Shown here: positions 1 to 64,000 of the stretch, one piece after another
Layout of the letters: every line of letters starts with the position of its first letter
How positions within the stretch are numbered: position 1 is the first letter of the stretch
Origin: a virus
Direction: 5' to 3' (one strand)
DNA length: 64,000 bases
Virus record (IMG/VR): IMGVR_UViG_3300043570_000570
Span: 32,001 to 96,000 of that record
Program-made: the position numbers and the translations under genes
Notes under the pieces: generated by a model
The model's database searches: none
Told to the model about the DNA's origin: nothing
What the model saw: the letters and a program-made list of their open reading frames with translations, nothing else

Positions 1-2236
1 CTGCTTGTTTTTCTGCAGACTGAGCATCACTTGCTTGAGCCATTTGATTGTTATATACTTTATCAAAAGCATTCAAGTTTATTTGATCTGCTTGAAATTT
101 CATCTGAGCATTGGCTTGATCTGTATTAGCCCTACTCTGCATGTCATAGTTTTCTCCAGTTTCTGAAATTTTTTGCTTAGCATCTAACCCTGCAATATAA
201 ACATCTAAAGGATCTGCTCCTGCTCTTATTGCAGCTGTACCTGAATTATCTACGTTTTGCATCTGACTACGAGTATTATAAGTTTGAGAACGAAGATAAG
301 GAGAATCGACTTCAGGAATACCATAAGCATATTTTTCTTGTGCTCGAGCAAGTCCCATGAGTTCAGGAATAGCTTGATACAAAGGAAATTTACCTGCAGT
401 ATATTGTCCTCTTGGAGCAGTACCTGATTGATTGAATGTTATTTCTCCTGGATCTACTGGAGCATTTTCATACTGATAGTCCATACCATCCTCTCTACTT
501 TTTAATCTTAACATTTCTCCAATAGTAGTATTTCCTATAATTCCATCAGCTTTTGATATAGCTTTTCCTTTATACATATCATCGTACACACCTTGAGGAG
601 TAAGATCAACGTCAGCTAAAACATCTTTAAATTCTGGATTGTCTTTTAAATCTGCTAAATCTAAATAAGATTGTTGGAAAGTAGTACCTTGCTCCGTGCT
701 TAGGGGAGTCATACCTAGTTTCGTTGCTATCTGATTGTATATTTTATTCTTCATCCCTCCTGATGTTCTATCAAGATCTTCTGTTTTAATATCTAGATTA
801 GGATCATTTTTAGCAGCTTCTTTAATTGTGTAAAATTGTTTTTGAGCATTCATAAAGTTATCCATGAATTGATCTTTAGTGATATCTTCATTAGGATTTC
901 TTTCTTTGTATTTAGCATACATTGCATCTTTAACTTTAGCAAACTCTGGACGATTAAAAGTGCTACTTAATTCATCAAAGTTTGTATTGTAGTCTCCAAG
1001 AGTAGTTTTCTTATTAGCCGCAGTTACTTTCATAGGTCTATTGTTTTCTCCCATGACATAGTCTCCTACCTGAATAGAAGGATCTCCTTGTTTTTTAATA
1101 GTAACTCCTGCAGGAACTTTATACTTAACTCCTCCATCTTCCATCTGTAAAGTTTGCGCTTCTTGAACATTTCCCCCATACTGCATTTCTGCAAGTATTT
1201 TATCTTGCACACTTTGAGGAAGTGCCTTGAAGCCTGCATTGTTAATGCTTGCACCATTTCTTGACATTAATTCTCCATTAGAATTTCCATTAAGAGCCTG
1301 TTGATCATTAAACAAACTATCAAGTATTTTCTGGTTACGTTGCATCATAATACCAGCAGTATCTTTATCTACTTGTTTAGCAAAAGGATTATCAAGAGTC
1401 TTCTTATATGATGTGATGTCATAGTTCTTAGCCATTTGAGCAAAGGTCTTTTTAGAACCTTCGGGCTTCAGACTGTTAGAATATACACGAGTTTCATCAG
1501 GAAGGTTTGTAGGTATCCCTCCACGCTCGTGAGAAGGGCCTGTAGCTATTTCTGTTTCAAAGTTTGGAAGTTGGATAAACTCTCCACCCTCAATCTCTAC
1601 GTTATTGCCCCCACCAGAAGAATAACGTTTGTTTATTTGTGCACCCATTTCTGCTGTAATTACATTTTTTCTTCCTGTACCTCCACTACTAGTACGACCA
1701 TACATATAGTTGTAATCGTAAAGAGGCTTAGAGTTTCGTTGTTGTATTGATTGGTTTACTGTACGGTCGTTTTTTAAATCTTGATTATAAGCAAAGGCTG
1801 AGTCTACCGCTAGTAATCCTAATGTAGGCAAATAATTTGGTTCAGTATCTTTTGTATCTTCAGGCTTTGTTTGACCTTCATTTGCTTTAGTACCTGTATT
1901 ACTATAAAGAAAATTAAGAGTTTTAGAAGCATCATTAAATGTTCCAGGCTCATAAGTAGTTCCTTCTGAAGTAATTGTACCTTCAGGCATTAAAGAACTT
2001 CTGTAACTTCCTTTAGGAGCAAAGGGTTTACCTAGTGTATTAGAATTACGTTGAGCAAAGTCTTTTTGTAATACAGCATTTAATTCTTCTGCTGTAGGGA
2101 TATTTAGATTTCCTTCGTTAGTAATTTGTTCTACTTGAGGAGAAACAAGATTATTAGGGGAAGTACTAATACCTTTATTAGGAATATCATCTATTCCTCC
2201 AGTGCCAAATTTTTTGTAAAGCGAGTATCGTAACAT
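1..2236 (-). CDS. Virion cargo/ejected protein (runs off the left edge, >745 aa; not in the ORF track)
   Basis: Hand translation from ATG at 2236: MLRYSLYKKFGTGG...NVEIEGGEFIQLPN...GPSHERGGIPTNLP...MQYGG...MEDGG, open to position 1. The EGGE/GPSHExGG motif is typical of crAss-like internal virion proteins; gene lies downstream of the tail genes. Confidence 0.7.
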   Translation of the reverse strand, partial: MLRYSLYKKFGTGGIDDIPNKGISTSPNNLVSPQVEQITNEGNLNIPTAEELNAVLQKDFAQRNSNTLGKPFAPKGSYRSSLMPEGTITSEGTTYEPGTFNDASKTLNFLYSNTGTKANEGQTKPEDTKDTEPNYLPTLGLLAVDSAFAYNQDLKNDRTVNQSIQQRNSKPLYDYNYMYGRTSSGGTGRKNVITAEMGAQINKRYSSGGGNNVEIEGGEFIQLPNFETEIATGPSHERGGIPTNLPDETRVYSNSLKPEGSKKTFAQMAKNYDITSYKKTLDNPFAKQVDKDTAGIMMQRNQKILDSLFNDQQALNGNSNGELMSRNGASINNAGFKALPQSVQDKILAEMQYGGNVQEAQTLQMEDGGVKYKVPAGVTIKKQGDPSIQVGDYVMGENNRPMKVTAANKKTTLGDYNTNFDELSSTFNRPEFAKVKDAMYAKYKERNPNEDITKDQFMDNFMNAQKQFYTIKEAAKNDPNLDIKTEDLDRTSGGMKNKIYNQIATKLGMTPLSTEQGTTFQQSYLDLADLKDNPEFKDVLADVDLTPQGVYDDMYKGKAISKADGIIGNTTIGEMLRLKSREDGMDYQYENAPVDPGEITFNQSGTAPRGQYTAGKFPLYQAIPELMGLARAQEKYAYGIPEVDSPYLRSQTYNTRSQMQNVDNSGTAAIRAGADPLDVYIAGLDAKQKISETGENYDMQSRANTDQANAQMKFQADQINLNAFDKVYNNQMAQASDAQSAEKQA

Positions 2237-2299
2237 GTTTTAATTATTTATGTTATTAACATAGAAAGTTAATAACTGCTTGAGTTTAAGCTAGTTATA

Positions 2300-2329
2300 C
2301 AAATATACAAGATTAAGATAAAAAAGCAA
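2300..2329 (-). promoter_or_regulatory. Bacteroidota housekeeping-type promoter (TTG-N19-TATATTTG)
   Basis: + strand CAAATATA 2300-2307 and CAA 2327-2329, upstream of ATG 2236. Confidence 0.65.
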
Positions 2330-2340
2330 GGGTTGATTTC

Positions 2341-2493
2341 TCAACCCTGACCTCTACTTTTCTTGAGATAATTTTTGCTAGACTTTGACTTAGATGCCTT
2401 AGTCTTTGCTACAACTCCTTTTCTTCTTACCTTAGGTTTAACCTTAAACTTTGAAGATGAAGATGTATTTGATTTAGATGCTTTAGCTGCCAT
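2341..2493 (-). CDS. 50-aa Lys/Ser-rich basic protein (not in ORF track)
   Basis: MAAKASKSNTSSSSKFKVKPKVRRKGVVAKTKASKSKSSKNYLKKSRGQG*, A-rich leader, no acidic residues. Confidence 0.65.
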   Translation of the reverse strand: MAAKASKSNTSSSSKFKVKPKVRRKGVVAKTKASKSKSSKNYLKKSRGQG

Positions 2494-2524
2494 ATATTTA
2501 GTTTTAGTTTTTTAGTATTTTAGT

Positions 2525-3097
2525 TTAGCACTTCCAACGTTTACGTGCTTGACGTATTCTGCTGTTAGGATCATTCTGTGTAGCCTGTGAAGATCCACGT
2601 AGTTGTCCTAATGAACGAGCACAATAAGATTTTCTACGACCAGCTGCTTTGCTGCCTGCTTTAACCTTACCTGTTACTGCTGTGCTTAAGTTAGATCCAG
2701 GGTTTGCTCTACGATAAGCCATAACTCCTTTTTGAGTCATGCCTGCTCCTGACTTAGTAGGACGATAGTTTGCTCCTGGTCCTTTAGTAGTCTTTGCAAT
2801 AGTTCCTCCTTTAGCCATGTAAGCAGCTTTAAGTCTTCCTCCTGACATAAACTTGTATCCGTACTTAGAAGCATCTTGTCTAGCCTCAGATACGTTTCCT
2901 TTATTAGCTGCTACAAATCTTGCCTTAGCAACACTAGTAGGCATCTTACCGCCATCAGCCATTTCACGTTTAATCTTACGTTCTTGCTTAAGCATTTCTG
3001 GAGTAGGTTTCTTGCCTGAGCCTCTCTTTGCACGGATGTTATCCCACAATCCTCTTTGTGAGTAAGATCCATCTTTACGTTTTATCATCTGTTTCAT
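2525..3097 (-). CDS. Basic virion-associated protein with DUF6321-like C-terminus
   Basis: RRKSYCARS...DPNSRIRQARKRWKC C-terminus; three (M/F)xxGG motifs. Confidence 0.6.
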   Translation of the reverse strand: MKQMIKRKDGSYSQRGLWDNIRAKRGSGKKPTPEMLKQERKIKREMADGGKMPTSVAKARFVAANKGNVSEARQDASKYGYKFMSGGRLKAAYMAKGGTIAKTTKGPGANYRPTKSGAGMTQKGVMAYRRANPGSNLSTAVTGKVKAGSKAAGRRKSYCARSLGQLRGSSQATQNDPNSRIRQARKRWKC

Positions 3098-5307
3098 TTT
3101 TTTACTTTTGATTTAGCTAAGAATGAAGTTAGGTCATACTTTACTTTTTCTCTATCGAACTGTTTTGATAGTTGGTTAGCCAACTTTAATCTGTTGGGTT
3201 TACTTTCTACTCTACGAAGAATACTTGCTACTCCGTTAACCATGTCTTTATCATCACTGTGGTCTATCTTGCCTCCTCTTTCATAAGTACTAAAAGGTAA
3301 ATACTTACTAAATGAAGAAGCATTTTTTTGACCTTCTGATTGATCCTTTATATAATCAATAGCTTTTTTTTGGTCTGGAAATAAACTAGTTTTTCCTCGA
3401 CCTAAAAAAGTATTCTCTCCCTGACGTAGTTGATTTACTCTATTTGCATTTAATATACCTTCTGATGTATTATACATAAAAGGAGCAGTAGACATAGTGT
3501 TGTAATCCATTTCTGTTAGTTTACCTGTCCGCATCCTATCAATAGCACCATCTCCCAAAACACTAGCAAATTCTTGATCGGTTAATTTACCTTTTCCCAT
3601 ACTCATAATTCGTGCTTCCTCTGGCATACCCTCCGCAAACTGTTGTTTCATTTTATACTCAGGAAGGCGATCTCGCATCATTCTTACAGGCTCTACTTCA
3701 CCTTTAAAATAATTTTTAGTTACAAATCCTTCTCCCTGAGGAGTCTTTAAATTGTTCACGTAAAATTCAGAACCACGTAAATCATCTAATGCCCATCTAC
3801 CTGTAAGATCATTAGGTGTTGCTGCTTTATTAAAGTTTGCATGTTCTGTTCTATATACATTTTTATAAGTAGGCAGTGCAGGTTTACCTGCAATTTTAGA
3901 AGTTTGTACTACATCGTCAGCATATTTAGAAACTCCCTTGAGTATCGAACTACCAAAAGGTTTAATTGCTTTAGCAGCTGGTATAACTTGAAGTGCATTC
4001 ATACCAGCATTTAACAAATCGCTCCCGGCTTCAGCAAAATTACCTTGTGCAACATTAGATACAGCAGATCCTGTATTGCCTACTAAATCAGTTGCTGCAA
4101 ATGCAAGTGAAGCAGGATTAACCATATCTAATACATGGTCTAATGGATCAGCAGAACCTTTACGTTGTTCTGCCTGAGATACAAAGGAAGTAGCTTCTCT
4201 AGCTTTTTCATAATCAGATTTAACTTTACCTTGAGTAACACTACCAACTTTCCTTGCATACTGAGCAGCTTCTGCTGCTTTTCTATTAGCTAAGTCAGGA
4301 GTACTTACTTTAGTGTTATCACTATAGCCAGCATTACCTGCAGGACTAGTTCTCATGTAAGGTTTATCAACAATAGGAGTCCAGCCAGACCATCCTCCAT
4401 TATCCATCCGTGTAAGTGGGTAAGTAGGAGTGTTTTGTTGCACTTTAAAAGGTCCTGCAGTAGGCAAATCATTAGGACTGAAAGAGTAAACATTACCTGA
4501 AGGATCCATAGCATGTGAGTATCCTGCAGCTTTATCCCCCCTAATAGCCATGCTAGCAGTTGGATGATCCATAGCTTTTAACATTTTTCCAGTTTGAGGA
4601 TGTCTAGAATATGCATGATATAACCCATCATCTTCCTTAAGTTGAGAATAATCAAAACCAATAGGTCTTTTTAATGAATCCCAATATCCTCTTATGTCAT
4701 ACTGAGAAGTATCACTTTGTAAATTAGAAGGAAGAGTTTTATAAAATTTTTGAAATTCTGTTTCTTCTTTAGGAGTTAAAGAAGTTAATCCTCCATTAGG
4801 CATTATGGGTCTATTAGGATTAGGTCTCATAACCACTTGAGCATTGTCCCTTTGAGGAACTCTCATAGTATTATTATTGTTAACACTAAACTCGTTAACT
4901 GTACCTGCTACTCTTGTAATAGGTTTTATTGTATTGTTAACTCTATTAACTGTTCTGCTAGCTTGAGCAGCACCTATAGCTAAATTACTATAAGGTCTAA
5001 TTCGATTTGCTACTCTAGCTACTCCCATTAATCCTTTAGCAGTTCCTCCTGTTACTATATTTAAAGCGTCTAATCCTGCTCCCATGTAATCACCTTGAGC
5101 AATATTGGATGCAGCACTAGCACCTGAAGCATACATACCTATAGGCCCAGGAATATAACTAGCTGCTTCTACAGCCATACCGAATCCTGTACTTCCCCCA
5201 TTAGGCATCTTACGCTTCTTAGAATTCTTATATGCACCCTTAAGTCTTGAACCTGTAGGTGCATTAGAATTTGCAATTATAGAACCGTTAACCCCTGGGA
5301 CAAACAT
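3094..5307 (-). CDS. Modular virion cargo protein with pre-toxin(TG)-like helical segments
   Basis: 737 aa; modules separated by MPNGG/MDNGG/YERGG; two IPG..AS..A..NxAQGx(Y/F)..AG.D.LN segments. Confidence 0.5.
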   Translation of the reverse strand: MFVPGVNGSIIANSNAPTGSRLKGAYKNSKKRKMPNGGSTGFGMAVEAASYIPGPIGMYASGASAASNIAQGDYMGAGLDALNIVTGGTAKGLMGVARVANRIRPYSNLAIGAAQASRTVNRVNNTIKPITRVAGTVNEFSVNNNNTMRVPQRDNAQVVMRPNPNRPIMPNGGLTSLTPKEETEFQKFYKTLPSNLQSDTSQYDIRGYWDSLKRPIGFDYSQLKEDDGLYHAYSRHPQTGKMLKAMDHPTASMAIRGDKAAGYSHAMDPSGNVYSFSPNDLPTAGPFKVQQNTPTYPLTRMDNGGWSGWTPIVDKPYMRTSPAGNAGYSDNTKVSTPDLANRKAAEAAQYARKVGSVTQGKVKSDYEKAREATSFVSQAEQRKGSADPLDHVLDMVNPASLAFAATDLVGNTGSAVSNVAQGNFAEAGSDLLNAGMNALQVIPAAKAIKPFGSSILKGVSKYADDVVQTSKIAGKPALPTYKNVYRTEHANFNKAATPNDLTGRWALDDLRGSEFYVNNLKTPQGEGFVTKNYFKGEVEPVRMMRDRLPEYKMKQQFAEGMPEEARIMSMGKGKLTDQEFASVLGDGAIDRMRTGKLTEMDYNTMSTAPFMYNTSEGILNANRVNQLRQGENTFLGRGKTSLFPDQKKAIDYIKDQSEGQKNASSFSKYLPFSTYERGGKIDHSDDKDMVNGVASILRRVESKPNRLKLANQLSKQFDREKVKYDLTSFLAKSKVKK

Positions 5308-5309
5308 AC

Positions 5310-6287
5310 TTATGGACGAATTGAATTATATAACTTAGCTTCAGCTAGTATATTATTTAAAGTTTTTCTTGCTTTACTCATTTTATCTTTGGCTTTCTTA
5401 AGCTTGCCTACATTAGCAAAAGCTTCCGTAACTTCAGCAGGTTCTGCTACTTTAGAAAGTTGTTCTGGATTTATTGCAGTTTGTTTTAAGTTACTAGCAT
5501 TAGACATGCCAGAGTTAGTGTTAGCTGTTGCTCTTGCGTTGTTTTCTGCCATAGCTTTATCCCATTGTTGTGGGGTATAATTCCAAGTTTCTGAAGAAGC
5601 CGTAGCAGTATTCTTAGCAGCAGGTTGAACTTTATTTTCAACTTGAGTTCCTGCTGTTTTTGATTTAATGTAAGACTCATAAGCAGCTTGAGTTTTAGGA
5701 CCCCAAGCACCATCTGTTGCAATATCAAAACCTTTACCACGAAGCATTTCTTGATATGCTCTTACTTTCTCAGTGCCTCCTCTAGCAAGAGGAGTTTTAG
5801 CAGCAGAAGTAGCAGCAGTTGCTGGAGCAACTACAGCAGCATTAGCTACAGGACGAGCTGCATTCTCTGCTTGAGCTTTATCCCAAGTAGATTCATTGTA
5901 CCAGTTTGCAGGACTTTCAATAGTGTTAGGAGCAACAGGCATGCCCATAGAAGACTCGGCAGTAATACCTTTAGGCTCAATAGCCATTACATCTTTTCTT
6001 GCTTCTTTAAGATCTCTTTTAGATACTGTCATACCATCTTCTCCCTTACGCATTCCTGCAAGAGTCTTAGCCAAGTTAGCTCTCTTAACAGTAGTAGAAG
6101 AGTAAGCGCCTTTATTGCTTAGTACCTTATTACGAAATGCAGGTACAGACATACCAGCTCTATTAGCTTGAGCTGTAAAAGATCCTGGTTTCTTAATAGC
6201 ACCTTTGATCCAGTTACCTCCAGATTTCATTTTTATCTTACCTCCGCAATTCATGCAGCCAGAGTAAGAATTCTTTAAACGATTCAT
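5310..6287 (-). CDS. Virion cargo protein with peptidoglycan-binding domain
   Basis: VRAYQEMLRGKGFDIATDGAWGPKTQAAY matches the PG_binding_1 pattern; basic N-terminus NWIKGAIKKPGSFT...KRANLAKTL. Confidence 0.6.
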   Translation of the reverse strand: MNRLKNSYSGCMNCGGKIKMKSGGNWIKGAIKKPGSFTAQANRAGMSVPAFRNKVLSNKGAYSSTTVKRANLAKTLAGMRKGEDGMTVSKRDLKEARKDVMAIEPKGITAESSMGMPVAPNTIESPANWYNESTWDKAQAENAARPVANAAVVAPATAATSAAKTPLARGGTEKVRAYQEMLRGKGFDIATDGAWGPKTQAAYESYIKSKTAGTQVENKVQPAAKNTATASSETWNYTPQQWDKAMAENNARATANTNSGMSNASNLKQTAINPEQLSKVAEPAEVTEAFANVGKLKKAKDKMSKARKTLNNILAEAKLYNSIRP

Positions 6288-6303
6288 ATTGTTTTGTTTT
6301 ATT

Positions 6304-6699
6304 TTAAGTTAGTGTTAGTAAGTATAGAGTCTCAGTAATAAGACCAATAATCTCATCAATGATGTTTTGGATGTGAGTGTTTTCCATACCCAGTACTCCT
6401 CTGTGTTTGAAGACGTAATCTTTCATGTAGGTTAAGTGAGTCTTAGAGTTCATGTATTCAGATGCAGGGATCTTAATGTTAAGACGTTTTCCTACAGTAC
6501 CAAAGTACGATTCAGTAAGCGAATCAATAAGGTCAAGAATTCCATCATAATAAGAATTCAAAGCTTTGTGTTCTGAAAACGAAGTACTTTGAAGGTGAGT
6601 CAAGTGCATCATATCACGTGACTGAAACAATTGGCCGATAAAAATCTCAGGTTTAATTGTTGTGAATAATTCTTTTTCTTTCATGTTGAAATTGCTCAT
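6304..6699 (-). CDS. Ferritin/Dps-like four-helix protein (DUF5856-like)
   Basis: HLTHLQSTSFSEHKALNSYYDGILDLIDSLTE...IQNIIDEI...TLYLLTL pattern. Confidence 0.7.
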   Translation of the reverse strand: MSNFNMKEKELFTTIKPEIFIGQLFQSRDMMHLTHLQSTSFSEHKALNSYYDGILDLIDSLTESYFGTVGKRLNIKIPASEYMNSKTHLTYMKDYVFKHRGVLGMENTHIQNIIDEIIGLITETLYLLTLT

Positions 6700-6717
6700 G
6701 GTTTGGTTAGAGTTTAA

Positions 6718-9700
6718 TTATGGATTGGTTTGTGTTATTTGTATGGTGTTGATAAACTTAAATCTAGAGTAAGCATCTTGTATAAGTCTTATCTTAGCAA
6801 AGTCTGATTTAATTTTATTCTTCTGATAAGATACAGACACAGGTCTTACACTTTTTGTATTTGGAACCTTATCAATTGGATACTGAGTTACTAGATCTCC
6901 CCATTGAGTTGACCAAAGTGGTTGTCCATTTCCTTGCGCTGCAACGTTCCAAAATCCATTAAAGGTATAAAGCTGTTCTCTGCGAGAGATAAGAGCTTCT
7001 ATGCCCGTTGCTGTCATTCTAGGATAGGTTATCTTTTGTCTAGTGTTACCGAACTCTTCAGGAATCAACTTAATAATACCAGAAGACTGTTCTTTGTTAT
7101 AAATAATCGCCTTAGTAAAGTTTGCTAAGTTCTTTTTGTTTGCGGTAGACAAAGAGTAGTACTCATAATCAGAGTAGTATTCTTGAATGTCTTGCATCAA
7201 AGTAACAGAGTTGACTGTAGATACTTGAGGGAATGAATTTACATTATACTCTAGTATGTAAGGATACAAAATTCCGTAGTAAGTCTGATAAGTATAAACA
7301 GACAAATTATGATTCCAAATACTTGAACCTGTTCCTGTATTAATGATAGTTTGAAAGTGACCTAACAAAGGAACAAAGAAGTTAGGAAGGAAAGAATAGA
7401 ATGAAATAAAGTTTTTAAGTTTAGGAGAGTAGGCTACTGTCCAAGACTTATTCTCAAAGTATGTTGGATTAGTTAACTGAACTTCTATTCTTAAGTTTAT
7501 TTCTTGGTAATAAAATTTACGATCCTCATAAGTTATAATACCCACTAGATCTTTACGTGCTAGATAATCTAGTTTAGTAATAAACACTCTTTCATATCTT
7601 TCATCCCATCCCATTACAATGCCTAATCCTGATTGTGGATTATCTATGTCTGCATCAGGAAAGTCCTTAAGGATATTAAAAGGTAAATTATTTTTAAACC
7701 AGTTAAAGTTATTCTCTGTTTTAATCTCGTTAAACCCTTCTCCTGTAATTTGATAAATGTGACCACGCTTAGCGTCTACCCAGAATGTTCCGAACTCGCA
7801 CTTAACATAAGCTTTGTGTTGAGTTCCTATGTAACCTAGATCTGTCTTAGAAAGTTCTACAGGTTTTTGTTTGAACATTTCTGCATTACCAATCTCTAAC
7901 TGATAAGGAGAGGTAGTGCTTAGGGTAATACGAGAGTTGTATACTTTAGTTGTATTTTCAAATCTAGCATATACTCTTTCGTTCTCTCCTGCATTCAAAT
8001 CTATTAAGCGACCTCCTTGTTTAGGAAAATCATAAAAATTACCAGGACGGAATACTCTCCAAGCATCTGAAAGATAGTTAGAAGCATTTGCAGGATCTGA
8101 ATAGATAACTCTGTTCTGATGGTAGGTAAGACACTCTAAAGAAGGATACTTTAATCTGTAAGGTAAGTTAGGACTTAAGTTCTGTGCAGAGTAAGTAGCA
8201 TTGTAGCTGTAGAAGTTGTCAAACTTAATAGGTACGTTTACTTCATGCAACCAATCATCAGGAATACCATCTCCTACGTTAGGGTAGAAGTTTTCTTCTA
8301 GATCATTTCTTCCATGACGTAAGTCTACGTTAATATCAGACTCTACATAAAATACAGGAATACCATAAGACGCTGTATAGAATACTCCCTTTTGATAAAA
8401 AAATCTATTAGGATCTGCATCTAAGTTATTTTTCTTTACGAACAAACTGTATATAGATGCCAGTGTTCCTGAGATAAATGCATTAAGTGTTACTCCACTA
8501 GTTGCTCCTCCAAATACTGCAGGAGACGCCAATAGTGTAGTTAACGCTGCTCCTACTCCTGTAGCAAGACTTGAAGCAATTCCCGCATTTATTTCTTCAG
8601 GAGACTCTCCTATATAATACGTAGGATATCCTAAGTTAGGATAAAGCCAATAATCAAAAGGAACATTATTTACTTTAGCAGGAAGGTTCGCTAAGTTACG
8701 AGTAAAGAAAGAATGTTTACGTTTAAGAGCAAACTTATTAATATAAGTATCTCCGCCAAATGCAGGATAATACTTCTTAAGAATCTTTGCTGTGCCATTT
8801 AAACTTGTAGTTACATCAACAATGTATCCTGTAGATACATATCTAATGTTTTCTATCTGTCCATACTGATTTGGAAACTCACGTTTAATAGAAGCATAGT
8901 AAGCTCTTGTATCGCTTTCTGTTACTTTTTCTGGAGTGTCTTCTAGATTATTTTCTCCTATTGTATAACGACTAGTATCTTGAATAAAAGGATACTCATA
9001 AGAAAAACCAGCACTTGTCTTAAGGTAAACTGAAGTCTCTCTTAGGCGATTATGTAAAGGTCTATCATCGTTTAATTCTACTATCTTATCATTAGCGTAT
9101 AATCCAATATCTAAGAAACGTCTTCTGTTACCCCTAGTAGTGATAGGTCTAAAACTTGTGTACTTACCTACTGAGTTAAACTGATAAGCAAAGTTTGTAT
9201 TAGGAATCAGTCTTTCTATTAAATCTATAAATATTTGATTGTTGGTTAGGATTGAAAGACCATCTGTTTTTAATTTAGTATTAGGATCAACTGCAGAAGC
9301 TGTAGTTTCAAAGGCTAAAGAAAGTGCATCTGCTAAAACAGCAGACAAACCGTAATCAGCTTTGGTTAAGAATTTATACTGAGGATGATCTAATACAGGC
9401 ATAAACTTTCCTTGCACTTTACCAAACTCTAATGTTTCTATTTTAAGTTCTGTTCCAATCTTAGGAAGTTGGAAGTGTGTGTCAGGTGAGTGAAATGTGT
9501 ATCTAGATCCAATAGTGTTAAATCCTTTGTGGGGACCCATTCCTGGGATGTTGTCATTCTTTTCTCCTCTGTCTGCTGCGTTGTACCAATCTGGACTAGA
9601 CTTAATATAACCATCTTCCCTGATATCATTGTAAGGATAGTTAGGATAGTAAAACTTCTTACCAGATTCAACATCTTCAAAAGTTCCTACATCATAAATA

Positions 9701-11730
9701 AGACCTTTAGCAATTACTGACTTATTGTTTACACGATTACCTCTTACTAATTCATAACCACAGATAAGTTCCTTAACAGGGATCTGATTATTACCGTAAG
9801 TATTTAAAGGATCGTATACTGTAAAGGTATTTAAATACCCTTCAAAGTCACTCTCAAGAATACGTACTCCAATAGGGTAAATTAAATCTTTACTGTCTGC
9901 ATGTATGTGAGAAATTGCATTCTCAGGAAACTTATGAAATCTTATAGGTTGTTCAGCTAGTGCTCCCCATACTTCTGTGTAACAAGGATAAGTCTCAGTA
10001 GACTCCCAGTAAGCAAACTCTCCTGAGTCTTTTACAGTAATCTTACAACTGTACTGAGCTTCTTGTATAGAAGGTTCATTACTAGGAGGTGTAAGTCCTG
10101 CAGTAGCTGTGTTATATACTTTCCAAGTAGGTAGATCTTTTTCTACAATACAATCATTGGGAACAGTAAATACGTCTAAACTAGATCCCTTAGATAAAGT
10201 ATTTGTATCAGAACCAGAAGCAACTCTTCCTGGAATATGGAATACATCTGTATACTTTCCGTTCTTTAATCTAAACTTAATTCCGAATGGATAAACTTCA
10301 TCTCTTTGATATGTACGGAAGAAGTATGCAATCTCTGGATTAGAGTAATCAAACTTACTATCAGCAGGCATCTCTACGGTTTCCCAACGTAACTTAATAT
10401 TGTTTGCAAGTAACTGAAAGTTATACTTAGGCGTTTCTGTTAAATCCGCTAACATTAACATGTCAGTTTGCTTATCAATAATCCCTGCACTATCATAGTG
10501 AGGACTGCGAATAAGAGGAACAATAGAAGAGAACGTAGAAGAATAATCTCCTGTATAGATTAAAGAATCTTTATTTGTAGTTTGGTTAACTCTATAAGTA
10601 CCTACTAGTTGGTATGTAGTTACTTGATTTATGTTTTCAGCTACTACTAGATTAAAGTAATCAAAAATAGCAGTACTGTGTTCTATAGCAACTCGGATAG
10701 ATTTAGAAGTCTCGTATTCAGTTTGCTCAGTAATAGACCTTTCAAAGATTGGGATAGGATTACAAAAGTCTACATAATCAGTAAGTTCTTTTCCATTCTC
10801 ATCTGCATAAGCAATAGAAAAAGAATATACTCCTCCTTTTAATACTCCTCCTGAGTTAACAGAAGTTGGATAGATATCTGCTTGACAGAAATCGGGAAAT
10901 AACTTTAGTCTTTCACAAGAGTCAGTTAAACAATCAGCCAATACTCCGCACTGATCTTTGCCATAAGGTTCTTCCAATGAGAAGAATCTAGGACTAATGT
11001 TCTTTGCAATAAAATAAACTTTGGTATTACAGTTGTCTATACGGTACTCAGAATATACAGGATAGTCTGGACTTAAGCCTAAACAACACTTACTAGACTT
11101 AGGTACACAAATTCCCTGAGATATAAAACGTTCAGAAACAATACCTGTGTCTGGAGTTAGAGTGTATTTATCTTTTCTAGCTCTAAATACTCCTACTTGT
11201 CCCGCAGGAAAAGTAATATTAGTCTCTAAACCAGAACAATCTATATAATTTACTATGTAAGGAGAAACAGAAACACTCTCTACCGAGTATTCGTAACAGT
11301 CAGAACAATCACAACAGTTGTCTACAACTAAAGGAGTAAAAGTACAACAACCCTCAGCTAAGTCTACCGTACTAGATAGTGCAGTACCTGATACACAACC
11401 ACAATCTTTTTCACTTTCTACCAGACTAGTACAGTCTTTTCCTAAGTCAGTAACCTGTCCAATCAAAGAACGTCCATCTGGGTGTGCTAAGAAGACAATA
11501 AGTTTAGATTGTTCGGTAATACTTAATGTTCCTGTAATTTTAAATCCAGGATACAAGTTGACAAAATCATAACAGATCTGACTAGAGGATTCATTAGTAT
11601 AGGTAGTTGAGTTACCATCATGAGATTGAACATTTGCGTTTAAAGCAAACGTAATCATGTTCTCCTTTATCTGGTAGTTAACTGAATCTAAATTTAACCC
11701 AGCAGTATTCTGATTGATTTTATTCTCCAT
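6718..11730 (-). CDS. Tail stabilisation / nozzle ('muzzle') protein, crAss-type
   Basis: 1670 aa; YQRDEVYPFGI, GYELVRG, FGGDTYI, GTFWVDAKRG, SWTVAYSP motifs; follows ring and IHF-like genes as in crAss-like phages. Confidence 0.75.
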   Translation of the reverse strand: MENKINQNTAGLNLDSVNYQIKENMITFALNANVQSHDGNSTTYTNESSSQICYDFVNLYPGFKITGTLSITEQSKLIVFLAHPDGRSLIGQVTDLGKDCTSLVESEKDCGCVSGTALSSTVDLAEGCCTFTPLVVDNCCDCSDCYEYSVESVSVSPYIVNYIDCSGLETNITFPAGQVGVFRARKDKYTLTPDTGIVSERFISQGICVPKSSKCCLGLSPDYPVYSEYRIDNCNTKVYFIAKNISPRFFSLEEPYGKDQCGVLADCLTDSCERLKLFPDFCQADIYPTSVNSGGVLKGGVYSFSIAYADENGKELTDYVDFCNPIPIFERSITEQTEYETSKSIRVAIEHSTAIFDYFNLVVAENINQVTTYQLVGTYRVNQTTNKDSLIYTGDYSSTFSSIVPLIRSPHYDSAGIIDKQTDMLMLADLTETPKYNFQLLANNIKLRWETVEMPADSKFDYSNPEIAYFFRTYQRDEVYPFGIKFRLKNGKYTDVFHIPGRVASGSDTNTLSKGSSLDVFTVPNDCIVEKDLPTWKVYNTATAGLTPPSNEPSIQEAQYSCKITVKDSGEFAYWESTETYPCYTEVWGALAEQPIRFHKFPENAISHIHADSKDLIYPIGVRILESDFEGYLNTFTVYDPLNTYGNNQIPVKELICGYELVRGNRVNNKSVIAKGLIYDVGTFEDVESGKKFYYPNYPYNDIREDGYIKSSPDWYNAADRGEKNDNIPGMGPHKGFNTIGSRYTFHSPDTHFQLPKIGTELKIETLEFGKVQGKFMPVLDHPQYKFLTKADYGLSAVLADALSLAFETTASAVDPNTKLKTDGLSILTNNQIFIDLIERLIPNTNFAYQFNSVGKYTSFRPITTRGNRRRFLDIGLYANDKIVELNDDRPLHNRLRETSVYLKTSAGFSYEYPFIQDTSRYTIGENNLEDTPEKVTESDTRAYYASIKREFPNQYGQIENIRYVSTGYIVDVTTSLNGTAKILKKYYPAFGGDTYINKFALKRKHSFFTRNLANLPAKVNNVPFDYWLYPNLGYPTYYIGESPEEINAGIASSLATGVGAALTTLLASPAVFGGATSGVTLNAFISGTLASIYSLFVKKNNLDADPNRFFYQKGVFYTASYGIPVFYVESDINVDLRHGRNDLEENFYPNVGDGIPDDWLHEVNVPIKFDNFYSYNATYSAQNLSPNLPYRLKYPSLECLTYHQNRVIYSDPANASNYLSDAWRVFRPGNFYDFPKQGGRLIDLNAGENERVYARFENTTKVYNSRITLSTTSPYQLEIGNAEMFKQKPVELSKTDLGYIGTQHKAYVKCEFGTFWVDAKRGHIYQITGEGFNEIKTENNFNWFKNNLPFNILKDFPDADIDNPQSGLGIVMGWDERYERVFITKLDYLARKDLVGIITYEDRKFYYQEINLRIEVQLTNPTYFENKSWTVAYSPKLKNFISFYSFLPNFFVPLLGHFQTIINTGTGSSIWNHNLSVYTYQTYYGILYPYILEYNVNSFPQVSTVNSVTLMQDIQEYYSDYEYYSLSTANKKNLANFTKAIIYNKEQSSGIIKLIPEEFGNTRQKITYPRMTATGIEALISRREQLYTFNGFWNVAAQGNGQPLWSTQWGDLVTQYPIDKVPNTKSVRPVSVSYQKNKIKSDFAKIRLIQDAYSRFKFINTIQITQTNP

Positions 11731-11735
11731 TAATC

Positions 11736-12572
11736 TTATTGAATATGGTATTTGATAAAGCGATTACGCATCTTAACTACGTTATCTGCCATTTGCTGTT
11801 TAGTGTAAGTCAACAAGTAACCATTAGCTGCTTGTAGTTTACTCAATTGATCTTGTCTGTAGTACTGAAACTTAGCTTCTACTTGACGTTGACTCTCGTC
11901 TACTACTGAATGCCAAAGTTGTTCAAAAAACTTAAACTTAAGATAAGACTTGATATACTCTTCAACTTCAAGAACTTCTGGCACCATAGGTAGGTTATCA
12001 TCGTCCATTGGACGTGAGAAATATCTAACGTATATGCAACCAGTTTCAAACGTAGATGTAACAGTTTTATTAGGATGGATTTGAATAACATCATTTGAAG
12101 AAGTACTAATGTTAGGACAGTCTTCAACACATAGTGCTTTAGATCCGTAGTAAACCTTAATCCAAGTAGGTTCTCTCATTGTAATCTTAAAGCCAGGAGT
12201 AGAAACAGATACTGTTTCATACATCTCTTCTTTAAGTCCACAATCTGTACAACCATCAGTACACTGAATTGATTTGTACCAAGAACCTTTTACAGAGTTA
12301 ACCCCCTGAGACCAGAAGATCTCAGAGTCATAATATATAGCATAGTCTAATAGCCCAAAGTCGCAAGGAAGTTCTGACTTGTAATCGTGAAAAGACAAAA
12401 CCAATTCTTCTGGTTTTAAGACCATGACTCTAAGTTTACGAAGTGCTTGGTCTACATAGGTAGGAATCATCACTTCACTTATTGCACCTGCCTCAAAGTA
12501 CGACTTTAACTCCTGCTTTACTTCCGCAATTAGGGGCTCAGATGAAATAAAGTTAGTGTTATCGTAATTCAT
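11736..12572 (-). CDS. Tail tubular/ring protein
   Basis: ELPCDF...GCIYVRYFSRPMDDDNLPMVP; synteny directly before the stabilisation protein. Confidence 0.65.
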   Translation of the reverse strand: MNYDNTNFISSEPLIAEVKQELKSYFEAGAISEVMIPTYVDQALRKLRVMVLKPEELVLSFHDYKSELPCDFGLLDYAIYYDSEIFWSQGVNSVKGSWYKSIQCTDGCTDCGLKEEMYETVSVSTPGFKITMREPTWIKVYYGSKALCVEDCPNISTSSNDVIQIHPNKTVTSTFETGCIYVRYFSRPMDDDNLPMVPEVLEVEEYIKSYLKFKFFEQLWHSVVDESQRQVEAKFQYYRQDQLSKLQAANGYLLTYTKQQMADNVVKMRNRFIKYHIQ

Positions 12573-12583
12573 GTTTTTATATT

Positions 12584-13075
12584 TTAAGACTGTATGTCTA
12601 TTTTGTTTTCTCTTATAGCTTGCGCTAGTACTGCTTTGTGTTTGTTAGACACTCTTAAGTCATAAAAGCCAAACTGTACTACCCTCTTATAGTAAGGATA
12701 CAAGTGAAACTTATAGACGGCACCATTGGTATGTGTGTTTCTATAAGGCACTTTGACACCAGTTTCGTGGTAGAGTTTCCAGTTAATAATCGTATGTTTA
12801 GCTTTTGGAATTGCATTTTCTGTCTTTACAACTTTAATGGAACCTAAGTTTGGAAATCTAATTGCGTATCTACCACGTAACAATCTCTCCATAAGTTTTA
12901 AGTGTATCCTTTTAGGAATGCCACAAAATTCTTTGTAGGTGATATCTTTACGTTTGGTTTCTCTTAAGAACATTTCGTAAGCACCAAGACAGACATAGTT
13001 CGTATCTGAAGCTGTGTCTTTCTCTTTTTGTCTTACTTTGGGTTGCTGGTTTTTTCTTATAAAGTCTTTCGACAT
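12584..13075 (-). CDS. IHF/HU-like protein of the crAss-like tail module
   Basis: IRFPNLGSIKVVK...INWK...YRNTHTNG; position between ring genes. Confidence 0.6.
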   Translation of the reverse strand: MSKDFIRKNQQPKVRQKEKDTASDTNYVCLGAYEMFLRETKRKDITYKEFCGIPKRIHLKLMERLLRGRYAIRFPNLGSIKVVKTENAIPKAKHTIINWKLYHETGVKVPYRNTHTNGAVYKFHLYPYYKRVVQFGFYDLRVSNKHKAVLAQAIRENKIDIQS

Positions 13076-13077
13076 AA

Positions 13078-13719
13078 TTAGTTGGGTTCGTCTCTGTTGT
13101 TATCTTCCAAGTCTTGAGGGATTCTTTGATAGTTCATCAATGACTGAGTACACATTTCAATTAATGCGTCTGTTAGATAACCTGGGAACTTAAATTGTTT
13201 ATCATACATACTCATGCATTCTGTACCATCTAAGTCTTCTATAGACTCAGTGAAGTAAGCGTACATATTAACACACTCTACGTCAGGATCTAAAACATAC
13301 AAATATCCATTACGAATGGTGTAGTATTTTTTAGGGGTCTTAAAACGTAAGCGGGTATGATTGATGTAATCTCTAATAGTCGTGGGGAAAAGTTCTTCTG
13401 AGTTCGAAGTATTGAATACCCCCTGAATGAAATATGAATATAAACCTTCATCTATGTTTGGTAGTTTGTGTTTGGTTCTACGGATAGGACAATTTAAATC
13501 ACACTCCGATCCCTTAGCTTCAATCAAGTGTACACACTCATATGATTGATAAACATTATCTGAAGTAAGCAACCTTCTCAAATTGATCTCTCTACGTAGT
13601 AAAGTAGCTGCTTTTGTTTTTAATAAACCATAAATATAACGATCAGTGATTAAGTCATCGTCACTAACAAACTTGTTAGCACTCTTAACTCTACCGATTA
13701 ATTCTGAATTTGTGTACAT
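13078..13719 (-). CDS. Tail ring/adaptor protein
   Basis: YYTIRNGYLYV...FKFPGYL...PQDLEDN; crAss-like synteny. Confidence 0.6.
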   Translation of the reverse strand: MYTNSELIGRVKSANKFVSDDDLITDRYIYGLLKTKAATLLRREINLRRLLTSDNVYQSYECVHLIEAKGSECDLNCPIRRTKHKLPNIDEGLYSYFIQGVFNTSNSEELFPTTIRDYINHTRLRFKTPKKYYTIRNGYLYVLDPDVECVNMYAYFTESIEDLDGTECMSMYDKQFKFPGYLTDALIEMCTQSLMNYQRIPQDLEDNNRDEPN

Positions 13720-13755
13720 CTCAGGATATAGTTTGGGTTAATTTAAGGTTCATTA

Positions 13756-13786
13756 CAAATATAATTTAATTTTAAGTTTAAGTCAA
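13756..13786 (-). promoter_or_regulatory. Bacteroidota-type promoter
   Basis: CAAATATA 13756-13763 and CAA 13784-13786 on + strand (TTG-N20-TATATTTG on -). Confidence 0.6.
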
Positions 13787-13796
13787 GGGTTATTTT

Positions 13797-13875
13797 AAAA
13801 CTAGAAGAGCCCACTTTCGCAGGCTCCTACTAGCAAGATGACAGGAAAACCAACCAAAAAATCCTGCCAAGATTT
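13797..13875 (-). ncRNA. Candidate antisense sRNA hairpin plus terminator
   Basis: Minus strand: hairpin GGCAGGA-UUUUUUGGUUGGUUU-UCCUGUC, then GAGCCUGC-GAAA-GUGGGCUC and U-run; 10+10 nt complementary to the start of ORF 29276-29479. Confidence 0.45.
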
Positions 13876-13878
13876 TTA

Positions 13879-15762
13879 TTAAATTGCTGCGTAAGAATTT
13901 CCTCCGATAAATATCTCAAGAGATTCTCCAACAGCTAAAGATATTGGACTTGCAGGGTTATTCAATTCTATCGTTAAGTCACTACCATTTATGTAACATA
14001 CACCTTGATACACAACAGTCGAGTTAGTACCTGAAGTTGTTGCATACTTAAGAATCAATACGTTAAATACTGGAAGGTATAGAGGAAGATATCCTGCAGG
14101 AACTGTTGCAAAGACTAAAGATTGACCGTGTGCCCAAGCAAAAGAACCTGAAGCATTTACAGCCAAACTTCCAACGATTGTAATTGTTTTACCAAACTTA
14201 GATACTTTAGGCAAAGATCCACTTGGGAATCTTAAAGAAGGAGCAACTACTGCATTGGTTAAAGTTCCTGCAACTAAATTAACTGCTGTAGCCGTTCCAC
14301 TAGATCCAGAAGACTCTAAGTTAATAGTTACATTACCTGCATTATCAGCACGAGTAATAGACACTGTTCCTCCAGTAGAAGTAAAGATAAGTTCTTTATT
14401 TACAAACTCAGAACCATTCCAGAACAAAGTATGGTAGGTTGCAGGAGAACTTGTAGTTACATCAGACAGAGCAGAGATAGAACAAGTACTCAATTGAGAG
14501 CAAGCAAATCTTACTCCTGAAGCCAAAGCTACATTTAATCCGTCTGCATCACTCGTAGCAACAAAGTCACTAGAATTTAATTTAAGTTTTAATCTACCTA
14601 AAGTAGAAACGATCTTTCCTAATTGGTTAATTAGTGTATCTGAACTGTTAGTAAAACCAAAAGTATAACCGTAATAAGGAGTTGATCCAAAGTTTGTAGC
14701 CCAAGTTAAAGCATAACTAGAAGCAGGTATAGAAGCTAAGGTAGTATTAATTGCACAGATCTGACTTGTAAACAAGATAGCTGCTGCAGCTAAAGTGCTA
14801 GTTGCTGATCCTCCTGTAATACATGAAGTATTAATAGATGCTGGAACAGAACCTCCGCCAGCTACATAAAGTTTAAGATCGTTAGCTGTAACAGTTACAG
14901 TACCAATATTAGTGTTTTGCAAAGTATGCATACCACACATGTTAGTAGTAACCCAGTTAATATAATCCGAAACTACAGTGGTAGAAGGCTTAGTAGTAAA
15001 TGAGTAAGAGATACAAGGATTGTTTACAACCCCAGTCATATCTACACTTGTGTTAATAGAACAGATTTTTGTTCCGTAAGCAGTCAAGATTTGACTTAAA
15101 GTAGAAGTACCTGAAGTAATCCCAGATACACAAGCTGCAACAAACGTAGGAGTTTCTAAAGCAAGAGTCCTAGTATTCAAAGAACATAAAGCAGCAGAGG
15201 TAGCTTCAGTGAACTGTTGTGCAGTTGTAATAGCTGTTCCTATACCTGTTAAAGCTCCTCCTACACGTAGACAAGAGTAGTTGAACCCAGAGTAGTTAAG
15301 ACCTACTGAGGTAATCGTACAAAGTCTTTGGTGTAAGTTAGTAATAGCTTGATCTAAAGTACTAGTAGTAGAAATTAAAGCTGCTAAAGATGTAACAGTT
15401 AAAACTAAGTCGTTAGCAGTAGTAGCTCCACCTAACGCTGTACCTAATATTGTAATAGTATCGTTTACTGTATAAGAAGATCCTGAAGATACAATAGTAA
15501 CAGTGTAAACAGTAGATCCAACAGTTCTAGTTACTTTAACTTGAAGTCCACTACCTGTTCCACCCGCAGGTGTTAAGGTCACTTCAGTTGTGGTTAAAGG
15601 GGGTACTGCTGTACCTGTAAAAGTAAGTGTACCTACTCCCCCTGTAGCACAGTACAAAGGAGAACCAGAGTAAGTAATACACTTACCGTAGTTCGTTGAA
15701 AGACATCCTACTTCAGCGCAGGGTGTGTATATAGTTCCAGTGCAATCAATACAAGTAGACAT
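13879..15762 (-). CDS. Thr/Ser/Cys-rich tail fibre/collar protein
   Basis: 627 aa low-charge structural composition; GKCITYSG N-terminal motif shared with the next gene. Confidence 0.55.
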   Translation of the reverse strand: MSTCIDCTGTIYTPCAEVGCLSTNYGKCITYSGSPLYCATGGVGTLTFTGTAVPPLTTTEVTLTPAGGTGSGLQVKVTRTVGSTVYTVTIVSSGSSYTVNDTITILGTALGGATTANDLVLTVTSLAALISTTSTLDQAITNLHQRLCTITSVGLNYSGFNYSCLRVGGALTGIGTAITTAQQFTEATSAALCSLNTRTLALETPTFVAACVSGITSGTSTLSQILTAYGTKICSINTSVDMTGVVNNPCISYSFTTKPSTTVVSDYINWVTTNMCGMHTLQNTNIGTVTVTANDLKLYVAGGGSVPASINTSCITGGSATSTLAAAAILFTSQICAINTTLASIPASSYALTWATNFGSTPYYGYTFGFTNSSDTLINQLGKIVSTLGRLKLKLNSSDFVATSDADGLNVALASGVRFACSQLSTCSISALSDVTTSSPATYHTLFWNGSEFVNKELIFTSTGGTVSITRADNAGNVTINLESSGSSGTATAVNLVAGTLTNAVVAPSLRFPSGSLPKVSKFGKTITIVGSLAVNASGSFAWAHGQSLVFATVPAGYLPLYLPVFNVLILKYATTSGTNSTVVYQGVCYINGSDLTIELNNPASPISLAVGESLEIFIGGNSYAAI

Positions 15763-15765
15763 AGT

Positions 15766-16293
15766 TTATGGGCAGCAGGTACAAAGTTTAGTAATAATAG
15801 TTCTAAGCAATCCTCCAAGATCAGTAGGTAAACCTGTACCACAAGGATCATCACCTAAACATTTAGTTTTCAAAAAAGCAATAAAATCAGGACTTAAAGG
15901 AAGATTTTCCCAGTAAACATTACCCTTGTTGGTATTAATGTCTCCTGCAGAAAGGTAATTCATACGAGAACGCAACTCACAAATAACTCCTAGAAGTTTA
16001 AGTACCACTTCAGAAGAGTAATACTTATCGTCTTTTACTGTAAGACCAGTTGTAGAAATTACGGAAGTAAGTCCACATGCTGTATTAGCATTATCAAATG
16101 CAGTTTTATTTAATCCTACACGAACATCTAAGTTAACTACCTTATCATCCAATAACTTAAGCAAGTCATTCAGGTAGGGATCACAAGAGTCAAAAGAATC
16201 AATCAGACCTCCTGTAGTAGGAGTACCTGTATACTTTACGCACCCAGAAGGTACGATTTCTACACAGTTGTTATTAGGGCAGCAGTTAGTCAT
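15766..16293 (-). CDS. Cys-rich structural (tail hub/fibre-associated) protein
   Basis: SGCVKYTG motif; CC pairs at both termini. Confidence 0.45.
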   Translation of the reverse strand: MTNCCPNNNCVEIVPSGCVKYTGTPTTGGLIDSFDSCDPYLNDLLKLLDDKVVNLDVRVGLNKTAFDNANTACGLTSVISTTGLTVKDDKYYSSEVVLKLLGVICELRSRMNYLSAGDINTNKGNVYWENLPLSPDFIAFLKTKCLGDDPCGTGLPTDLGGLLRTIITKLCTCCP

Positions 16294-16294
16294 T

Positions 16295-16483
16295 TTACAA
16301 TTTTATTTTAAGTGTTTGTGTAGTATCACATTCTAAACAGTGGGAGTACTTAAGCAATCTTGCTAATACTCTTGATTTCTTGTAATACGGTTTAGTTAAG
16401 TATTTAATATGCTGAAGCTCCTTGTAAGCAGCTGTAGCAAGTTTTTTCTTAACAGTCAAGCTCAAGTCTTCTGAGTAGGTCAT
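16295..16483 (-). CDS. Small basic hypothetical protein
   Basis: Likely start MTYSEDLSL inside track ORF 16295-16534; CxxC near the C-terminus. Confidence 0.4.
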   Translation of the reverse strand: MTYSEDLSLTVKKKLATAAYKELQHIKYLTKPYYKKSRVLARLLKYSHCLECDTTQTLKIKL

Positions 16484-16955
16484 CGGCTTTCTTATATAAT
16501 TCGGTAGCTTTTGTAGGGTTGCATAAGTCAGCATGTGCTTCGGCTCCCTTTAACAGAAACTCAATCTTGTCTAAGTAATATAACATCTTCTCATCATCAC
16601 AGCAGTCTACATATTTAGCCCATTGTGTAGCAAGACGACAATCAATCTTACAAGTCCTTAGGTGATGTCTAGAGTTAACTCCAGTATCAGGACAGGTTGT
16701 TATAACTAATGAATATACACCATCTGGTAATTCTGTAAATCCAGAAGTAGCTGAAGTCGTAAAGCCAAAAGAATAAGAGTTATAAGTATTGGTTTCTCCT
16801 AATAAGAAAACAAACTCATAAGCTGAATCATAACCAGGAACTCCAATAAAAATACTTGCACTTGTAGGAGCTAGAGGATATACAGATGTGTCAATGATTG
16901 TTAAGTAAGAACAATTTTTAGCTTTTAATGCTTCTATATTTAGTTGTACATTCAT
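16449..16955 (-). CDS. Tail hub-like structural protein
   Basis: LPDGVYSL motif plus Cys-rich helical C-terminus, as in crAss-like tail hub proteins. Confidence 0.5.
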   Translation of the reverse strand: MNVQLNIEALKAKNCSYLTIIDTSVYPLAPTSASIFIGVPGYDSAYEFVFLLGETNTYNSYSFGFTTSATSGFTELPDGVYSLVITTCPDTGVNSRHHLRTCKIDCRLATQWAKYVDCCDDEKMLYYLDKIEFLLKGAEAHADLCNPTKATELYKKADDLLRRLELDC

Positions 16956-16972
16956 TTGTAGTTATTCTTTAA

Positions 16973-17929
16973 TTATAATACAGAAGTTACTGTTTGCCAA
17001 CCTGTAGTAGTACTGATACAAAGTTTTTGTAAAGTAGTATCAAAAACTAAAAGACCATTAGCAGGACTTGAAATAGCATTTTTTTGAGTACTAGTCATTC
17101 TTGGAAGTAAAAGTCCTTTGTTTGTACTCTCAATTTCCATAGCAGCAGAAGCATGTATTGCACCACTACTTACATTTATTCCCAGTGTACTTTGGATATT
17201 AAACATCCTAGTATTACGAACAACATAAAATACATTACCTAAAAGTGTTCCAGCATCAGAAAATGTACTAAGGACTAAATTATTAGATCCGGTGTCTGTT
17301 ATACTAAACTCAATCATTTTAACATTATTATCCCTAAAAGATAAATAAGTAGTTCTACTAGGAGAACTCTTATCTAAGTTAACTATGGTATCGCCACTAA
17401 CCTGTTGGATATGTAACAAAGATTTAGGAAACCGTAAACCGATACCAATATTACCGTTTGTGGTAAAAGACATAGCTTCACTTAAGAATACACCATCTCT
17501 GTAGGTTCTAAATGCTCCTACACTATCTGTTTCAAGAGTTGGATTTGAAGCAAAGTCTACATTTACTTGTTCTTGTACAGGATTTCTTTGGATTGTAAAT
17601 CTGTTATCTCCAGAATCATCTAATATATTAAGATATACTGGAGCATCTGTCTTAATAGATAACAAACCTTTTACCATTGTTTCAGTAGTAGATAACTGAA
17701 GTATAGAAAGATTATTAGAAGGATCAACTACTGTAGTTAAAGTAGATGTTATGTTAACACCTCCAGCTAACTTTAAAAATCCACTTCCTCCTCCAAAATT
17801 CTTTGGGCAACAAGTGGGATTATTAATTACACTAACTATAAAGTTTTCTAGTGAAAGACCTACAATATCACTACCAGTAGTAGTAGATTTATATACAAAA
17901 GTTCCGGGTTTTAAAAAAATATCTTTCAT
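16973..17929 (-). CDS. Fibre protein
   Basis: GNIGIG...LHI and STNKGLLLPRM...PANGLLVFDT repeats typical of Bacteroidota fibres; N-terminus shared with 18012-18458. Confidence 0.6.
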   Translation of the reverse strand: MKDIFLKPGTFVYKSTTTGSDIVGLSLENFIVSVINNPTCCPKNFGGGSGFLKLAGGVNITSTLTTVVDPSNNLSILQLSTTETMVKGLLSIKTDAPVYLNILDDSGDNRFTIQRNPVQEQVNVDFASNPTLETDSVGAFRTYRDGVFLSEAMSFTTNGNIGIGLRFPKSLLHIQQVSGDTIVNLDKSSPSRTTYLSFRDNNVKMIEFSITDTGSNNLVLSTFSDAGTLLGNVFYVVRNTRMFNIQSTLGINVSSGAIHASAAMEIESTNKGLLLPRMTSTQKNAISSPANGLLVFDTTLQKLCISTTTGWQTVTSVL

Positions 17930-17940
17930 TTAGTGTAGTA

Positions 17941-17970
17941 CAAAAATAGTCTATTTAAAAATTAACACAA
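17941..17970 (-). promoter_or_regulatory. Bacteroidota-type promoter
   Basis: CAAAAATA 17941-17948, CAA 17968-17970; nearly identical to 24360-24389. Confidence 0.6.
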
Positions 17971-18011
17971 GAGACTATTAAATTAAGGGGAGTATTACCT
18001 CCCCTATTTAA

Positions 18012-18458
18012 TTAAAGGATTGCGTAATTAATTTTAATTGCTGACAACACAGCGCCTGTAGCGTTGTAGATGCGGATAGCAAAAGAACCTGCAGCAACAC
18101 TCTCAACCGAAAGGTGGATAGAGTAAGCAGCCAATCCAGTAGTGTTGATAGTCAACAAAATAACTGAATCTGCTTTTACATAAGAGTTGTTTACAGTAAA
18201 TACAGCGTTACCTGCAATTGCAATGTTGGTAGTATCAGTAGTGATAACTCCAGCAGGGGCATTCAAAGTAACAGCAGTAGCACGAGAAGTAGCTTGAGTA
18301 ACAGTTCCTTTAGTCAAAGAAACGTTTTTTACACAGCAAGTAGGGTTAGCCAATACACTTATTACAAAATTCTCCAAAGATTCTCCTGGGATAGTATTTG
18401 AGTGCGATGTCTTAGTCTCCTTAAGGTATGTACCTGATTTTAGAATAATATCTTTCAT
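18012..18458 (-). CDS. Head fibre/decoration-like protein
   Basis: VTQATSRATAVTLNAPAGVIT...FTVNNSYV; followed by hairpin 17986-18005. Confidence 0.5.
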   Translation of the reverse strand: MKDIILKSGTYLKETKTSHSNTIPGESLENFVISVLANPTCCVKNVSLTKGTVTQATSRATAVTLNAPAGVITTDTTNIAIAGNAVFTVNNSYVKADSVILLTINTTGLAAYSIHLSVESVAAGSFAIRIYNATGAVLSAIKINYAIL

Positions 18459-18516
18459 TTTTGTTTTATTTAATTAAGGTTAAAAAAGGGGAGAGTATTA
18501 GTCTCCCCTATTTAGA

Positions 18517-19863
18517 TTAGACGTGAAGACTAGTTGGCAATACGTTATTCAACGCAGTAGCAACCGCAGTGCTAAGAGTAGATGATGGTGTACCTGCTAC
18601 AACGCTAGCAGCCAAGATGATAATAGAATGAGTGTTCTCAGACTTCTTCTCAAATCCTACTGGAGAAGACTCTAGGTAAGTGATCTCATACATATCGTAA
18701 AGATTACCACTATTTACATACAAGAAACCGTTAGAATCTTCGTTGTAGATAGGGTTCCAATATCTACGAGCATCAGCAGTAGCAGGCAAGTTATTACCGA
18801 AGTAATGACGCTCCATTTCTGCCATAGCAACACCAGCACCAATAGGATACTTGATCTCTTGAGTAGTAGTTACAGGGATAGCAGCACAGAAGTTTTCGAT
18901 ATCGAAATCTTGAGTGTTGTAAGGACCTTCATGAATTTCTACTTTGAAACGTACCAAGTTGAATACATAAGGAACTGCATCAGGAACACAAGCGTTTCCG
19001 AATTCATCCAAAACATTACCAGTAAGTTTAACACCACAAGCAGTTACAGCAGCAGCAGTTACTAATACTTTTTCCCAAGCAACACCATTGAATACAGGCA
19101 TCAAAGCGATGTCTACCAAAGGAGAAGCAATTTCAAACATTGTGTTACCAGTGGTGTTTGCATCATCAGCTCCGTCAGCATCTGCAGTCAAAGTAATAGT
19201 ACCATAAGTACCAGAAGGGAAAGCAGGTTGCAAAGTAGAACTAATATAAGTAGCAGCAGCACCAGTACCGAATGTATCAGGAATAGTTAATGTGTACTTG
19301 TAAACAGGCAAAGAACCTTTGTAAACGTAGCTAGCAGTTACATACTTGCTCAACAAAGGAGAAGCATTAATTTTAGCAGCAAGATCTCCCATGTAAGTAG
19401 AGCAACCCAAAGAGTCACATCCACCGCCACAGTCAGCGCAACAAGCAGTTTTAATGCTTACTGACTCTTGGATCATAGGTTGGAAAACACCTTTGCTCCA
19501 GTATTCGTCAATTTTCAAAGTAACAACATACTCTTCATCGCAAGAGAAAGAAGGAGTTTTGAAGTCGTTAACTTCATCAAAGCCAATGTAAGAGATTTGC
19601 TGTTTAGTATTGTTATCATGTACAGTTTTAACTGCAGAGATAATGTTAGAAACTTTAATAGCAGAAGTCTTGAAAGAACCGTATTTGCTACCAACTGCAG
19701 CAGATCCGATAGCTACCAAGAAATCAGCATCAGCAGTAGTACCACCAATGTTAGAAAAAGTATTAGGGTTATAAATACCCATTACTTGCTTACCTAAAGC
19801 ATCAGTAGTCAATGAAGTACTTACTGAGGTAGGAACGAAAATTTGTGTGATTTTGTGATTCAT
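18517..19863 (-). CDS. Auxiliary capsid / major structural protein (crAss-type)
   Basis: 448 aa; codon usage like the MCP; downstream of the MCP operon; followed by hairpin 18486-18508. Confidence 0.55.
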   Translation of the reverse strand: MNHKITQIFVPTSVSTSLTTDALGKQVMGIYNPNTFSNIGGTTADADFLVAIGSAAVGSKYGSFKTSAIKVSNIISAVKTVHDNNTKQQISYIGFDEVNDFKTPSFSCDEEYVVTLKIDEYWSKGVFQPMIQESVSIKTACCADCGGGCDSLGCSTYMGDLAAKINASPLLSKYVTASYVYKGSLPVYKYTLTIPDTFGTGAAATYISSTLQPAFPSGTYGTITLTADADGADDANTTGNTMFEIASPLVDIALMPVFNGVAWEKVLVTAAAVTACGVKLTGNVLDEFGNACVPDAVPYVFNLVRFKVEIHEGPYNTQDFDIENFCAAIPVTTTQEIKYPIGAGVAMAEMERHYFGNNLPATADARRYWNPIYNEDSNGFLYVNSGNLYDMYEITYLESSPVGFEKKSENTHSIIILAASVVAGTPSSTLSTAVATALNNVLPTSLHV

Positions 19864-19874
19864 AATTTTATGTT

Positions 19875-20591
19875 TTATTCAGAGTTTTTAGTTAGACGAT
19901 CTTCGGCAAACACAGCTTGTGCTTGATTGTCATTTGATTGGGCAGCAAACTTAACAGCTAGGTCGACAACGTCTGACTTAGCATATTCAGGGAGTTCACA
20001 GTCTTGATTAACAGAACTACTTCCATCAAACTTTACGTAACCCTGGACATCTATGCTAAGGGGATAACGTAAGTATGTAATGTAGACCTGGTCAACTGTA
20101 AACTTACCATCAGTATAGACTGTCAAATTATCATTCCCCAGTGTGGCTATCGTAGTTCTCCACTTAAACGAAGGGTTATAATTATCATCTAGATACTTAG
20201 TAGTAAGTTCTCCGTGTCTAATTAAGTCTATGGTTATTGGCTCAGAACATTTGTTTTCTTTAGCTATAGCGTAAGACGAAATATAGAACATATAGTTTAC
20301 TGCATCTTTCAAAGGGCAGTCATAGCCAATGTGAAAGAGATCGTTTGTTTTAATTGGTTTTAAAAGAACGTTAGATTGTTTTAAGACTTGTAAGTCGTCA
20401 ATCCGTTTTCTGATAGAATCATACCCTACTCTATAAACGTTGTTAGGATTAAGTTTAGTTTTAACCCAACTAACTTGAGCTTTGTTGAGATAAACCATAA
20501 TGTCTTCAATCGGGATATCAATGTTATCCTGACGGTTGACTTTGTTTATGGTTAGTTTAAACTCATAGATGAGTTCCTCAACTGAGATCAT
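19875..20591 (-). CDS. Head-tail adaptor (ring 1-like) protein
   Basis: YLNKAQ...ITYLRYP...DCELP...VVDLAV; crAss-like synteny. Confidence 0.6.
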   Translation of the reverse strand: MISVEELIYEFKLTINKVNRQDNIDIPIEDIMVYLNKAQVSWVKTKLNPNNVYRVGYDSIRKRIDDLQVLKQSNVLLKPIKTNDLFHIGYDCPLKDAVNYMFYISSYAIAKENKCSEPITIDLIRHGELTTKYLDDNYNPSFKWRTTIATLGNDNLTVYTDGKFTVDQVYITYLRYPLSIDVQGYVKFDGSSSVNQDCELPEYAKSDVVDLAVKFAAQSNDNQAQAVFAEDRLTKNSE

Positions 20592-20606
20592 AGTTTTTGT
20601 TTATTT

Positions 20607-21545
20607 TTAGAGAGCGTCAATTCTAGCTTTATTCTTTAACTTATCCTTAAAGGAATCGTATTCTTCAGTGTGTTTAGGGTCAGTTAAGAAAAGTTCAAAC
20701 TCTTCAATTGACTTAGCCCATACATGCTCACCTTCGTATATGATAGAACCTTTAATTCTTACTATGTTTTTGTCTACTAGGTCTTTAACAAGAGCCTTAA
20801 CATCAAGCAAGTCATCACTATAAGAAGTGATTTTTGCAAACTGTTCAATAGGATCTCTGTCCATTGCACTAGCAGGTGTACGTAAGAATTCATCTATAGC
20901 ATTATAAACTTCTTCTTCTGTACTATCCATTGGCAATCCTAAGCCGATAAGTTTCTGAATCTTCTTACGCTTAACTGCAGTCATCTTATCAAGAGATGCA
21001 ATAGCGCTGTTGATCTTTTTCTTGCGTTCAAAGGTTACCTTTGTTTCAACTTCTCCATTGTAAACATAAAACTTTACAATTGAGGTGTCTACTTTTCCAC
21101 TTTCAATGTCATCTAATGAATTGGCTACCATATCAGTCTCCATAATCCAATAGAAATTTACAGCTTCACGGGGGTTCTCCATGTTAAAGATGTTTTCACC
21201 ATCTTCTAGGGTAACTCCGTTTTCTTTCATTTCGTCATAGAACGTACTATTAGGTTCTAAAGATTCGTCAAGGATCGACTCATAGTAATCTTTCAATTGC
21301 TTGATTCGTTGTACCTCAGCTTCTTTTACTTTAGGATCAAAGATGGCTCTGATTTTTGGAGAGTTCTCATCTAATCCTGTCCTAATAACTCCACGTGAAT
21401 CTACACGAGGATAAAACTTTCTTGTTGTTCCTGGAATGAATGAATATCCATTCTGGTACAATGATCCTTCTAACGTACGCATGTTAGAGGGTTCTCTTTT
21501 GTAAGGGCGAATAATGCGCATACCCTTAATGTTGTTGTTACTCAT
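20607..21545 (-). CDS. Conserved crAss-like protein downstream of MCP
   Basis: 312 aa; position immediately after the MCP. Confidence 0.5.
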   Translation of the reverse strand: MSNNNIKGMRIIRPYKREPSNMRTLEGSLYQNGYSFIPGTTRKFYPRVDSRGVIRTGLDENSPKIRAIFDPKVKEAEVQRIKQLKDYYESILDESLEPNSTFYDEMKENGVTLEDGENIFNMENPREAVNFYWIMETDMVANSLDDIESGKVDTSIVKFYVYNGEVETKVTFERKKKINSAIASLDKMTAVKRKKIQKLIGLGLPMDSTEEEVYNAIDEFLRTPASAMDRDPIEQFAKITSYSDDLLDVKALVKDLVDKNIVRIKGSIIYEGEHVWAKSIEEFELFLTDPKHTEEYDSFKDKLKNKARIDAL

Positions 21546-21627
21546 TTGGTTTGGTTTTTGGTTTAGGGGTTCTAATCTTTATCTATTTGGGAGGAGTGAT
21601 TAAACCCCTCCCTTATAGAATCGTTAA

Positions 21628-23157
21628 TTAGATACGAGGGAATTCTTTAATGATTACTGACTTAGTAGGATCTTCCAAGAAGATACCGCAGAAGTCTTTC
21701 ATCATGTAGGTGGAGTAAGGATCTTTGCTAGCAACAACAGTTTGTTGGCTTCCGAATCCTACTGAACCTGGGATATACTGATAGTACATGTTAGGACGAG
21801 TAGACAATTTCACTTCACGAATTCCAGCGTCATCTTGACCACTGATATCCAAAATGATAAAGATTGGAGGAGTCTTCTTGTTAGGACCCAATTCCAAGAA
21901 AGTTGCATGCTCATTCAATTGCTCTAGTTCTACGAACTCAACTGGACCAGTTTCAGTAGTCATGAAGTGATCAAATTGGAAAGCATAACCTTGCTTCAAA
22001 CGATCTTTACCATCCATGAACTTACCTGCATCTACCATGAAGTTCTGACCGTTGAAGTCTTTACGGATAGCAGTAGCTGCTAATTCCATACCAGAACGGT
22101 TAGTGTAGATTTTAACGCTACGATCTTTGATCAACACACGGTTGTAGAACAAATCTCCAACAGCAGCACGAATCAAGTTCAAAGAGAACTGACCACGATC
22201 ATAATAGATAACGTTACCCAAGTGAAGTTGTTGCCACAAACCTTGCTTAGCACGAGTTGGACGACCTTTTTCATCTTTAGCGTTACCTTGACGACCCCAC
22301 ATCAATGTGTTGGCCTTCATACGCATCATCTCCATACGAAGCAAACGAGATACTGTAGGCTCCCAACCAACAATCTTGGTCTTTTCGCCAACAGCCATAG
22401 CATCAGTTACAGAATAATAAGTAATGTCTAAAGGATTGCCTGTAGCATCTGTCTGCATACCCAATTTGGTTGCATCAGCCCAGTCAGTGATAGTGTGTTC
22501 AACACCATACTGTTGCAATACATCAGCCATAACTTCTAAGTTACCATCAAACAATCCCAAGCTAGAGAAAGAAGTGGTGAATTCACCCAAGATGTTACCA
22601 ATCTTGAAGTACTCAGTACCGATTTGTAAGAAACGTTGGTTAACGAAATCAGAACTAGAAGCACCAATTGCACGAGCACGGTACTTAAAACCATTCTGAT
22701 ACTTTTCACCTTCAGCTACAACTTGGATCTGAGTTTCTTGCTCATAACGATGTGCAGTGATGATATCGTTTACAACGAATACATTTTTGTCAAACACAAT
22801 CTCGAACTCTTGTCCATCAATACCAGGTTTAGCAATGCTAGAAGCCAAGTTAACAATAACTTTAGGCAATTCAGCACGCTTCTTGATTTTGTAAGTGAAC
22901 ACACCATTAGGATCGTTAACCATGTAGGGCTTACCGCTCTTCATAACTAGGTCGATCAAATCGTTAGAATACAATTTAGTGTCAGTGAATAGACGGATCA
23001 TCATTTTGTCATACTGGTCAGGCTTAGTGCGCAACATAGTTTCTACAAAATTCTTGTCAGTCAATTTACCCAAACCATTCTTAGAATAGAATGAGCTGGT
23101 CATGTGGGCGTTAGCTATAACTCTCCCGTTAACCCTTGGAATACTTTGATTAGGCAT
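21628..23157 (-). CDS. Major capsid protein
   Basis: 509 aa; LMWGRQG...GLWQQL...GIFLEDPTKS; order terminase-portal-scaffold-MCP; high-expression codon bias. Confidence 0.85.
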   Translation of the reverse strand: MPNQSIPRVNGRVIANAHMTSSFYSKNGLGKLTDKNFVETMLRTKPDQYDKMMIRLFTDTKLYSNDLIDLVMKSGKPYMVNDPNGVFTYKIKKRAELPKVIVNLASSIAKPGIDGQEFEIVFDKNVFVVNDIITAHRYEQETQIQVVAEGEKYQNGFKYRARAIGASSSDFVNQRFLQIGTEYFKIGNILGEFTTSFSSLGLFDGNLEVMADVLQQYGVEHTITDWADATKLGMQTDATGNPLDITYYSVTDAMAVGEKTKIVGWEPTVSRLLRMEMMRMKANTLMWGRQGNAKDEKGRPTRAKQGLWQQLHLGNVIYYDRGQFSLNLIRAAVGDLFYNRVLIKDRSVKIYTNRSGMELAATAIRKDFNGQNFMVDAGKFMDGKDRLKQGYAFQFDHFMTTETGPVEFVELEQLNEHATFLELGPNKKTPPIFIILDISGQDDAGIREVKLSTRPNMYYQYIPGSVGFGSQQTVVASKDPYSTYMMKDFCGIFLEDPTKSVIIKEFPRI

Positions 23158-23186
23158 AGTAGTAATTTATTTTTGTTTTGTTTTGT

Positions 23187-24338
23187 TTATTTGAAATACT
23201 TTGAGAAGGCATCTTCGTTTGACTTGTTAGACGGTGAAGACTTCTTACTCTTAGTTTTAAGATTGTTGAACAGAGAATTGGTTTCATCTGTTACTGCTTT
23301 TCTTTTTACAGGAGACAAGTCCAAATTGCTTTGAACTAGTTTTGCTACAGCTAAGAACTTACTAGGATCTTCTTGACGCATACGAGCTAGTTTGTATTCA
23401 AACTCACTAATACGTTGTCCGTTTGGAAGAACATGAGGCTTAGAAAGAACAAAGTCAAATAGTTCGTTTGCAGCTTGCTCATTGATAGGATAACCTTCAA
23501 TAGAACCTGAAGCAATTGCTCCATCTAATACATCTGCATATAACTGTTCTCTTTCTTCTTCTTTCTGTCTCATCACTTGAACCCTTGCTTCACTCTCTTG
23601 GGCAAGTACTGCTCTTTCCTGTTGCATTTTCTCTACAAGTTTACCGTGGTATTTTTGAGAGTAGGCTTCTAAGCGATCATTGTCCCTAGCGTAGTTAAGT
23701 TGATCTTGGATTTCATCTTCGTCCATTCCTGTTTTAGCTAGATACAAACGGAAAACTCTTTCCTGATTTGATTCTACACTCAAGTCTACATTTTCTACAA
23801 TCTGTTCGTTAGAGAACTTCTGTAAGTATTCTTGTACTGGAACTTTATTAATGAAGATATCTTCGATCATCTGTACTCCTGCTTCTCCGTAGGTTTCTGT
23901 TGCAAGTTGCTCTAGTTGATTCCAAGCCTTGTCTTCGATGGTATCATTCATCTTAGCTAAGAAGGTTTGTTCATTCCATTCGATTTCTTCGCCTTCTTCT
24001 ACATTAAGCATTCCTGCTTGTATAAGACCATTGGCAAAAACCTCAAATTGATTCTCTTCTCCTTCTTCATCTTCGTCATCCTCTAGGTTTACTTCTTCTT
24101 CCTCTTCTTCTGCAGGTGCAGGAGTAGTTTTCTTTTTAGGTAAAGGTAAATCATCATCTCCTAAAGGATCTTCAGAACCTTCTGGCTCTGTTTCCTCAGC
24201 TAGGGGATCGTAATTTTCCCCATTTAAGATGTCTGGTTTGACGTTGGCATTGGGATCTTCTGCGGCATCCTCGAAAGGATCATCCACGGAAAAACTGTCA
24301 AAGAACTCTAAGTTCTCTAATGGATTATCATTAGTCAT
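23187..24338 (-). CDS. Acidic scaffold-like protein
   Basis: Very D/E-rich N-terminus and coiled coil; between portal and MCP. Confidence 0.65.
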   Translation of the reverse strand: MTNDNPLENLEFFDSFSVDDPFEDAAEDPNANVKPDILNGENYDPLAEETEPEGSEDPLGDDDLPLPKKKTTPAPAEEEEEEVNLEDDEDEEGEENQFEVFANGLIQAGMLNVEEGEEIEWNEQTFLAKMNDTIEDKAWNQLEQLATETYGEAGVQMIEDIFINKVPVQEYLQKFSNEQIVENVDLSVESNQERVFRLYLAKTGMDEDEIQDQLNYARDNDRLEAYSQKYHGKLVEKMQQERAVLAQESEARVQVMRQKEEEREQLYADVLDGAIASGSIEGYPINEQAANELFDFVLSKPHVLPNGQRISEFEYKLARMRQEDPSKFLAVAKLVQSNLDLSPVKRKAVTDETNSLFNNLKTKSKKSSPSNKSNEDAFSKYFK

Positions 24339-24359
24339 AATGGTTAGTTTGGTTTAATT

Positions 24360-24389
24360 CAAAAATAGTATTTTAAAAAATTAACACAA
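24360..24389 (-). promoter_or_regulatory. Bacteroidota-type promoter for scaffold-MCP operon
   Basis: CAAAAATA 24360-24367, CAA 24387-24389. Confidence 0.6.
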
Positions 24390-24474
24390 GAGATTAATTA
24401 TTTATGATACGTTATATACAATATGTTGAAAAGGGGGATTTTGTAGCTCATAAACCCCCCAATTTCAGATCATT

Positions 24475-26928
24475 CTAGCGCTTTTTTGAGCCAGAATCGT
24501 ATTTGTTTTTATTTGTTTGAGCTATTTTTAGCTTAGTGTCGATATCTTTCTCCTTGAGTGCTAGCTCTTTCTCTTTCAAACTCAGCTCTTTATTCTTAGT
24601 TACTTTCTCGAAAGTTTGTTTAGAAATATCTTGAGCTATTTTAGTTTGTTCAATTAAAAGTCCAGTAGTATCTACTTCTGGATTATAAGAACCTTCGTTA
24701 GCAATACCTTGAAGTTGAACAATCTGAAGTTTGTTCTCACGATCTAACTGTTTGTTCATGTCATCACGTTGAGCTTCTTTCTCATCTTGGGCAGCTTCCA
24801 TTTGCATCTTCTGCTGGAACTGTTCTTGTTGTTGTTGCAACTCTTGCTGTTTAAGTGCTTGATCTTGTTGACGGATAGCTTCTTTACGTTTCTGTACATC
24901 ACCTAATGTCTTACGAAGACTTCTCTCAGAGTTAGCTGTAAACAAGTCTACCATTTCAGAAAGCTCTGCTCCATTCTGCATTGCAGGCTGAGCCAATTGC
25001 TTTAACTGCTCTAGAGTTACTTTGTCTTCTGCGTATGAGGATACAAATACAAACAACTCGTGAAGTAGTTCGTTCTTGCTTACTCGTAGAAATACATTCT
25101 CTAATTCAGAGTTAAGATAGTTAAGCGTAGAAGTAGGTTTCTGCAATTCAATGTACTGAGCCATATCTAGAATAGTCTGATATACTCTTTGAAGTACGTT
25201 GTCATGCCAAGCAAACCAAGTTTCTGTTTGAGCAAAAGATTGAATCAAAGCATTGTTAGCAGCTGTTGCTGTATCTGATGCCTGTGAGTTACCTAGACGT
25301 TGACGAGTAATACCCACTAACTCATAGGCCTCTAGACGAAGTTGTTGAGCTAATTGGATACGTGCTTGGATTTCTTGAGAACGTGTAAGGTCAATACGAG
25401 AGAACTGGTTAAACTGTACAGCTCCTCCTGTATTCTCAATTGAAGTATCAATCAAAAGAGTACCTCTGTTCTTAGCATTCCATAACATTGTCTCAATGGG
25501 ATCTTGAGAGTCTTTTTTAGGAACTACCTTTAAGTCACCTAAGAATACAACACCAATCTCTTTTTCAAGTAATTCCCATAACTGGTTCATACAAATGTTA
25601 TAAAGAACCTGGTAAGGCTTAAGAAGATCTAGAAGAGATTTACCTTGAGTATTACGAGAAGTATTAATGATTCCTACTAATGGACAATCTTGGATAAACT
25701 CTAGAGGTTCTACGTTTACGTAGATATTAGCTCCAATTTTGATTCCTCTCCACCACTCATTGATCCAAAGTTCTTCAACAGAAATATCTCCTAGAGTTTT
25801 ATCCATTTTGTACTCTTCAGATACAAACATCTCTTGTTGGTATCCTTCTTCATCTAGGTAAGTTCTTTTAAAGATTTTTTTCTTAGACTGCCAGTACGAA
25901 GTAATTACCGTATAGGCATGCTGAGAGTTAAAAGAAAATACGTTGTGATCAATACCTCCATTAGCAAAGTCACCTACGTTCTCAAACGTTAATTGCCACA
26001 AAGGATCGTTAGGATCTGGAAGTGCAGGAGCCATAGGAGAGTATTCGTTATTCCTTAAGTTCTGAAGAGAACGATCTCTTAAGTGTTCTACTTCTTCTCC
26101 TGTTAAGGTGTAGCGATCTACAATCTCAGTCATAGAAAGAACTTCAATAAGTCCTAGTGCCCAACAGTCTGTAGTGTACTGAGCATTACGATTGCCTAAG
26201 TACCATACGTTAGAAGGGTTCTCTACTTTATAATTAAATCCTAAGCGAGAATTATCAGGGTAGAAGTGGTGAAACTCTTTACCTGTTACTAAGAAGTCTA
26301 GAAATGATTGTTGAGATTTATCTCTAAAGTTAAAATGATATTTAAGAGCATTAAGAGTTTTGTTACCCCATTCTTCAGCAACTGAAGTATAATCCAAGAT
26401 TTTATTCTGAATGTCTTGCTCCATCTGTGCTCTTTGTTCAGGATCAATTTCTTGTCCTTCTAGCTGAGCTTCTAAGTTTTTTAAGAAGTGTTCTTTAATT
26501 AACTCTGTTCTAAAGTCAATAGTTTCGTTAATCGCTTCATCATCTACAGCTTTTACTTTGTATTTGTGAGGACGGTTAATCAACTCTCCTTTTAACTGAT
26601 TGATAGGAGGGTTTACTATTGGATAGTGCTTTAAGTGCTGAGGAACATCTGGATCCTGGTTAGGAGCATCTTCCAAGTAACTAATTAGCTCTTGATAGTC
26701 TGCTACGTTTGTATAGTCAGCAAAGTTAAATTCACCGTTAAGTAAGCGGTAGTTCTTTCTAAATTCTACGTTCTGCTTGTATTGTGCAAATGCAATATTT
26801 GCAAAGTAGTCCATAGTAGACTTTACCCAATGCTCAGACTGCTTCTCTTTTAAGCTTACAAATTGCTCAGGGTAGAAGTAGGCATGATTGACAGGGTCAG
26901 TATGCTCTTTAAATGCTTCAATAATCAT
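24475..26928 (-). CDS. Portal protein
   Basis: 817 aa; HYPIVNPPINQLKGE, WINEWWRGIKIG, SLLDLLKPYQVLYN, VGITRQRLG; adjacent to terminase. Confidence 0.85.
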   Translation of the reverse strand: MIIEAFKEHTDPVNHAYFYPEQFVSLKEKQSEHWVKSTMDYFANIAFAQYKQNVEFRKNYRLLNGEFNFADYTNVADYQELISYLEDAPNQDPDVPQHLKHYPIVNPPINQLKGELINRPHKYKVKAVDDEAINETIDFRTELIKEHFLKNLEAQLEGQEIDPEQRAQMEQDIQNKILDYTSVAEEWGNKTLNALKYHFNFRDKSQQSFLDFLVTGKEFHHFYPDNSRLGFNYKVENPSNVWYLGNRNAQYTTDCWALGLIEVLSMTEIVDRYTLTGEEVEHLRDRSLQNLRNNEYSPMAPALPDPNDPLWQLTFENVGDFANGGIDHNVFSFNSQHAYTVITSYWQSKKKIFKRTYLDEEGYQQEMFVSEEYKMDKTLGDISVEELWINEWWRGIKIGANIYVNVEPLEFIQDCPLVGIINTSRNTQGKSLLDLLKPYQVLYNICMNQLWELLEKEIGVVFLGDLKVVPKKDSQDPIETMLWNAKNRGTLLIDTSIENTGGAVQFNQFSRIDLTRSQEIQARIQLAQQLRLEAYELVGITRQRLGNSQASDTATAANNALIQSFAQTETWFAWHDNVLQRVYQTILDMAQYIELQKPTSTLNYLNSELENVFLRVSKNELLHELFVFVSSYAEDKVTLEQLKQLAQPAMQNGAELSEMVDLFTANSERSLRKTLGDVQKRKEAIRQQDQALKQQELQQQQEQFQQKMQMEAAQDEKEAQRDDMNKQLDRENKLQIVQLQGIANEGSYNPEVDTTGLLIEQTKIAQDISKQTFEKVTKNKELSLKEKELALKEKDIDTKLKIAQTNKNKYDSGSKKR

Positions 26929-26957
26929 TTTAGTATATTTGTTTTAGTTTAGTAGTA

Positions 26958-28967
26958 TTAGTATCTAAATGGGGATGAGGTTGTACGGAACAATGAGTTT
27001 CCTTTCTTCTCTCGGAAGTAAGCTTGGATTCTATTGTCGTCACTAGAGTTTGAAATAATAACCTGTGTAGTAAGAGTCTTAGCCATAGCTAAAGTTAATC
27101 CGAATGAAATAACTCGGTCAACGTTTAACTTAGGTGTAAACTTAATTAACTCCTTAATCAAGAGAGGATCTAAGATTCTAGTTACACCTAGTCTTTCTTT
27201 TATGATAGCTCCGTCTTCATCTCTTTCTACTTCTATTACTTCGGTTATGTACTCGATGATAAGAGACATCAAATAGTTCTTAATGTCTTTAGTCATGTGA
27301 ATACCATAGTCACGATTAACTGTAGAGTTAGGGTGGATATCATTTAGGAACTTAGGCGTCTTCTCTAGGACTTTAGGAGACTCGTTCTTATCTACACAAT
27401 GCTGTATAAAACCATAGTCCATGTTTTCACAAAGAGTCTTAGCATTATAATACTTAAGAAGCATCTTAGTTGTCTCATACCAAGTCTCAATTTTCTTAGG
27501 ACGACCTGTGTAACAAGCTACAACTATATTCTGCCAGCCTTCTCCACTTAAGTTATGGACCCTCTTATAAATATAAGTAGAACCCAAAGAAGTTGAGTAG
27601 TGTGCCTGTGATTGTTTGTAAGGATCCGTTCCTGCTGTATAAAGTCCATAGGGGGCTTCTGAGAGAGGATATTCCCAAATCTGAACACAACCCTCAATAG
27701 GATCTGTAGACTTAACAGGGAAGTTAATAACAGGCTTCTTATCTGTAAACTTGTGTCTGATCTTTCCTTCAGAGTTAATGAAAAGTTCTACGTTGTCTGC
27801 TTGAATTTCTTGGGCACTTAGTTTCTGTAGTTGTTCTTGAAGTAAGTCTACAGGGAATATGTTCTGAGATAGTTCTAAGAAACACTCTTCGTGATTTAAA
27901 GGATAGTACATTACTTCTTTTAAGTAAGCTTCTAATCCGTTTGATTTCTTAGTCTGTTCTCTAGACTTTAAGATAAGTTCTTTTCCTTTTTCTTCATCTG
28001 CTACCCAGATCTTAATTAGATCTAACTCAGAAGGATTTTCTTTACCTAAGTAAAGTCCTAGAGGAGTTTCTTGCTTTGGAACTTTCAAAGAACGTGTACC
28101 TGGAATAAAGAGTCCATAAGACTTTCCTGTTTCATTAGATTCTACAGGAAGGAAGTTATAGGCTTCAGGATTGTTAAAGAGTTCTTCTAGGTCTGCTGCC
28201 TTAGTCATATCTCCAGAAGTTCCGATGACAAAAGGAGAACAACGCCATCCAAATGGACTGTCAAAACAAGGAGTAGTTGCCGCTAAGCAAGAAAGGATCT
28301 TTCCTTTTCCTCCTTCTTCTAAGAGAAATGAAGATAGAGTAAGACCTGCCGCTGCCTCCGTATTGTTGCCTTCATCAAAGTTACGTACGTGGAACTTAGA
28401 CCACTCATTACGAGAGTTAGTTCTCTTGTCTTTAAATCCTAAAGTTACCTGTCTCTTCCAGTCATCCTCAATACGAGGAAATCTAAAGTAGTCAGGAAGG
28501 TTTCTAATACCTAAGTCTACGTAATCTGTGATTACTTTTAAGTCAGGTTGGTTAAGCGCAGATATCAAATTGTCAGAACCTTTCTGTGTAATGGCTTTGT
28601 GAGCCATATAAGAAGAAGTTAAAACTGACTTAGAGATACGTCTTGATCCTACCATCACAACTCCTTTCTTTCCGTCTACGTGATTTTCTGCTTTGTGGAT
28701 AGTCTCGTCTACTGCTAAATAGGTATCCCAAAGCTGAGGTTTGTCTAGCTTTCTAATTTGACGCTTACCTACCATTGTATCTATGTATATAGACCAGTAG
28801 TTTAAATGCCAATAAATAAAAGGCGAGAAATAGAATCCATTAATAGTTACACCTTCTGTAATCTTTTTGTCTTCATTCTCCCAAAATGCATCATACTCCT
28901 CTGAGCCAATCTCAGGGAAGGACTTAACATTAATAAAGAATTCTGGACTTTCTAGATTAGCATGCAT
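26958..28967 (-). CDS. terL: Terminase large subunit
   Basis: Walker A-like GSRRISKS, Walker B FLLEEGG, GTSG coupling motif, RNase H-like AGTDPY and C-terminal NVDRV. Confidence 0.9.
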   Translation of the reverse strand: MHANLESPEFFINVKSFPEIGSEEYDAFWENEDKKITEGVTINGFYFSPFIYWHLNYWSIYIDTMVGKRQIRKLDKPQLWDTYLAVDETIHKAENHVDGKKGVVMVGSRRISKSVLTSSYMAHKAITQKGSDNLISALNQPDLKVITDYVDLGIRNLPDYFRFPRIEDDWKRQVTLGFKDKRTNSRNEWSKFHVRNFDEGNNTEAAAGLTLSSFLLEEGGKGKILSCLAATTPCFDSPFGWRCSPFVIGTSGDMTKAADLEELFNNPEAYNFLPVESNETGKSYGLFIPGTRSLKVPKQETPLGLYLGKENPSELDLIKIWVADEEKGKELILKSREQTKKSNGLEAYLKEVMYYPLNHEECFLELSQNIFPVDLLQEQLQKLSAQEIQADNVELFINSEGKIRHKFTDKKPVINFPVKSTDPIEGCVQIWEYPLSEAPYGLYTAGTDPYKQSQAHYSTSLGSTYIYKRVHNLSGEGWQNIVVACYTGRPKKIETWYETTKMLLKYYNAKTLCENMDYGFIQHCVDKNESPKVLEKTPKFLNDIHPNSTVNRDYGIHMTKDIKNYLMSLIIEYITEVIEVERDEDGAIIKERLGVTRILDPLLIKELIKFTPKLNVDRVISFGLTLAMAKTLTTQVIISNSSDDNRIQAYFREKKGNSLFRTTSSPFRY

Positions 28968-28968
28968 A

Positions 28969-29286
28969 TCAACTGAATTGTTTCATCTTACCATTAATCT
29001 CTTGAGAACCTCTAGCTTCTGCTTTCTGTTCTTCCTTCTCTCTTAACCTATCTACTACTTCTAAAAGAGCTAAGTACTCTTTCATAGTATCTCTCAAAGA
29101 TTTGATTTGAGATTCTTGGCTAGCAATAACCATAGGCATAGTTCCACCTTTAGCTGTTGGCTTCCATTCAATTCTATCTTTCAAAGAGTTAATAGGGTTG
29201 TTATCTATATACCCTCTCCACTCAGTTAAGCGTTGTTCTGCCCACTCTAGTTCTGCTGATATGTATGATAATTTCTTAACGGCCAT
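28969..29286 (-). CDS. Helical protein upstream of terL (possible small terminase)
   Basis: Position only; coiled-coil C-terminus ending ARGSQEI. Confidence 0.35.
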   Translation of the reverse strand: MAVKKLSYISAELEWAEQRLTEWRGYIDNNPINSLKDRIEWKPTAKGGTMPMVIASQESQIKSLRDTMKEYLALLEVVDRLREKEEQKAEARGSQEINGKMKQFS

Positions 29287-29479
29287 TTGAGTATTTCTTT
29301 AAAAATTCTTCTTGAGACATATTCATGATGTCTTCTAGCACACGTGCATAGAATTCTTCATCTCTGCCTGTTTTACTATATGAGTATCCTGCTTTCCAAA
29401 ATATCTTAAACGTCTCGAATAAGTTATCTTGTAAAGTAAAGTTTACATATGGCTGGGAGGTTGGTTGGTTGTCTGTCAT
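29276..29479 (-). CDS. Hypothetical protein (67 aa)
   Basis: ORF tightly coupled within the operon. Confidence 0.5.
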   Translation of the reverse strand: MTDNQPTSQPYVNFTLQDNLFETFKIFWKAGYSYSKTGRDEEFYARVLEDIMNMSQEEFLKKYSNGR

Positions 29480-29480
29480 C

Positions 29481-29609
29481 TTATTTTGCTTTAGAAGAAA
29501 CCTTAGTTAAAGGTTTGTCGGCAGGCAAGAAGTAGATCTGAACTCCACACTTGCTACCTGGTTTTTTGTCGCAACCGTTCTTGATGGTTACTGTTCTGTG
29601 CTTTTCCAT
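29481..29609 (-). CDS. 42-aa hypothetical protein (not in track)
   Basis: MEKHRTVTIKNGCDKKPGSKCGVQIYFLPADKPLTKVSSKAK* fills the gap between neighbours. Confidence 0.4.
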   Translation of the reverse strand: MEKHRTVTIKNGCDKKPGSKCGVQIYFLPADKPLTKVSSKAK

Positions 29610-29965
29610 TTTAATTCTATTTTATGTAAAGGGTGTTCTGCGTTCCAATCTGCTATTCCACAATCTGAAGATAGAGATGCCGTTTTGTAGGTAGCGATGC
29701 AGCCACAAAACGAACAGTGAAGTTCACTTCTGTTAGTGCTGTAGTGCTTGCCTGTGAGTTGTACATACTCGGCAGAAGTGACTGCGTTTCTCGAATTGTA
29801 GGGACAATTAATGCAAATGTCCATTCTGTCTGCGATAATGTTCTTCTTTTCATTGCTCAGTAGTTTGAATTGATTCGCTGTCTTCGTTGCTACTCCCTCC
29901 AATACTTTGTTCAAATTCTTTAGCCCCTTCAGGCTCAGGGCCATGTACTCTTTGTAAGGATTCAT
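29588..29965 (-). CDS. Zn-binding protein
   Basis: RMDICINCP...CSFCGC...KT...C. Confidence 0.55.
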   Translation of the reverse strand: MNPYKEYMALSLKGLKNLNKVLEGVATKTANQFKLLSNEKKNIIADRMDICINCPYNSRNAVTSAEYVQLTGKHYSTNRSELHCSFCGCIATYKTASLSSDCGIADWNAEHPLHKIELKWKSTEQ

Positions 29966-30410
29966 ATAATTTCTGGTGGTTTAATATTTGTGTCTGGTAT
30001 GTTCTATCCATATACTCTATTGTTTGTTGGTTGTAGAGTTTTTTAAATTGTCCTCTTTCGTATCTGTCTTTAAATAGTTTAAGCCAATCTCCCAGCATGT
30101 AGTAGTTAGCATAACCTCTGATTGCTGTGAGTCCTTGTCTTTCTGTTTCATAAGTTAACAGATACTCTGACTTAAGTTTCTTAGCTATTACCTTGATTGC
30201 TCTAGAAGGGTTAAATACTAAAACTCCTAATCCAGATAATCTTACTTTAACTGTAGGTAGTTCTACTATGTCCTCAATAGTCTTTTTTAGGTACCACTCG
30301 TATACAGTACTTACTTTATCAATAGTAAGACCCATTTCTTTTGCTACATCAGAGTAGGCAGCGTAAGTCTTAATTTCAATAGTTTCGTATGTATCTCTTA
30401 TTGAGGTCAT
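29850..30410 (-). CDS. HU/IHF-like DNA-binding protein
   Basis: DVAKEMGLT...VRLSGLGVL. Confidence 0.5.
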   Translation of the reverse strand: MTSIRDTYETIEIKTYAAYSDVAKEMGLTIDKVSTVYEWYLKKTIEDIVELPTVKVRLSGLGVLVFNPSRAIKVIAKKLKSEYLLTYETERQGLTAIRGYANYYMLGDWLKLFKDRYERGQFKKLYNQQTIEYMDRTYQTQILNHQKLYESLQRVHGPEPEGAKEFEQSIGGSSNEDSESIQTTEQ

Positions 30411-30760
30411 GCAGTTGCTACAGCTTCTTGTTTAAGAACAGGTTGATCTAAAGTAGAAAGAACCAGAGTAAGTGTGACACCTTGCTTGCTAGTAGGACAC
30501 AATCTTGGGTTGACTGCATTCTTTTCTAAGATGCCCATCTTTCTTAACTTTGTTATCCCGTTAGAGATAACTTGGATTGATGTGTCAAACTCACTGGCGA
30601 TTCTTTCTTTTACTACTTTATCTAAAGTACCGTAAAATGAACTATGGGCTAATATACTGGTGTACAGATCGGATAATCTATATCCCGCAAGTCTTAGTAG
30701 TACATCAATGTATGCCTGATGTAACTTAACTCCTTCTTCGTATTTACGTGCTACTTTCAT
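30407..30760 (-). CDS. Winged-HTH-like DNA-binding protein
   Basis: IASEFDTSIQVISNGITKLRKMGILEK. Confidence 0.5.
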   Translation of the reverse strand: MKVARKYEEGVKLHQAYIDVLLRLAGYRLSDLYTSILAHSSFYGTLDKVVKERIASEFDTSIQVISNGITKLRKMGILEKNAVNPRLCPTSKQGVTLTLVLSTLDQPVLKQEAVATA

Positions 30761-30783
30761 TGGTTGGTTTGGTTTAACATGAA

Positions 30784-30939
30784 CAAATATACTATCTTAA
30801 CAAAAAAAGTCAAGTTATATGTTAACTCAAAGAATACTTTTAACTTAAGATATTAACCGTGTTAACCCAACTCTTAACACCTATGGTTATTTTAGTGAAA
30901 AACTATCTCTAGACAAAAAATAATTTAAGATTATATTTG
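30784..30939. promoter_or_regulatory. Divergent Bacteroidota-type promoter pair
   Basis: Minus: CAAATATA 30784-30791 with CAA 30811-30813. Plus: TATATTTG 30932-30939. Confidence 0.6.
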
Positions 30940-30956
30940 TACAAGGAGGATTTGTT

Positions 30957-31229
30957 ATGTCGATGGATAAAATTAAAAAACCAAATGCCCAGGAAGTATT
31001 TGATATTTTCTTACTAGCACTCCAAGATGAGCAAGTAAAGCTAGAAGGAGATATAGGAGGATTTAAATTAGCTCTCTATGATGGCTTTAAAACATTTACT
31101 TATCGTAAGAAGTATAACGAAGAGATGCTATTTGACTACATTGAAGAAGCTTTAACAGAACTTTTAGATGAAGATCAACCTATGCAACAGACTGACTACA
31201 TGCATGCTCAGAAGTCAGCAGGAATTTGA
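30957..31229 (+). CDS. Acidic hypothetical protein (90 aa)
   Basis: ORF with its own promoter, against the prevailing strand. Confidence 0.6.
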   Translation: MSMDKIKKPNAQEVFDIFLLALQDEQVKLEGDIGGFKLALYDGFKTFTYRKKYNEEMLFDYIEEALTELLDEDQPMQQTDYMHAQKSAGI

Positions 31230-31286
31230 TTCCACAATTTATCCACAGAGCAAACAGTTGACTACAAAATGTAGTTACCTTCGTAG

Positions 31287-31560
31287 TGACATCACATCTT
31301 TGTGTTCGCAGACGAGGATTTAAAAGTAATCTGCTAGAAGTTGGATTGTATGAGTAGCCCTCAGAGGTGAAAAGAGGTTTCTCCGATAGTGTCAAAATGT
31401 TCTAATAAAGTTTACAGTGCTCTAACCTACAACTAATAGACCGTAGGCAATAAGTGGACAGAATAGAGACTTAGCTTCTGAGAGGCTATTTGGTTAAAAA
31501 CTGCTGTAATATAAGTTAGAATAGAAAGTCAAAATAGACTACTTCTCGAAGAGAGAAGGA
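31287..31560 (+). ncRNA. Candidate structured ncRNA (~270 nt)
   Basis: No credible ORF; preceded by a TACCTTCG -7-like box; long-range pairing TAGCCCTCAGAGG / CTTCTGAGAGGCTA plus GCAGA/TCTGC, CCTAC/GTAGG, CTCTA/TAGAG. Confidence 0.45.
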
Positions 31561-31567
31561 ACCTATC

Positions 31568-32014
31568 CTATTTTAAACTTTCAAACCCATTCTTAAACGA
31601 CTTCTCTAAAGCCTTAGAATAAGCTTTTCTGTTATGAGGAATACCTTCTACAGAAATAAACATAGCATTAACGTAAACTACTTTACTAGCTTCTCCTTGA
31701 AGAAGAATTCCATTTACGTTAATTTCTGTACTTACAATATATTCTCTTTTAAGAAACTGTAAGCCTACAATATTTACAAGTTGTTCAGGCATTGCAATGG
31801 ATTTGATTTTTCCTGAAATAGGACTGCCCTCATTACATAATTGGTACTTTGAAGAAGCAATCTCTTCTAGAGTAGTTTGTGCTCCAAAGATTATAGGTCT
31901 TCCTCCTATCTCTGTTACAGTTGCAATTGAAGTTACAGTGTCAATCTTGTAGCATTGAGCACTCAGAGAAGTCATCATAGTGACTAAAGCGGAAAGTATA
32001 AATAGTTTTTTCAT
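31568..32014 (-). CDS. Secreted protein (signal peptide)
   Basis: MKKLFILSALVTMMTSLSAQ; promoter-like CAAAAGTA 32039-32046. Confidence 0.6.
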   Translation of the reverse strand: MKKLFILSALVTMMTSLSAQCYKIDTVTSIATVTEIGGRPIIFGAQTTLEEIASSKYQLCNEGSPISGKIKSIAMPEQLVNIVGLQFLKREYIVSTEINVNGILLQGEASKVVYVNAMFISVEGIPHNRKAYSKALEKSFKNGFESLK

Positions 32015-32078
32015 GTTTTAGGATAATTTATATTCTGCCAAAAGTATAAAAATAAAACAGTTTTGGCAACCTATAGGT

Positions 32079-33062
32079 TTAGTAAGTTACTGCTCCAGAG
32101 TATCCAGGAGCTATTATGTAGAGATTTAAAGTTCCTCCACTAGTTAAAGTAGAAGTTGTATGAGTGGAAACTCCAGGATACGTTCCTCTTACATTAGTAG
32201 CTGCGGCTTTGATAGCATTGTATTCAGTTAAAGTAAAGATACGTACATCAGGAGCTGTTCTCCATTTAGAAAATCTTCCTGCTTTTCTTGCAGCTACATA
32301 ATACTTATCTGCTACAGAGATTATCTTGTCATCATTGACATCAAACATATGGAAAGATAAACCATTTCTACTAGTCTTATTTAAAACTACATTGGCTACT
32401 GCTTGAATATCTGTATTAGTGTAGGCTTGGATTCTAGTGGGAGCATTTACTTCTATATAATATTCTTTAGAAGGATCATAAGCTTCTGAAATCGAGTAGT
32501 AGCCAGCAGAGTTAGTATAGATTGTTTTGTAGAGAGCCCAAGAAGAAGTTGTAACTAAATACTCAAACTCTAGTACGTAAGCTAGATTGTTATTATTGTT
32601 TAGGTCATTCCATCTACCATTAGATACAAACTGTACATAGTCTTCATTACCTGAGTTGTTAGGTTCTCCACTGTTCCAGTTCTTATAAGAGTAAGTTTCT
32701 CCTGTTACCCATCTCCAAGTTCCTTCTGTTACTTCATCTGTTAAACCTATCCAGCCAGAAGGCCATAAAGCAAATAAAAAACTTTGTTCTCCTGATGTTG
32801 TAATAGTTACTAAGTGACCACCCATATTAGAACAGTTAGTTCTAGCTGTAGTCCAAGTAGCACTACCTGTAGAACGGTAATAAGAGTGTCCTCCGTAGTT
32901 CTGTTGATTAGTGAATCCTGTAATGGTTTGGTTTGTTCTTCTGTAGAGCTTTATAGCCACATTAGAAGCACCAGAACCATTTGCATTATACAAGTATCCA
33001 GAGTAGGTAAATTGTGCACTCAGTGAGTTCACAAAGAAGAATAGAATAACAACCCATCTCAT
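32079..33062 (-). CDS. Secreted C-type lectin domain protein with dockerin-like C-terminal region
   Basis: Signal peptide; GHSYY...W..AR..C...GGHLVTI...E...WIGLTD...EG.W.W...Y.NW..GEPNN...EDY...WND; then FDVNDDKIISVAD. Confidence 0.8.
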   Translation of the reverse strand: MRWVVILFFFVNSLSAQFTYSGYLYNANGSGASNVAIKLYRRTNQTITGFTNQQNYGGHSYYRSTGSATWTTARTNCSNMGGHLVTITTSGEQSFLFALWPSGWIGLTDEVTEGTWRWVTGETYSYKNWNSGEPNNSGNEDYVQFVSNGRWNDLNNNNNLAYVLEFEYLVTTSSWALYKTIYTNSAGYYSISEAYDPSKEYYIEVNAPTRIQAYTNTDIQAVANVVLNKTSRNGLSFHMFDVNDDKIISVADKYYVAARKAGRFSKWRTAPDVRIFTLTEYNAIKAAATNVRGTYPGVSTHTTSTLTSGGTLNLYIIAPGYSGAVTY

Positions 33063-34531
33063 ATTAATAACTTTGCTCCCATTAAGATTTGAAAGTTAAG
33101 AATGTCTTGACCTGCAACATAAGTTCCTCCTCCTGTAATACCTAAGCCAAATGTCTTTGTCATTTTCCAGGTCAAATTTACAAAAGGAATTACAATCGGT
33201 TTAGCTTTAAATAAAGATTCTGTATAATACTTAGAATAAGGAGAATAAATACCAGCCATAATAACTGTAGCATCTATATGCTTAGTGAGTTTTCCTTTGT
33301 ACATAAAACCTCCTATAACAATAGTAGAGATCATTTGTTCTCCATAGAGTTTACCGTAAGTTCCAGCAACTCCGTAAAGTGCTGTAAGATTCTTAATTGA
33401 ATTTACTCTAACAAACAGAGCTGTGTTAGAGAAGGCTTTAGGCATCAGACTCATTCCATCTGATACTACACTAATGTGTTTATGCCCTTTTTTGTTTGCT
33501 CCTATCCAAGAGCGTACGCATGAGATATTACCGATCTTAGCATTAAGCATGTAATCGGCTGAAAACCCAAGAGAAGAAGTACCATCCCCTTTTACTCTTG
33601 TAAAGGAAGCAGTACCTCTTGCATCTTGTGCTCCATCAGACTTAGTCTGAATACCAACTAAATCACCAGTTACTAAGATCGCAGGCTTAGCAACTTCGGC
33701 TTTAGCTTTATTGGCTGCTTTCGCAGTACCACTAGACTGAGACTTTTGTTGCTCAGTCTTAGTTTCTTCTACTTTTTGTTCTGAGGGTTTCTCGGTTTGT
33801 ACTTCCGTTTTTTCTTCGGTTTTACCACTACTTCCTGAGCCACTTCCGCTCCCACTGCTACCACTGGAGCTTCCACTACTGCTTCCGCTACTACTTCCAC
33901 TACTGGAGCTGGAGCCACTGCTTCCTGAAGTACCATCTCCGCTGCTTCCTGAATTGGGATCTGGGGAATTTCCACTTGAGGTTCCTGAGGTTTCTGAGGA
34001 GTTAGATCCACCGTTTGTTTGTCCACTTTCTCCTGACGAGCTGCCAGAAGAATTAGAATTACTAGAGCTACTGCTAGTACGATTCCGAGAGTTAGTTCGA
34101 TTGTCATTGTTATTGGTTTTATTGTTGGTTCCTACGTTAGTCCCTGAAGAAGTACTTCCACCTACATCTACGTTAACACTTCCTACATTTGATATAGCCC
34201 CTAAGTTCATAACATTACTTACAATGTTTAAGGTCGCATTTGTAGTCGTGGTTGTTGTAGTGGTTACTCCAACTCCTTGACAGGGTGATGTATTTTTATA
34301 CTTCAAATATACACTATTTATCCAACTATCAAATGTTCCGTCTGTTAATTCTGTATAAGAGAAAGTTTGGACCTGTCCATAGTAAGCAATTACTATAGGA
34401 CTAGACATATTTGCGTTAATAAATTTTAATTCCTGCGTGCAAGGGTCTGTGTATGAATACATAAAGCTCTGACCTTTTAGGGACAGAGCTAGTATGCAAA
34501 AGATTAATAATATTTTAGTTTTTAAATACAC
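33059..34531 (-). CDS. Secreted protein with Ser/Gly linker and beta-barrel-like C-terminus
   Basis: Signal peptide; long S/G/T tract; alternating hydrophobic strands ending FQILMGAKLLI. Confidence 0.5.
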   Translation of the reverse strand: MYLKTKILLIFCILALSLKGQSFMYSYTDPCTQELKFINANMSSPIVIAYYGQVQTFSYTELTDGTFDSWINSVYLKYKNTSPCQGVGVTTTTTTTTNATLNIVSNVMNLGAISNVGSVNVDVGGSTSSGTNVGTNNKTNNNDNRTNSRNRTSSSSSNSNSSGSSSGESGQTNGGSNSSETSGTSSGNSPDPNSGSSGDGTSGSSGSSSSSGSSSGSSSGSSSGSSGSGSGSGSSGKTEEKTEVQTEKPSEQKVEETKTEQQKSQSSGTAKAANKAKAEVAKPAILVTGDLVGIQTKSDGAQDARGTASFTRVKGDGTSSLGFSADYMLNAKIGNISCVRSWIGANKKGHKHISVVSDGMSLMPKAFSNTALFVRVNSIKNLTALYGVAGTYGKLYGEQMISTIVIGGFMYKGKLTKHIDATVIMAGIYSPYSKYYTESLFKAKPIVIPFVNLTWKMTKTFGLGITGGGTYVAGQDILNFQILMGAKLLI

Positions 34532-35204
34532 CTGCCTTAATGAGATTTTGAATCACATTAGTACAAGCAGTTTCTAGAGACTTTCTGGTAGCTTTACCGA
34601 CAGTACTTTGAGAAAATTTCATATCGTCAAGAGACTTTAAGAAAGATTCGCCTATCTTTTGTGATTCGCCTTCTCCAGATCCAATGTATATCTGACCTGT
34701 CTTTGCGTCAACAAAACGGACTTGTAAGCGAATAAAGGTAGTGACAGCAACTTTTGACTTAAGACCTTCAGCTTGCTCGTCTTCATCAACAGCAAAATCA
34801 GCCACAGTAACATACACAAAATAGTGAGCAGGTTTAATCTTACCTTTTCCATCAATGGGTTCATCAAATACACCTTTCTTTGAAGCTTTGAACTGAGTCA
34901 CCATCCTCTCCTTGATTTCAGCCTTCTCCTCAGTAAATACAAAACGATTTGTTTCATCTAAATAGTCTAATACGGATTCTGCAAAACCTAAGCCTACGTT
35001 CTTTTCCTGTAAAGCAGGATACAAACTTAAGACTTTTGTCATGTCTACACTAACTACTTGAACTGTTTTTTTAATAGAATCTGTATAACCAGATACACTA
35101 GAGATGTCCTTAGATACTACAGGCTCATCATCTGTGGTTGTTTTCATACTACCACAACCAAACAATACAACAGTCAATAACAGACTACCAAGGCTCTTCA
35201 TCAT
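34515..35204 (-). CDS. CsgG/HfaB-family outer-membrane lipoprotein
   Basis: Start MMKSLG..., lipobox LFGC; NRFVFTEE...VADF...IRLQVRFVDAKTGQI..GSGEG...A.RKSLE. Confidence 0.7.
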   Translation of the reverse strand: MMKSLGSLLLTVVLFGCGSMKTTTDDEPVVSKDISSVSGYTDSIKKTVQVVSVDMTKVLSLYPALQEKNVGLGFAESVLDYLDETNRFVFTEEKAEIKERMVTQFKASKKGVFDEPIDGKGKIKPAHYFVYVTVADFAVDEDEQAEGLKSKVAVTTFIRLQVRFVDAKTGQIYIGSGEGESQKIGESFLKSLDDMKFSQSTVGKATRKSLETACTNVIQNLIKAGVFKN

Positions 35205-35496
35205 CTGGCTTTGGTTTAGTTGCTGGAGCAGGAGCAGCTGCAGGAGCAGCCTTCTCTTTAATAATGACAGTGTTACCACCACCAGTATTTGCTTGTTGCT
35301 TTTGTTCGTTGTTCGTAGTGATGTTAATCACAGGTGCAGGGGCTGCTACAGCAGTTGGAGTTTCTGGCTTTTCATCTTCGCCACCACCTAAGTGAGTAGC
35401 AAACCAAGCACCTCCTGCTGTAACAGCAGTGGTGATTGCTCCAATGATTGTTTTTTTGATAGCGGACATACCGCTTTCTTCTTTTTCTTCTGACAT
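35185..35496 (-). CDS. Single-TM protein with Pro/Ala-rich tail
   Basis: Likely start MSEEKEESG; TM IIGAITTAVTAGGAWF. Confidence 0.55.
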   Translation of the reverse strand: MSEEKEESGMSAIKKTIIGAITTAVTAGGAWFATHLGGGEDEKPETPTAVAAPAPVINITTNNEQKQQANTGGGNTVIIKEKAAPAAAPAPATKPKPDDEEPW

Positions 35497-35500
35497 GATA

Positions 35501-35851
35501 TTATGAATTAGTTGTGTTTGATAGTGATTCTCCGTCTTCCTCATCGACCTTCTGTATTAACATCTTGTCTCTGTCTTCAGAGTTAAACCAATAGTCAACT
35601 ACTTTGTTTAAGTTACCTACAAAGGCACCCAAGAGAATAAGTAGCAATTCTTTCCAGTCTTCTCCAATAGAAGCTCCCATAAATACTGCTGCATTGATTC
35701 CAAGAATAATTAAAGTAAACAAACCTAACACAATAGCGGTAATTTTCCAACGATTGGCTTGCATTTGTTGTAGCATGTAGTAGAACCTGTTTTTAGGATC
35801 TACTGCTACTGGTTCTGCTTGGGTAAGACCAAGTGCTTTTTTTATGTTCAT
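35501..35851 (-). CDS. Two-TM membrane protein (holin-like)
   Basis: Two hydrophobic helices ending VVDYWFNS. Confidence 0.5.
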   Translation of the reverse strand: MNIKKALGLTQAEPVAVDPKNRFYYMLQQMQANRWKITAIVLGLFTLIILGINAAVFMGASIGEDWKELLLILLGAFVGNLNKVVDYWFNSEDRDKMLIQKVDEEDGESLSNTTNS

Positions 35852-37749
35852 TTTTGTACAATTATTTTAGAATGTAATACTTCTGTCTCAGTAGTTACAG
35901 AAAGAATATAAACGCCATCAGAGAGACGATCTAGGTTTGCACTATACTTGTACTTACCTGCGGGCATACGTTGTTTTAAAAGAGTCTCTATGCGTCTTCC
36001 TACCTCATCTGAGATAGCCATGTCTACGTTAGAGTCTTCTTTAATCTTGAATTGGACTTGGATGTTTCCTTCTGTAGGGTTAGGGAATACTATAATAGAG
36101 TTTAAGTCGTTAAGCGAAATAGTTCCTTTGTTGACTCTACGAACTTCAATGATTCCCATAGCAGGAGTAATGTTCATATCCTTAGAGTCTTTATCTCCTA
36201 CGTATTTAGCACCTGTCCACAAAGCTGCACTTGCCCAAGAGTCTTGGGGTTTTTTAGCAATGAACTGAACTTTAAAAGCTTGTTCTCCATCGTTAAGCAT
36301 GTTCTCGTTAGTTAAGTCAGCACCTCCCCAAGAAACCATTCCATTAGAAGGGTTCATGTAGGTAGTCCACTTCATCATCTTTTCAGAGTTCTCAATACCT
36401 TTAAACTCTAAGTAAGCTGTGTCGTACCTAAGATCTAACTGTAATGCACCTAAGTTCTTTCCGTTAGTCAAAACTTTAACAGGAACGTTAACTAGGTTTC
36501 CTTCTTCTACACTTACTTTAGGCATATTTACCTCAATAGTTTCTGCAGGGAAATCATAACTTACAGTTTCGTCAATAATGTAACGCTTTGCGTTAGCTTG
36601 ATTAGTAATTTTAATAGGAGTCAAACGAGCCATCTTAAATCCTGTAGCATTGGCGTCTCCCTTAACAGCTACGTAGTAAGTGATAGAATCATTACCATCT
36701 ACACTGTAAGTAAAGTTATTTATAGTAGAGTATGTGGAGGTCAAGTTAGATGTGGCGCCATTGATTGCATTGTATTCAGCAACTGTAAAGAACATTACGT
36801 CTTTTTTAGAGTTAGGCCATGCAGTAAATCTACCTGCCAATCTTCCGTAAACAGCGTATACGTCAGCAATAGAAATATCTCCAGTAGTTCCGTTTACATC
36901 CATTGTGTAGTAATCAAAGCCTGTAGGAGTGTATTGACCTAAGATAGATTGATTAATCTTCTGTGCATCTGCAGTAGAGAATACATTACCTGGGATCATT
37001 GTGTCTCCTTTAACTACAATGCGTACATCCCAATAAGTAGTATCTAGGAATTTCTTAAACACAGTAACACCCAATGAGTTAGTCTTTTGTGAAGCAATCT
37101 GAGACCAAGTTGAAGAACCTTTAGCTCTCTTCTCTAAACTAACAGTTAAGTTCTTAGCATCTGTACCAGTTACGTTTTTAAACTTAGTAGCAAAACGCAA
37201 TACTTTCTGATTGAAACGTCCACCGTAAGAGTAAACTACCAAAGTAGTATCGTTACCCCAGTTAGTAGCAGCTCTGTTAGAGAATGACTTAACACCTGAT
37301 ACTTTTAAAGTCTTGATAGAATCTAAACTATTCCATACAGTTTCACCTGCGTGAGTAAAAGTCAAATCAAATGTAGCTCCGTTAGAATAGTTAAAAGTAG
37401 AACTAGATCCTGTGTAAGCCAAAGTAACTGTCAAGAATCCTTGTAGGTTACTATCTACATACTGAAGGTATTGATCAGAAGCAGAAATCTTAAGAGAAGG
37501 CACAACTCCTGTAAAAGCAGTCTTATCATAGAATACACGGAATTGCATACCTGTAATCTTCTCTGAAGTAGAAGTATTGTAGAAATGCAGAGGAGCAACT
37601 GTTTGACCTACAGTAGTTGTTGCTACTTGATAGCCTGAGTCAATTACTACCCAGTGACCTGTACCTGGAGAGGTAGCAGAAGATTGTGCTGATGCATTGC
37701 CAACCAACAATGTGAGCACTCCGATGAGGACTTTGATTATTTTATTCAT
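35848..37749 (-). CDS. Cohesin/dockerin-like protein with T9SS type-A sorting tail
   Basis: Signal peptide; cohesin-like ITGMQFRVFYD and VNVPVKV...LGALQLDLRYD; dockerin-like MDVNGTTGDISIAD and KGDAN; CTD IIVFPNPTEG...LSDGVYILSV...KIIVQK. Confidence 0.8.
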   Translation of the reverse strand: MNKIIKVLIGVLTLLVGNASAQSSATSPGTGHWVVIDSGYQVATTTVGQTVAPLHFYNTSTSEKITGMQFRVFYDKTAFTGVVPSLKISASDQYLQYVDSNLQGFLTVTLAYTGSSSTFNYSNGATFDLTFTHAGETVWNSLDSIKTLKVSGVKSFSNRAATNWGNDTTLVVYSYGGRFNQKVLRFATKFKNVTGTDAKNLTVSLEKRAKGSSTWSQIASQKTNSLGVTVFKKFLDTTYWDVRIVVKGDTMIPGNVFSTADAQKINQSILGQYTPTGFDYYTMDVNGTTGDISIADVYAVYGRLAGRFTAWPNSKKDVMFFTVAEYNAINGATSNLTSTYSTINNFTYSVDGNDSITYYVAVKGDANATGFKMARLTPIKITNQANAKRYIIDETVSYDFPAETIEVNMPKVSVEEGNLVNVPVKVLTNGKNLGALQLDLRYDTAYLEFKGIENSEKMMKWTTYMNPSNGMVSWGGADLTNENMLNDGEQAFKVQFIAKKPQDSWASAALWTGAKYVGDKDSKDMNITPAMGIIEVRRVNKGTISLNDLNSIIVFPNPTEGNIQVQFKIKEDSNVDMAISDEVGRRIETLLKQRMPAGKYKYSANLDRLSDGVYILSVTTETEVLHSKIIVQK

Positions 37750-37760
37750 GTGTTTTAGTT

Positions 37761-38225
37761 TTACTTAATTTTACTTAGTTTGTGTATTTGTTCTACAGCG
37801 TTTGCCTGTAACCAAGGCTCTGGGGTTGGTAGTTTGTTTATAAAACTTAACTCGTATATGTAGCACTTAAGTTCTTCTTCTTCTAGACTCTGAGTTACTG
37901 GATGTAACAAATAGTTTAAGTGAAGACTCTCATGTACTAGAACGCAAGCTAAGTTGGCTATTGAGTTCATCTTTGCATCTCCTACGGCTATGTAAATAGT
38001 GTTTCCGTCTTGAGAGATGTTATTAGAAGAATAGGGACTAATCCAAAAGTCTACTATGTCGCAGACATCTATTAATCTAATGTATACATTGACATCTGTT
38101 TGAGCAATTAATGCTAAGGCTGAGTCTACCTTTAAATCCCAACCATCCCCTGCCTTCATCACTTTAATCTGAGAAAAGCAGGGAATAGAAAGAATTAGAA
38201 AAAGACTAATTAGTACAGATTTCAT
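37761..38225 (-). CDS. Secreted zincin-like metallopeptidase
   Basis: Signal peptide; VLVHESLH...EEELKCY. Confidence 0.6.
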   Translation of the reverse strand: MKSVLISLFLILSIPCFSQIKVMKAGDGWDLKVDSALALIAQTDVNVYIRLIDVCDIVDFWISPYSSNNISQDGNTIYIAVGDAKMNSIANLACVLVHESLHLNYLLHPVTQSLEEEELKCYIYELSFINKLPTPEPWLQANAVEQIHKLSKIK

Positions 38226-38892
38226 AATCTTCTACTAGATAGATTCTTTTTGCTTTATGTTTTAATTTCTTACATTCTCTGATATTAGAAGCAGCCACTC
38301 CTACAAACTTTGCAGCTTCTTTAGAGTTTAAGAAGATGTGGGTTTCTCCTGTAATAGTGTTAGTTAACTTAAGATTTTTTTTACTATTAGAAATACTTTG
38401 TTTTATAAGATATTCTTCTGTCTGTAGTTTTCCTCCATAATTAGGATTGTTACTACCAGAAGAAGATTCTGATATCTTACTTAAAGACTCTGTAGAGTGT
38501 CTCTTTCCATAGAACGCATTGTTTATTCCTATAGCTTTTAAAGACATAAGTTGTTTTGTACCTAATGACAAAACTTTTTTCTTTTCATGCGTAGGGGTTA
38601 GATAACAGTTTAAACCATTCTCTACACTACAAAAGTGTTCTTGATAGTATCTTTCTCTTTCTAATAGATTTTCACTAGAACAAAATTCTAGTATTTCAAT
38701 CTTGTGTAAGTCAACACCATGCTTTACCAAAGAATTATAAATAGCTCTTTGTTTCTTAACTCTATTTGGGGTTAAGTAGTAACTACAACGTATACGCAAG
38801 TTAACAGCCTCACCTACATAGATTTTGCCTGTAGGAGAAGTTATCTTGTATATACCTGAGGTACTAGGAAACCCCAAAATAGAATCATGCAT
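38206..38892 (-). CDS. GIY-YIG homing endonuclease with NUMOD3/NUMOD1-like motifs
   Basis: GIYKITSPTGKIYVGEA..LRIR; FYGKRHSTES; NPNYG; FLNSKEAAKFVG. Confidence 0.85.
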   Translation of the reverse strand: MHDSILGFPSTSGIYKITSPTGKIYVGEAVNLRIRCSYYLTPNRVKKQRAIYNSLVKHGVDLHKIEILEFCSSENLLERERYYQEHFCSVENGLNCYLTPTHEKKKVLSLGTKQLMSLKAIGINNAFYGKRHSTESLSKISESSSGSNNPNYGGKLQTEEYLIKQSISNSKKNLKLTNTITGETHIFLNSKEAAKFVGVAASNIRECKKLKHKAKRIYLVEDYEICTN

Positions 38893-38893
38893 A

Positions 38894-39451
38894 TTATTTA
38901 ATGTCTTCTGATTTAATCAAAGTGTAGGTAAAAGAATCTCCCTGTAATTTAGCACCTTTCTCGCAGATTGCAAGAAATTTATCAAAATCAGCAATCTTTT
39001 TAAACACCTGGCAACCATGTGACCAGTCGCCAACTTGCTGACTATCAACTCCTGCTTTGTGAATGTTGATACCAAATACACCAGTCTCAGTTTTATCTTC
39101 TTGGTATACTCCGTCTTTAGTATAGTCACGGAATACAGTAAGAGGAGCTTTCTGCTTAAGACACTTGTATTTACCTTGGTGAAGACCTACACCATGTGAT
39201 CCTGGATATTGTCCTGGTTTAACACGAGCAGTTCCACCACCGTTATCTGTGGTACAAGGCCAGATATGGAACTTCCATTCTCCGCCTTCTTTATAGCTCA
39301 AAGTCATCCAATCATCAAATGCATTGGTAACTTTTTGTCCTGTAGCACTATTACGAATACCAATTACATTGATATTAAATTCTCCGTTCTCGAAGTATTT
39401 GTGCCCTTTAGCTTTAACAGCTGCTTCGATTTGTTCTCTAGTAAAACTCAT
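38894..39451 (-). CDS. Probable endolysin with L,D-transpeptidase-like catalytic motif
   Basis: FGINIHKAG...WSHGCQVF...FTYTLI; adjacent to a holin-like gene. Confidence 0.65.
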   Translation of the reverse strand: MSFTREQIEAAVKAKGHKYFENGEFNINVIGIRNSATGQKVTNAFDDWMTLSYKEGGEWKFHIWPCTTDNGGGTARVKPGQYPGSHGVGLHQGKYKCLKQKAPLTVFRDYTKDGVYQEDKTETGVFGINIHKAGVDSQQVGDWSHGCQVFKKIADFDKFLAICEKGAKLQGDSFTYTLIKSEDIK

Positions 39452-39493
39452 AGTATTTTATATTTTAGTTTATAGTTTATAGTTTATAGTAAA

Positions 39494-39742
39494 TTAATCT
39501 TCGCTAGGTGCTTCTGGCTTCTTCATAATCTTCTCAACAGAAGTCAAACCTAAACAACCAAAAGCCAACAAAGCAACTGCATCCACCAAAGGAACAGAAG
39601 GAGCAAAGTGAGCTTCGGTAAAAGAGTTAGCGTACAATGTAGCGCATAGTGTAACTGTGCATGCTAATCCGCACAATCGTTTCATGGAGACAACACCCTT
39701 CTCATCTTTGAAGAGTCCGCCAATAAAGTTTAATAGTTTCAT
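39494..39742 (-). CDS. Holin-like two-TM protein
   Basis: SMKRLCG + two TM helices + LGLTSVEK; next to endolysin. Confidence 0.55.
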   Translation of the reverse strand: MKLLNFIGGLFKDEKGVVSMKRLCGLACTVTLCATLYANSFTEAHFAPSVPLVDAVALLAFGCLGLTSVEKIMKKPEAPSED

Positions 39743-39880
39743 ATGTTACCTTTTTTATTCTTTAAGAATTTAATAATGTCTTCTATGACCCACTTAGAAA
39801 GTAGGACAGTGAGAAAAACAGTTAAACTCACCAATACAGTAATATCTGAGAAAATGTTCAAAGCAACTTCGGACTTTCAT
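39739..39880 (-). pseudogene. Small TM protein with apparent frameshift just after ATG
   Basis: ATG-AAA-G then, in the +1 frame, (K)SEVALNIFSDITVLVSLTVFLTVLLSKWVIEDIIKFLKNKKGNI*, whose stop overlaps the holin ATG; promoter at 39914-39943. Confidence 0.35.
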
Positions 39881-40010
39881 AGATAGTAGAGGTGAGAAAA
39901 GGTTGGTTATGGGCAAAGATAAAACTTTAAAAAAATAAGTCAACTGCTTAACTATAAAACAAAAAACCCCCAGATTTCTCTGAGGGTCTTAATAAATTAC
40001 TTAATGTTAA

Positions 40011-40304
40011 TTAAAGTACTTCTGCTTGCGTAAAGGGAACAACAGGGGTCTCATCAGACTCAGTAGCAATGTGCTCATAAGTCTCCAAGTTGATTTGACC
40101 TTTACCGTAGGTCTCTTCAATCTTCTTAAAGAATTCGGTTTGTTCTTTGTTTACTTCTTTCATTATGTCCATTACTTGAGCTTTTACAGACTCAAGATCA
40201 GACAATTGAAGTTCAATTTTACCCAAGTCCATAATTACGTTCTGGGTTTTCTGTTGGAAGCCTTTGATTGCTTCGATTTCTTGTTGGTTTAATTTAGTTG
40301 CCAT
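40011..40304 (-). CDS. Coiled-coil protein (possible fibre chaperone)
   Basis: LGKIEL...IEETYGKGQINLET; followed by terminator hairpin 39961-39990. Confidence 0.5.
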   Translation of the reverse strand: MATKLNQQEIEAIKGFQQKTQNVIMDLGKIELQLSDLESVKAQVMDIMKEVNKEQTEFFKKIEETYGKGQINLETYEHIATESDETPVVPFTQAEVL

Positions 40305-40382
40305 AGTATCTTTAATATAAATTTAGTTGGTTTATGCAAATATAATTCCTTTTGATAGATTAATGACAAATTGTCTAAACAA

Positions 40383-40670
40383 TTAAGCTTTTTCTAAGCC
40401 CAATTCTTCGATAGACCAATCAGCAATTACTGAATCATCAGTACCCCAAGTAGATACAATTGCTTCAGGAACGCTTAAGTTACCTTCTGTCAAAGTGGCA
40501 CCTACGCTTACTACTTCAACTCCTTCAGAGTCAGTAGAGGTAGATTCAGCTTTGATAGCCCAGTACAAAGAGATGCTACTAGGAAAAAGAGAGAAAGAAA
40601 GAACTGTTAAGTCCAAGTACTCGCCAGCACCTTTACCAGGTACGTTAACGGATTTAATTTTTGTTGCCAT
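40383..40670 (-). CDS. Tail-fibre-associated small protein
   Basis: EGNLSV...WGTDDS...LGL motif. Confidence 0.5.
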   Translation of the reverse strand: MATKIKSVNVPGKGAGEYLDLTVLSFSLFPSSISLYWAIKAESTSTDSEGVEVVSVGATLTEGNLSVPEAIVSTWGTDDSVIADWSIEELGLEKA

Positions 40671-40736
40671 AGGTATAAAAGAATTATATAATATTTATTT
40701 TACAGTTTAAATTTATAAAAATAAGTCAAGCACTAA

Positions 40737-40811
40737 TTACACCAAAAGAAAGGTCAGCATAATGACTGACGCAATTATCAAAGCGATCCAACTACGACCG
40801 CTTAGTTTCAC
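40737..40811 (-). pseudogene. 24-codon remnant of a histidine-kinase N-terminus
   Basis: MKLSGRSWIALIIASVIMLTFLLV* vs kinase N-terminus MKLSIRSKVSVVIASVIMLAYL (45274-46476). Confidence 0.65.
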
Positions 40812-41149
40812 AAAGTGATGATTTCTACCTGTGTTGGATAAATCAAATCCAAAGCATTGAATACTGCGTTCACCAAAAGCACTTCGGCTGATTTGGTTTC
40901 GTAATCCGCAACACTCAACTCCAACCCTGAGAAAGTAGTGTTAAAATCCTCAATCCCTTGAATCGGTGCTTTGCCTTCTGCCAATGCTTGTACACTTGCA
41001 AAAACAAATGTTGCGATTTGGGCGGGGATGATTCCGTCTTTTTGACTTTTTACATCTGCGTAACCTTCTGCGATTACAACGATTGAACCCGATGGGATTG
41101 ATAAACCGCTTGTAAGGTTTACGCTTGTATTGATTTGAATTGCTTTCAT
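40808..41149 (-). CDS. Fibre-associated hypothetical protein
   Basis: Directly downstream of the fibre gene, same atypical codon usage. Confidence 0.55.
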   Translation of the reverse strand: MKAIQINTSVNLTSGLSIPSGSIVVIAEGYADVKSQKDGIIPAQIATFVFASVQALAEGKAPIQGIEDFNTTFSGLELSVADYETKSAEVLLVNAVFNALDLIYPTQVEIITL

Positions 41150-41170
41150 ATATTTACAAAATTAAGTGTT

Positions 41171-42667
41171 TTACGCTAAAAGGATTTTTTGTGCTACCCC
41201 GTTAATTATTACATCCCAAGTTTTTGTTTGTAATGCGGTTGCAGTTGTTACTGCACCTGCGTTTGTTCCTGTACTACCGAACACACATTGGTTTGCTGCG
41301 GTTGCAGTTGCGTCTTTACCAAGAATTACGCTTCCACTAAAATTACCGCTTTGACAATTTTCGCCAATAGCGGTATTTGAATTTCCTGTAGTGTTGTTTG
41401 ACAATGCTTGTCTGCCTACTGCGGTATTAAAAGCACCCGTAGTTGAAGTTAACGCCGCATAACCTAATCCTGTATTTCTTGAACCTGCCGCACCTGCTAA
41501 CGCCTGATAACCTAATGCTGTAGTTTGAGTTCCTGTGGTAATATTAAGTCCTGCTTGATAACCTACTGCGGTATTTTCACCTCCCGTACTTAAAAGCAAA
41601 GATTGATAACCAATTGCGGTTACACCCGTGCCTGTGGAGTTGGCTTTTGCGGCTTCATAACCAACTGCCGTATTATTCTCACCTGCGTTATTAAACAACG
41701 ATGAATGACCGATTGCCGTACTTTTCGCACCTCCGCCTTGTCTTAGCGCCTGATAACCAATAGCGGTAATTCCCGAACCAAAAACATTGGAAAACGCTGC
41801 CTCATAACCTACCGCCACATTGCTTGTTCCATTTTGGTTTGAATTCATACTACTAAATCCAAATGCAGTATTATAAACGCCTGTGTTGTTTGCATTTAAA
41901 GAAGATTGACCCATTGCAGTATTGCCCGAACCCGTGCTATTGGCAATTAAAGCCAATCTACCAAATGCCGTGTTTGATGCTATTGCGTTTTTCCCTAAAT
42001 TGTAAACGCTGCCATCATCAGTTACTTGCAAACTTGCAACTCCGCTACTATTCTGTACCAAAAGCGATGTAGTGGCGGATGTTGAGCCACTGCCACGAAC
42101 TTGTAAACGAGCGGTAGGTGCTGATTGTTGACCAATGTATACACCTTCGGGGTAAAGTCTACCACCGCCTGACCCTTGATAGTTAGCCCATTGCATTGCA
42201 TATGTACCAACACCCGAACCCGCATTTAATAACATACCAAATCCACCCGCATTTGTATTTCGTAACCGAGCAAATACATCACCATTGATATTTTGCGAAA
42301 CATCTAATCCACAAAGTGGCGAATTAGTCCCAACTCCCAACCTATTATTGGTATCATCCCAAAAGAAGTTAGCGGCATCACTTGAAAATGCAGAGCCATC
42401 GCTGAACTGAATTGCACCTGCGACTCCGCTTGGGTTTGCTGCGATTGTTATGTTGCCACTTCCCAACAAACTTGTTGAGTTTATTGTCTTGATATTCGTT
42501 CCCGAAACAAGTGAATCTTGTTTGGTAGCAAGAGCCGTAAGAGCAGGAAGAGAGATAGGAAGGTTGTCTAGCTTTACCTTCTTAGTTAGGTCGTTAGCTA
42601 TATCTACTGTTACAAGTAAGTCGTTACCTGTTGGAGCAATTAACTCTGGAAAGTCTGTTATTCTCAT
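41171..42667 (-). CDS. Tail fibre / receptor-binding protein with NTAxG beta-roll repeats
   Basis: KQDSLVSGTNIKTIN module, FFWDDTNNRLGVGT, and many NTA(V/F/I)GYxAL repeats (YadA-head-like). Confidence 0.75.
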   Translation of the reverse strand: MRITDFPELIAPTGNDLLVTVDIANDLTKKVKLDNLPISLPALTALATKQDSLVSGTNIKTINSTSLLGSGNITIAANPSGVAGAIQFSDGSAFSSDAANFFWDDTNNRLGVGTNSPLCGLDVSQNINGDVFARLRNTNAGGFGMLLNAGSGVGTYAMQWANYQGSGGGRLYPEGVYIGQQSAPTARLQVRGSGSTSATTSLLVQNSSGVASLQVTDDGSVYNLGKNAIASNTAFGRLALIANSTGSGNTAMGQSSLNANNTGVYNTAFGFSSMNSNQNGTSNVAVGYEAAFSNVFGSGITAIGYQALRQGGGAKSTAIGHSSLFNNAGENNTAVGYEAAKANSTGTGVTAIGYQSLLLSTGGENTAVGYQAGLNITTGTQTTALGYQALAGAAGSRNTGLGYAALTSTTGAFNTAVGRQALSNNTTGNSNTAIGENCQSGNFSGSVILGKDATATAANQCVFGSTGTNAGAVTTATALQTKTWDVIINGVAQKILLA

Positions 42668-42722
42668 TTAGTTTAGTTTTTAATTATACTTTAATTATAC
42701 TTTAGTTGTACTTTAGTTACAC

Positions 42723-43370
42723 TTAAGCAGTATAGGTTCTAGTGTATGATGTTATGGCTGCTCCTTTAGCAAGAATAGGCATTAGATTAGTTCTGTTGTA
42801 GAAGCTACTTGTTAGGCTTTTTCCTGAAGAGTCACTTATAGGTACTCTAGCCTCGTAAGTATATGTAGGCATTTCTATAGGTTGGTAGCTTTGAGTTTGG
42901 ATAGATTCGTTACTTTGGCTCTTCAAGGAGACAAAGGATGGGCCAGATTGGCTTTCTATAGTAACCTCTTCGTAGGTTCCTTGTGTAGTTATAGTTAAGA
43001 AAGCCTGACTCTGTAATTCTCCTTCAGCATAGTTTCTTATTGCTTCTTCTACGTATTCTGCTTGTGTGTAGGTACCTTCAAATAAAACTGTGTTTAATGG
43101 AAGAGAGTTATTTGCTAAGAGATTAGATTCTATGTAGATCTCTACAAATAGTTCAAAATCTTTGGGGTTTCTTATTTTATTTCCTGTCTTAACTTTAAGT
43201 TTAGTTTTAGTGCTATCTAAAGTTATTTGAGGATGAAAACTGCCTATTAAAGTAAACTTCAACCTACTTAAGTCTGCATTGTTTAAATAAACAGACTTAG
43301 GTTTATCTTTTATTACAAGAGACAGTAGGTTTTCTAGAAAATTATTAGATATAGTATATCTAGTAGACAT
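42723..43370 (-). CDS. Hypothetical protein
   Basis: 215-aa ORF with promoter at 43396-43425. Confidence 0.5.
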   Translation of the reverse strand: MSTRYTISNNFLENLLSLVIKDKPKSVYLNNADLSRLKFTLIGSFHPQITLDSTKTKLKVKTGNKIRNPKDFELFVEIYIESNLLANNSLPLNTVLFEGTYTQAEYVEEAIRNYAEGELQSQAFLTITTQGTYEEVTIESQSGPSFVSLKSQSNESIQTQSYQPIEMPTYTYEARVPISDSSGKSLTSSFYNRTNLMPILAKGAAITSYTRTYTA

Positions 43371-43476
43371 TAGTAGAGATCAATACGTATTATTACAAAG
43401 ATATAAAAATGCAAAATAAAGTCAAGGGAAGTGCATAGATGGGTAGCAGAAGATAGTAACTCTTACTACTATGATC

Positions 43477-44052
43477 TTACTTCTGAAACCTCAGATAATC
43501 TGTAGTACCTGGATCTTCGTTCTTGAAATAATAGACTTCCTTTACTTTACCGTACTTGATAGTCTTTAAAAATCCATCAGGGATAGTAGCTCCTGTTGGT
43601 AATCTTAAGCTAGTTTTAGAGTAGACCATCTTGATCTCTACCTCAACACTCTGACTCTTAGAAAGCTCTCTTTCTCTTACTTCTAATAGTCTCCAAGCTC
43701 CTCTGTTTAACTTCTCGTGCTGAAGAACACAGTTAAGGTAAGAAAAGGTTTGCCATAAGGTAGGTCTATCACAGTTAAAATCAGCTGCTGGAGCACAATG
43801 TCCCTTATCCCATACATTTCCTTCATAGTCTTTTCCGTCTGAAGTCTTAATAGAGTCGTTAGTGTAGAAGTCCATTCCCTTTCTAGGATAAGAACCCAAG
43901 GGACATTGGACAATGTACCAAACTCGCTTAGGCTGTTGTAAGATCTCTGAGTAAACACAAGAGTATATAGGAGTCTTTACAAAGACAGAGTCTCTCTGAG
44001 AGTAACTAGTACCTAGTACTAGAAAACTTAAAATAAAAAGTAATTGTTTCAT
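43477..44052 (-). CDS. Secreted DNA/RNA non-specific endonuclease (NucA/EndoG family)
   Basis: Signal peptide; WDKGHCAPAADF...TFSYLNCVLQ...LNRGAWRLLE. Confidence 0.85.
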   Translation of the reverse strand: MKQLLFILSFLVLGTSYSQRDSVFVKTPIYSCVYSEILQQPKRVWYIVQCPLGSYPRKGMDFYTNDSIKTSDGKDYEGNVWDKGHCAPAADFNCDRPTLWQTFSYLNCVLQHEKLNRGAWRLLEVRERELSKSQSVEVEIKMVYSKTSLRLPTGATIPDGFLKTIKYGKVKEVYYFKNEDPGTTDYLRFQK

Positions 44053-44079
44053 TGTTTAATTTTTTAGTTGTTTCATTGT

Positions 44080-44247
44080 TTAATTAAAAGTGTTTCTGTC
44101 TTTCTTAGCAAACGCTTGATCTATAAAAAAAGTTAGACCAAACATAATAATAATAGTCATTGCTGCATTAAAGACGCTTACAACATACATCTCTGCTTCT
44201 TTAGAAGTTTCTACTACTGATAGTAACGTGGATAAAATTAGTGTCAT
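44080..44247 (-). CDS. 55-aa membrane peptide (not in track)
   Basis: MTLILSTLLSVVETSKEAEMYVVSVFNAAMTIIIMFGLTFFIDQAFAKKDRNTFN*; ATG overlaps the upstream stop. Confidence 0.45.
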   Translation of the reverse strand: MTLILSTLLSVVETSKEAEMYVVSVFNAAMTIIIMFGLTFFIDQAFAKKDRNTFN

Positions 44248-44828
44248 TTTTTTGAGTCTTTTGAATCTTTTGAATCTTTGGAGTCTTTTGAATCTGTCAT
44301 GTGTTTAACTCCCATTATTGTTCCGATAATAGAAAAACAGTTGGTTAGAATAATACCAAACATATTACTCCAGGTACTCTCGATGATCTTAGAGTCTAGT
44401 CCTCTGCTTAGTACGAAAAGATAAAGTACAGTAGTAAGTATACAAACAGCACCTACAGCTCCCAAAGCTACCTTTACTATCAAACCAATAAGCTCAAACT
44501 GGGTTTTTTTCTGAAGTGTTTCTAAATCATCAACTGCCAATTCTCTCAACTTCTCAGACTCAGACAAAGCCTGCTTTAGTTCAAGCATTAGTTTTTCTTT
44601 CTCTGCTTGGCTCTCTATTAGGTCTTTGTTCTGGGACTGTACTTGCTTAGTTACTTCTAGTCTTTTTCTACGAGTGTCTTGGTCTTTGGTCTTAGCCTCG
44701 TCTAAGTAGTCTTGAAAGTTTTTATCCTGAGTTTTTACTACCTTAAGTAAGTTTCCCTCTAATGCAATCTTCTTAGATTTGTAGAGGGAGACAAGAGAGC
44801 TTTCAATATCTTTACCAAAGGATATCAC
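44244..44828 (-). CDS. Coiled-coil plus two-TM membrane protein coupled to the response regulator
   Basis: GTG start abuts the regulator stop; heptad region, two TM helices, DSK x4 tail. Confidence 0.7.
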   Translation of the reverse strand: MISFGKDIESSLVSLYKSKKIALEGNLLKVVKTQDKNFQDYLDEAKTKDQDTRRKRLEVTKQVQSQNKDLIESQAEKEKLMLELKQALSESEKLRELAVDDLETLQKKTQFELIGLIVKVALGAVGAVCILTTVLYLFVLSRGLDSKIIESTWSNMFGIILTNCFSIIGTIMGVKHMTDSKDSKDSKDSKDSKK

Positions 44829-45266
44829 TTACTTATATACTTTAAAGGAAGCAGTTTTATTCTTATACCCCTCATAGTCCTTACGAAAAGATTCTAGTCT
44901 AGGTTCAATCTCATCTGACTTGATGATCCAGAACTGAGCACCTACAGCTTTTGCTTTTTCTATTTCTTGTTTATCATCAGAACTAGAAATAATCCCTATC
45001 ACCACTCCGTTGCCGTACTCAAAGTTAATCTTACGAATCAACTCTATGCCGTCAAAAGAAGAACCAATAATATTAAGGTCTACAAAAACGCATTCAGGTC
45101 TTTCATCTGCAGGTCCTTCAACAAACCATCTCTTAAACAATCTATCAGCTTCATCAGAAGAAGTTAGAGTTTGCAGAGAAAGAGTAATGTCTAATAAGCT
45201 ACAAGAATCCTCAAACACTAAGTGAAAAAGGTCTTCGTCATCTACGAGTAATATTGAGTCTATCAT
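44829..45266 (-). CDS. Single-domain response regulator (REC)
   Basis: ILLVDD, phosphoacceptor VFVDLN, DGIELIRKI, IISSS, WIIK. Confidence 0.9.
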   Translation of the reverse strand: MIDSILLVDDEDLFHLVFEDSCSLLDITLSLQTLTSSDEADRLFKRWFVEGPADERPECVFVDLNIIGSSFDGIELIRKINFEYGNGVVIGIISSSDDKQEIEKAKAVGAQFWIIKSDEIEPRLESFRKDYEGYKNKTASFKVYK

Positions 45267-45273
45267 ATTTTGT

Positions 45274-46476
45274 TTATTTTACTTTTATCTTAAGTTTAGT
45301 TCCTGTTTCTGGTTCTTCTAGTTTCTCAGCTGTTACTTCAAACTTATGTTCTTCCATAATAGCTGTACATATGTTTAACCCTAGTCCTGTACCTGCCTCT
45401 GTCTGACCTTCTTTCCTCTTATAAGGCTTAGACCACTGTACAAAATCTTCCTGAGACATTCCCCTTCCATTATCTTCAATAACTAAAAAATTCCCTTCAG
45501 CAAAAATACGTACTAACTTAGTGCTAGAGTCGTTATATTTTAAACCGTTTCTTATTAAATTATCAATCGCTGTACAGAACAAAGATTCGTTTACTTCAAT
45601 CTCAGGTAACTCTTCAATAACTACTTGCTTCTCGTAAGAAGTAGAAGATAGGTAGCTGTGTAGAATGTCTTTTAGATTGTGTTGCTGAACCTCTAAGTGA
45701 GCATCTTGCTTAACCAAGTTAGTAAACTCTTTAACTCCGTTATAAACCTTTTGAGTGTGAATCAATCCTTCTGTAATCATTCTTAGCGGAGCATCTATCT
45801 TTAACTCTTTAATCTGCTCTTCAGTCAGTCTTCTTTTTAAGGAAGAAAGTCCCCTAGGAATATAAGTGTTAATTCCTGAGTGCATATCATGTCTTAAAAT
45901 CTTAGCAGCATGTTCCAAATAGGAATTCTTTTTAGCAACCTCTGCCTCAATTCTCTTTTTCTCAGTAATCTCCGTAGCAATTAAAAGAATTTTATAAACC
46001 TCTCCGTAAGGATCTTTAATAGGATTGAAGTTTCCATAAAGCCAAGTATTGCCAAACTCATACTCTCCTTGCTTGAAATAGCCTATTCTTAAATGTGTCC
46101 AGAACTCTAACCAATCTCTCTTAGAAGAGTTGTCTAACTCCCTATGACTTTTAACCTCACCAAATATTCGCTTAAACCTGTCATTCATACTTAACACTTC
46201 TCCATAAGTATCAAACTCTACTAGTAAGTTAGAATTATTAATTGCTTTAAAAGTAGCATCTACACTCTGAAACTTATACCTAGCTCTCCTTACAAACTCT
46301 ATAGCAGGATAAAAGAAAAAAGGTAAAAACCCTACTATACACCAATACCCTACTAAATCCCGCTGGTAACTAGAATCTGTGTACTTGAAAACAATAGCAC
46401 TCTGAAAACTTAAATAAGCCAACATTATCACAGAAGCAATAACAACTGATACCTTAGACCTTATACTTAGTTTCAT
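45274..46476 (-). CDS. Membrane sensor histidine kinase with PAS-like domain
   Basis: Two N-terminal TM; PAS/PAC-like segment (VEFDTYGEV...NFNPIKDPYGEVYKIL..ATEITEKK); H-box LRHDM; N-box IDNLIRNGLKY; G1 EDNGRG; G2 GTGLGL. Confidence 0.9.
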   Translation of the reverse strand: MKLSIRSKVSVVIASVIMLAYLSFQSAIVFKYTDSSYQRDLVGYWCIVGFLPFFFYPAIEFVRRARYKFQSVDATFKAINNSNLLVEFDTYGEVLSMNDRFKRIFGEVKSHRELDNSSKRDWLEFWTHLRIGYFKQGEYEFGNTWLYGNFNPIKDPYGEVYKILLIATEITEKKRIEAEVAKKNSYLEHAAKILRHDMHSGINTYIPRGLSSLKRRLTEEQIKELKIDAPLRMITEGLIHTQKVYNGVKEFTNLVKQDAHLEVQQHNLKDILHSYLSSTSYEKQVVIEELPEIEVNESLFCTAIDNLIRNGLKYNDSSTKLVRIFAEGNFLVIEDNGRGMSQEDFVQWSKPYKRKEGQTEAGTGLGLNICTAIMEEHKFEVTAEKLEEPETGTKLKIKVK

Positions 46477-46499
46477 CTTTTAAAGTTAATTGGATGACA

Positions 46500-46528
46500 C
46501 AAATATAAGCTAACTTTAAATAAATCAA
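46500..46528 (-). promoter_or_regulatory. Promoter of the two-component operon
   Basis: CAAATATA 46500-46507, CAA 46526-46528. Confidence 0.55.
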
Positions 46529-46552
46529 AGTCTTGTCTCTGAAAACTTATCT

Positions 46553-46752
46553 CCCCAAAATTTTTAGACCCCCCATCCCAAAATTTCTCCCAAAATTTTT
46601 TCTAAAATTTTTAGACCCCTAAAATTTTTTATGTTCATAGGAGGGTGGGACCAAAATTTTATACCCCCGTCAACTTGATTATATCTATATGAGGGTGGGG
46701 GACACCAATTTAACATACCCCATCCCAAAATTGGCGCTAGGGGTACCCCCTA
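46553..46752. repeat. CCCAAAATTT / C- and G-run repeat tract at the strand switch
   Basis: Repeated (C)CAAAATTT units, AAAATTTTTAGACCCC twice, GAGGGTGGG twice, palindrome TAGGGGTACCCCCTA. Confidence 0.7.
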
Positions 46753-46772
46753 TAAAACGCTATAAAAAAAAT

Positions 46773-47096
46773 ATGAAAACAAATCTAGACTTCGATGGTA
46801 AGACAATCAATGAGATTGGCTTAGAAATGACAAATGTGTTTCGTACACAAGGTGCAACAAAGGCTCCAGGCTTCAACATTCTCACGGGTGAGAAAGATGA
46901 ACAAGGCAAAGAGCAAGTGGTGTTTGTTTGGTTGAGTAAGAATTTGAATGCTCAATGGGAAGATGAACGCTTTAAAACGGTTGCTGGCAACTCAGTGGTT
47001 CTTGAAGTAACCTTCAAGGAAACAGGGCATAAGGCACTTGTTTGTTGTACTCCTCAAATCCGCAACAAAATGGCGGATGCAGAAGTGTGGGATTAA
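46773..47096 (+). CDS. First plus-strand (early) gene, hypothetical
   Basis: Likely start MKTNLDFDG after an A-rich leader; followed by hairpin GTGTGGG/CCCACAC. Confidence 0.6.
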   Translation: MKTNLDFDGKTINEIGLEMTNVFRTQGATKAPGFNILTGEKDEQGKEQVVFVWLSKNLNAQWEDERFKTVAGNSVVLEVTFKETGHKALVCCTPQIRNKMADAEVWD

Positions 47097-47489
47097 CCCA
47101 CACTTTGTGGGACAAAGGGTAACTTAACTGTTTAACCTTGCCATTTTACTGTGCATTCTTCTCATTTATCTATGAAATGATAGTTTTTTTGGTCTCAGCC
47201 CGGTAAATAACGAGACAAGACTAAAGAATTCTATCATTTTATGGTATATATGTAGTGGTAAATAGTGGGGAATCACTCCCTTCAATCTTCTATTTATCAC
47301 TTAAAAGTGGGTAATTGTGGGGTTGACATGGTACGTTATGAATAATTTGTTGTTCTTATGTTAAATTAGACAACTATTAACCTCTATAACCTCATTACCC
47401 TGTCTTATGCTTTTCTCTTATCTTCTCTTACGTAGTAATCATCATTAGCCTGATGATTCCTTAACTGATTCTAAGCGAACTTTACGCTT

Positions 47490-47551
47490 GGTCGACTATG
47501 CGACCTTAAATAGCCTTTAGGCATAGTGCGTCACTATATGAGTGGGTATGG
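47490..47551 (+). ncRNA. Pistol self-cleaving ribozyme
   Basis: P1 GGUCG/CGACC; loop ACUAUG pairs with CAUAGU (pseudoknot); conserved UUAAAUAG and GCG; P3 UCACU/AGUGG; GU cleavage dinucleotide 47546-47547; P2 CCUU/AUGG has one mismatch. Confidence 0.8.
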
Positions 47552-47706
47552 AAACAATAATTAAAGAGTATTACTTAACTGAAGGAAGTAAGTTAGTAAA
47601 TTATAGCATAGGTACTAATGGTGTTGATTGTTGGTTTGATACTAATGATATTAGACAACACAGATGTTTATCTATTGAAGATTTTGAACTTATTAAGGGG
47701 GCTTAA
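47548..47706 (+). CDS. 52-aa early protein (not in track)
   Basis: METIIKEYYLTEGSKLVNYSIGTNGVDCWFDTNDIRQHRCLSIEDFELIKGA*. Confidence 0.55.
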   Translation: METIIKEYYLTEGSKLVNYSIGTNGVDCWFDTNDIRQHRCLSIEDFELIKGA

Positions 47707-47736
47707 TCGCCTCCTTTAAACTTTAATAAAAAGAAT

Positions 47737-47868
47737 ATGAAAACAATAGAACAAACAATTGATAGTTTAGAACAGCAAGTAAGAGATACATATCCTTCAT
47801 GGAATAATGAAATGATTAGGTCTAAGGCTGTTAGAATGTATTATTTAAATGAAGAGTTGGGAGCTTAG
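47737..47868 (+). CDS. 43-aa early protein (not in track)
   Basis: MKTIEQTIDSLEQQVRDTYPSWNNEMIRSKAVRMYYLNEELGA*; A-rich leader. Confidence 0.6.
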   Translation: MKTIEQTIDSLEQQVRDTYPSWNNEMIRSKAVRMYYLNEELGA

Positions 47869-47894
47869 TCTCCCTTTACTTTAACTAAACAAAT

Positions 47895-48044
47895 ATGAAA
47901 AACTATAGAGTCACCTACTATAATACAGAATATAGCATTAAGTCTATTTCTGTTATGGCTTTTACTCAAGAAGAAGCAAGAACTTATGTATATAGTCACA
48001 TAGAAGATTGTGTTCAAACACTCTCTGCTGAATATATATACTAA
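47895..48044 (+). CDS. 49-aa early protein (not in track)
   Basis: MKNYRVTYYNTEYSIKSISVMAFTQEEARTYVYSHIEDCVQTLSAEYIY*; A-rich leader. Confidence 0.6.
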   Translation: MKNYRVTYYNTEYSIKSISVMAFTQEEARTYVYSHIEDCVQTLSAEYIY

Positions 48045-48049
48045 ACATT

Positions 48050-48151
48050 ATCAAAGAGTAGTAACACTGCATGTAAACTGGTTATCCTTGATTACAGTAT
48101 GCAGACCTTTACATAGTAAATCAAGCTATGTTATGTATTGGACTCTTTGAT
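48050..48151 (+). ncRNA. Three-way-junction RNA with kissing loops (unassigned)
   Basis: AUCAAAGAGU/ACUCUUUGAU; CUGCAU..ACUG/CAGU.AUGCAG; ACAUAG/CUAUGU; loops CUUGAUU and AAUCAAG are complementary. Confidence 0.5.
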
Positions 48152-48296
48152 TACTTTAATGCATCATAACCTACTTCACAAGGGTAGGCAGTTGTAATAA
48201 CAGTATAGAGTCTGGAGAACCAAGCGTAAGCTGGACATAGGTAGTTCTCATGAAGCTGCGGAAGCTACTATTACAACTGAATGCAGAGTGAAGTAA
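48151..48296 (+). ncRNA. Twister self-cleaving ribozyme (P1 type, large P5 insert)
   Basis: P1 UUACUU/AAGUAA; U^AA site 48157/48158; P2 UGCA/UGCA; P4 CCUAC/GUAGG with loop UUCACAAGG; T1 CAC/GUG after conserved GA; P5 CAGUUGUAAUA/UAUUACAACUG; T2 non-canonical. Confidence 0.75.
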
Positions 48297-48393
48297 ACTA
48301 CAAGGTATGGTATATCCTACTAACACGTCTAGAGGACCTTGTAGTTCTTTTATACCTAAGGGTATTATACCAACTAGTATAAACTAAACAGAT

Positions 48394-48606
48394 ATGAAGA
48401 AATTTATAATATTCTCTACGTTAAGTCAAGCAAAGAATTACATTAAGCGTAATCTTCCCACCTATAACCATGATGATGGATGTGGGTGTTGCTATAGTTA
48501 TTCTTATCCTTTAATACAGGGTAAGCGTATTGTCTATGTTAATAGTTATTCTAACATGGGTAATCCAACTACTGAAGTAACTGTCATTGGCAGATACAAA
48601 AGATAA
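48394..48606 (+). CDS. Hypothetical early protein
   Basis: 70 aa, HDDGCGCC. Confidence 0.55.
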   Translation: MKKFIIFSTLSQAKNYIKRNLPTYNHDDGCGCCYSYSYPLIQGKRIVYVNSYSNMGNPTTEVTVIGRYKR

Positions 48607-48763
48607 ACACTCTACTGGCTATAGAGTGTATAAAATGTCGTGATTGGCCACACGTCAAGGCAAATGAAGATGTCTTTGAAACACAAAGATGTTTCTAAAG
48701 GGGATTAGTGAACTAATGATCTAATCCCTCATCTTTTTTAACTAATTAACTAATTAAAAAAAT

Positions 48764-48991
48764 ATGAAACTACTTATACATTTTGGGAAGTCACTGTTGA
48801 TGATAGTGATCCCTATTGCTTTTGCTGTTGTGTCTTCTATTATTATAAGCGCAATGTTCGCCTGTGTTTCTGTTCTTATGGGACATAACACTTTCTTTAA
48901 CTCTTTTCAAGCATTAATAGCCAATGTCACCTTTGTGATGTCTATTATTACCTTGATTATGTGGCTTATCTATCAATCTAATGAACTTTAA
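48764..48991 (+). CDS. Small two-TM membrane protein
   Basis: Hydrophobic ORF with A-rich leader. Confidence 0.55.
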   Translation: MKLLIHFGKSLLMIVIPIAFAVVSSIIISAMFACVSVLMGHNTFFNSFQALIANVTFVMSIITLIMWLIYQSNEL

Positions 48992-49004
48992 ACCAAACAA
49001 AAAT

Positions 49005-49208
49005 ATGAAAATTAAACCGTCCACATTCTTACTTGTCATCGCTGTATGTGCAGGTATGGTATTTATCATGGCTCTTCCTGATGTTATTAGTAGCATGGGA
49101 ACACAAGCCTTTACTTATGTGTTTACTACAGAAGTTTTAACTTTATGTTTACTTACAGTAGTAGGACACTTTTATCTTAAGTCTCTTAAAGAAGAAGGTA
49201 ATGATTAA
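49005..49208 (+). CDS. Small two-TM membrane protein
   Basis: Likely start MKIKPSTF. Confidence 0.55.
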   Translation: MKIKPSTFLLVIAVCAGMVFIMALPDVISSMGTQAFTYVFTTEVLTLCLLTVVGHFYLKSLKEEGND

Positions 49209-49341
49209 TCAACAAGTACTAAGCGTTATGAAGCCTAGAATCCCTTCAGGTAAAATCCTTGCAAGAGGATATGACAAAGAAGGTAGATTAATTATGGTAA
49301 GACTTAATAGTGCTGGCTTTAAAGGCTGGCACTTTCTCTAA
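49201..49341 (+). CDS. 46-aa hypothetical protein (not in track)
   Basis: MINQQVLSVMKPRIPSGKILARGYDKEGRLIMVRLNSAGFKGWHFL*. Confidence 0.45.
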   Translation: MINQQVLSVMKPRIPSGKILARGYDKEGRLIMVRLNSAGFKGWHFL

Positions 49342-49351
49342 AACTAAAACT

Positions 49352-49549
49352 ATGAACTACGATTCAATTCAAGATGAGCTTACAGAACTCTATCAAGAGT
49401 TAAATGCTGCAGAAAATGACTTACATATTTCTTGTAAGTCATCTCTTTTATTAGATTCAGGAGAAGAAAACTGGGTACGAGATCAACAACGTTTAATTGC
49501 TGCTCTGCGTGCTAAAATTCAATCTTTAACTATTTTAATATCAAAGTAA
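49352..49549 (+). CDS. Coiled-coil hypothetical protein
   Basis: Likely start MNYDSIQDEL. Confidence 0.55.
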   Translation: MNYDSIQDELTELYQELNAAENDLHISCKSSLLLDSGEENWVRDQQRLIAALRAKIQSLTILISK

Positions 49550-49644
49550 TGGAAAAACAATTATTTATCATTGACGGCTACAGAATCTGGGCTTTGACCT
49601 ATGAAGATGCTTATGCTAACTACTTAGTAATTTCAAGACTATGA
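49549..49644 (+). CDS. 31-aa hypothetical protein
   Basis: MEKQLFIIDGYRIWALTYEDAYANYLVISRL*; TAATG and ATGA coupling. Confidence 0.5.
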   Translation: MEKQLFIIDGYRIWALTYEDAYANYLVISRL

Positions 49645-49817
49645 AACCAGAAAATCCTTTTAGCGAAAGTACGGCCTTCAAAGCCCTTGTATGGTTCTCT
49701 TTAATAACTGTAATTTGCATTTGTTTAGAGAGTTGTGCAACTTCTAAAAATGTACCACATGGTTGTGGTAAAAAATCTAAGCGTTACTATCACGGAGAAT
49801 TCCTAGAATATAGATAA
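49641..49817 (+). CDS. Small lipoprotein
   Basis: MKPENPF...LITVICICLESCATSK, lipobox LESC. Confidence 0.5.
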   Translation: MKPENPFSESTAFKALVWFSLITVICICLESCATSKNVPHGCGKKSKRYYHGEFLEYR

Positions 49818-49824
49818 CCTTAAT

Positions 49825-49896
49825 GTCCCTTTCGTCTATTGGTAGGACAGCAGGATTTCATCCTGTTAAAGGTGTGTTCGATTCACCCAGGGGATA
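49825..49896 (+). tRNA. tRNA-Glu (anticodon TTC)
   Basis: Acceptor GTCCCTT/AGGGGAT, D-arm, anticodon arm GCAGG-ATTTCAT-CCTGT, T-loop TTCGATT; one T-stem mismatch; CCA not encoded (CTA). Confidence 0.8.
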
Positions 49897-49911
49897 CTAA
49901 ACTAACTAACT

Positions 49912-50226
49912 ATGAAAAAACTGTTCTTAATCTTAATCGTATGTGGCTTCAGTAATCTGAAAGCCCAACTATTCCCTATTAAAAGTCTAGAAGGTATGAT
50001 GCCTCTTACTTTATCCGATACAATGTTTGTAGAGGATCTAATAGGCGAAGGAAAACATCCTTCACCTAAAGTTTTAAATTGCTTTGTCTTTAAATTCTCT
50101 GAATGGAACTACGTTATAACATATAAGCTAACAGATCGTGATCAGCTATATATTATTAAGGATGGTTACATAGGAGATATTTACATATTCAAGGATAACA
50201 AAGTAGAAATACTTAGAGAAGATTAA
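49912..50226 (+). CDS. Secreted hypothetical protein
   Basis: Signal peptide MKKLFLILIVCGFSNLKAQ. Confidence 0.55.
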   Translation: MKKLFLILIVCGFSNLKAQLFPIKSLEGMMPLTLSDTMFVEDLIGEGKHPSPKVLNCFVFKFSEWNYVITYKLTDRDQLYIIKDGYIGDIYIFKDNKVEILRED

Positions 50227-50280
50227 ATTAGATTAAACATTAAACAAACAAACTAAAAACAAAAAACTAAAAACAAAATT

Positions 50281-50904
50281 ATGACTTACGAAGATTTCAA
50301 ATCAACAAACCTTGCTTTTGCTAGTAAAGCCTTCCGCAACTCTGGTATCAAAGCACCAATTACTGTTATGTTCGAGTGTTATACTCCTGCTAACCTATCT
50401 GTTCACCAACGTATGATTAGCCGTGGTCTTGGTGGTAATTTAACCAACCGTATGACTGCTCTATTAAACTTCACAGAAGAAAACTTCAACAGCGACTTTG
50501 GTCAGTTTGGAATTAACGCTGATGATGTAACTGGTGATTATTCAACAGCTATTCCTGTTAACGTAAACACTTCTCAGTTGTATGGTGAAGACTTAATCCT
50601 TCGCAGGGTAGATACTACTGATTCTGCTATTGTAAGCAATCCTGATGGTTCTATTAAGCCTCAGTGGTCTATTAAGACTGTTAATGGTCAAGAATTGACT
50701 TTTGAAGGTGCTCTTATCTACACTACTGTAGAGTTTGCTGAGCCAGGTATGTCTAACGCTACTATTAAGCAAGATCAAAACTTGTCTCGTAGTATTACTA
50801 ATATGTCTAGTGGTGCTTCTATTGGTGCTCTTAAGGAAAATAAGGCTCCTAAAGCAAAAGTAACAGAAGAAGTACTTGCTGATAATACACAAGCAGCATT
50901 CTAA
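50281..50904 (+). CDS. Highly expressed hypothetical protein (possibly ssDNA-binding)
   Basis: Strong codon bias, long A-rich leader, flexible tail ending in F; function is a guess. Confidence 0.45.
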   Translation: MTYEDFKSTNLAFASKAFRNSGIKAPITVMFECYTPANLSVHQRMISRGLGGNLTNRMTALLNFTEENFNSDFGQFGINADDVTGDYSTAIPVNVNTSQLYGEDLILRRVDTTDSAIVSNPDGSIKPQWSIKTVNGQELTFEGALIYTTVEFAEPGMSNATIKQDQNLSRSITNMSSGASIGALKENKAPKAKVTEEVLADNTQAAF

Positions 50905-51010
50905 TTAACAAGGCCATAAACTAATAATTATTTATTATTGGTCTTAAGTCAGGATAGATTAGCGTTTATCCTGACTACCAAGAACTAACAAACGTTAGTT
51001 ATCTTAAACT

Positions 51011-51107
51011 ATTGCTGAACTCACACTATAGTTTTTCATATTTTCTATATTAAAGCAATCATATCTGTTAGGGTAAAAAGGGGAAGAGTGTGAGCTTCCC
51101 TTTTTTT
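51011..51107 (+). ncRNA. Candidate antisense sRNA hairpin plus terminator
   Basis: 51026-51043 is the exact reverse complement of 47891-47908; terminator GGGAAG-AGUGUGAG-CUUCCC-U7. Confidence 0.5.
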
Positions 51108-51159
51108 ATTACTTTATTGCTTTAATTTATCTCGAACCTAATAATTAAACCTATACAGA

Positions 51160-51534
51160 ATGAGAAAAAGAATTATCAAAGCAGAAAAAGTGTACTCAGC
51201 TAGTCCTGAGTTTCCTATCAATGTACTTCCTATTCAAGGAAGGACTAAGCGATTTATCTCTAAAAAACTAGAGAGAGTTAGAGAAGTTGAAATCAGTAAC
51301 ATGTTTAAACATCTCACCATTGACTCTATCTTAGATGAGAAAAGGTATTTAAAGACCTTAACTCAGCTTCCTACTAAACAAACTATCATTCCTGTAAGGG
51401 AAGAAGTAGTTGTACCTCAAGACTACGAAGTAATACCAGACATTGTTCTAGGTAATATTAGAGTAGGTAAAAACTATCTTAAGACTTTTATTGAGCGACT
51501 TGAAGTTGTATCAGTAATTGATTGGCAAGACTAA
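51160..51534 (+). CDS. Hypothetical protein
   Basis: 124-aa ORF. Confidence 0.55.
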   Translation: MRKRIIKAEKVYSASPEFPINVLPIQGRTKRFISKKLERVREVEISNMFKHLTIDSILDEKRYLKTLTQLPTKQTIIPVREEVVVPQDYEVIPDIVLGNIRVGKNYLKTFIERLEVVSVIDWQD

Positions 51535-51554
51535 AACAAACTAACAGATAAATT

Positions 51555-52085
51555 ATGTCATTTAACTTTCAAGACTATTCAGTCAAAGAAGATGTCAGAG
51601 AGATTATCAGTCAGAAGTACACAGGTGGGGATATATTATCCCTGCCTGCTGACAACTTTCTCTTTGAGTCTAAGTTTCCTAATGCTAAAATCACTTGTTG
51701 TGAACTAGACACAGAAACTTACAAACGTGGTAGAAAATTTAAACCACAGAATGTAGAGTATTTAAACAGAGACGTCTTCACCCTTAAGGGCAGATATGAC
51801 TTTGTATGGCTAGACTTATGTATTAATCTAAGTCCAATGCTTGTAAATACCTTCATTTCTTACTTTCAAGATTCAACAGCTAAGACTATTTGTCTAACCA
51901 TTCAAGGTAAAAGAGAATTATTTGGAAACAAATTAAAATTCTATGGAGCTAAAGATCTTGATGACTTTCGTTACAATGTATTTCCTAAACTATTAGAAGA
52001 CTTTAGTGGATACAAAGTAACTGAAATCTACCGCTATCTAAGCCCTAACAAGAGCCCAATGATAGTGTATTCATTTGAAAAATAA
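51555..52085 (+). CDS. Class I SAM-methyltransferase-like fold protein
   Basis: ILSLPA...ITCCELD...NRDVF...YDFVWLDLC. Confidence 0.5.
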   Translation: MSFNFQDYSVKEDVREIISQKYTGGDILSLPADNFLFESKFPNAKITCCELDTETYKRGRKFKPQNVEYLNRDVFTLKGRYDFVWLDLCINLSPMLVNTFISYFQDSTAKTICLTIQGKRELFGNKLKFYGAKDLDDFRYNVFPKLLEDFSGYKVTEIYRYLSPNKSPMIVYSFEK

Positions 52086-52132
52086 CAAAAAAACAAAAAC
52101 AAAAACAAAAACCTAAAAAAAAACAAAAAATT

Positions 52133-52579
52133 ATGGAAAATCAAACACAAACAATCAATTACAAGCCATTTCACAAGTTAAACTTTAGTGAGCAGGCAAT
52201 TAGTGAGTTACTTACAGAGTTTAAAGCTGGTAAAAAATCTTCTGAGGTAAAAGCTAAGTATCCTCAGTATTTTGAATCAAGAAATGCAGGTATTATTTAT
52301 GTTGTAAGAACTGAAATGATTAAACAAGGTTTAATTTCAATGAGTGAACCTGCAGCAAGAATGGTTGCAACTAAAAGGCGTTTGCAGAAACAAAAAGCAC
52401 GTAAAGCATATAAAATGGCTTTAGGAGCTATCCAAACACCTACAGTAGCTCCTAAAGTATCTACAATCAAAGAAAGCGTAGCTAATTCTATGATTAAGAT
52501 AGATTTCCACGGAACTATCATCCATATCGAGAGAACTAGTAGTATTATTATTACTAAAGATCAAATTGTAGTTCGTTAA
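52133..52579 (+). CDS. Basic hypothetical protein
   Basis: 148-aa ORF followed by hairpin CTAGGGTAGGA/TCTTACCCTAG. Confidence 0.55.
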   Translation: MENQTQTINYKPFHKLNFSEQAISELLTEFKAGKKSSEVKAKYPQYFESRNAGIIYVVRTEMIKQGLISMSEPAARMVATKRRLQKQKARKAYKMALGAIQTPTVAPKVSTIKESVANSMIKIDFHGTIIHIERTSSIIITKDQIVVR

Positions 52580-52671
52580 TTAATCAATCTAGGGTAGGAG
52601 AGATCTTACCCTAGGTTCCAATTGGCATAGTTGTTGCCTTAATTTATGTTTAACCTCTAATATTAAAAATC

Positions 52672-53169
52672 ATGTATTACAAACAAAATCAAGACCTTAG
52701 CTTTTCAAAAGTGCCAAATTTCAGAAACCTATTCTACGGTTCTTTAATTATTAATGTTATCTTTGCTGTACTTCTGTTTATGGCATTCACAACTCCAGAT
52801 AAACCTATCTACAAGACTAAAATTGTAAAAGAAATCGTAACAGAAAAAGATGTAGTTCTTAATGATTCAGGTATTACAGCTGAGTTGACAAAGAGTGGAG
52901 TAATCTTAGCTGCTGTTGCATGTTTACAGTCTAAAATAGAAAGCAATCATGGTAAGTCTAACGTAGGTATCCAAGCAAAGAACTTGTTTGGTATTACCTA
53001 TCACAGATGTAAACATGTAGCTGGTAAGCATGGAGTTTATGCTCGTTATGATAGCTATCGAGACAATATCAAATGCTATGCTCACATTCAAGCTAGATAT
53101 CTTAAAAATATTGATGGAAAATATGCTTCCGACCCTGGATATGTAGAAAAACTTAAATCATTTAAGTAA
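52672..53169 (+). CDS. Membrane-anchored glucosaminidase (GH73-like)
   Basis: TM helix; QSKIESNHG, KNLFGI, YASDPGYVEKL. Confidence 0.75.
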   Translation: MYYKQNQDLSFSKVPNFRNLFYGSLIINVIFAVLLFMAFTTPDKPIYKTKIVKEIVTEKDVVLNDSGITAELTKSGVILAAVACLQSKIESNHGKSNVGIQAKNLFGITYHRCKHVAGKHGVYARYDSYRDNIKCYAHIQARYLKNIDGKYASDPGYVEKLKSFK

Positions 53170-53173
53170 TTAC

Positions 53174-53203
53174 TTGACAAATGGGGAGTAATGCGTATAT
53201 TTG
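53174..53203 (+). promoter_or_regulatory. Bacteroidota-type promoter carried with the homing endonuclease
   Basis: TTG-N19-TATATTTG; overlaps the track ATG at 53191. Confidence 0.65.
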
Positions 53204-53208
53204 TACAT

Positions 53209-53997
53209 ATGAAAAGACTTACCCCTGAACAAAAAGCAGAAATGATTGAACTTTACACTTCTGGTCAAATAAAAGTACCTAAAAAATTAGATGAAAAATA
53301 CAATATCTTTCCAGGATCATGCTACAATCTCCTAAAAAGAAGAGGTCTTATTAAATATAGTATAGCAGATCAACTGAGATGTTTTAATGAAAATTATTTT
53401 GATAAAATTGAATCAGAAAAACAAGCTTATTTTTTAGGATTAATTGCTGCTGATGGCACTGTATCTAGTAGTAAAAATACTATATCTATTACTTTAAAAG
53501 TAGAGGATGGATTATATTTGTTAGAAGAACTCAAAAAAGAAATTAGTTCAACAGGTAAAATAAGTATTTATAACGACAAAAGAGATAATTATGTAAGAAA
53601 ACCTATGTGTATGATGCAATTTACCAGTATGCATACCAAAACAGTTTTTTGTGAACTAGGAATATCTCCGAATAAAACATCTAATCTATGCTATCCTAAA
53701 ATAAACAAAGAATTAGATAGACACTTTATAAGAGGATTTATAGATGGAGATGGATCTTTTCACTATAAAAGAGGAATACTTGTTTTTGCTTTAGTAGGCA
53801 CAGAAGAAATCTTAAGAAGTATTCAGGATATATTCTACACAGAAATAAACGTAGAATATACAAAACTTATACAACATATTACTGGAGTATACTATTTAAG
53901 ATTAGGACACAAAAACACATTAAAGTTAAGAGAGTGGTTATATAAAGACTGTTCTGTAGCAATGAAACGAAAACAAAATTATAACGACAGATTATGA
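53209..53997 (+). CDS. LAGLIDADG homing endonuclease (free-standing)
   Basis: AYFLGLIAADG and HFIRGFIDGDG; start moved to MKRLT. Confidence 0.85.
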   Translation: MKRLTPEQKAEMIELYTSGQIKVPKKLDEKYNIFPGSCYNLLKRRGLIKYSIADQLRCFNENYFDKIESEKQAYFLGLIAADGTVSSSKNTISITLKVEDGLYLLEELKKEISSTGKISIYNDKRDNYVRKPMCMMQFTSMHTKTVFCELGISPNKTSNLCYPKINKELDRHFIRGFIDGDGSFHYKRGILVFALVGTEEILRSIQDIFYTEINVEYTKLIQHITGVYYLRLGHKNTLKLREWLYKDCSVAMKRKQNYNDRL

Positions 53998-55064
53998 TAA
54001 CAAGAGACCTAGTACAACATCAGGCTTTAAAAGAAGCCATGCAATTTAAAAGAAGTGGATTACAACTGGCAACAGGTGCAGGTAAGACAAAAGTAGGATT
54101 AGACTACATAACTGTCTTACCTGATACTTATAAAGTGCTAGTAGTAGCTCCTAAAGTAGATATCTTTAAGTCTTGGATTGATGACGCTAAAAAGTTTGAA
54201 GTAGAAGAACTCCTAGATAGGATTACATTCTCTACTTATCTTTCTATAACTAAGCACAATCCTGAGGAGTATGATATTGTTATCTTAGATGAAGCACACT
54301 CTCTTAAAGCGACTGCTTTACCTTTTCTTAATAGTTACAGAGGAAGGATTCTAGGCTTAACAGGAACTCCTCCTAAGTACCTGACTTCAGAGAAAGGTCA
54401 ACTTATGATGGAATACTACCCTATTAAGTATGTATTTAAGACAGACAAAGCTGTAGAGAATGAGATTCTTAATGACTATCACATATTCGTTCATTACTTA
54501 GATTTAAATAGAAATAAAACTATGCAAACTAAGCAAGGATGGATGACCAGTGAAAGAGCACAGTATGATTGGATTACTAGAGAGATTGATGGAGCTATTG
54601 GAAACAGTCTAATGTTTAAGACTATCCAAAGAATCAACTTCTTAAAACAGTTTGACACTAAGGAACATTATGCAAAGAATCTTCTAGAAGAACTAGACCA
54701 AAAAGAAAAAGTTATAATCTTTGCAAACACCATAGATCAAGCTGAAAGACTGTGTAAGCACTCTCACCACTCTAAGAACAAAAATAGTCCCTTAGAAGGC
54801 TTTAAAACAGGTGAAATCACTAGATTATCTTGTGTAGAGCAACTAAGCGAGGGTGTTAACATCCCTAATCTTAAAAATGCTATCATTCTTCACTCTTATT
54901 CAGGAGGTTCTCCTAAAGCTCAACAGAAGTTTGGGCGTATGTTACGCTTACCTACAGATCAGACAGCTACAGTTCATATACTTTGTTATCGTAACACAGT
55001 AGATGAGAAGTGGGTATCAGATAACTTAAAGAATTACGACCAGAACAAAATAACTTACATTTAA
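53994..55064 (+). CDS. SF2 (DEAH, ResIII/UvsW-like) helicase
   Basis: ATGAGKT, DEAH, LTGT, LSEGVNIP, QKFGRMLR. Confidence 0.9.
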   Translation: MITRDLVQHQALKEAMQFKRSGLQLATGAGKTKVGLDYITVLPDTYKVLVVAPKVDIFKSWIDDAKKFEVEELLDRITFSTYLSITKHNPEEYDIVILDEAHSLKATALPFLNSYRGRILGLTGTPPKYLTSEKGQLMMEYYPIKYVFKTDKAVENEILNDYHIFVHYLDLNRNKTMQTKQGWMTSERAQYDWITREIDGAIGNSLMFKTIQRINFLKQFDTKEHYAKNLLEELDQKEKVIIFANTIDQAERLCKHSHHSKNKNSPLEGFKTGEITRLSCVEQLSEGVNIPNLKNAIILHSYSGGSPKAQQKFGRMLRLPTDQTATVHILCYRNTVDEKWVSDNLKNYDQNKITYI

Positions 55065-55081
55065 CCTAAAACTAACTAAAT

Positions 55082-55300
55082 ATGAAATCCTCAGAACAAC
55101 TATTACATGAATTAGACCTGCTAATTGAAGCAGACTTCCAGAAAGCAAAAGCTGAATTGGAGCAATTAAAGAACAGTCCTAGTGTGTTTACTATCTTTAC
55201 ATTAGAAGAAAATAATGTAGATGAAACTTTTGACCAAATTAATAGTATATTTGCTATTGATGAAGACTCTCACGACAATGCAAAAGATACATTCGCTTAA
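55082..55300 (+). CDS. Acidic hypothetical protein
   Basis: 72-aa ORF with A-rich leader. Confidence 0.5.
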   Translation: MKSSEQLLHELDLLIEADFQKAKAELEQLKNSPSVFTIFTLEENNVDETFDQINSIFAIDEDSHDNAKDTFA

Positions 55301-55445
55301 GAGCAAGATGACTCCTGCATTCATTGACCACTGTAACGAGAAAGGAATTGACCTTGTTAAGTGGTACAGGTGGCAGCTTCACTTAATCTGGGAACAAAGA
55401 AAAATAAATAGAAAATACACTAATCTACACTAACTTAAACTAATC

Positions 55446-55676
55446 ATGTACAGAGTTAATTACCAATTCGACAAACACAACGTATCTATCTTAATGTTAG
55501 CTATCAAAGACGGAGATTCATGGAAGCAATTAAATGATCCCGAACTAGAAGATAAGATTAACGCTAGGATTAAAAATGTATCTCAAACCTATGACACTGA
55601 TAAAGGTGGCTTTGGAGAAATGCATTTAACAGATAAGTTGACTTTCATCACAGGTACTATAGATCTAAACAAATAA
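55446..55676 (+). CDS. Hypothetical protein
   Basis: 76-aa ORF. Confidence 0.5.
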   Translation: MYRVNYQFDKHNVSILMLAIKDGDSWKQLNDPELEDKINARIKNVSQTYDTDKGGFGEMHLTDKLTFITGTIDLNK

Positions 55677-55679
55677 AAC

Positions 55680-55907
55680 ATGGAAACTCTTATTATTGGA
55701 TTATGTATCCTAGTTAGTGTGTCTGCAGTATCTATGGCTGTTCTTTTTCTTTTTTTTAGGGGAAAAGTTAACAATATGCCTCAAGGAAATATTGTGTATG
55801 ATCACATAGCAGAAGAATTGCCTAAGAAAGTAGTTAAGCGAAAAAAAGCCACTACTAACGCTAAACGTAAGTATAAAAAGAATGATGAAAAAGGTTCTGT
55901 GGCTTGA
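55680..55907 (+). CDS. Single-TM protein with basic tail
   Basis: N-terminal TM, K/R-rich C-terminus. Confidence 0.5.
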   Translation: METLIIGLCILVSVSAVSMAVLFLFFRGKVNNMPQGNIVYDHIAEELPKKVVKRKKATTNAKRKYKKNDEKGSVA

Positions 55908-56229
55908 TGATATTAGAAAGCCCTCTGATCCACTCTTTAAGATTTGGATTGCAGTAGCCTTCGGAGAGGACGTAGATGTTATTTGGGTAAAGAGTTACAA
56001 TGAGTATGTAAAATACTTAACCAATAACTCTATGCCTTACGGAATTTCATTCGATCATGACTTAGGAGCAGAACTCTCAGGCTTAGATTGTGCTAAGTGG
56101 CTAATAGAATACTGTATGAACAATGCAGTCAGGCTACCGAAATACTTTGTACACTCAGCCAATCCTGTAGGCAAAGAAAACATACAGGGTTATTTAGATA
56201 ACTATTTAAAATTTACAGAGCCCTCTTAA
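55882..56229 (+). CDS. Cyclic-phosphate-processing receiver-like domain protein
   Basis: LWLDDIR...ISFDHDLG...SGLDCAKWL...VHSANPVG. Confidence 0.75.
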   Translation: MMKKVLWLDDIRKPSDPLFKIWIAVAFGEDVDVIWVKSYNEYVKYLTNNSMPYGISFDHDLGAELSGLDCAKWLIEYCMNNAVRLPKYFVHSANPVGKENIQGYLDNYLKFTEPS

Positions 56230-56243
56230 CTGAGGGCTTTTTT
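56219..56243 (+). terminator. Intrinsic terminator
   Basis: AGCCCTC-TTAACT-GAGGGCT-TTTTT. Confidence 0.75.
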
Positions 56244-56329
56244 GACTTATGAGAAACTTAATTAAAAAACTTAACTTCTTGTGGACTATAGACACTCATG
56301 TGCATATGACCCAAGGTAAACTTTAACTT

Positions 56330-56953
56330 ATGAAAATTAATAAAGATAGTAAATTCTACAAACCGCTTACTTTACAAGAACGTTTACAGAATCTTAAGTA
56401 TTTCTTTCTGTTCTGGAAAGGACGTAATAAAGGTATAGTTTGTACCCGCAGTATTAAATTAGATGACCTACGCTATATCTTCTTTCCTAAAGACTTTCAT
56501 GAGAAGTATAGCTACTTAGGTTCAGTACCTTACAATGAAGACGGCTCATACTTTAAAGCATTGTTTCCGTTAGTATTAGCAATGGATTATGAAGGAAGAC
56601 ATAAACTATGTCCTAAGTGGTTTTTACGTTTCTTAGAAGTGTTTGGTAATGACAGATCTATTGTTAGAGTTCGTAACTTTACTTTGCATAACCTGCACAG
56701 GAAACTAACTAAAGGCATGCGTTTTATTGATTATAAAACTAAATGGGAGGACTATGACTTAAGGATTAGTATCTCAGCGCCTAAACACTTACAAGATCTA
56801 GCTGATGACATAGAACACGGTTATTACAGTAGGGGTAAACAAGAAGAGTTAGTAGCTGACATTAAGAAACTAGATCCTAATGCAAGTATTATCTGGGGTA
56901 GCGTTGATAGATTACATAAACAATTAGAAAAATTAGAAGAAAAACAACCGTAA
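56330..56953 (+). CDS. Hypothetical protein
   Basis: 207-aa ORF. Confidence 0.55.
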   Translation: MKINKDSKFYKPLTLQERLQNLKYFFLFWKGRNKGIVCTRSIKLDDLRYIFFPKDFHEKYSYLGSVPYNEDGSYFKALFPLVLAMDYEGRHKLCPKWFLRFLEVFGNDRSIVRVRNFTLHNLHRKLTKGMRFIDYKTKWEDYDLRISISAPKHLQDLADDIEHGYYSRGKQEELVADIKKLDPNASIIWGSVDRLHKQLEKLEEKQP

Positions 56954-57012
56954 AAATGGCAAAACTAAAAAAAGAGATACAAACAGTGACAAACAATAAA
57001 CAAAAACCAATT

Positions 57013-57474
57013 ATGAAAAAATTACTAATCATCGCCCTCTTATTTGTCTCTAACTTAAGTTACGGACAGTGGATAGTTAAAACTGTCGACAACAAACTAG
57101 ACAATCCCTACAAGATTGCTTACTGCATGACCTCTGACAAGAAGGCATTACTTAAACTAGAAAAAGTAGGAGATCAACTCTATTTCTACTTAACAGGAAG
57201 TTACTTCTGTGATGAGTCTTTACAAACAGACATAGCCTTGATAGTAAACGGAGAGTCAAAGCGTTACACTTTCACTTGTACTAAATCTGCCGATAACAAC
57301 ACTGTGTTTATCCTAGATGACATTACCTCATTATTTAACGATGACTTCCTCACAGACTTTAAGAAATGTTCTTCTGCCATAGTAAGAGTAAATGAAACCT
57401 ACTGCACAACAGAAGTCTACAAGTTTACAATGTCTGGTTCCACCAACGCCATTAATGTAATGTCTAAGCAATGA
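57013..57474 (+). CDS. Secreted hypothetical protein
   Basis: Internal start MKKLLIIALLFVSNLSYGQW gives a signal peptide. Confidence 0.55.
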   Translation: MKKLLIIALLFVSNLSYGQWIVKTVDNKLDNPYKIAYCMTSDKKALLKLEKVGDQLYFYLTGSYFCDESLQTDIALIVNGESKRYTFTCTKSADNNTVFILDDITSLFNDDFLTDFKKCSSAIVRVNETYCTTEVYKFTMSGSTNAINVMSKQ

Positions 57475-58704
57475 CAAACAATAAACAACAGACGGCAGTG
57501 GAGTGGTTGGCAGAACAAATGGAAATTTTACATTATGATTATTGGGCTGAACATATATCAAAAGATGAAAAAAATCAAAGGTTAAAGCAATTAAAAGAAC
57601 AAGCCAAAGAAATGGAGAAGGAAAGAATTGAAACTGCATACAACAAAGGAACAGTTCATGGAATTGATTATCCTGAAAGTACACTACCAATAACTGGTGA
57701 ACAATACTACAACAAAACCTACGGAGGAGATGAGCAATGACATATGATGAATTAATGGCTGATATTGTATTTAAAATAGAGGAATACGAATCACGAAATA
57801 ATAAAAAGCCGATTGGTATTTTAATGAATGAATCAACAAAAGACTTCATGATAAGGTCTGTTATTAAAGACTATGAAGGTATTGTAAAAGTTGAAACATT
57901 TATGGGTATTAAAATATTCATTTCTAACCATTCAGGAATAGCCCAAGTAAATTTAGTAATTTAACATACGGAGGTAACAAATGATTGAAACAAAACGATG
58001 TTACGTAAAAAGTGGAGCAGAAAGATGGGATTATGATTTGAATCCTCCCCAATGTGAAGTCATTGACTATTGGGTTATGCTTGGAGAGCAAAAAATATTT
58101 AATTTCCCTTATTATGAAGATGCGCTTGATTACGCAAACAAATTAAATAATGCCATTGATTCGGTTAATAAAACATACAGAGGTAAGAAATGAAACTATA
58201 CACACAACATCAATTGCTAAACACTGCTGAGGCAATCAAAAATTACTACGAGAATAATCCAGATACTGCACAAGAAATGGTAAAAAAACATCTTATGAAT
58301 TTGTCACCCGTTACTAAAAAAAGAACTCTCATCATCTACAATACCAAAGAAACAACTGAAGAAGAAGCAAGGCATCTATTAGAGATTTTAAATTGTGATG
58401 ATTCAACCTTATGGGATAACGCAGACCATTGCGGAGTTCAAGTAATTGAAGTACCATTAGACAACGGAGGAGGTGAGCAATGACAAACAATAAACAACAG
58501 ACGGCAGTGGAGTGGTTAATTGAAAAGTGTGCTTGTGCAGATTTAAGACCTGAACTTTGGGAGATCATCAAACAACAAGCGAGGGAGATGCACAAACAGG
58601 AAATAACCCAAGCGTGGAAAAAAGGAGATGGGGAATTTGATAAAGTATCGGATAAAATGAGTTTGGAATACTACGAACAAACCTACGGAGGTAACAATGA
58701 CTAA
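57471..58704 (+). repeat. Array of five small ORFs with repeated junctions; first and last are paralogues (MTNNKQQTAVEWL...YYxxTYGG)
   Basis: ORFs 57471-57740, 57737-57964, 57981-58193, 58190-58483, 58480-58704; ACnTACGGAGG-like motif at each junction. Confidence 0.7.
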
Positions 58705-59023
58705 AGAATCTATATCTTCCTTTATTGAAAAGCTACTTAGTGAAGTATCTCCTGAACAAATGGAAGCTACAAGCAAACAAATGGAGCCTCTAGGTCCTAA
58801 AGCAGAAGCTCATGACTTAGTTCTATCTTTTTATTACAGCCTTCCTAATAACGGAAGTTTAAATCATGGTATTAATAGCTGTGACTCTCGTTATAAGGAA
58901 GGTGTTGTATGTGCTGGACTAGCTACTAAGCGAATTATCTTAGCCCTAGAAGCCCACAGTTGGCAAAACAGAAATGAAATAGCACACTATAAGGAAATTT
59001 TAAAAGAAATAGAACTACTATGA
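58697..59023 (+). CDS. Hypothetical protein
   Basis: 108-aa ORF. Confidence 0.5.
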   Translation: MTKESISSFIEKLLSEVSPEQMEATSKQMEPLGPKAEAHDLVLSFYYSLPNNGSLNHGINSCDSRYKEGVVCAGLATKRIILALEAHSWQNRNEIAHYKEILKEIELL

Positions 59024-59370
59024 GTAAAATAAAACAAACTAAAATACCAATGCTAATGACTACAGATAATGTACTTAAGGTTGCTGTTCAGCAAGGAGTA
59101 ATTGAGGATGATTATAATTGGAAGTTAGTTAGAGAACGTGATGGCTTAGTTAATCAATCTAAAGAAATTCTTTGGTTAGAGTTTGATGAGAAAGGTAACT
59201 TTAAAGAGAAACATGATGAGCCTGCTATAGGACGTGGATTACTTATGTCTCCTTTTAATCCTTACTTTACTTGGCAGACAACTTCTGTCACAGAAATCTA
59301 TGAGCAGAAAGAAAACTATCTTAAATTTAAAACAGGTAATAGCGTTTATGAACTCTACAAATTAACTTAA
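59020..59370 (+). CDS. Conserved phage hypothetical protein
   Basis: PAIGRGLLM...WQTTSVTEI...FKTGNSVYEL. Confidence 0.55.
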   Translation: MSKIKQTKIPMLMTTDNVLKVAVQQGVIEDDYNWKLVRERDGLVNQSKEILWLEFDEKGNFKEKHDEPAIGRGLLMSPFNPYFTWQTTSVTEIYEQKENYLKFKTGNSVYELYKLT

Positions 59371-59556
59371 TCTATGAAAACACTATTACTATTTATTTTT
59401 AAACTGACTTTATTAATCTGTTTATTTTTCTTAGGATTTATAGGGCTTATAGTCAACATAGGCTACCTATTTATAGAACTATTTGATAGTTGGATTAATG
59501 CTGTCTGTGGTAAAATAGAAGATAAACTTGACAAATTAAGAGTACTTTAGATTATT

Positions 59557-59778
59557 ATGACAATAGAAACAGAATTAAAACTAGATTTACAAGGTTATAC
59601 TCCTAGACAATATGCTGCTCTTATTCTAAAAGATGACTTTGGCTACAGCCATGAGAAAGCAGGAATACAACTAGGTATTAGCCGTTATGCATTTGCTATA
59701 CTCTATAAAAGAGCTAAAACTAAACCAGACACCCTCTATGCTCACAGAAATATCTTACTACTGCGAAAAGCGACCTGA
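59557..59778 (+). CDS. Sigma-70 region-4-like HTH protein
   Basis: YTPRQYAALIL...GYSHEKAGIQLGISR...YKRAKTK. Confidence 0.55.
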   Translation: MTIETELKLDLQGYTPRQYAALILKDDFGYSHEKAGIQLGISRYAFAILYKRAKTKPDTLYAHRNILLLRKAT

Positions 59779-60214
59779 GTTCTTTGACTTTATCTCAAAC
59801 CACTTTAAAGTTGTATTTACAGAGAAATCCTTTAATGATTCCAACTTATCCGTGCATGCTATCCAAGATGGATATGATATAGCAGCTGTATTGTTAATGA
59901 AGAAGAAAAAAGTAGGATACCGTATTACCTTTATTCACGTAGCAGAGAAGTATCAAAGACAAAGAATAGGTAAGTTTCTTTTATCTTTAGCTCATGAACA
60001 TGCTTTAAGGGAAAATAAGAGCCCTGTGAATATAATCACTAGAGTTAAAGCAAATAACTTAACTTCGTTAAACTTCTTTATTAATGCAGGATACACTTTT
60101 AAAACTTTTGAGTGTAAACATGAAACAATTGAGACTAACGGAGACATTACAACAACAACTAAACCAGCTTATATATTAACTTATGACTTCAGAAACGAGA
60201 TTATTGTTAAATAG
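59738..60214 (+). CDS. GNAT acetyltransferase
   Basis: IHVAEKYQRQRIGKFLL...NLTSLNFFINAGY; likely start MLTEISY. Confidence 0.8.
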   Translation: MLTEISYYCEKRPEFFDFISNHFKVVFTEKSFNDSNLSVHAIQDGYDIAAVLLMKKKKVGYRITFIHVAEKYQRQRIGKFLLSLAHEHALRENKSPVNIITRVKANNLTSLNFFINAGYTFKTFECKHETIETNGDITTTTKPAYILTYDFRNEIIVK

Positions 60215-60584
60215 GATTAAAACTCCTGATGGTACTATTTTGACTTCTTACAATAGACATGACTACCTAACCCATAAAGACACTATAACCAAAGAGGTTC
60301 TTATGGTAGATGGAGGTAATGACTATATAAGAAGGCATGTAGGTACTTACGAAGAGCTAAGCGTCTATGACGATGGCTCACACATTACTAGAAGGTCTGC
60401 TTTACATTGGGGTACTAGAGGTAGGGATGGTAAACAACCCTTAGTTTATAAACCAATCAAAGACCTAGACTCAGATCATATAGAAGCTATTCTAAAAACA
60501 CAAACCCAACTCTCTGAGTTTTATAAGGAAGTGTTTAAAGAAGAGTTGAAATATAGATTTGACGAAAAAGCAGAAAAGCTTTAA
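60183..60584 (+). CDS. Conserved phage hypothetical protein
   Basis: RHDY...VDGGNDYIRR...WGTRG. Confidence 0.6.
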   Translation: MTSETRLLLNRIKTPDGTILTSYNRHDYLTHKDTITKEVLMVDGGNDYIRRHVGTYEELSVYDDGSHITRRSALHWGTRGRDGKQPLVYKPIKDLDSDHIEAILKTQTQLSEFYKEVFKEELKYRFDEKAEKL

Positions 60585-60593
60585 CTTTGAGTT

Positions 60594-60815
60594 ATGTCAC
60601 CAGAAACTCAAGCCCTTGCCTTAGAGATTGAAATCAAAAGTTTAGGATTTCAAGTAGATAGAGCAATGTACAGAAAAATTGCTAACCTTATAATAGACAA
60701 GATTATACTAGAGTACGAAGATATGTCTAAGTACTTTGATGGAAATAACAAGTCTATTAACAATGCTGTATTATATTGGAAACAAGTTAAACAACACACT
60801 AACGATGAGGTGTAA
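60594..60815 (+). CDS. Hypothetical protein
   Basis: 73 aa ending YWKQVKQ. Confidence 0.5.
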   Translation: MSPETQALALEIEIKSLGFQVDRAMYRKIANLIIDKIILEYEDMSKYFDGNNKSINNAVLYWKQVKQHTNDEV

Positions 60816-60953
60816 ACTTAGACTGATTAGATTTAAAATAAACAACACTAACTGTATGAGTAGCACTCAGTTCCTCGCCTACTCTCTTCTCTCTATTTCC
60901 CTTTTGTCCATAGTAATAGCATTGTTTGCTAATCTATGGAGTATCTTTGTGGA

Positions 60954-61151
60954 ATGGAGTACACACTAAGTGAAGAAGGTACAGTCATTGAATTTCATCT
61001 GATTGTTAAGACAATGCACAAAAACGAAGATTACAAGTTTTACTCGGAAAAAGAACGAGATAAAGCACACAAGAAAGCCCTAGGAGAAAAGAATTTATTA
61101 CTCGTTCATTGTTACAAACACGACAGCGAAGAAACACCAGAAAACACTTAA
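60954..61151 (+). CDS. Hypothetical protein
   Basis: Likely start MEYTLSE after a TATCTTTG box. Confidence 0.45.
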   Translation: MEYTLSEEGTVIEFHLIVKTMHKNEDYKFYSEKERDKAHKKALGEKNLLLVHCYKHDSEETPENT

Positions 61152-61172
61152 ACTAAACTTAAACTTAAACAT

Positions 61173-61197
61173 AAAGCACCTCTAGGGGTGCTTTTTT
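61173..61197 (+). terminator. Intrinsic terminator
   Basis: AAAGCACC-TCTAGG-GGTGCTTTTTT. Confidence 0.7.
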
Positions 61198-61228
61198 CAT
61201 TTAAACTAAACTAAACTAAAACCAAAAT

Positions 61229-63229
61229 ATGCCAAACCAACAAATTATTGATGATCCATTCTCCTCGGAGTTTATGGAAACTGCAAACAAAGAAATGCAA
61301 ACTATTCATGTATCTGCTGCATCTCTTCGTAAAAGAAGAGTAAGGCAGGATAAGTTTGTTCTACACCCTGACTTAAAGAAAAGATTAATTAAACTTATTA
61401 GTACTAATGTACCTGAGCAAGTGAAAGCAATTGCTCAGCAAATTATAGATTTAACGCATGTACCTACTTTAAACAAGTATTGTAACTATCTAGGGTTATC
61501 TCAAGCTGACTATACTAAAATTTCTTATTTAGATGAAGACCGTAAGAATCGTTTAAATGGTCAAGTGGGTATTCAACACATTATTAAGCCTGGAACAGAA
61601 GCTGTATTTCATTATAAAAGAAATTACGTAAGTCATGAACCTAATCATGGTCACTATGATTGTAAACTAGTTTTAACTGCTAGACACTTAGGAGGAGATG
61701 TTTTTCCTATTAAGGGATTTGTACTTGAAAACAAAGAATTTACAGTAACTTCTTATCTATGGGAAAATAGCCAAAGAACACAGAATGAACATGTTTTTAA
61801 CTTTGAATTTAAAAATACCTTCTTGGAAAAAGATTCAAGGCCTCTAAGGATTAGAAACTCTAGGTTAGTGTCTAGTGCATCTTTTCATGTAGATCAATCA
61901 GGATACGAAGGTACTGGAGGATATAATCTATTAGGCGTAAGTTTTAATAAAACTGAAACTAAAGTTAAAGAAGTATGGAACTACAAACAAAGATACCACA
62001 CTTCAGTAGGTAAGATTGTTCGTAGGTTATTTGGAGATACTTATAGCGATAGAGATATTACTGCTTTTGCAGAAGCCTATGCTAGTCTAATTACTGTAAG
62101 CAACCCTTTGTATGATTTTGCTATTATTGACGGAGATGCTATCAAAGATGCTTATCATTTTGAGAACTATGCAGCTCAATCAGGTACTCTAGGAAGCTCT
62201 TGTATGCGTCACAGATCATGTCAAAACTACTTTGACATCTATACTAAGTTTCCAGACAAAGTAAGGATGGCTGTACTTAAAAGAGGTGGTAAGATTGCTG
62301 CTCGTTCTATTATGTGGAACATTGAAGGTAAGTTTATGTTTGACCGTATTTACTATACAACAAACGAAACACAAAACTTACTCAAGAACACATTAGAAGC
62401 TGCAGGATACTCTACTCTTTTCTCTGTAGGAAGAATCTACTCTATGGAGATAGATTTAGAAGGAATAAATAAATTCCCTTATTTAGATACTTTATGTAAC
62501 TATGACCTAGCTAGAAAAATACTTACCAATGGTTGTATAGATGGTCTTCGTTATGAGTTTAGAAACACTGGGGGTGATTACTATCAATATAATTGTCAGG
62601 GTGAAGAGGAGGATAGTGACTATACCTGTAGTTGCTGTGATAATACTGTACATTATGATACTACTATTTACGTTGAGAGAGGTCAATATCGTGATCTAAG
62701 AGTATGTGAAGATTGTGCTATTTACTCAGATTCAACTGGAGAGTATCATACCATTGAAGATGACACAGTTATCACTTATCAAGATGATTCTATCTTAACA
62801 GATGAAGGTATTAGGTTAATTGATGATAGATGGGCACACCAAGATGATCCTGAACTTAGGCAATTTGAGAATGGCTTTGGTTATTTTATCTTAGATGAAC
62901 ATGACTATCTAACTGATGGCAATGTATATTATTATCCAAATGATGAGACTAAGCCAGAAAATCTTTATGATAGTGAAGAAGTAAATAGGAGAAACAGCAA
63001 GAGACTATCTGAGATTATAACAAATAATTCTATTATTAACATCCATAGTAGTAGTAATGTTGGTATTGGAAGTTTAGGTATTGGAACCTATCTACTAAAT
63101 ACAAATACTATTACTAGTACTACTAATTACTCAAATTTTTCTTTTGTAAACGAAAATCAACCTGAATCAGAAGAAATAATAGAAGTAGAAGCGATGGTAC
63201 AAGACAATAATGAAGAACACTTAATTTAA
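61229..63229 (+). CDS. Large phage protein with GSSCM / DRIY motifs and Cys-rich repeats
   Basis: GTLGSSCMR...ARSIMW...MFDRIY...FPYLDT, then CxxC units; function unknown. Confidence 0.6.
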   Translation: MPNQQIIDDPFSSEFMETANKEMQTIHVSAASLRKRRVRQDKFVLHPDLKKRLIKLISTNVPEQVKAIAQQIIDLTHVPTLNKYCNYLGLSQADYTKISYLDEDRKNRLNGQVGIQHIIKPGTEAVFHYKRNYVSHEPNHGHYDCKLVLTARHLGGDVFPIKGFVLENKEFTVTSYLWENSQRTQNEHVFNFEFKNTFLEKDSRPLRIRNSRLVSSASFHVDQSGYEGTGGYNLLGVSFNKTETKVKEVWNYKQRYHTSVGKIVRRLFGDTYSDRDITAFAEAYASLITVSNPLYDFAIIDGDAIKDAYHFENYAAQSGTLGSSCMRHRSCQNYFDIYTKFPDKVRMAVLKRGGKIAARSIMWNIEGKFMFDRIYYTTNETQNLLKNTLEAAGYSTLFSVGRIYSMEIDLEGINKFPYLDTLCNYDLARKILTNGCIDGLRYEFRNTGGDYYQYNCQGEEEDSDYTCSCCDNTVHYDTTIYVERGQYRDLRVCEDCAIYSDSTGEYHTIEDDTVITYQDDSILTDEGIRLIDDRWAHQDDPELRQFENGFGYFILDEHDYLTDGNVYYYPNDETKPENLYDSEEVNRRNSKRLSEIITNNSIINIHSSSNVGIGSLGIGTYLLNTNTITSTTNYSNFSFVNENQPESEEIIEVEAMVQDNNEEHLI

Positions 63230-63241
63230 AAAAACAAAAAA

Positions 63242-64000
63242 ATGACTTATAAATATAAAAGCAAAGAACTAGGTGAAGTAGATGATACATTAAAAGGAAA
63301 TTTCCCTGTAGACTTTGATCTACTGTTTGATATTATGTATCAACAAAGCCCCACCTACCAGCCAGAGATGGAGAAGCTTAAAAAGGATTGGCTTATTAAT
63401 CTTATTTCTCAAATAGACGGAGTAACAGTAGAAGAGAAAGGCGGTAATATCTATTGCACAAAAGGAGAAGCTGAGTATTATCCTACTGTAGTAGCTCATT
63501 ATGACACAGCTCAAGACTATCATGTAGGCATGCGTATCTTTAAGACAGATAAGTGGATTTTCGGCTTTGATGACTTCAGAGGCGAACAATGTGGCTTAGG
63601 TCTCGATGACTCTGTAGGTGTATGTTTTGCTATTCAAATGCTTAAGATGATGCCTGTATGTAAGGTATTCTTGCCTTATGGTGAAGAAAGGGGTTTATTA
63701 GGTACTAACTGTTGTGATATGACTTTCTTTAACAACTCTCTAGTAGTTACTCAGCTAGATCGCAGGTCTTATACAACAGACTTCATCCAGTATACTAATG
63801 GGTATCAAGTGTGGAATCCTGAACATCTTACCCTTATTAAACCTTTGATGGACAAATATGGATACAAGCCTGCTTCAGGTACAGCTACTGACGTAGGTGG
63901 ACTTCGTAGAAGGGGACTTAAAGTTTCTTCTCACAACTTATCTTGTGGTTATTTTAACGAGCATGGAGATAGTGAGGTAGCTAGTGTTAATCTAATGATT
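63242..64000 (+). CDS. M28/M20-type Zn peptidase (runs off the right edge; not in track)
   Basis: Hand translation: GNIYCTKG...VVAHYDT...LGLDDSVG...GEERG...QLDRR. Confidence 0.8.
   Translation, partial: MTYKYKSKELGEVDDTLKGNFPVDFDLLFDIMYQQSPTYQPEMEKLKKDWLINLISQIDGVTVEEKGGNIYCTKGEAEYYPTVVAHYDTAQDYHVGMRIFKTDKWIFGFDDFRGEQCGLGLDDSVGVCFAIQMLKMMPVCKVFLPYGEERGLLGTNCCDMTFFNNSLVVTQLDRRSYTTDFIQYTNGYQVWNPEHLTLIKPLMDKYGYKPASGTATDVGGLRRRGLKVSSHNLSCGYFNEHGDSEVASVNLMI

Follow-up and report, generated by a model that had tools for sequence, protein, structure and literature searches.

Does the DNA at positions 51011–51107 encode a small RNA that silences early phage genes by pairing with their start codons? 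The question arises from an inverted match of 18 nt: bases 51026–51043 are the exact reverse complement of 47891–47908, the start region of ORF 47895 on the + strand. The first-pass annotation, which had pointed out this match, read the locus as part of the 3′ untranslated region of a strongly expressed gene.

The window, i.e., the whole stretch of 64,000 nucleotides analysed here, comprises bases 32001–96000 of a 116-kb IMG/VR phage contig (35% G+C). A search for near-identical phage records returned none. Gene starts in the early region are not preceded by Shine-Dalgarno sequences and sit in A-rich leaders, the phage has promoter-like TAnnTTTG boxes, and the nearest (distant) relatives of its helicase occur in Flavobacterium and Bacteroides phages. 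These three features suggest that the host of this phage group probably belongs to Bacteroidota.

A block of + strand genes at 46.7–51 kb holds many mini-genes, a pistol ribozyme (47490–47551; Rfam, 47.8 bits) and a tRNA-Glu gene (49825–49897). The pistol ribozyme agrees with the earlier statement that ORF 47895 lies in ribozyme-excised RNA, but a twister ribozyme had no Rfam match at E ≤ 1 within 47400–48420; a large insert in P5 might hide such a ribozyme from the Rfam model. In general, the early region of these freshwater phages is RNA-dense, with the pistol ribozyme, tRNAs and the freshwater-1 RNA. The TAnnTTTG motif is absent from the + strand of the window over 6 kb (46500–52760), so the early block and the genes at 51160–52579 either share one long transcript or rely on a non-canonical promoter. 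Farther downstream, a superfamily 2 helicase gene (53994–55064) is overlapped at its start by the gene immediately upstream, which encodes a LAGLIDADG-type homing endonuclease (53191–53997; PF14528, phrog_4645).

Fold and distribution of the RNA module

Relatives of the locus were located through the two proteins that flank it in the window, 207 and 124 aa long. The RNA module was found at about 40 loci of related freshwater phages (IMG/VR and metagenome contigs), in three sequence types, A, B and C; type A consists of the window copy and 10 near relatives, and the flanking 124-aa protein is 49–57% identical between types. Comparison of these loci indicates that 51011–51107 forms the 3′ two-thirds of a conserved structured RNA of ~127 nt (50981–51107). 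The module is a real phage RNA, structured and previously unannotated.

At its 5′ end the RNA is predicted to form hairpin H1 (50983–51000, + strand), a 7-bp stem AACUAAC/GUUAGUU with a 4-nt loop, present in both the MFE and centroid folds. Types A and B keep the stem and let the loop vary freely (AAAC, ACUC, GAAC, GCUC); in some type B members, another hairpin, GCUUA/UAAGC, takes its place. Hairpin H2 (51011–51059, +) consists of an outer stem (51011–51016 with 51054–51059) and an inner stem (51027–51031 with 51045–51049), separated on the 5′ side by an internal-loop strand, CUCACAC(U), at 51020–51027. Each of the two stems shows one compensatory change, from U-A to C-G, with U.G intermediates, and the inner stem is weak enough to be missing from the MFE fold of the window sequence. 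The 13-nt loop of H2 (51032–51044, UUUUUCAUAUUUU) is identical in all type A copies; in type B it reads UUUUGCUCAAUU, without CAU, and type C has no equivalent hairpin.

H2 is followed by a linker, CAUAUCUGUUAGGGU (51060–51074, +), which is single-stranded in the centroid fold. It opens with CAUAUC, six bases shared by types A and B and by most of type C, where the variant L052 has CAUCAUC. The module closes with an intrinsic (Rho-independent) terminator (51075–51107, +; 51075–51106 in the terminator scan), a G+C-containing stem-loop of 12 bp with an 8-nt loop, AGUGUGAG, followed directly by a U7 tail. The terminator stem differs between types A and B by a compensatory change (A-U to G-C), and in L033 it is shortened in a coordinated manner by one pair. 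Because the opposite strand would have A.C mismatches in place of the U.G intermediates, the + strand is the one that acts as RNA.

The internal-loop segment CTCACACT (51020–51027) is the exact complement of the terminator loop AGTGTGAG (51087–51094), as the first-pass annotation had observed. An 8-nt match of this kind occurs in 0.4% of shuffles of the upstream 95 nt (P = 0.004). The pairing also covaries: CUCACAC:GUGUGAG of type A becomes CUUACAC:GUGUAAG in type B, with both sides changed in 7 of 16 rows, a U.G pair in one type A variant and 100% of cells paired. These changes support a real tertiary contact, either a kissing interaction or a pseudoknot.

In type C the partner of the terminator loop is instead the loop of H1 (CCAAUA:UAUUGG), a hairpin-loop to hairpin-loop contact in which both loops are kept and both stems change. 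The upstream partner thus differs by lineage, being the H2 internal loop in types A and B and the H1 loop in type C. The persistence of the contact through this change of partner is the strongest sign that the unit, terminator included, is one folded RNA. When types A and B are aligned, the proposed structure pairs 98.7% of cells (37–53% with slid partners). One compensatory double change was seen in each of four helices, namely both H2 stems, the terminator stem and the loop pairing; most of these changes come from the single A/B split and represent few independent events.

We also considered whether the pairing continues past the 8 nt of the terminator loop, into the 3′ half of its stem, to form an extended antiterminator; the differences between types A and B gave no support to this. 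Mutually exclusive terminator and antiterminator structures backed by covariation, as expected of a riboswitch or attenuator, were not found, and the long-range pairing involves the terminator loop only.

Searches against Rfam 15 placed the RNA in no family at the gathering threshold, C4 antisense RNA, FopS and the L20 leader included. The best score was that of the L20 leader (20.9 bits, threshold 58.7), FopS reached 14.1 (threshold 56), and C4 was absent among the matches at E ≤ 10, the others there being at chance level. The module constitutes a covariation-supported RNA family new to Rfam. Searches with a model of types A and B recovered a single copy in each genome. The only extra match in the window (18403–18513, E = 0.007) turned out to be merely another terminator-like hairpin.

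The 124-aa gene (51160–51534, +) is the only invariant neighbour of the module. Every 124-aa homologue found (~40 loci, 49–98% amino-acid identity) has the module directly upstream, and all contigs found in a motif scan for the RNA also carry this gene. Its product had no match in Pfam, PHROGs or NCBIfam, a protein atlas offered no lead, and the AlphaFold2 model (pLDDT 41) was unusable. We rejected the idea of a repeated promoter motif in the interval that separates the terminator from the 124-aa gene: GAACC-type motifs show no enrichment upstream of genes, and TAnnTTTG does not occur in this interval.

The upstream 207-aa gene is unlinked to the RNA. Its closest relative (94% identity) and others have different DNA downstream, including tRNAs and other RNA units, and in the relatives the RNA follows tRNAs or other units, set off by a minihelix. 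These arrangements contradict the earlier derivation of the RNA from the 3′ untranslated region of this gene.

Constant linkage to the 124-aa gene, next to a variable upstream neighbour, would suit a cis-acting leader or regulated terminator that gates this gene and those that follow, either by the loop pairing or, in read-through transcripts, by a duplex between linker and start region. So would the stretch of ~46.5–52.7 kb free of + strand TAnnTTTG, since the genes at 51160–52579 may need read-through. However, the terminator looks strong and unconditional, with its 12-bp stem, U7 tail and upstream A-tract. Its stem has no competitor backed by covariation, and the loop-loop contact, most clearly in type C, needs a folded terminator hairpin. 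We regard a cis-acting role as unlikely.

A tRNA-like minihelix at the 5′ boundary

Immediately upstream of the RNA lies a minihelix, H0 (50947–50980, +), with a 12-bp helix (50947–50958 with 50965–50976), a 6-nt loop UUAGCG, an unpaired discriminator base A50977 and CCA at 50978–50980. It thus combines the ~12-bp helix, discriminator base and 3′ CCA that characterise a tRNA minihelix, a type of substrate used by RNase P and CCA enzymes. A 12-bp helix with ACCA has the acceptor/T-arm shape that tRNA-processing enzymes recognise. Among 11 variants of H0, compensatory double changes affect three pairs, and pairing holds in 99.2% of cells, compared with 25–46% in slid controls.

The first seven pairs of H0 (AGTCAGG/CCTGACT) and its discriminator A are identical to the acceptor stem of the tRNA-Leu(GAG) gene that occupies the same position in the relative L045. 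In every relative, the 5′ neighbour of the element is either a tRNA 3′ end or H0, the two being interchangeable; in this genome, a tRNA remnant would stand in for the tRNA. Because of its tRNA-like shape, its interchangeability with tRNAs and the presence of H0 copies next to another RNA unit of ~130 nt in relatives, we presume that H0 is a punctuation or processing signal that frees the RNA from ~50981 to the terminator. Such a minihelix argues that the RNA is cut from its transcript and, therefore, against the cis-acting leader discussed above.

The ~130-nt unit itself is conserved and lies between two H0 copies (L013:3660–3790; also in L011, L012, L021, L022 and L024). The strands of its closing stem are AAGAGAAG and CUUUUCUU, and it has no Rfam match at the gathering level. 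It is a candidate for a further structured RNA released by the same punctuation.

The minihelix and terminator boundaries, together with the covariation, bear out the expectation of a discrete-looking structured RNA that ends at a terminator. The alternative that there is no functional element, only an ordinary terminator after chance A/T-rich hairpins, could draw on the base composition, the weak inner stem of H2 and a whole-RNA folding z-score of only −1.9. It is contradicted by the compensatory changes in four helices and in the minihelix. Moreover, the module is conserved where the flanking protein is only ~50% identical, and the tertiary contact survives the change of partner. We consider this alternative very improbable.

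Complementarity to start regions

Over the whole window, the 18-nt match is unremarkable. Inverted 14-, 16- and 18-mers number 34, 5 and 1 (shuffle means 34.5, 4.2 and 0.69), and 40% of dinucleotide shuffles of the window contain at least one inverted 18-mer. The shuffle test proposed by the first-pass annotation, intergenic DNA against start regions, gave a different result: genome-wide, the probability of a match of at least 18 nt is 0.02. When the RNA body, which can be delimited without reference to the match, was compared with the start regions of its own genome (G000), the longest exact complement was 18 nt, a length reached in 0 of 2000 shuffles (null maximum 15), although this value is inflated by selection, the window having been picked for the match.

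In the type C genome G005 the longest complement is 13 nt (P = 0.003), accompanied by three 11-nt matches; in the type B genome G004 it is 9 nt (P = 0.95), and start-region complementarity does not exceed chance. Matches of at least 10 nt fall in start regions 6 of 45 and 5 of 20 times, while start regions make up 2.2% of the sequence, and a start codon lies at the centre of the best match that the G000 RNA has anywhere in its genome. The proposal of start-region antisense is only partly supported: two of the three lineages beat shuffles, type B does not, and its original target, ORF 47895, is absent in five relatives.

Different parts of the RNA provide the complementarity. In type A, the H2 loop matches the dominant early start context, AAUAUGAAA, at six sites. 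The fit to further starts had been claimed earlier for AATATGAAA, and we find this sequence on the + strand at 46770, 47734, 47892, 48761, 49002 and 55079, each time at a called or in-frame possible start codon (7 matches on both strands, 1.8 expected). The linker of the window copy has an 11-nt complement at 48387–48397, in the start region of the gene at 48394–48606. In type C, the linker segment UUUUCAUAUCUGU complements four early gene starts, ACAGAUAUGAA, over 13, 11, 11 and 11 nt; the four share one leader cassette and amount to roughly one event. All pairings between the RNA and start regions are A/U-rich, as the earlier caveat on the 18-nt match had it.

The leader cassette consists of a hairpin, UAUACCU..GGUAUAAUACC, followed by AAACUAAA(A)CAGAUAUG. 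It was found at 48350–48397 of the window, at 110250–110301 in G005 and at 83220–83300 in G004. Such cassettes are common to non-homologous early mini-genes and are swapped between genomes; they look like recombination junctions for mini-gene shuffling. Owing to cassette sharing, one chance match can spread to several genes.

ORF 47895–48044 (49 aa) is a real small gene, with homologues in four metagenomic protein clusters (73–96% identity). No homologous DNA was found in IMG/VR, and none of the five related genomes G001–G005 has a homologue, including three that carry the identical hairpin. Two of them, G001 and G002, lack an 18-mer site within 3 mismatches. In G003, 16 of the 18 bases recur at the start of a different ORF with a shared leader cassette.

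Within the RNA, 12 of the 18 bases lie in the H2 loop; another five make up the 5′ side of the inner stem, and the last is part of the segment that pairs with the terminator loop. Six of them are therefore part of conserved structure, and full pairing must unfold it. The hairpin loop that had been taken as the exposed effector contains CAU but is not conserved beyond type A. The 18-base match is strain-specific, and its function is unproven.

These observations bear on the reading as first formulated, in which a 3′-untranslated-region small RNA of the strongly expressed 207-aa gene silences ORF 47895 and the other early genes with AATATGAAA through its loop. The perfect match, the six start sites, the shuffle result for G000 and the conservation of the target gene speak for it. 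It is nonetheless improbable, given that the RNA is unlinked to the 207-aa gene, the loop is confined to type A and the target is missing from phages with the identical hairpin.

CAUAUC in the linker, conserved in the three types and unpaired in the centroid fold, is the other putative seed. As a generic anti-start binder, the linker initially bound approximately three times as many start regions as shuffled linkers did at E ≤ −11 in all three genomes; this excess was cancelled by the coding-window control. Judged by duplex energy, start regions had no advantage over internal coding windows (12.3 vs 12.7%, 13.7 vs 11.5% and 18.9 vs 18.9%).

By eye, the linker seems to pair convincingly with the start of the downstream 124-aa gene, a match that we keep as a weak lead only. 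Among start regions, the linker's own downstream start ranks 3/130, 9/117 and 16/127 in the three types (Fisher P ~ 0.01, post hoc), and, against random genomic windows, it is only in the top 4–15%. The sequence that immediately follows the type C terminator, ACAGAUAU, is a complement of the linker segment AUAUCUGU. The high ranks and this complement would favour the cis-acting leader, while the comparison with random windows weakens it; the ranks would also suit antisense pairing at this start.

The RNA could also be a stable structured RNA that does not pair with start codons, i.e., a protein-binding RNA, a decoy or a protected 3′ end module of the tRNA/small-RNA array. Phage T4 offers a comparison, as its tRNA cluster encodes two stable RNAs of unknown function. 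Start complementarity would then be a by-product of a U-rich loop facing A-rich starts built from cassettes. Such a role would explain why the structure, tertiary contact included, is conserved and the H2-loop seed is not, why type B has no start-region complementarity and the linker no energetic preference for starts, and how cassettes of the form AAACUAAA(A)CAGAUAUG could spread one chance match over several genes. On the other hand, two lineages beat shuffles independently and through different parts of the RNA, the best G000 complement is centred on a start codon even though starts are a small fraction of the sequence, and CAUAUC is the best-conserved single-stranded motif. We consider a stable RNA of this kind somewhat less likely than antisense pairing.

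Proposed mode of action and known analogues

Start-codon antisense is the most likely, though unproven, role of the RNA. We put the probability that it is a processed, compact small RNA, freed at the tRNA-like minihelix and acting by base pairing at start regions, at roughly 40%. The RNA would be transcribed within the long + strand early transcript and would end at the strong intrinsic terminator. RNase P and the 3′ processing activities of tRNA maturation would cut it free at the minihelix. Its fold comprises two hairpins, the single-stranded linker and the terminator hairpin, with the terminator loop and an unpaired segment of the 5′ domain tying it into a compact shape.

The freed RNA would base-pair at start regions that have no Shine-Dalgarno sequence, where AUG and its A-rich flanks are the natural target. 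Pairing would involve single-stranded segments that contain CAU: this lineage offers the H2 loop UUUUUCAUAUUUU, and all three have CAUAUC in the linker. Among the early mini-genes, those whose starts have AAUAUGAAA or ACAGAUAUGA contexts are candidate targets, and the start of the 124-aa gene immediately downstream may be another. ORF 47895, with its 18-nt match, would offer the strongest site in this strain but would not account for the conservation of the RNA.

The closest known analogue is the C4 antisense RNA of phages P1 and P7. RNase P helps to excise it from a longer transcript; it has three stem-loops and, through its loops, occludes a ribosome-binding region in the same transcription unit (PMC5320573). 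The RNA described here would resemble C4 as a phage small RNA excised by tRNA enzymes whose single-stranded segments act on start regions. Unlike C4, it has a separate minihelix with an encoded CCA and its own terminator in tertiary contact, and its putative targets are not preceded by Shine-Dalgarno sequences.

A second comparison is with 3′ETS-leuZ of E. coli, a sponge for other small RNAs that needs Hfq; to our knowledge, no Hfq system has been described in the host group of these phages. The 5′ ends of 3′ETS RNAs are made by tRNA 3′ maturation. Similarly, the RNA is flanked by the last tRNA of an array and by an intrinsic terminator, and in many relatives it starts exactly at a tRNA 3′ end; in contrast to 3′ETS RNAs, in this genome the tRNA is replaced by a remnant. 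In tRNA punctuation, known from mitochondrial transcripts and from mascRNA at the MALAT1 3′ end, tRNA-shaped elements let tRNA enzymes separate units. H0 is likewise placed between units and flanks other RNA units in relatives, but it is a putative signal made only of a 12-bp helix of acceptor/T-arm length and ACCA, without a cloverleaf.

Bacteroides small RNAs such as GibS reportedly target start regions. RNAs of this type are reported to be trans-acting and Hfq-independent regulators of mRNAs by base pairing in a phylum with little use of Shine-Dalgarno sequences (PMC7366714). The RNA of the window differs in that it is phage-encoded and linked to tRNAs, has a kissing terminator and falls outside those families.

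If the proposed mechanism is true, it would be a first example of translational shut-off by a phage through start-codon antisense, in hosts that do without Shine-Dalgarno pairing, as well as a case in a bacterial virus of tRNA-like punctuation that releases a regulatory RNA. A broader version, which we consider less likely than not, is a riboregulator family of Bacteroidota-type phages in which minihelix-excised RNAs with a kissing terminator carry anti-AUG seeds that co-evolve with the leader cassettes; one RNA would silence a whole class of early genes, the seed moving between loop and linker. Independently of function, the concrete results are a family outside Rfam, a terminator-loop contact that switches partners and a 12-bp ACCA minihelix that replaces a tRNA.

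The relatives revealed other RNAs in the same surroundings. Type B and C relatives have freshwater-1 RNA (RF02979, 76–84 bits) in the tRNA/small-RNA island that precedes the element (L014:3686–3747, L023:1347–1408 and L021:341–403); the window has no copy at the Rfam gathering level. We also observed interrupted tRNA-like genes (L002:6690–6925, L020:850–1000, and in L053 and L043) with insertions of ~60–190 nt. They keep a normal D-arm start, T-arm and acceptor 3′ end and are not called by ARAGORN; Rfam calls one as a 126-nt tRNA (L021:3458–3583). They could be intron-containing or otherwise expanded tRNAs. Finally, a terminator-like hairpin (L006:6925–6962, L002:6640–6680 and L044:1295–1330) has a conserved 16-nt loop, CAUACCGUAAGAUCUG, on a stem that varies, and is possibly an RNA motif or a protein-binding site.
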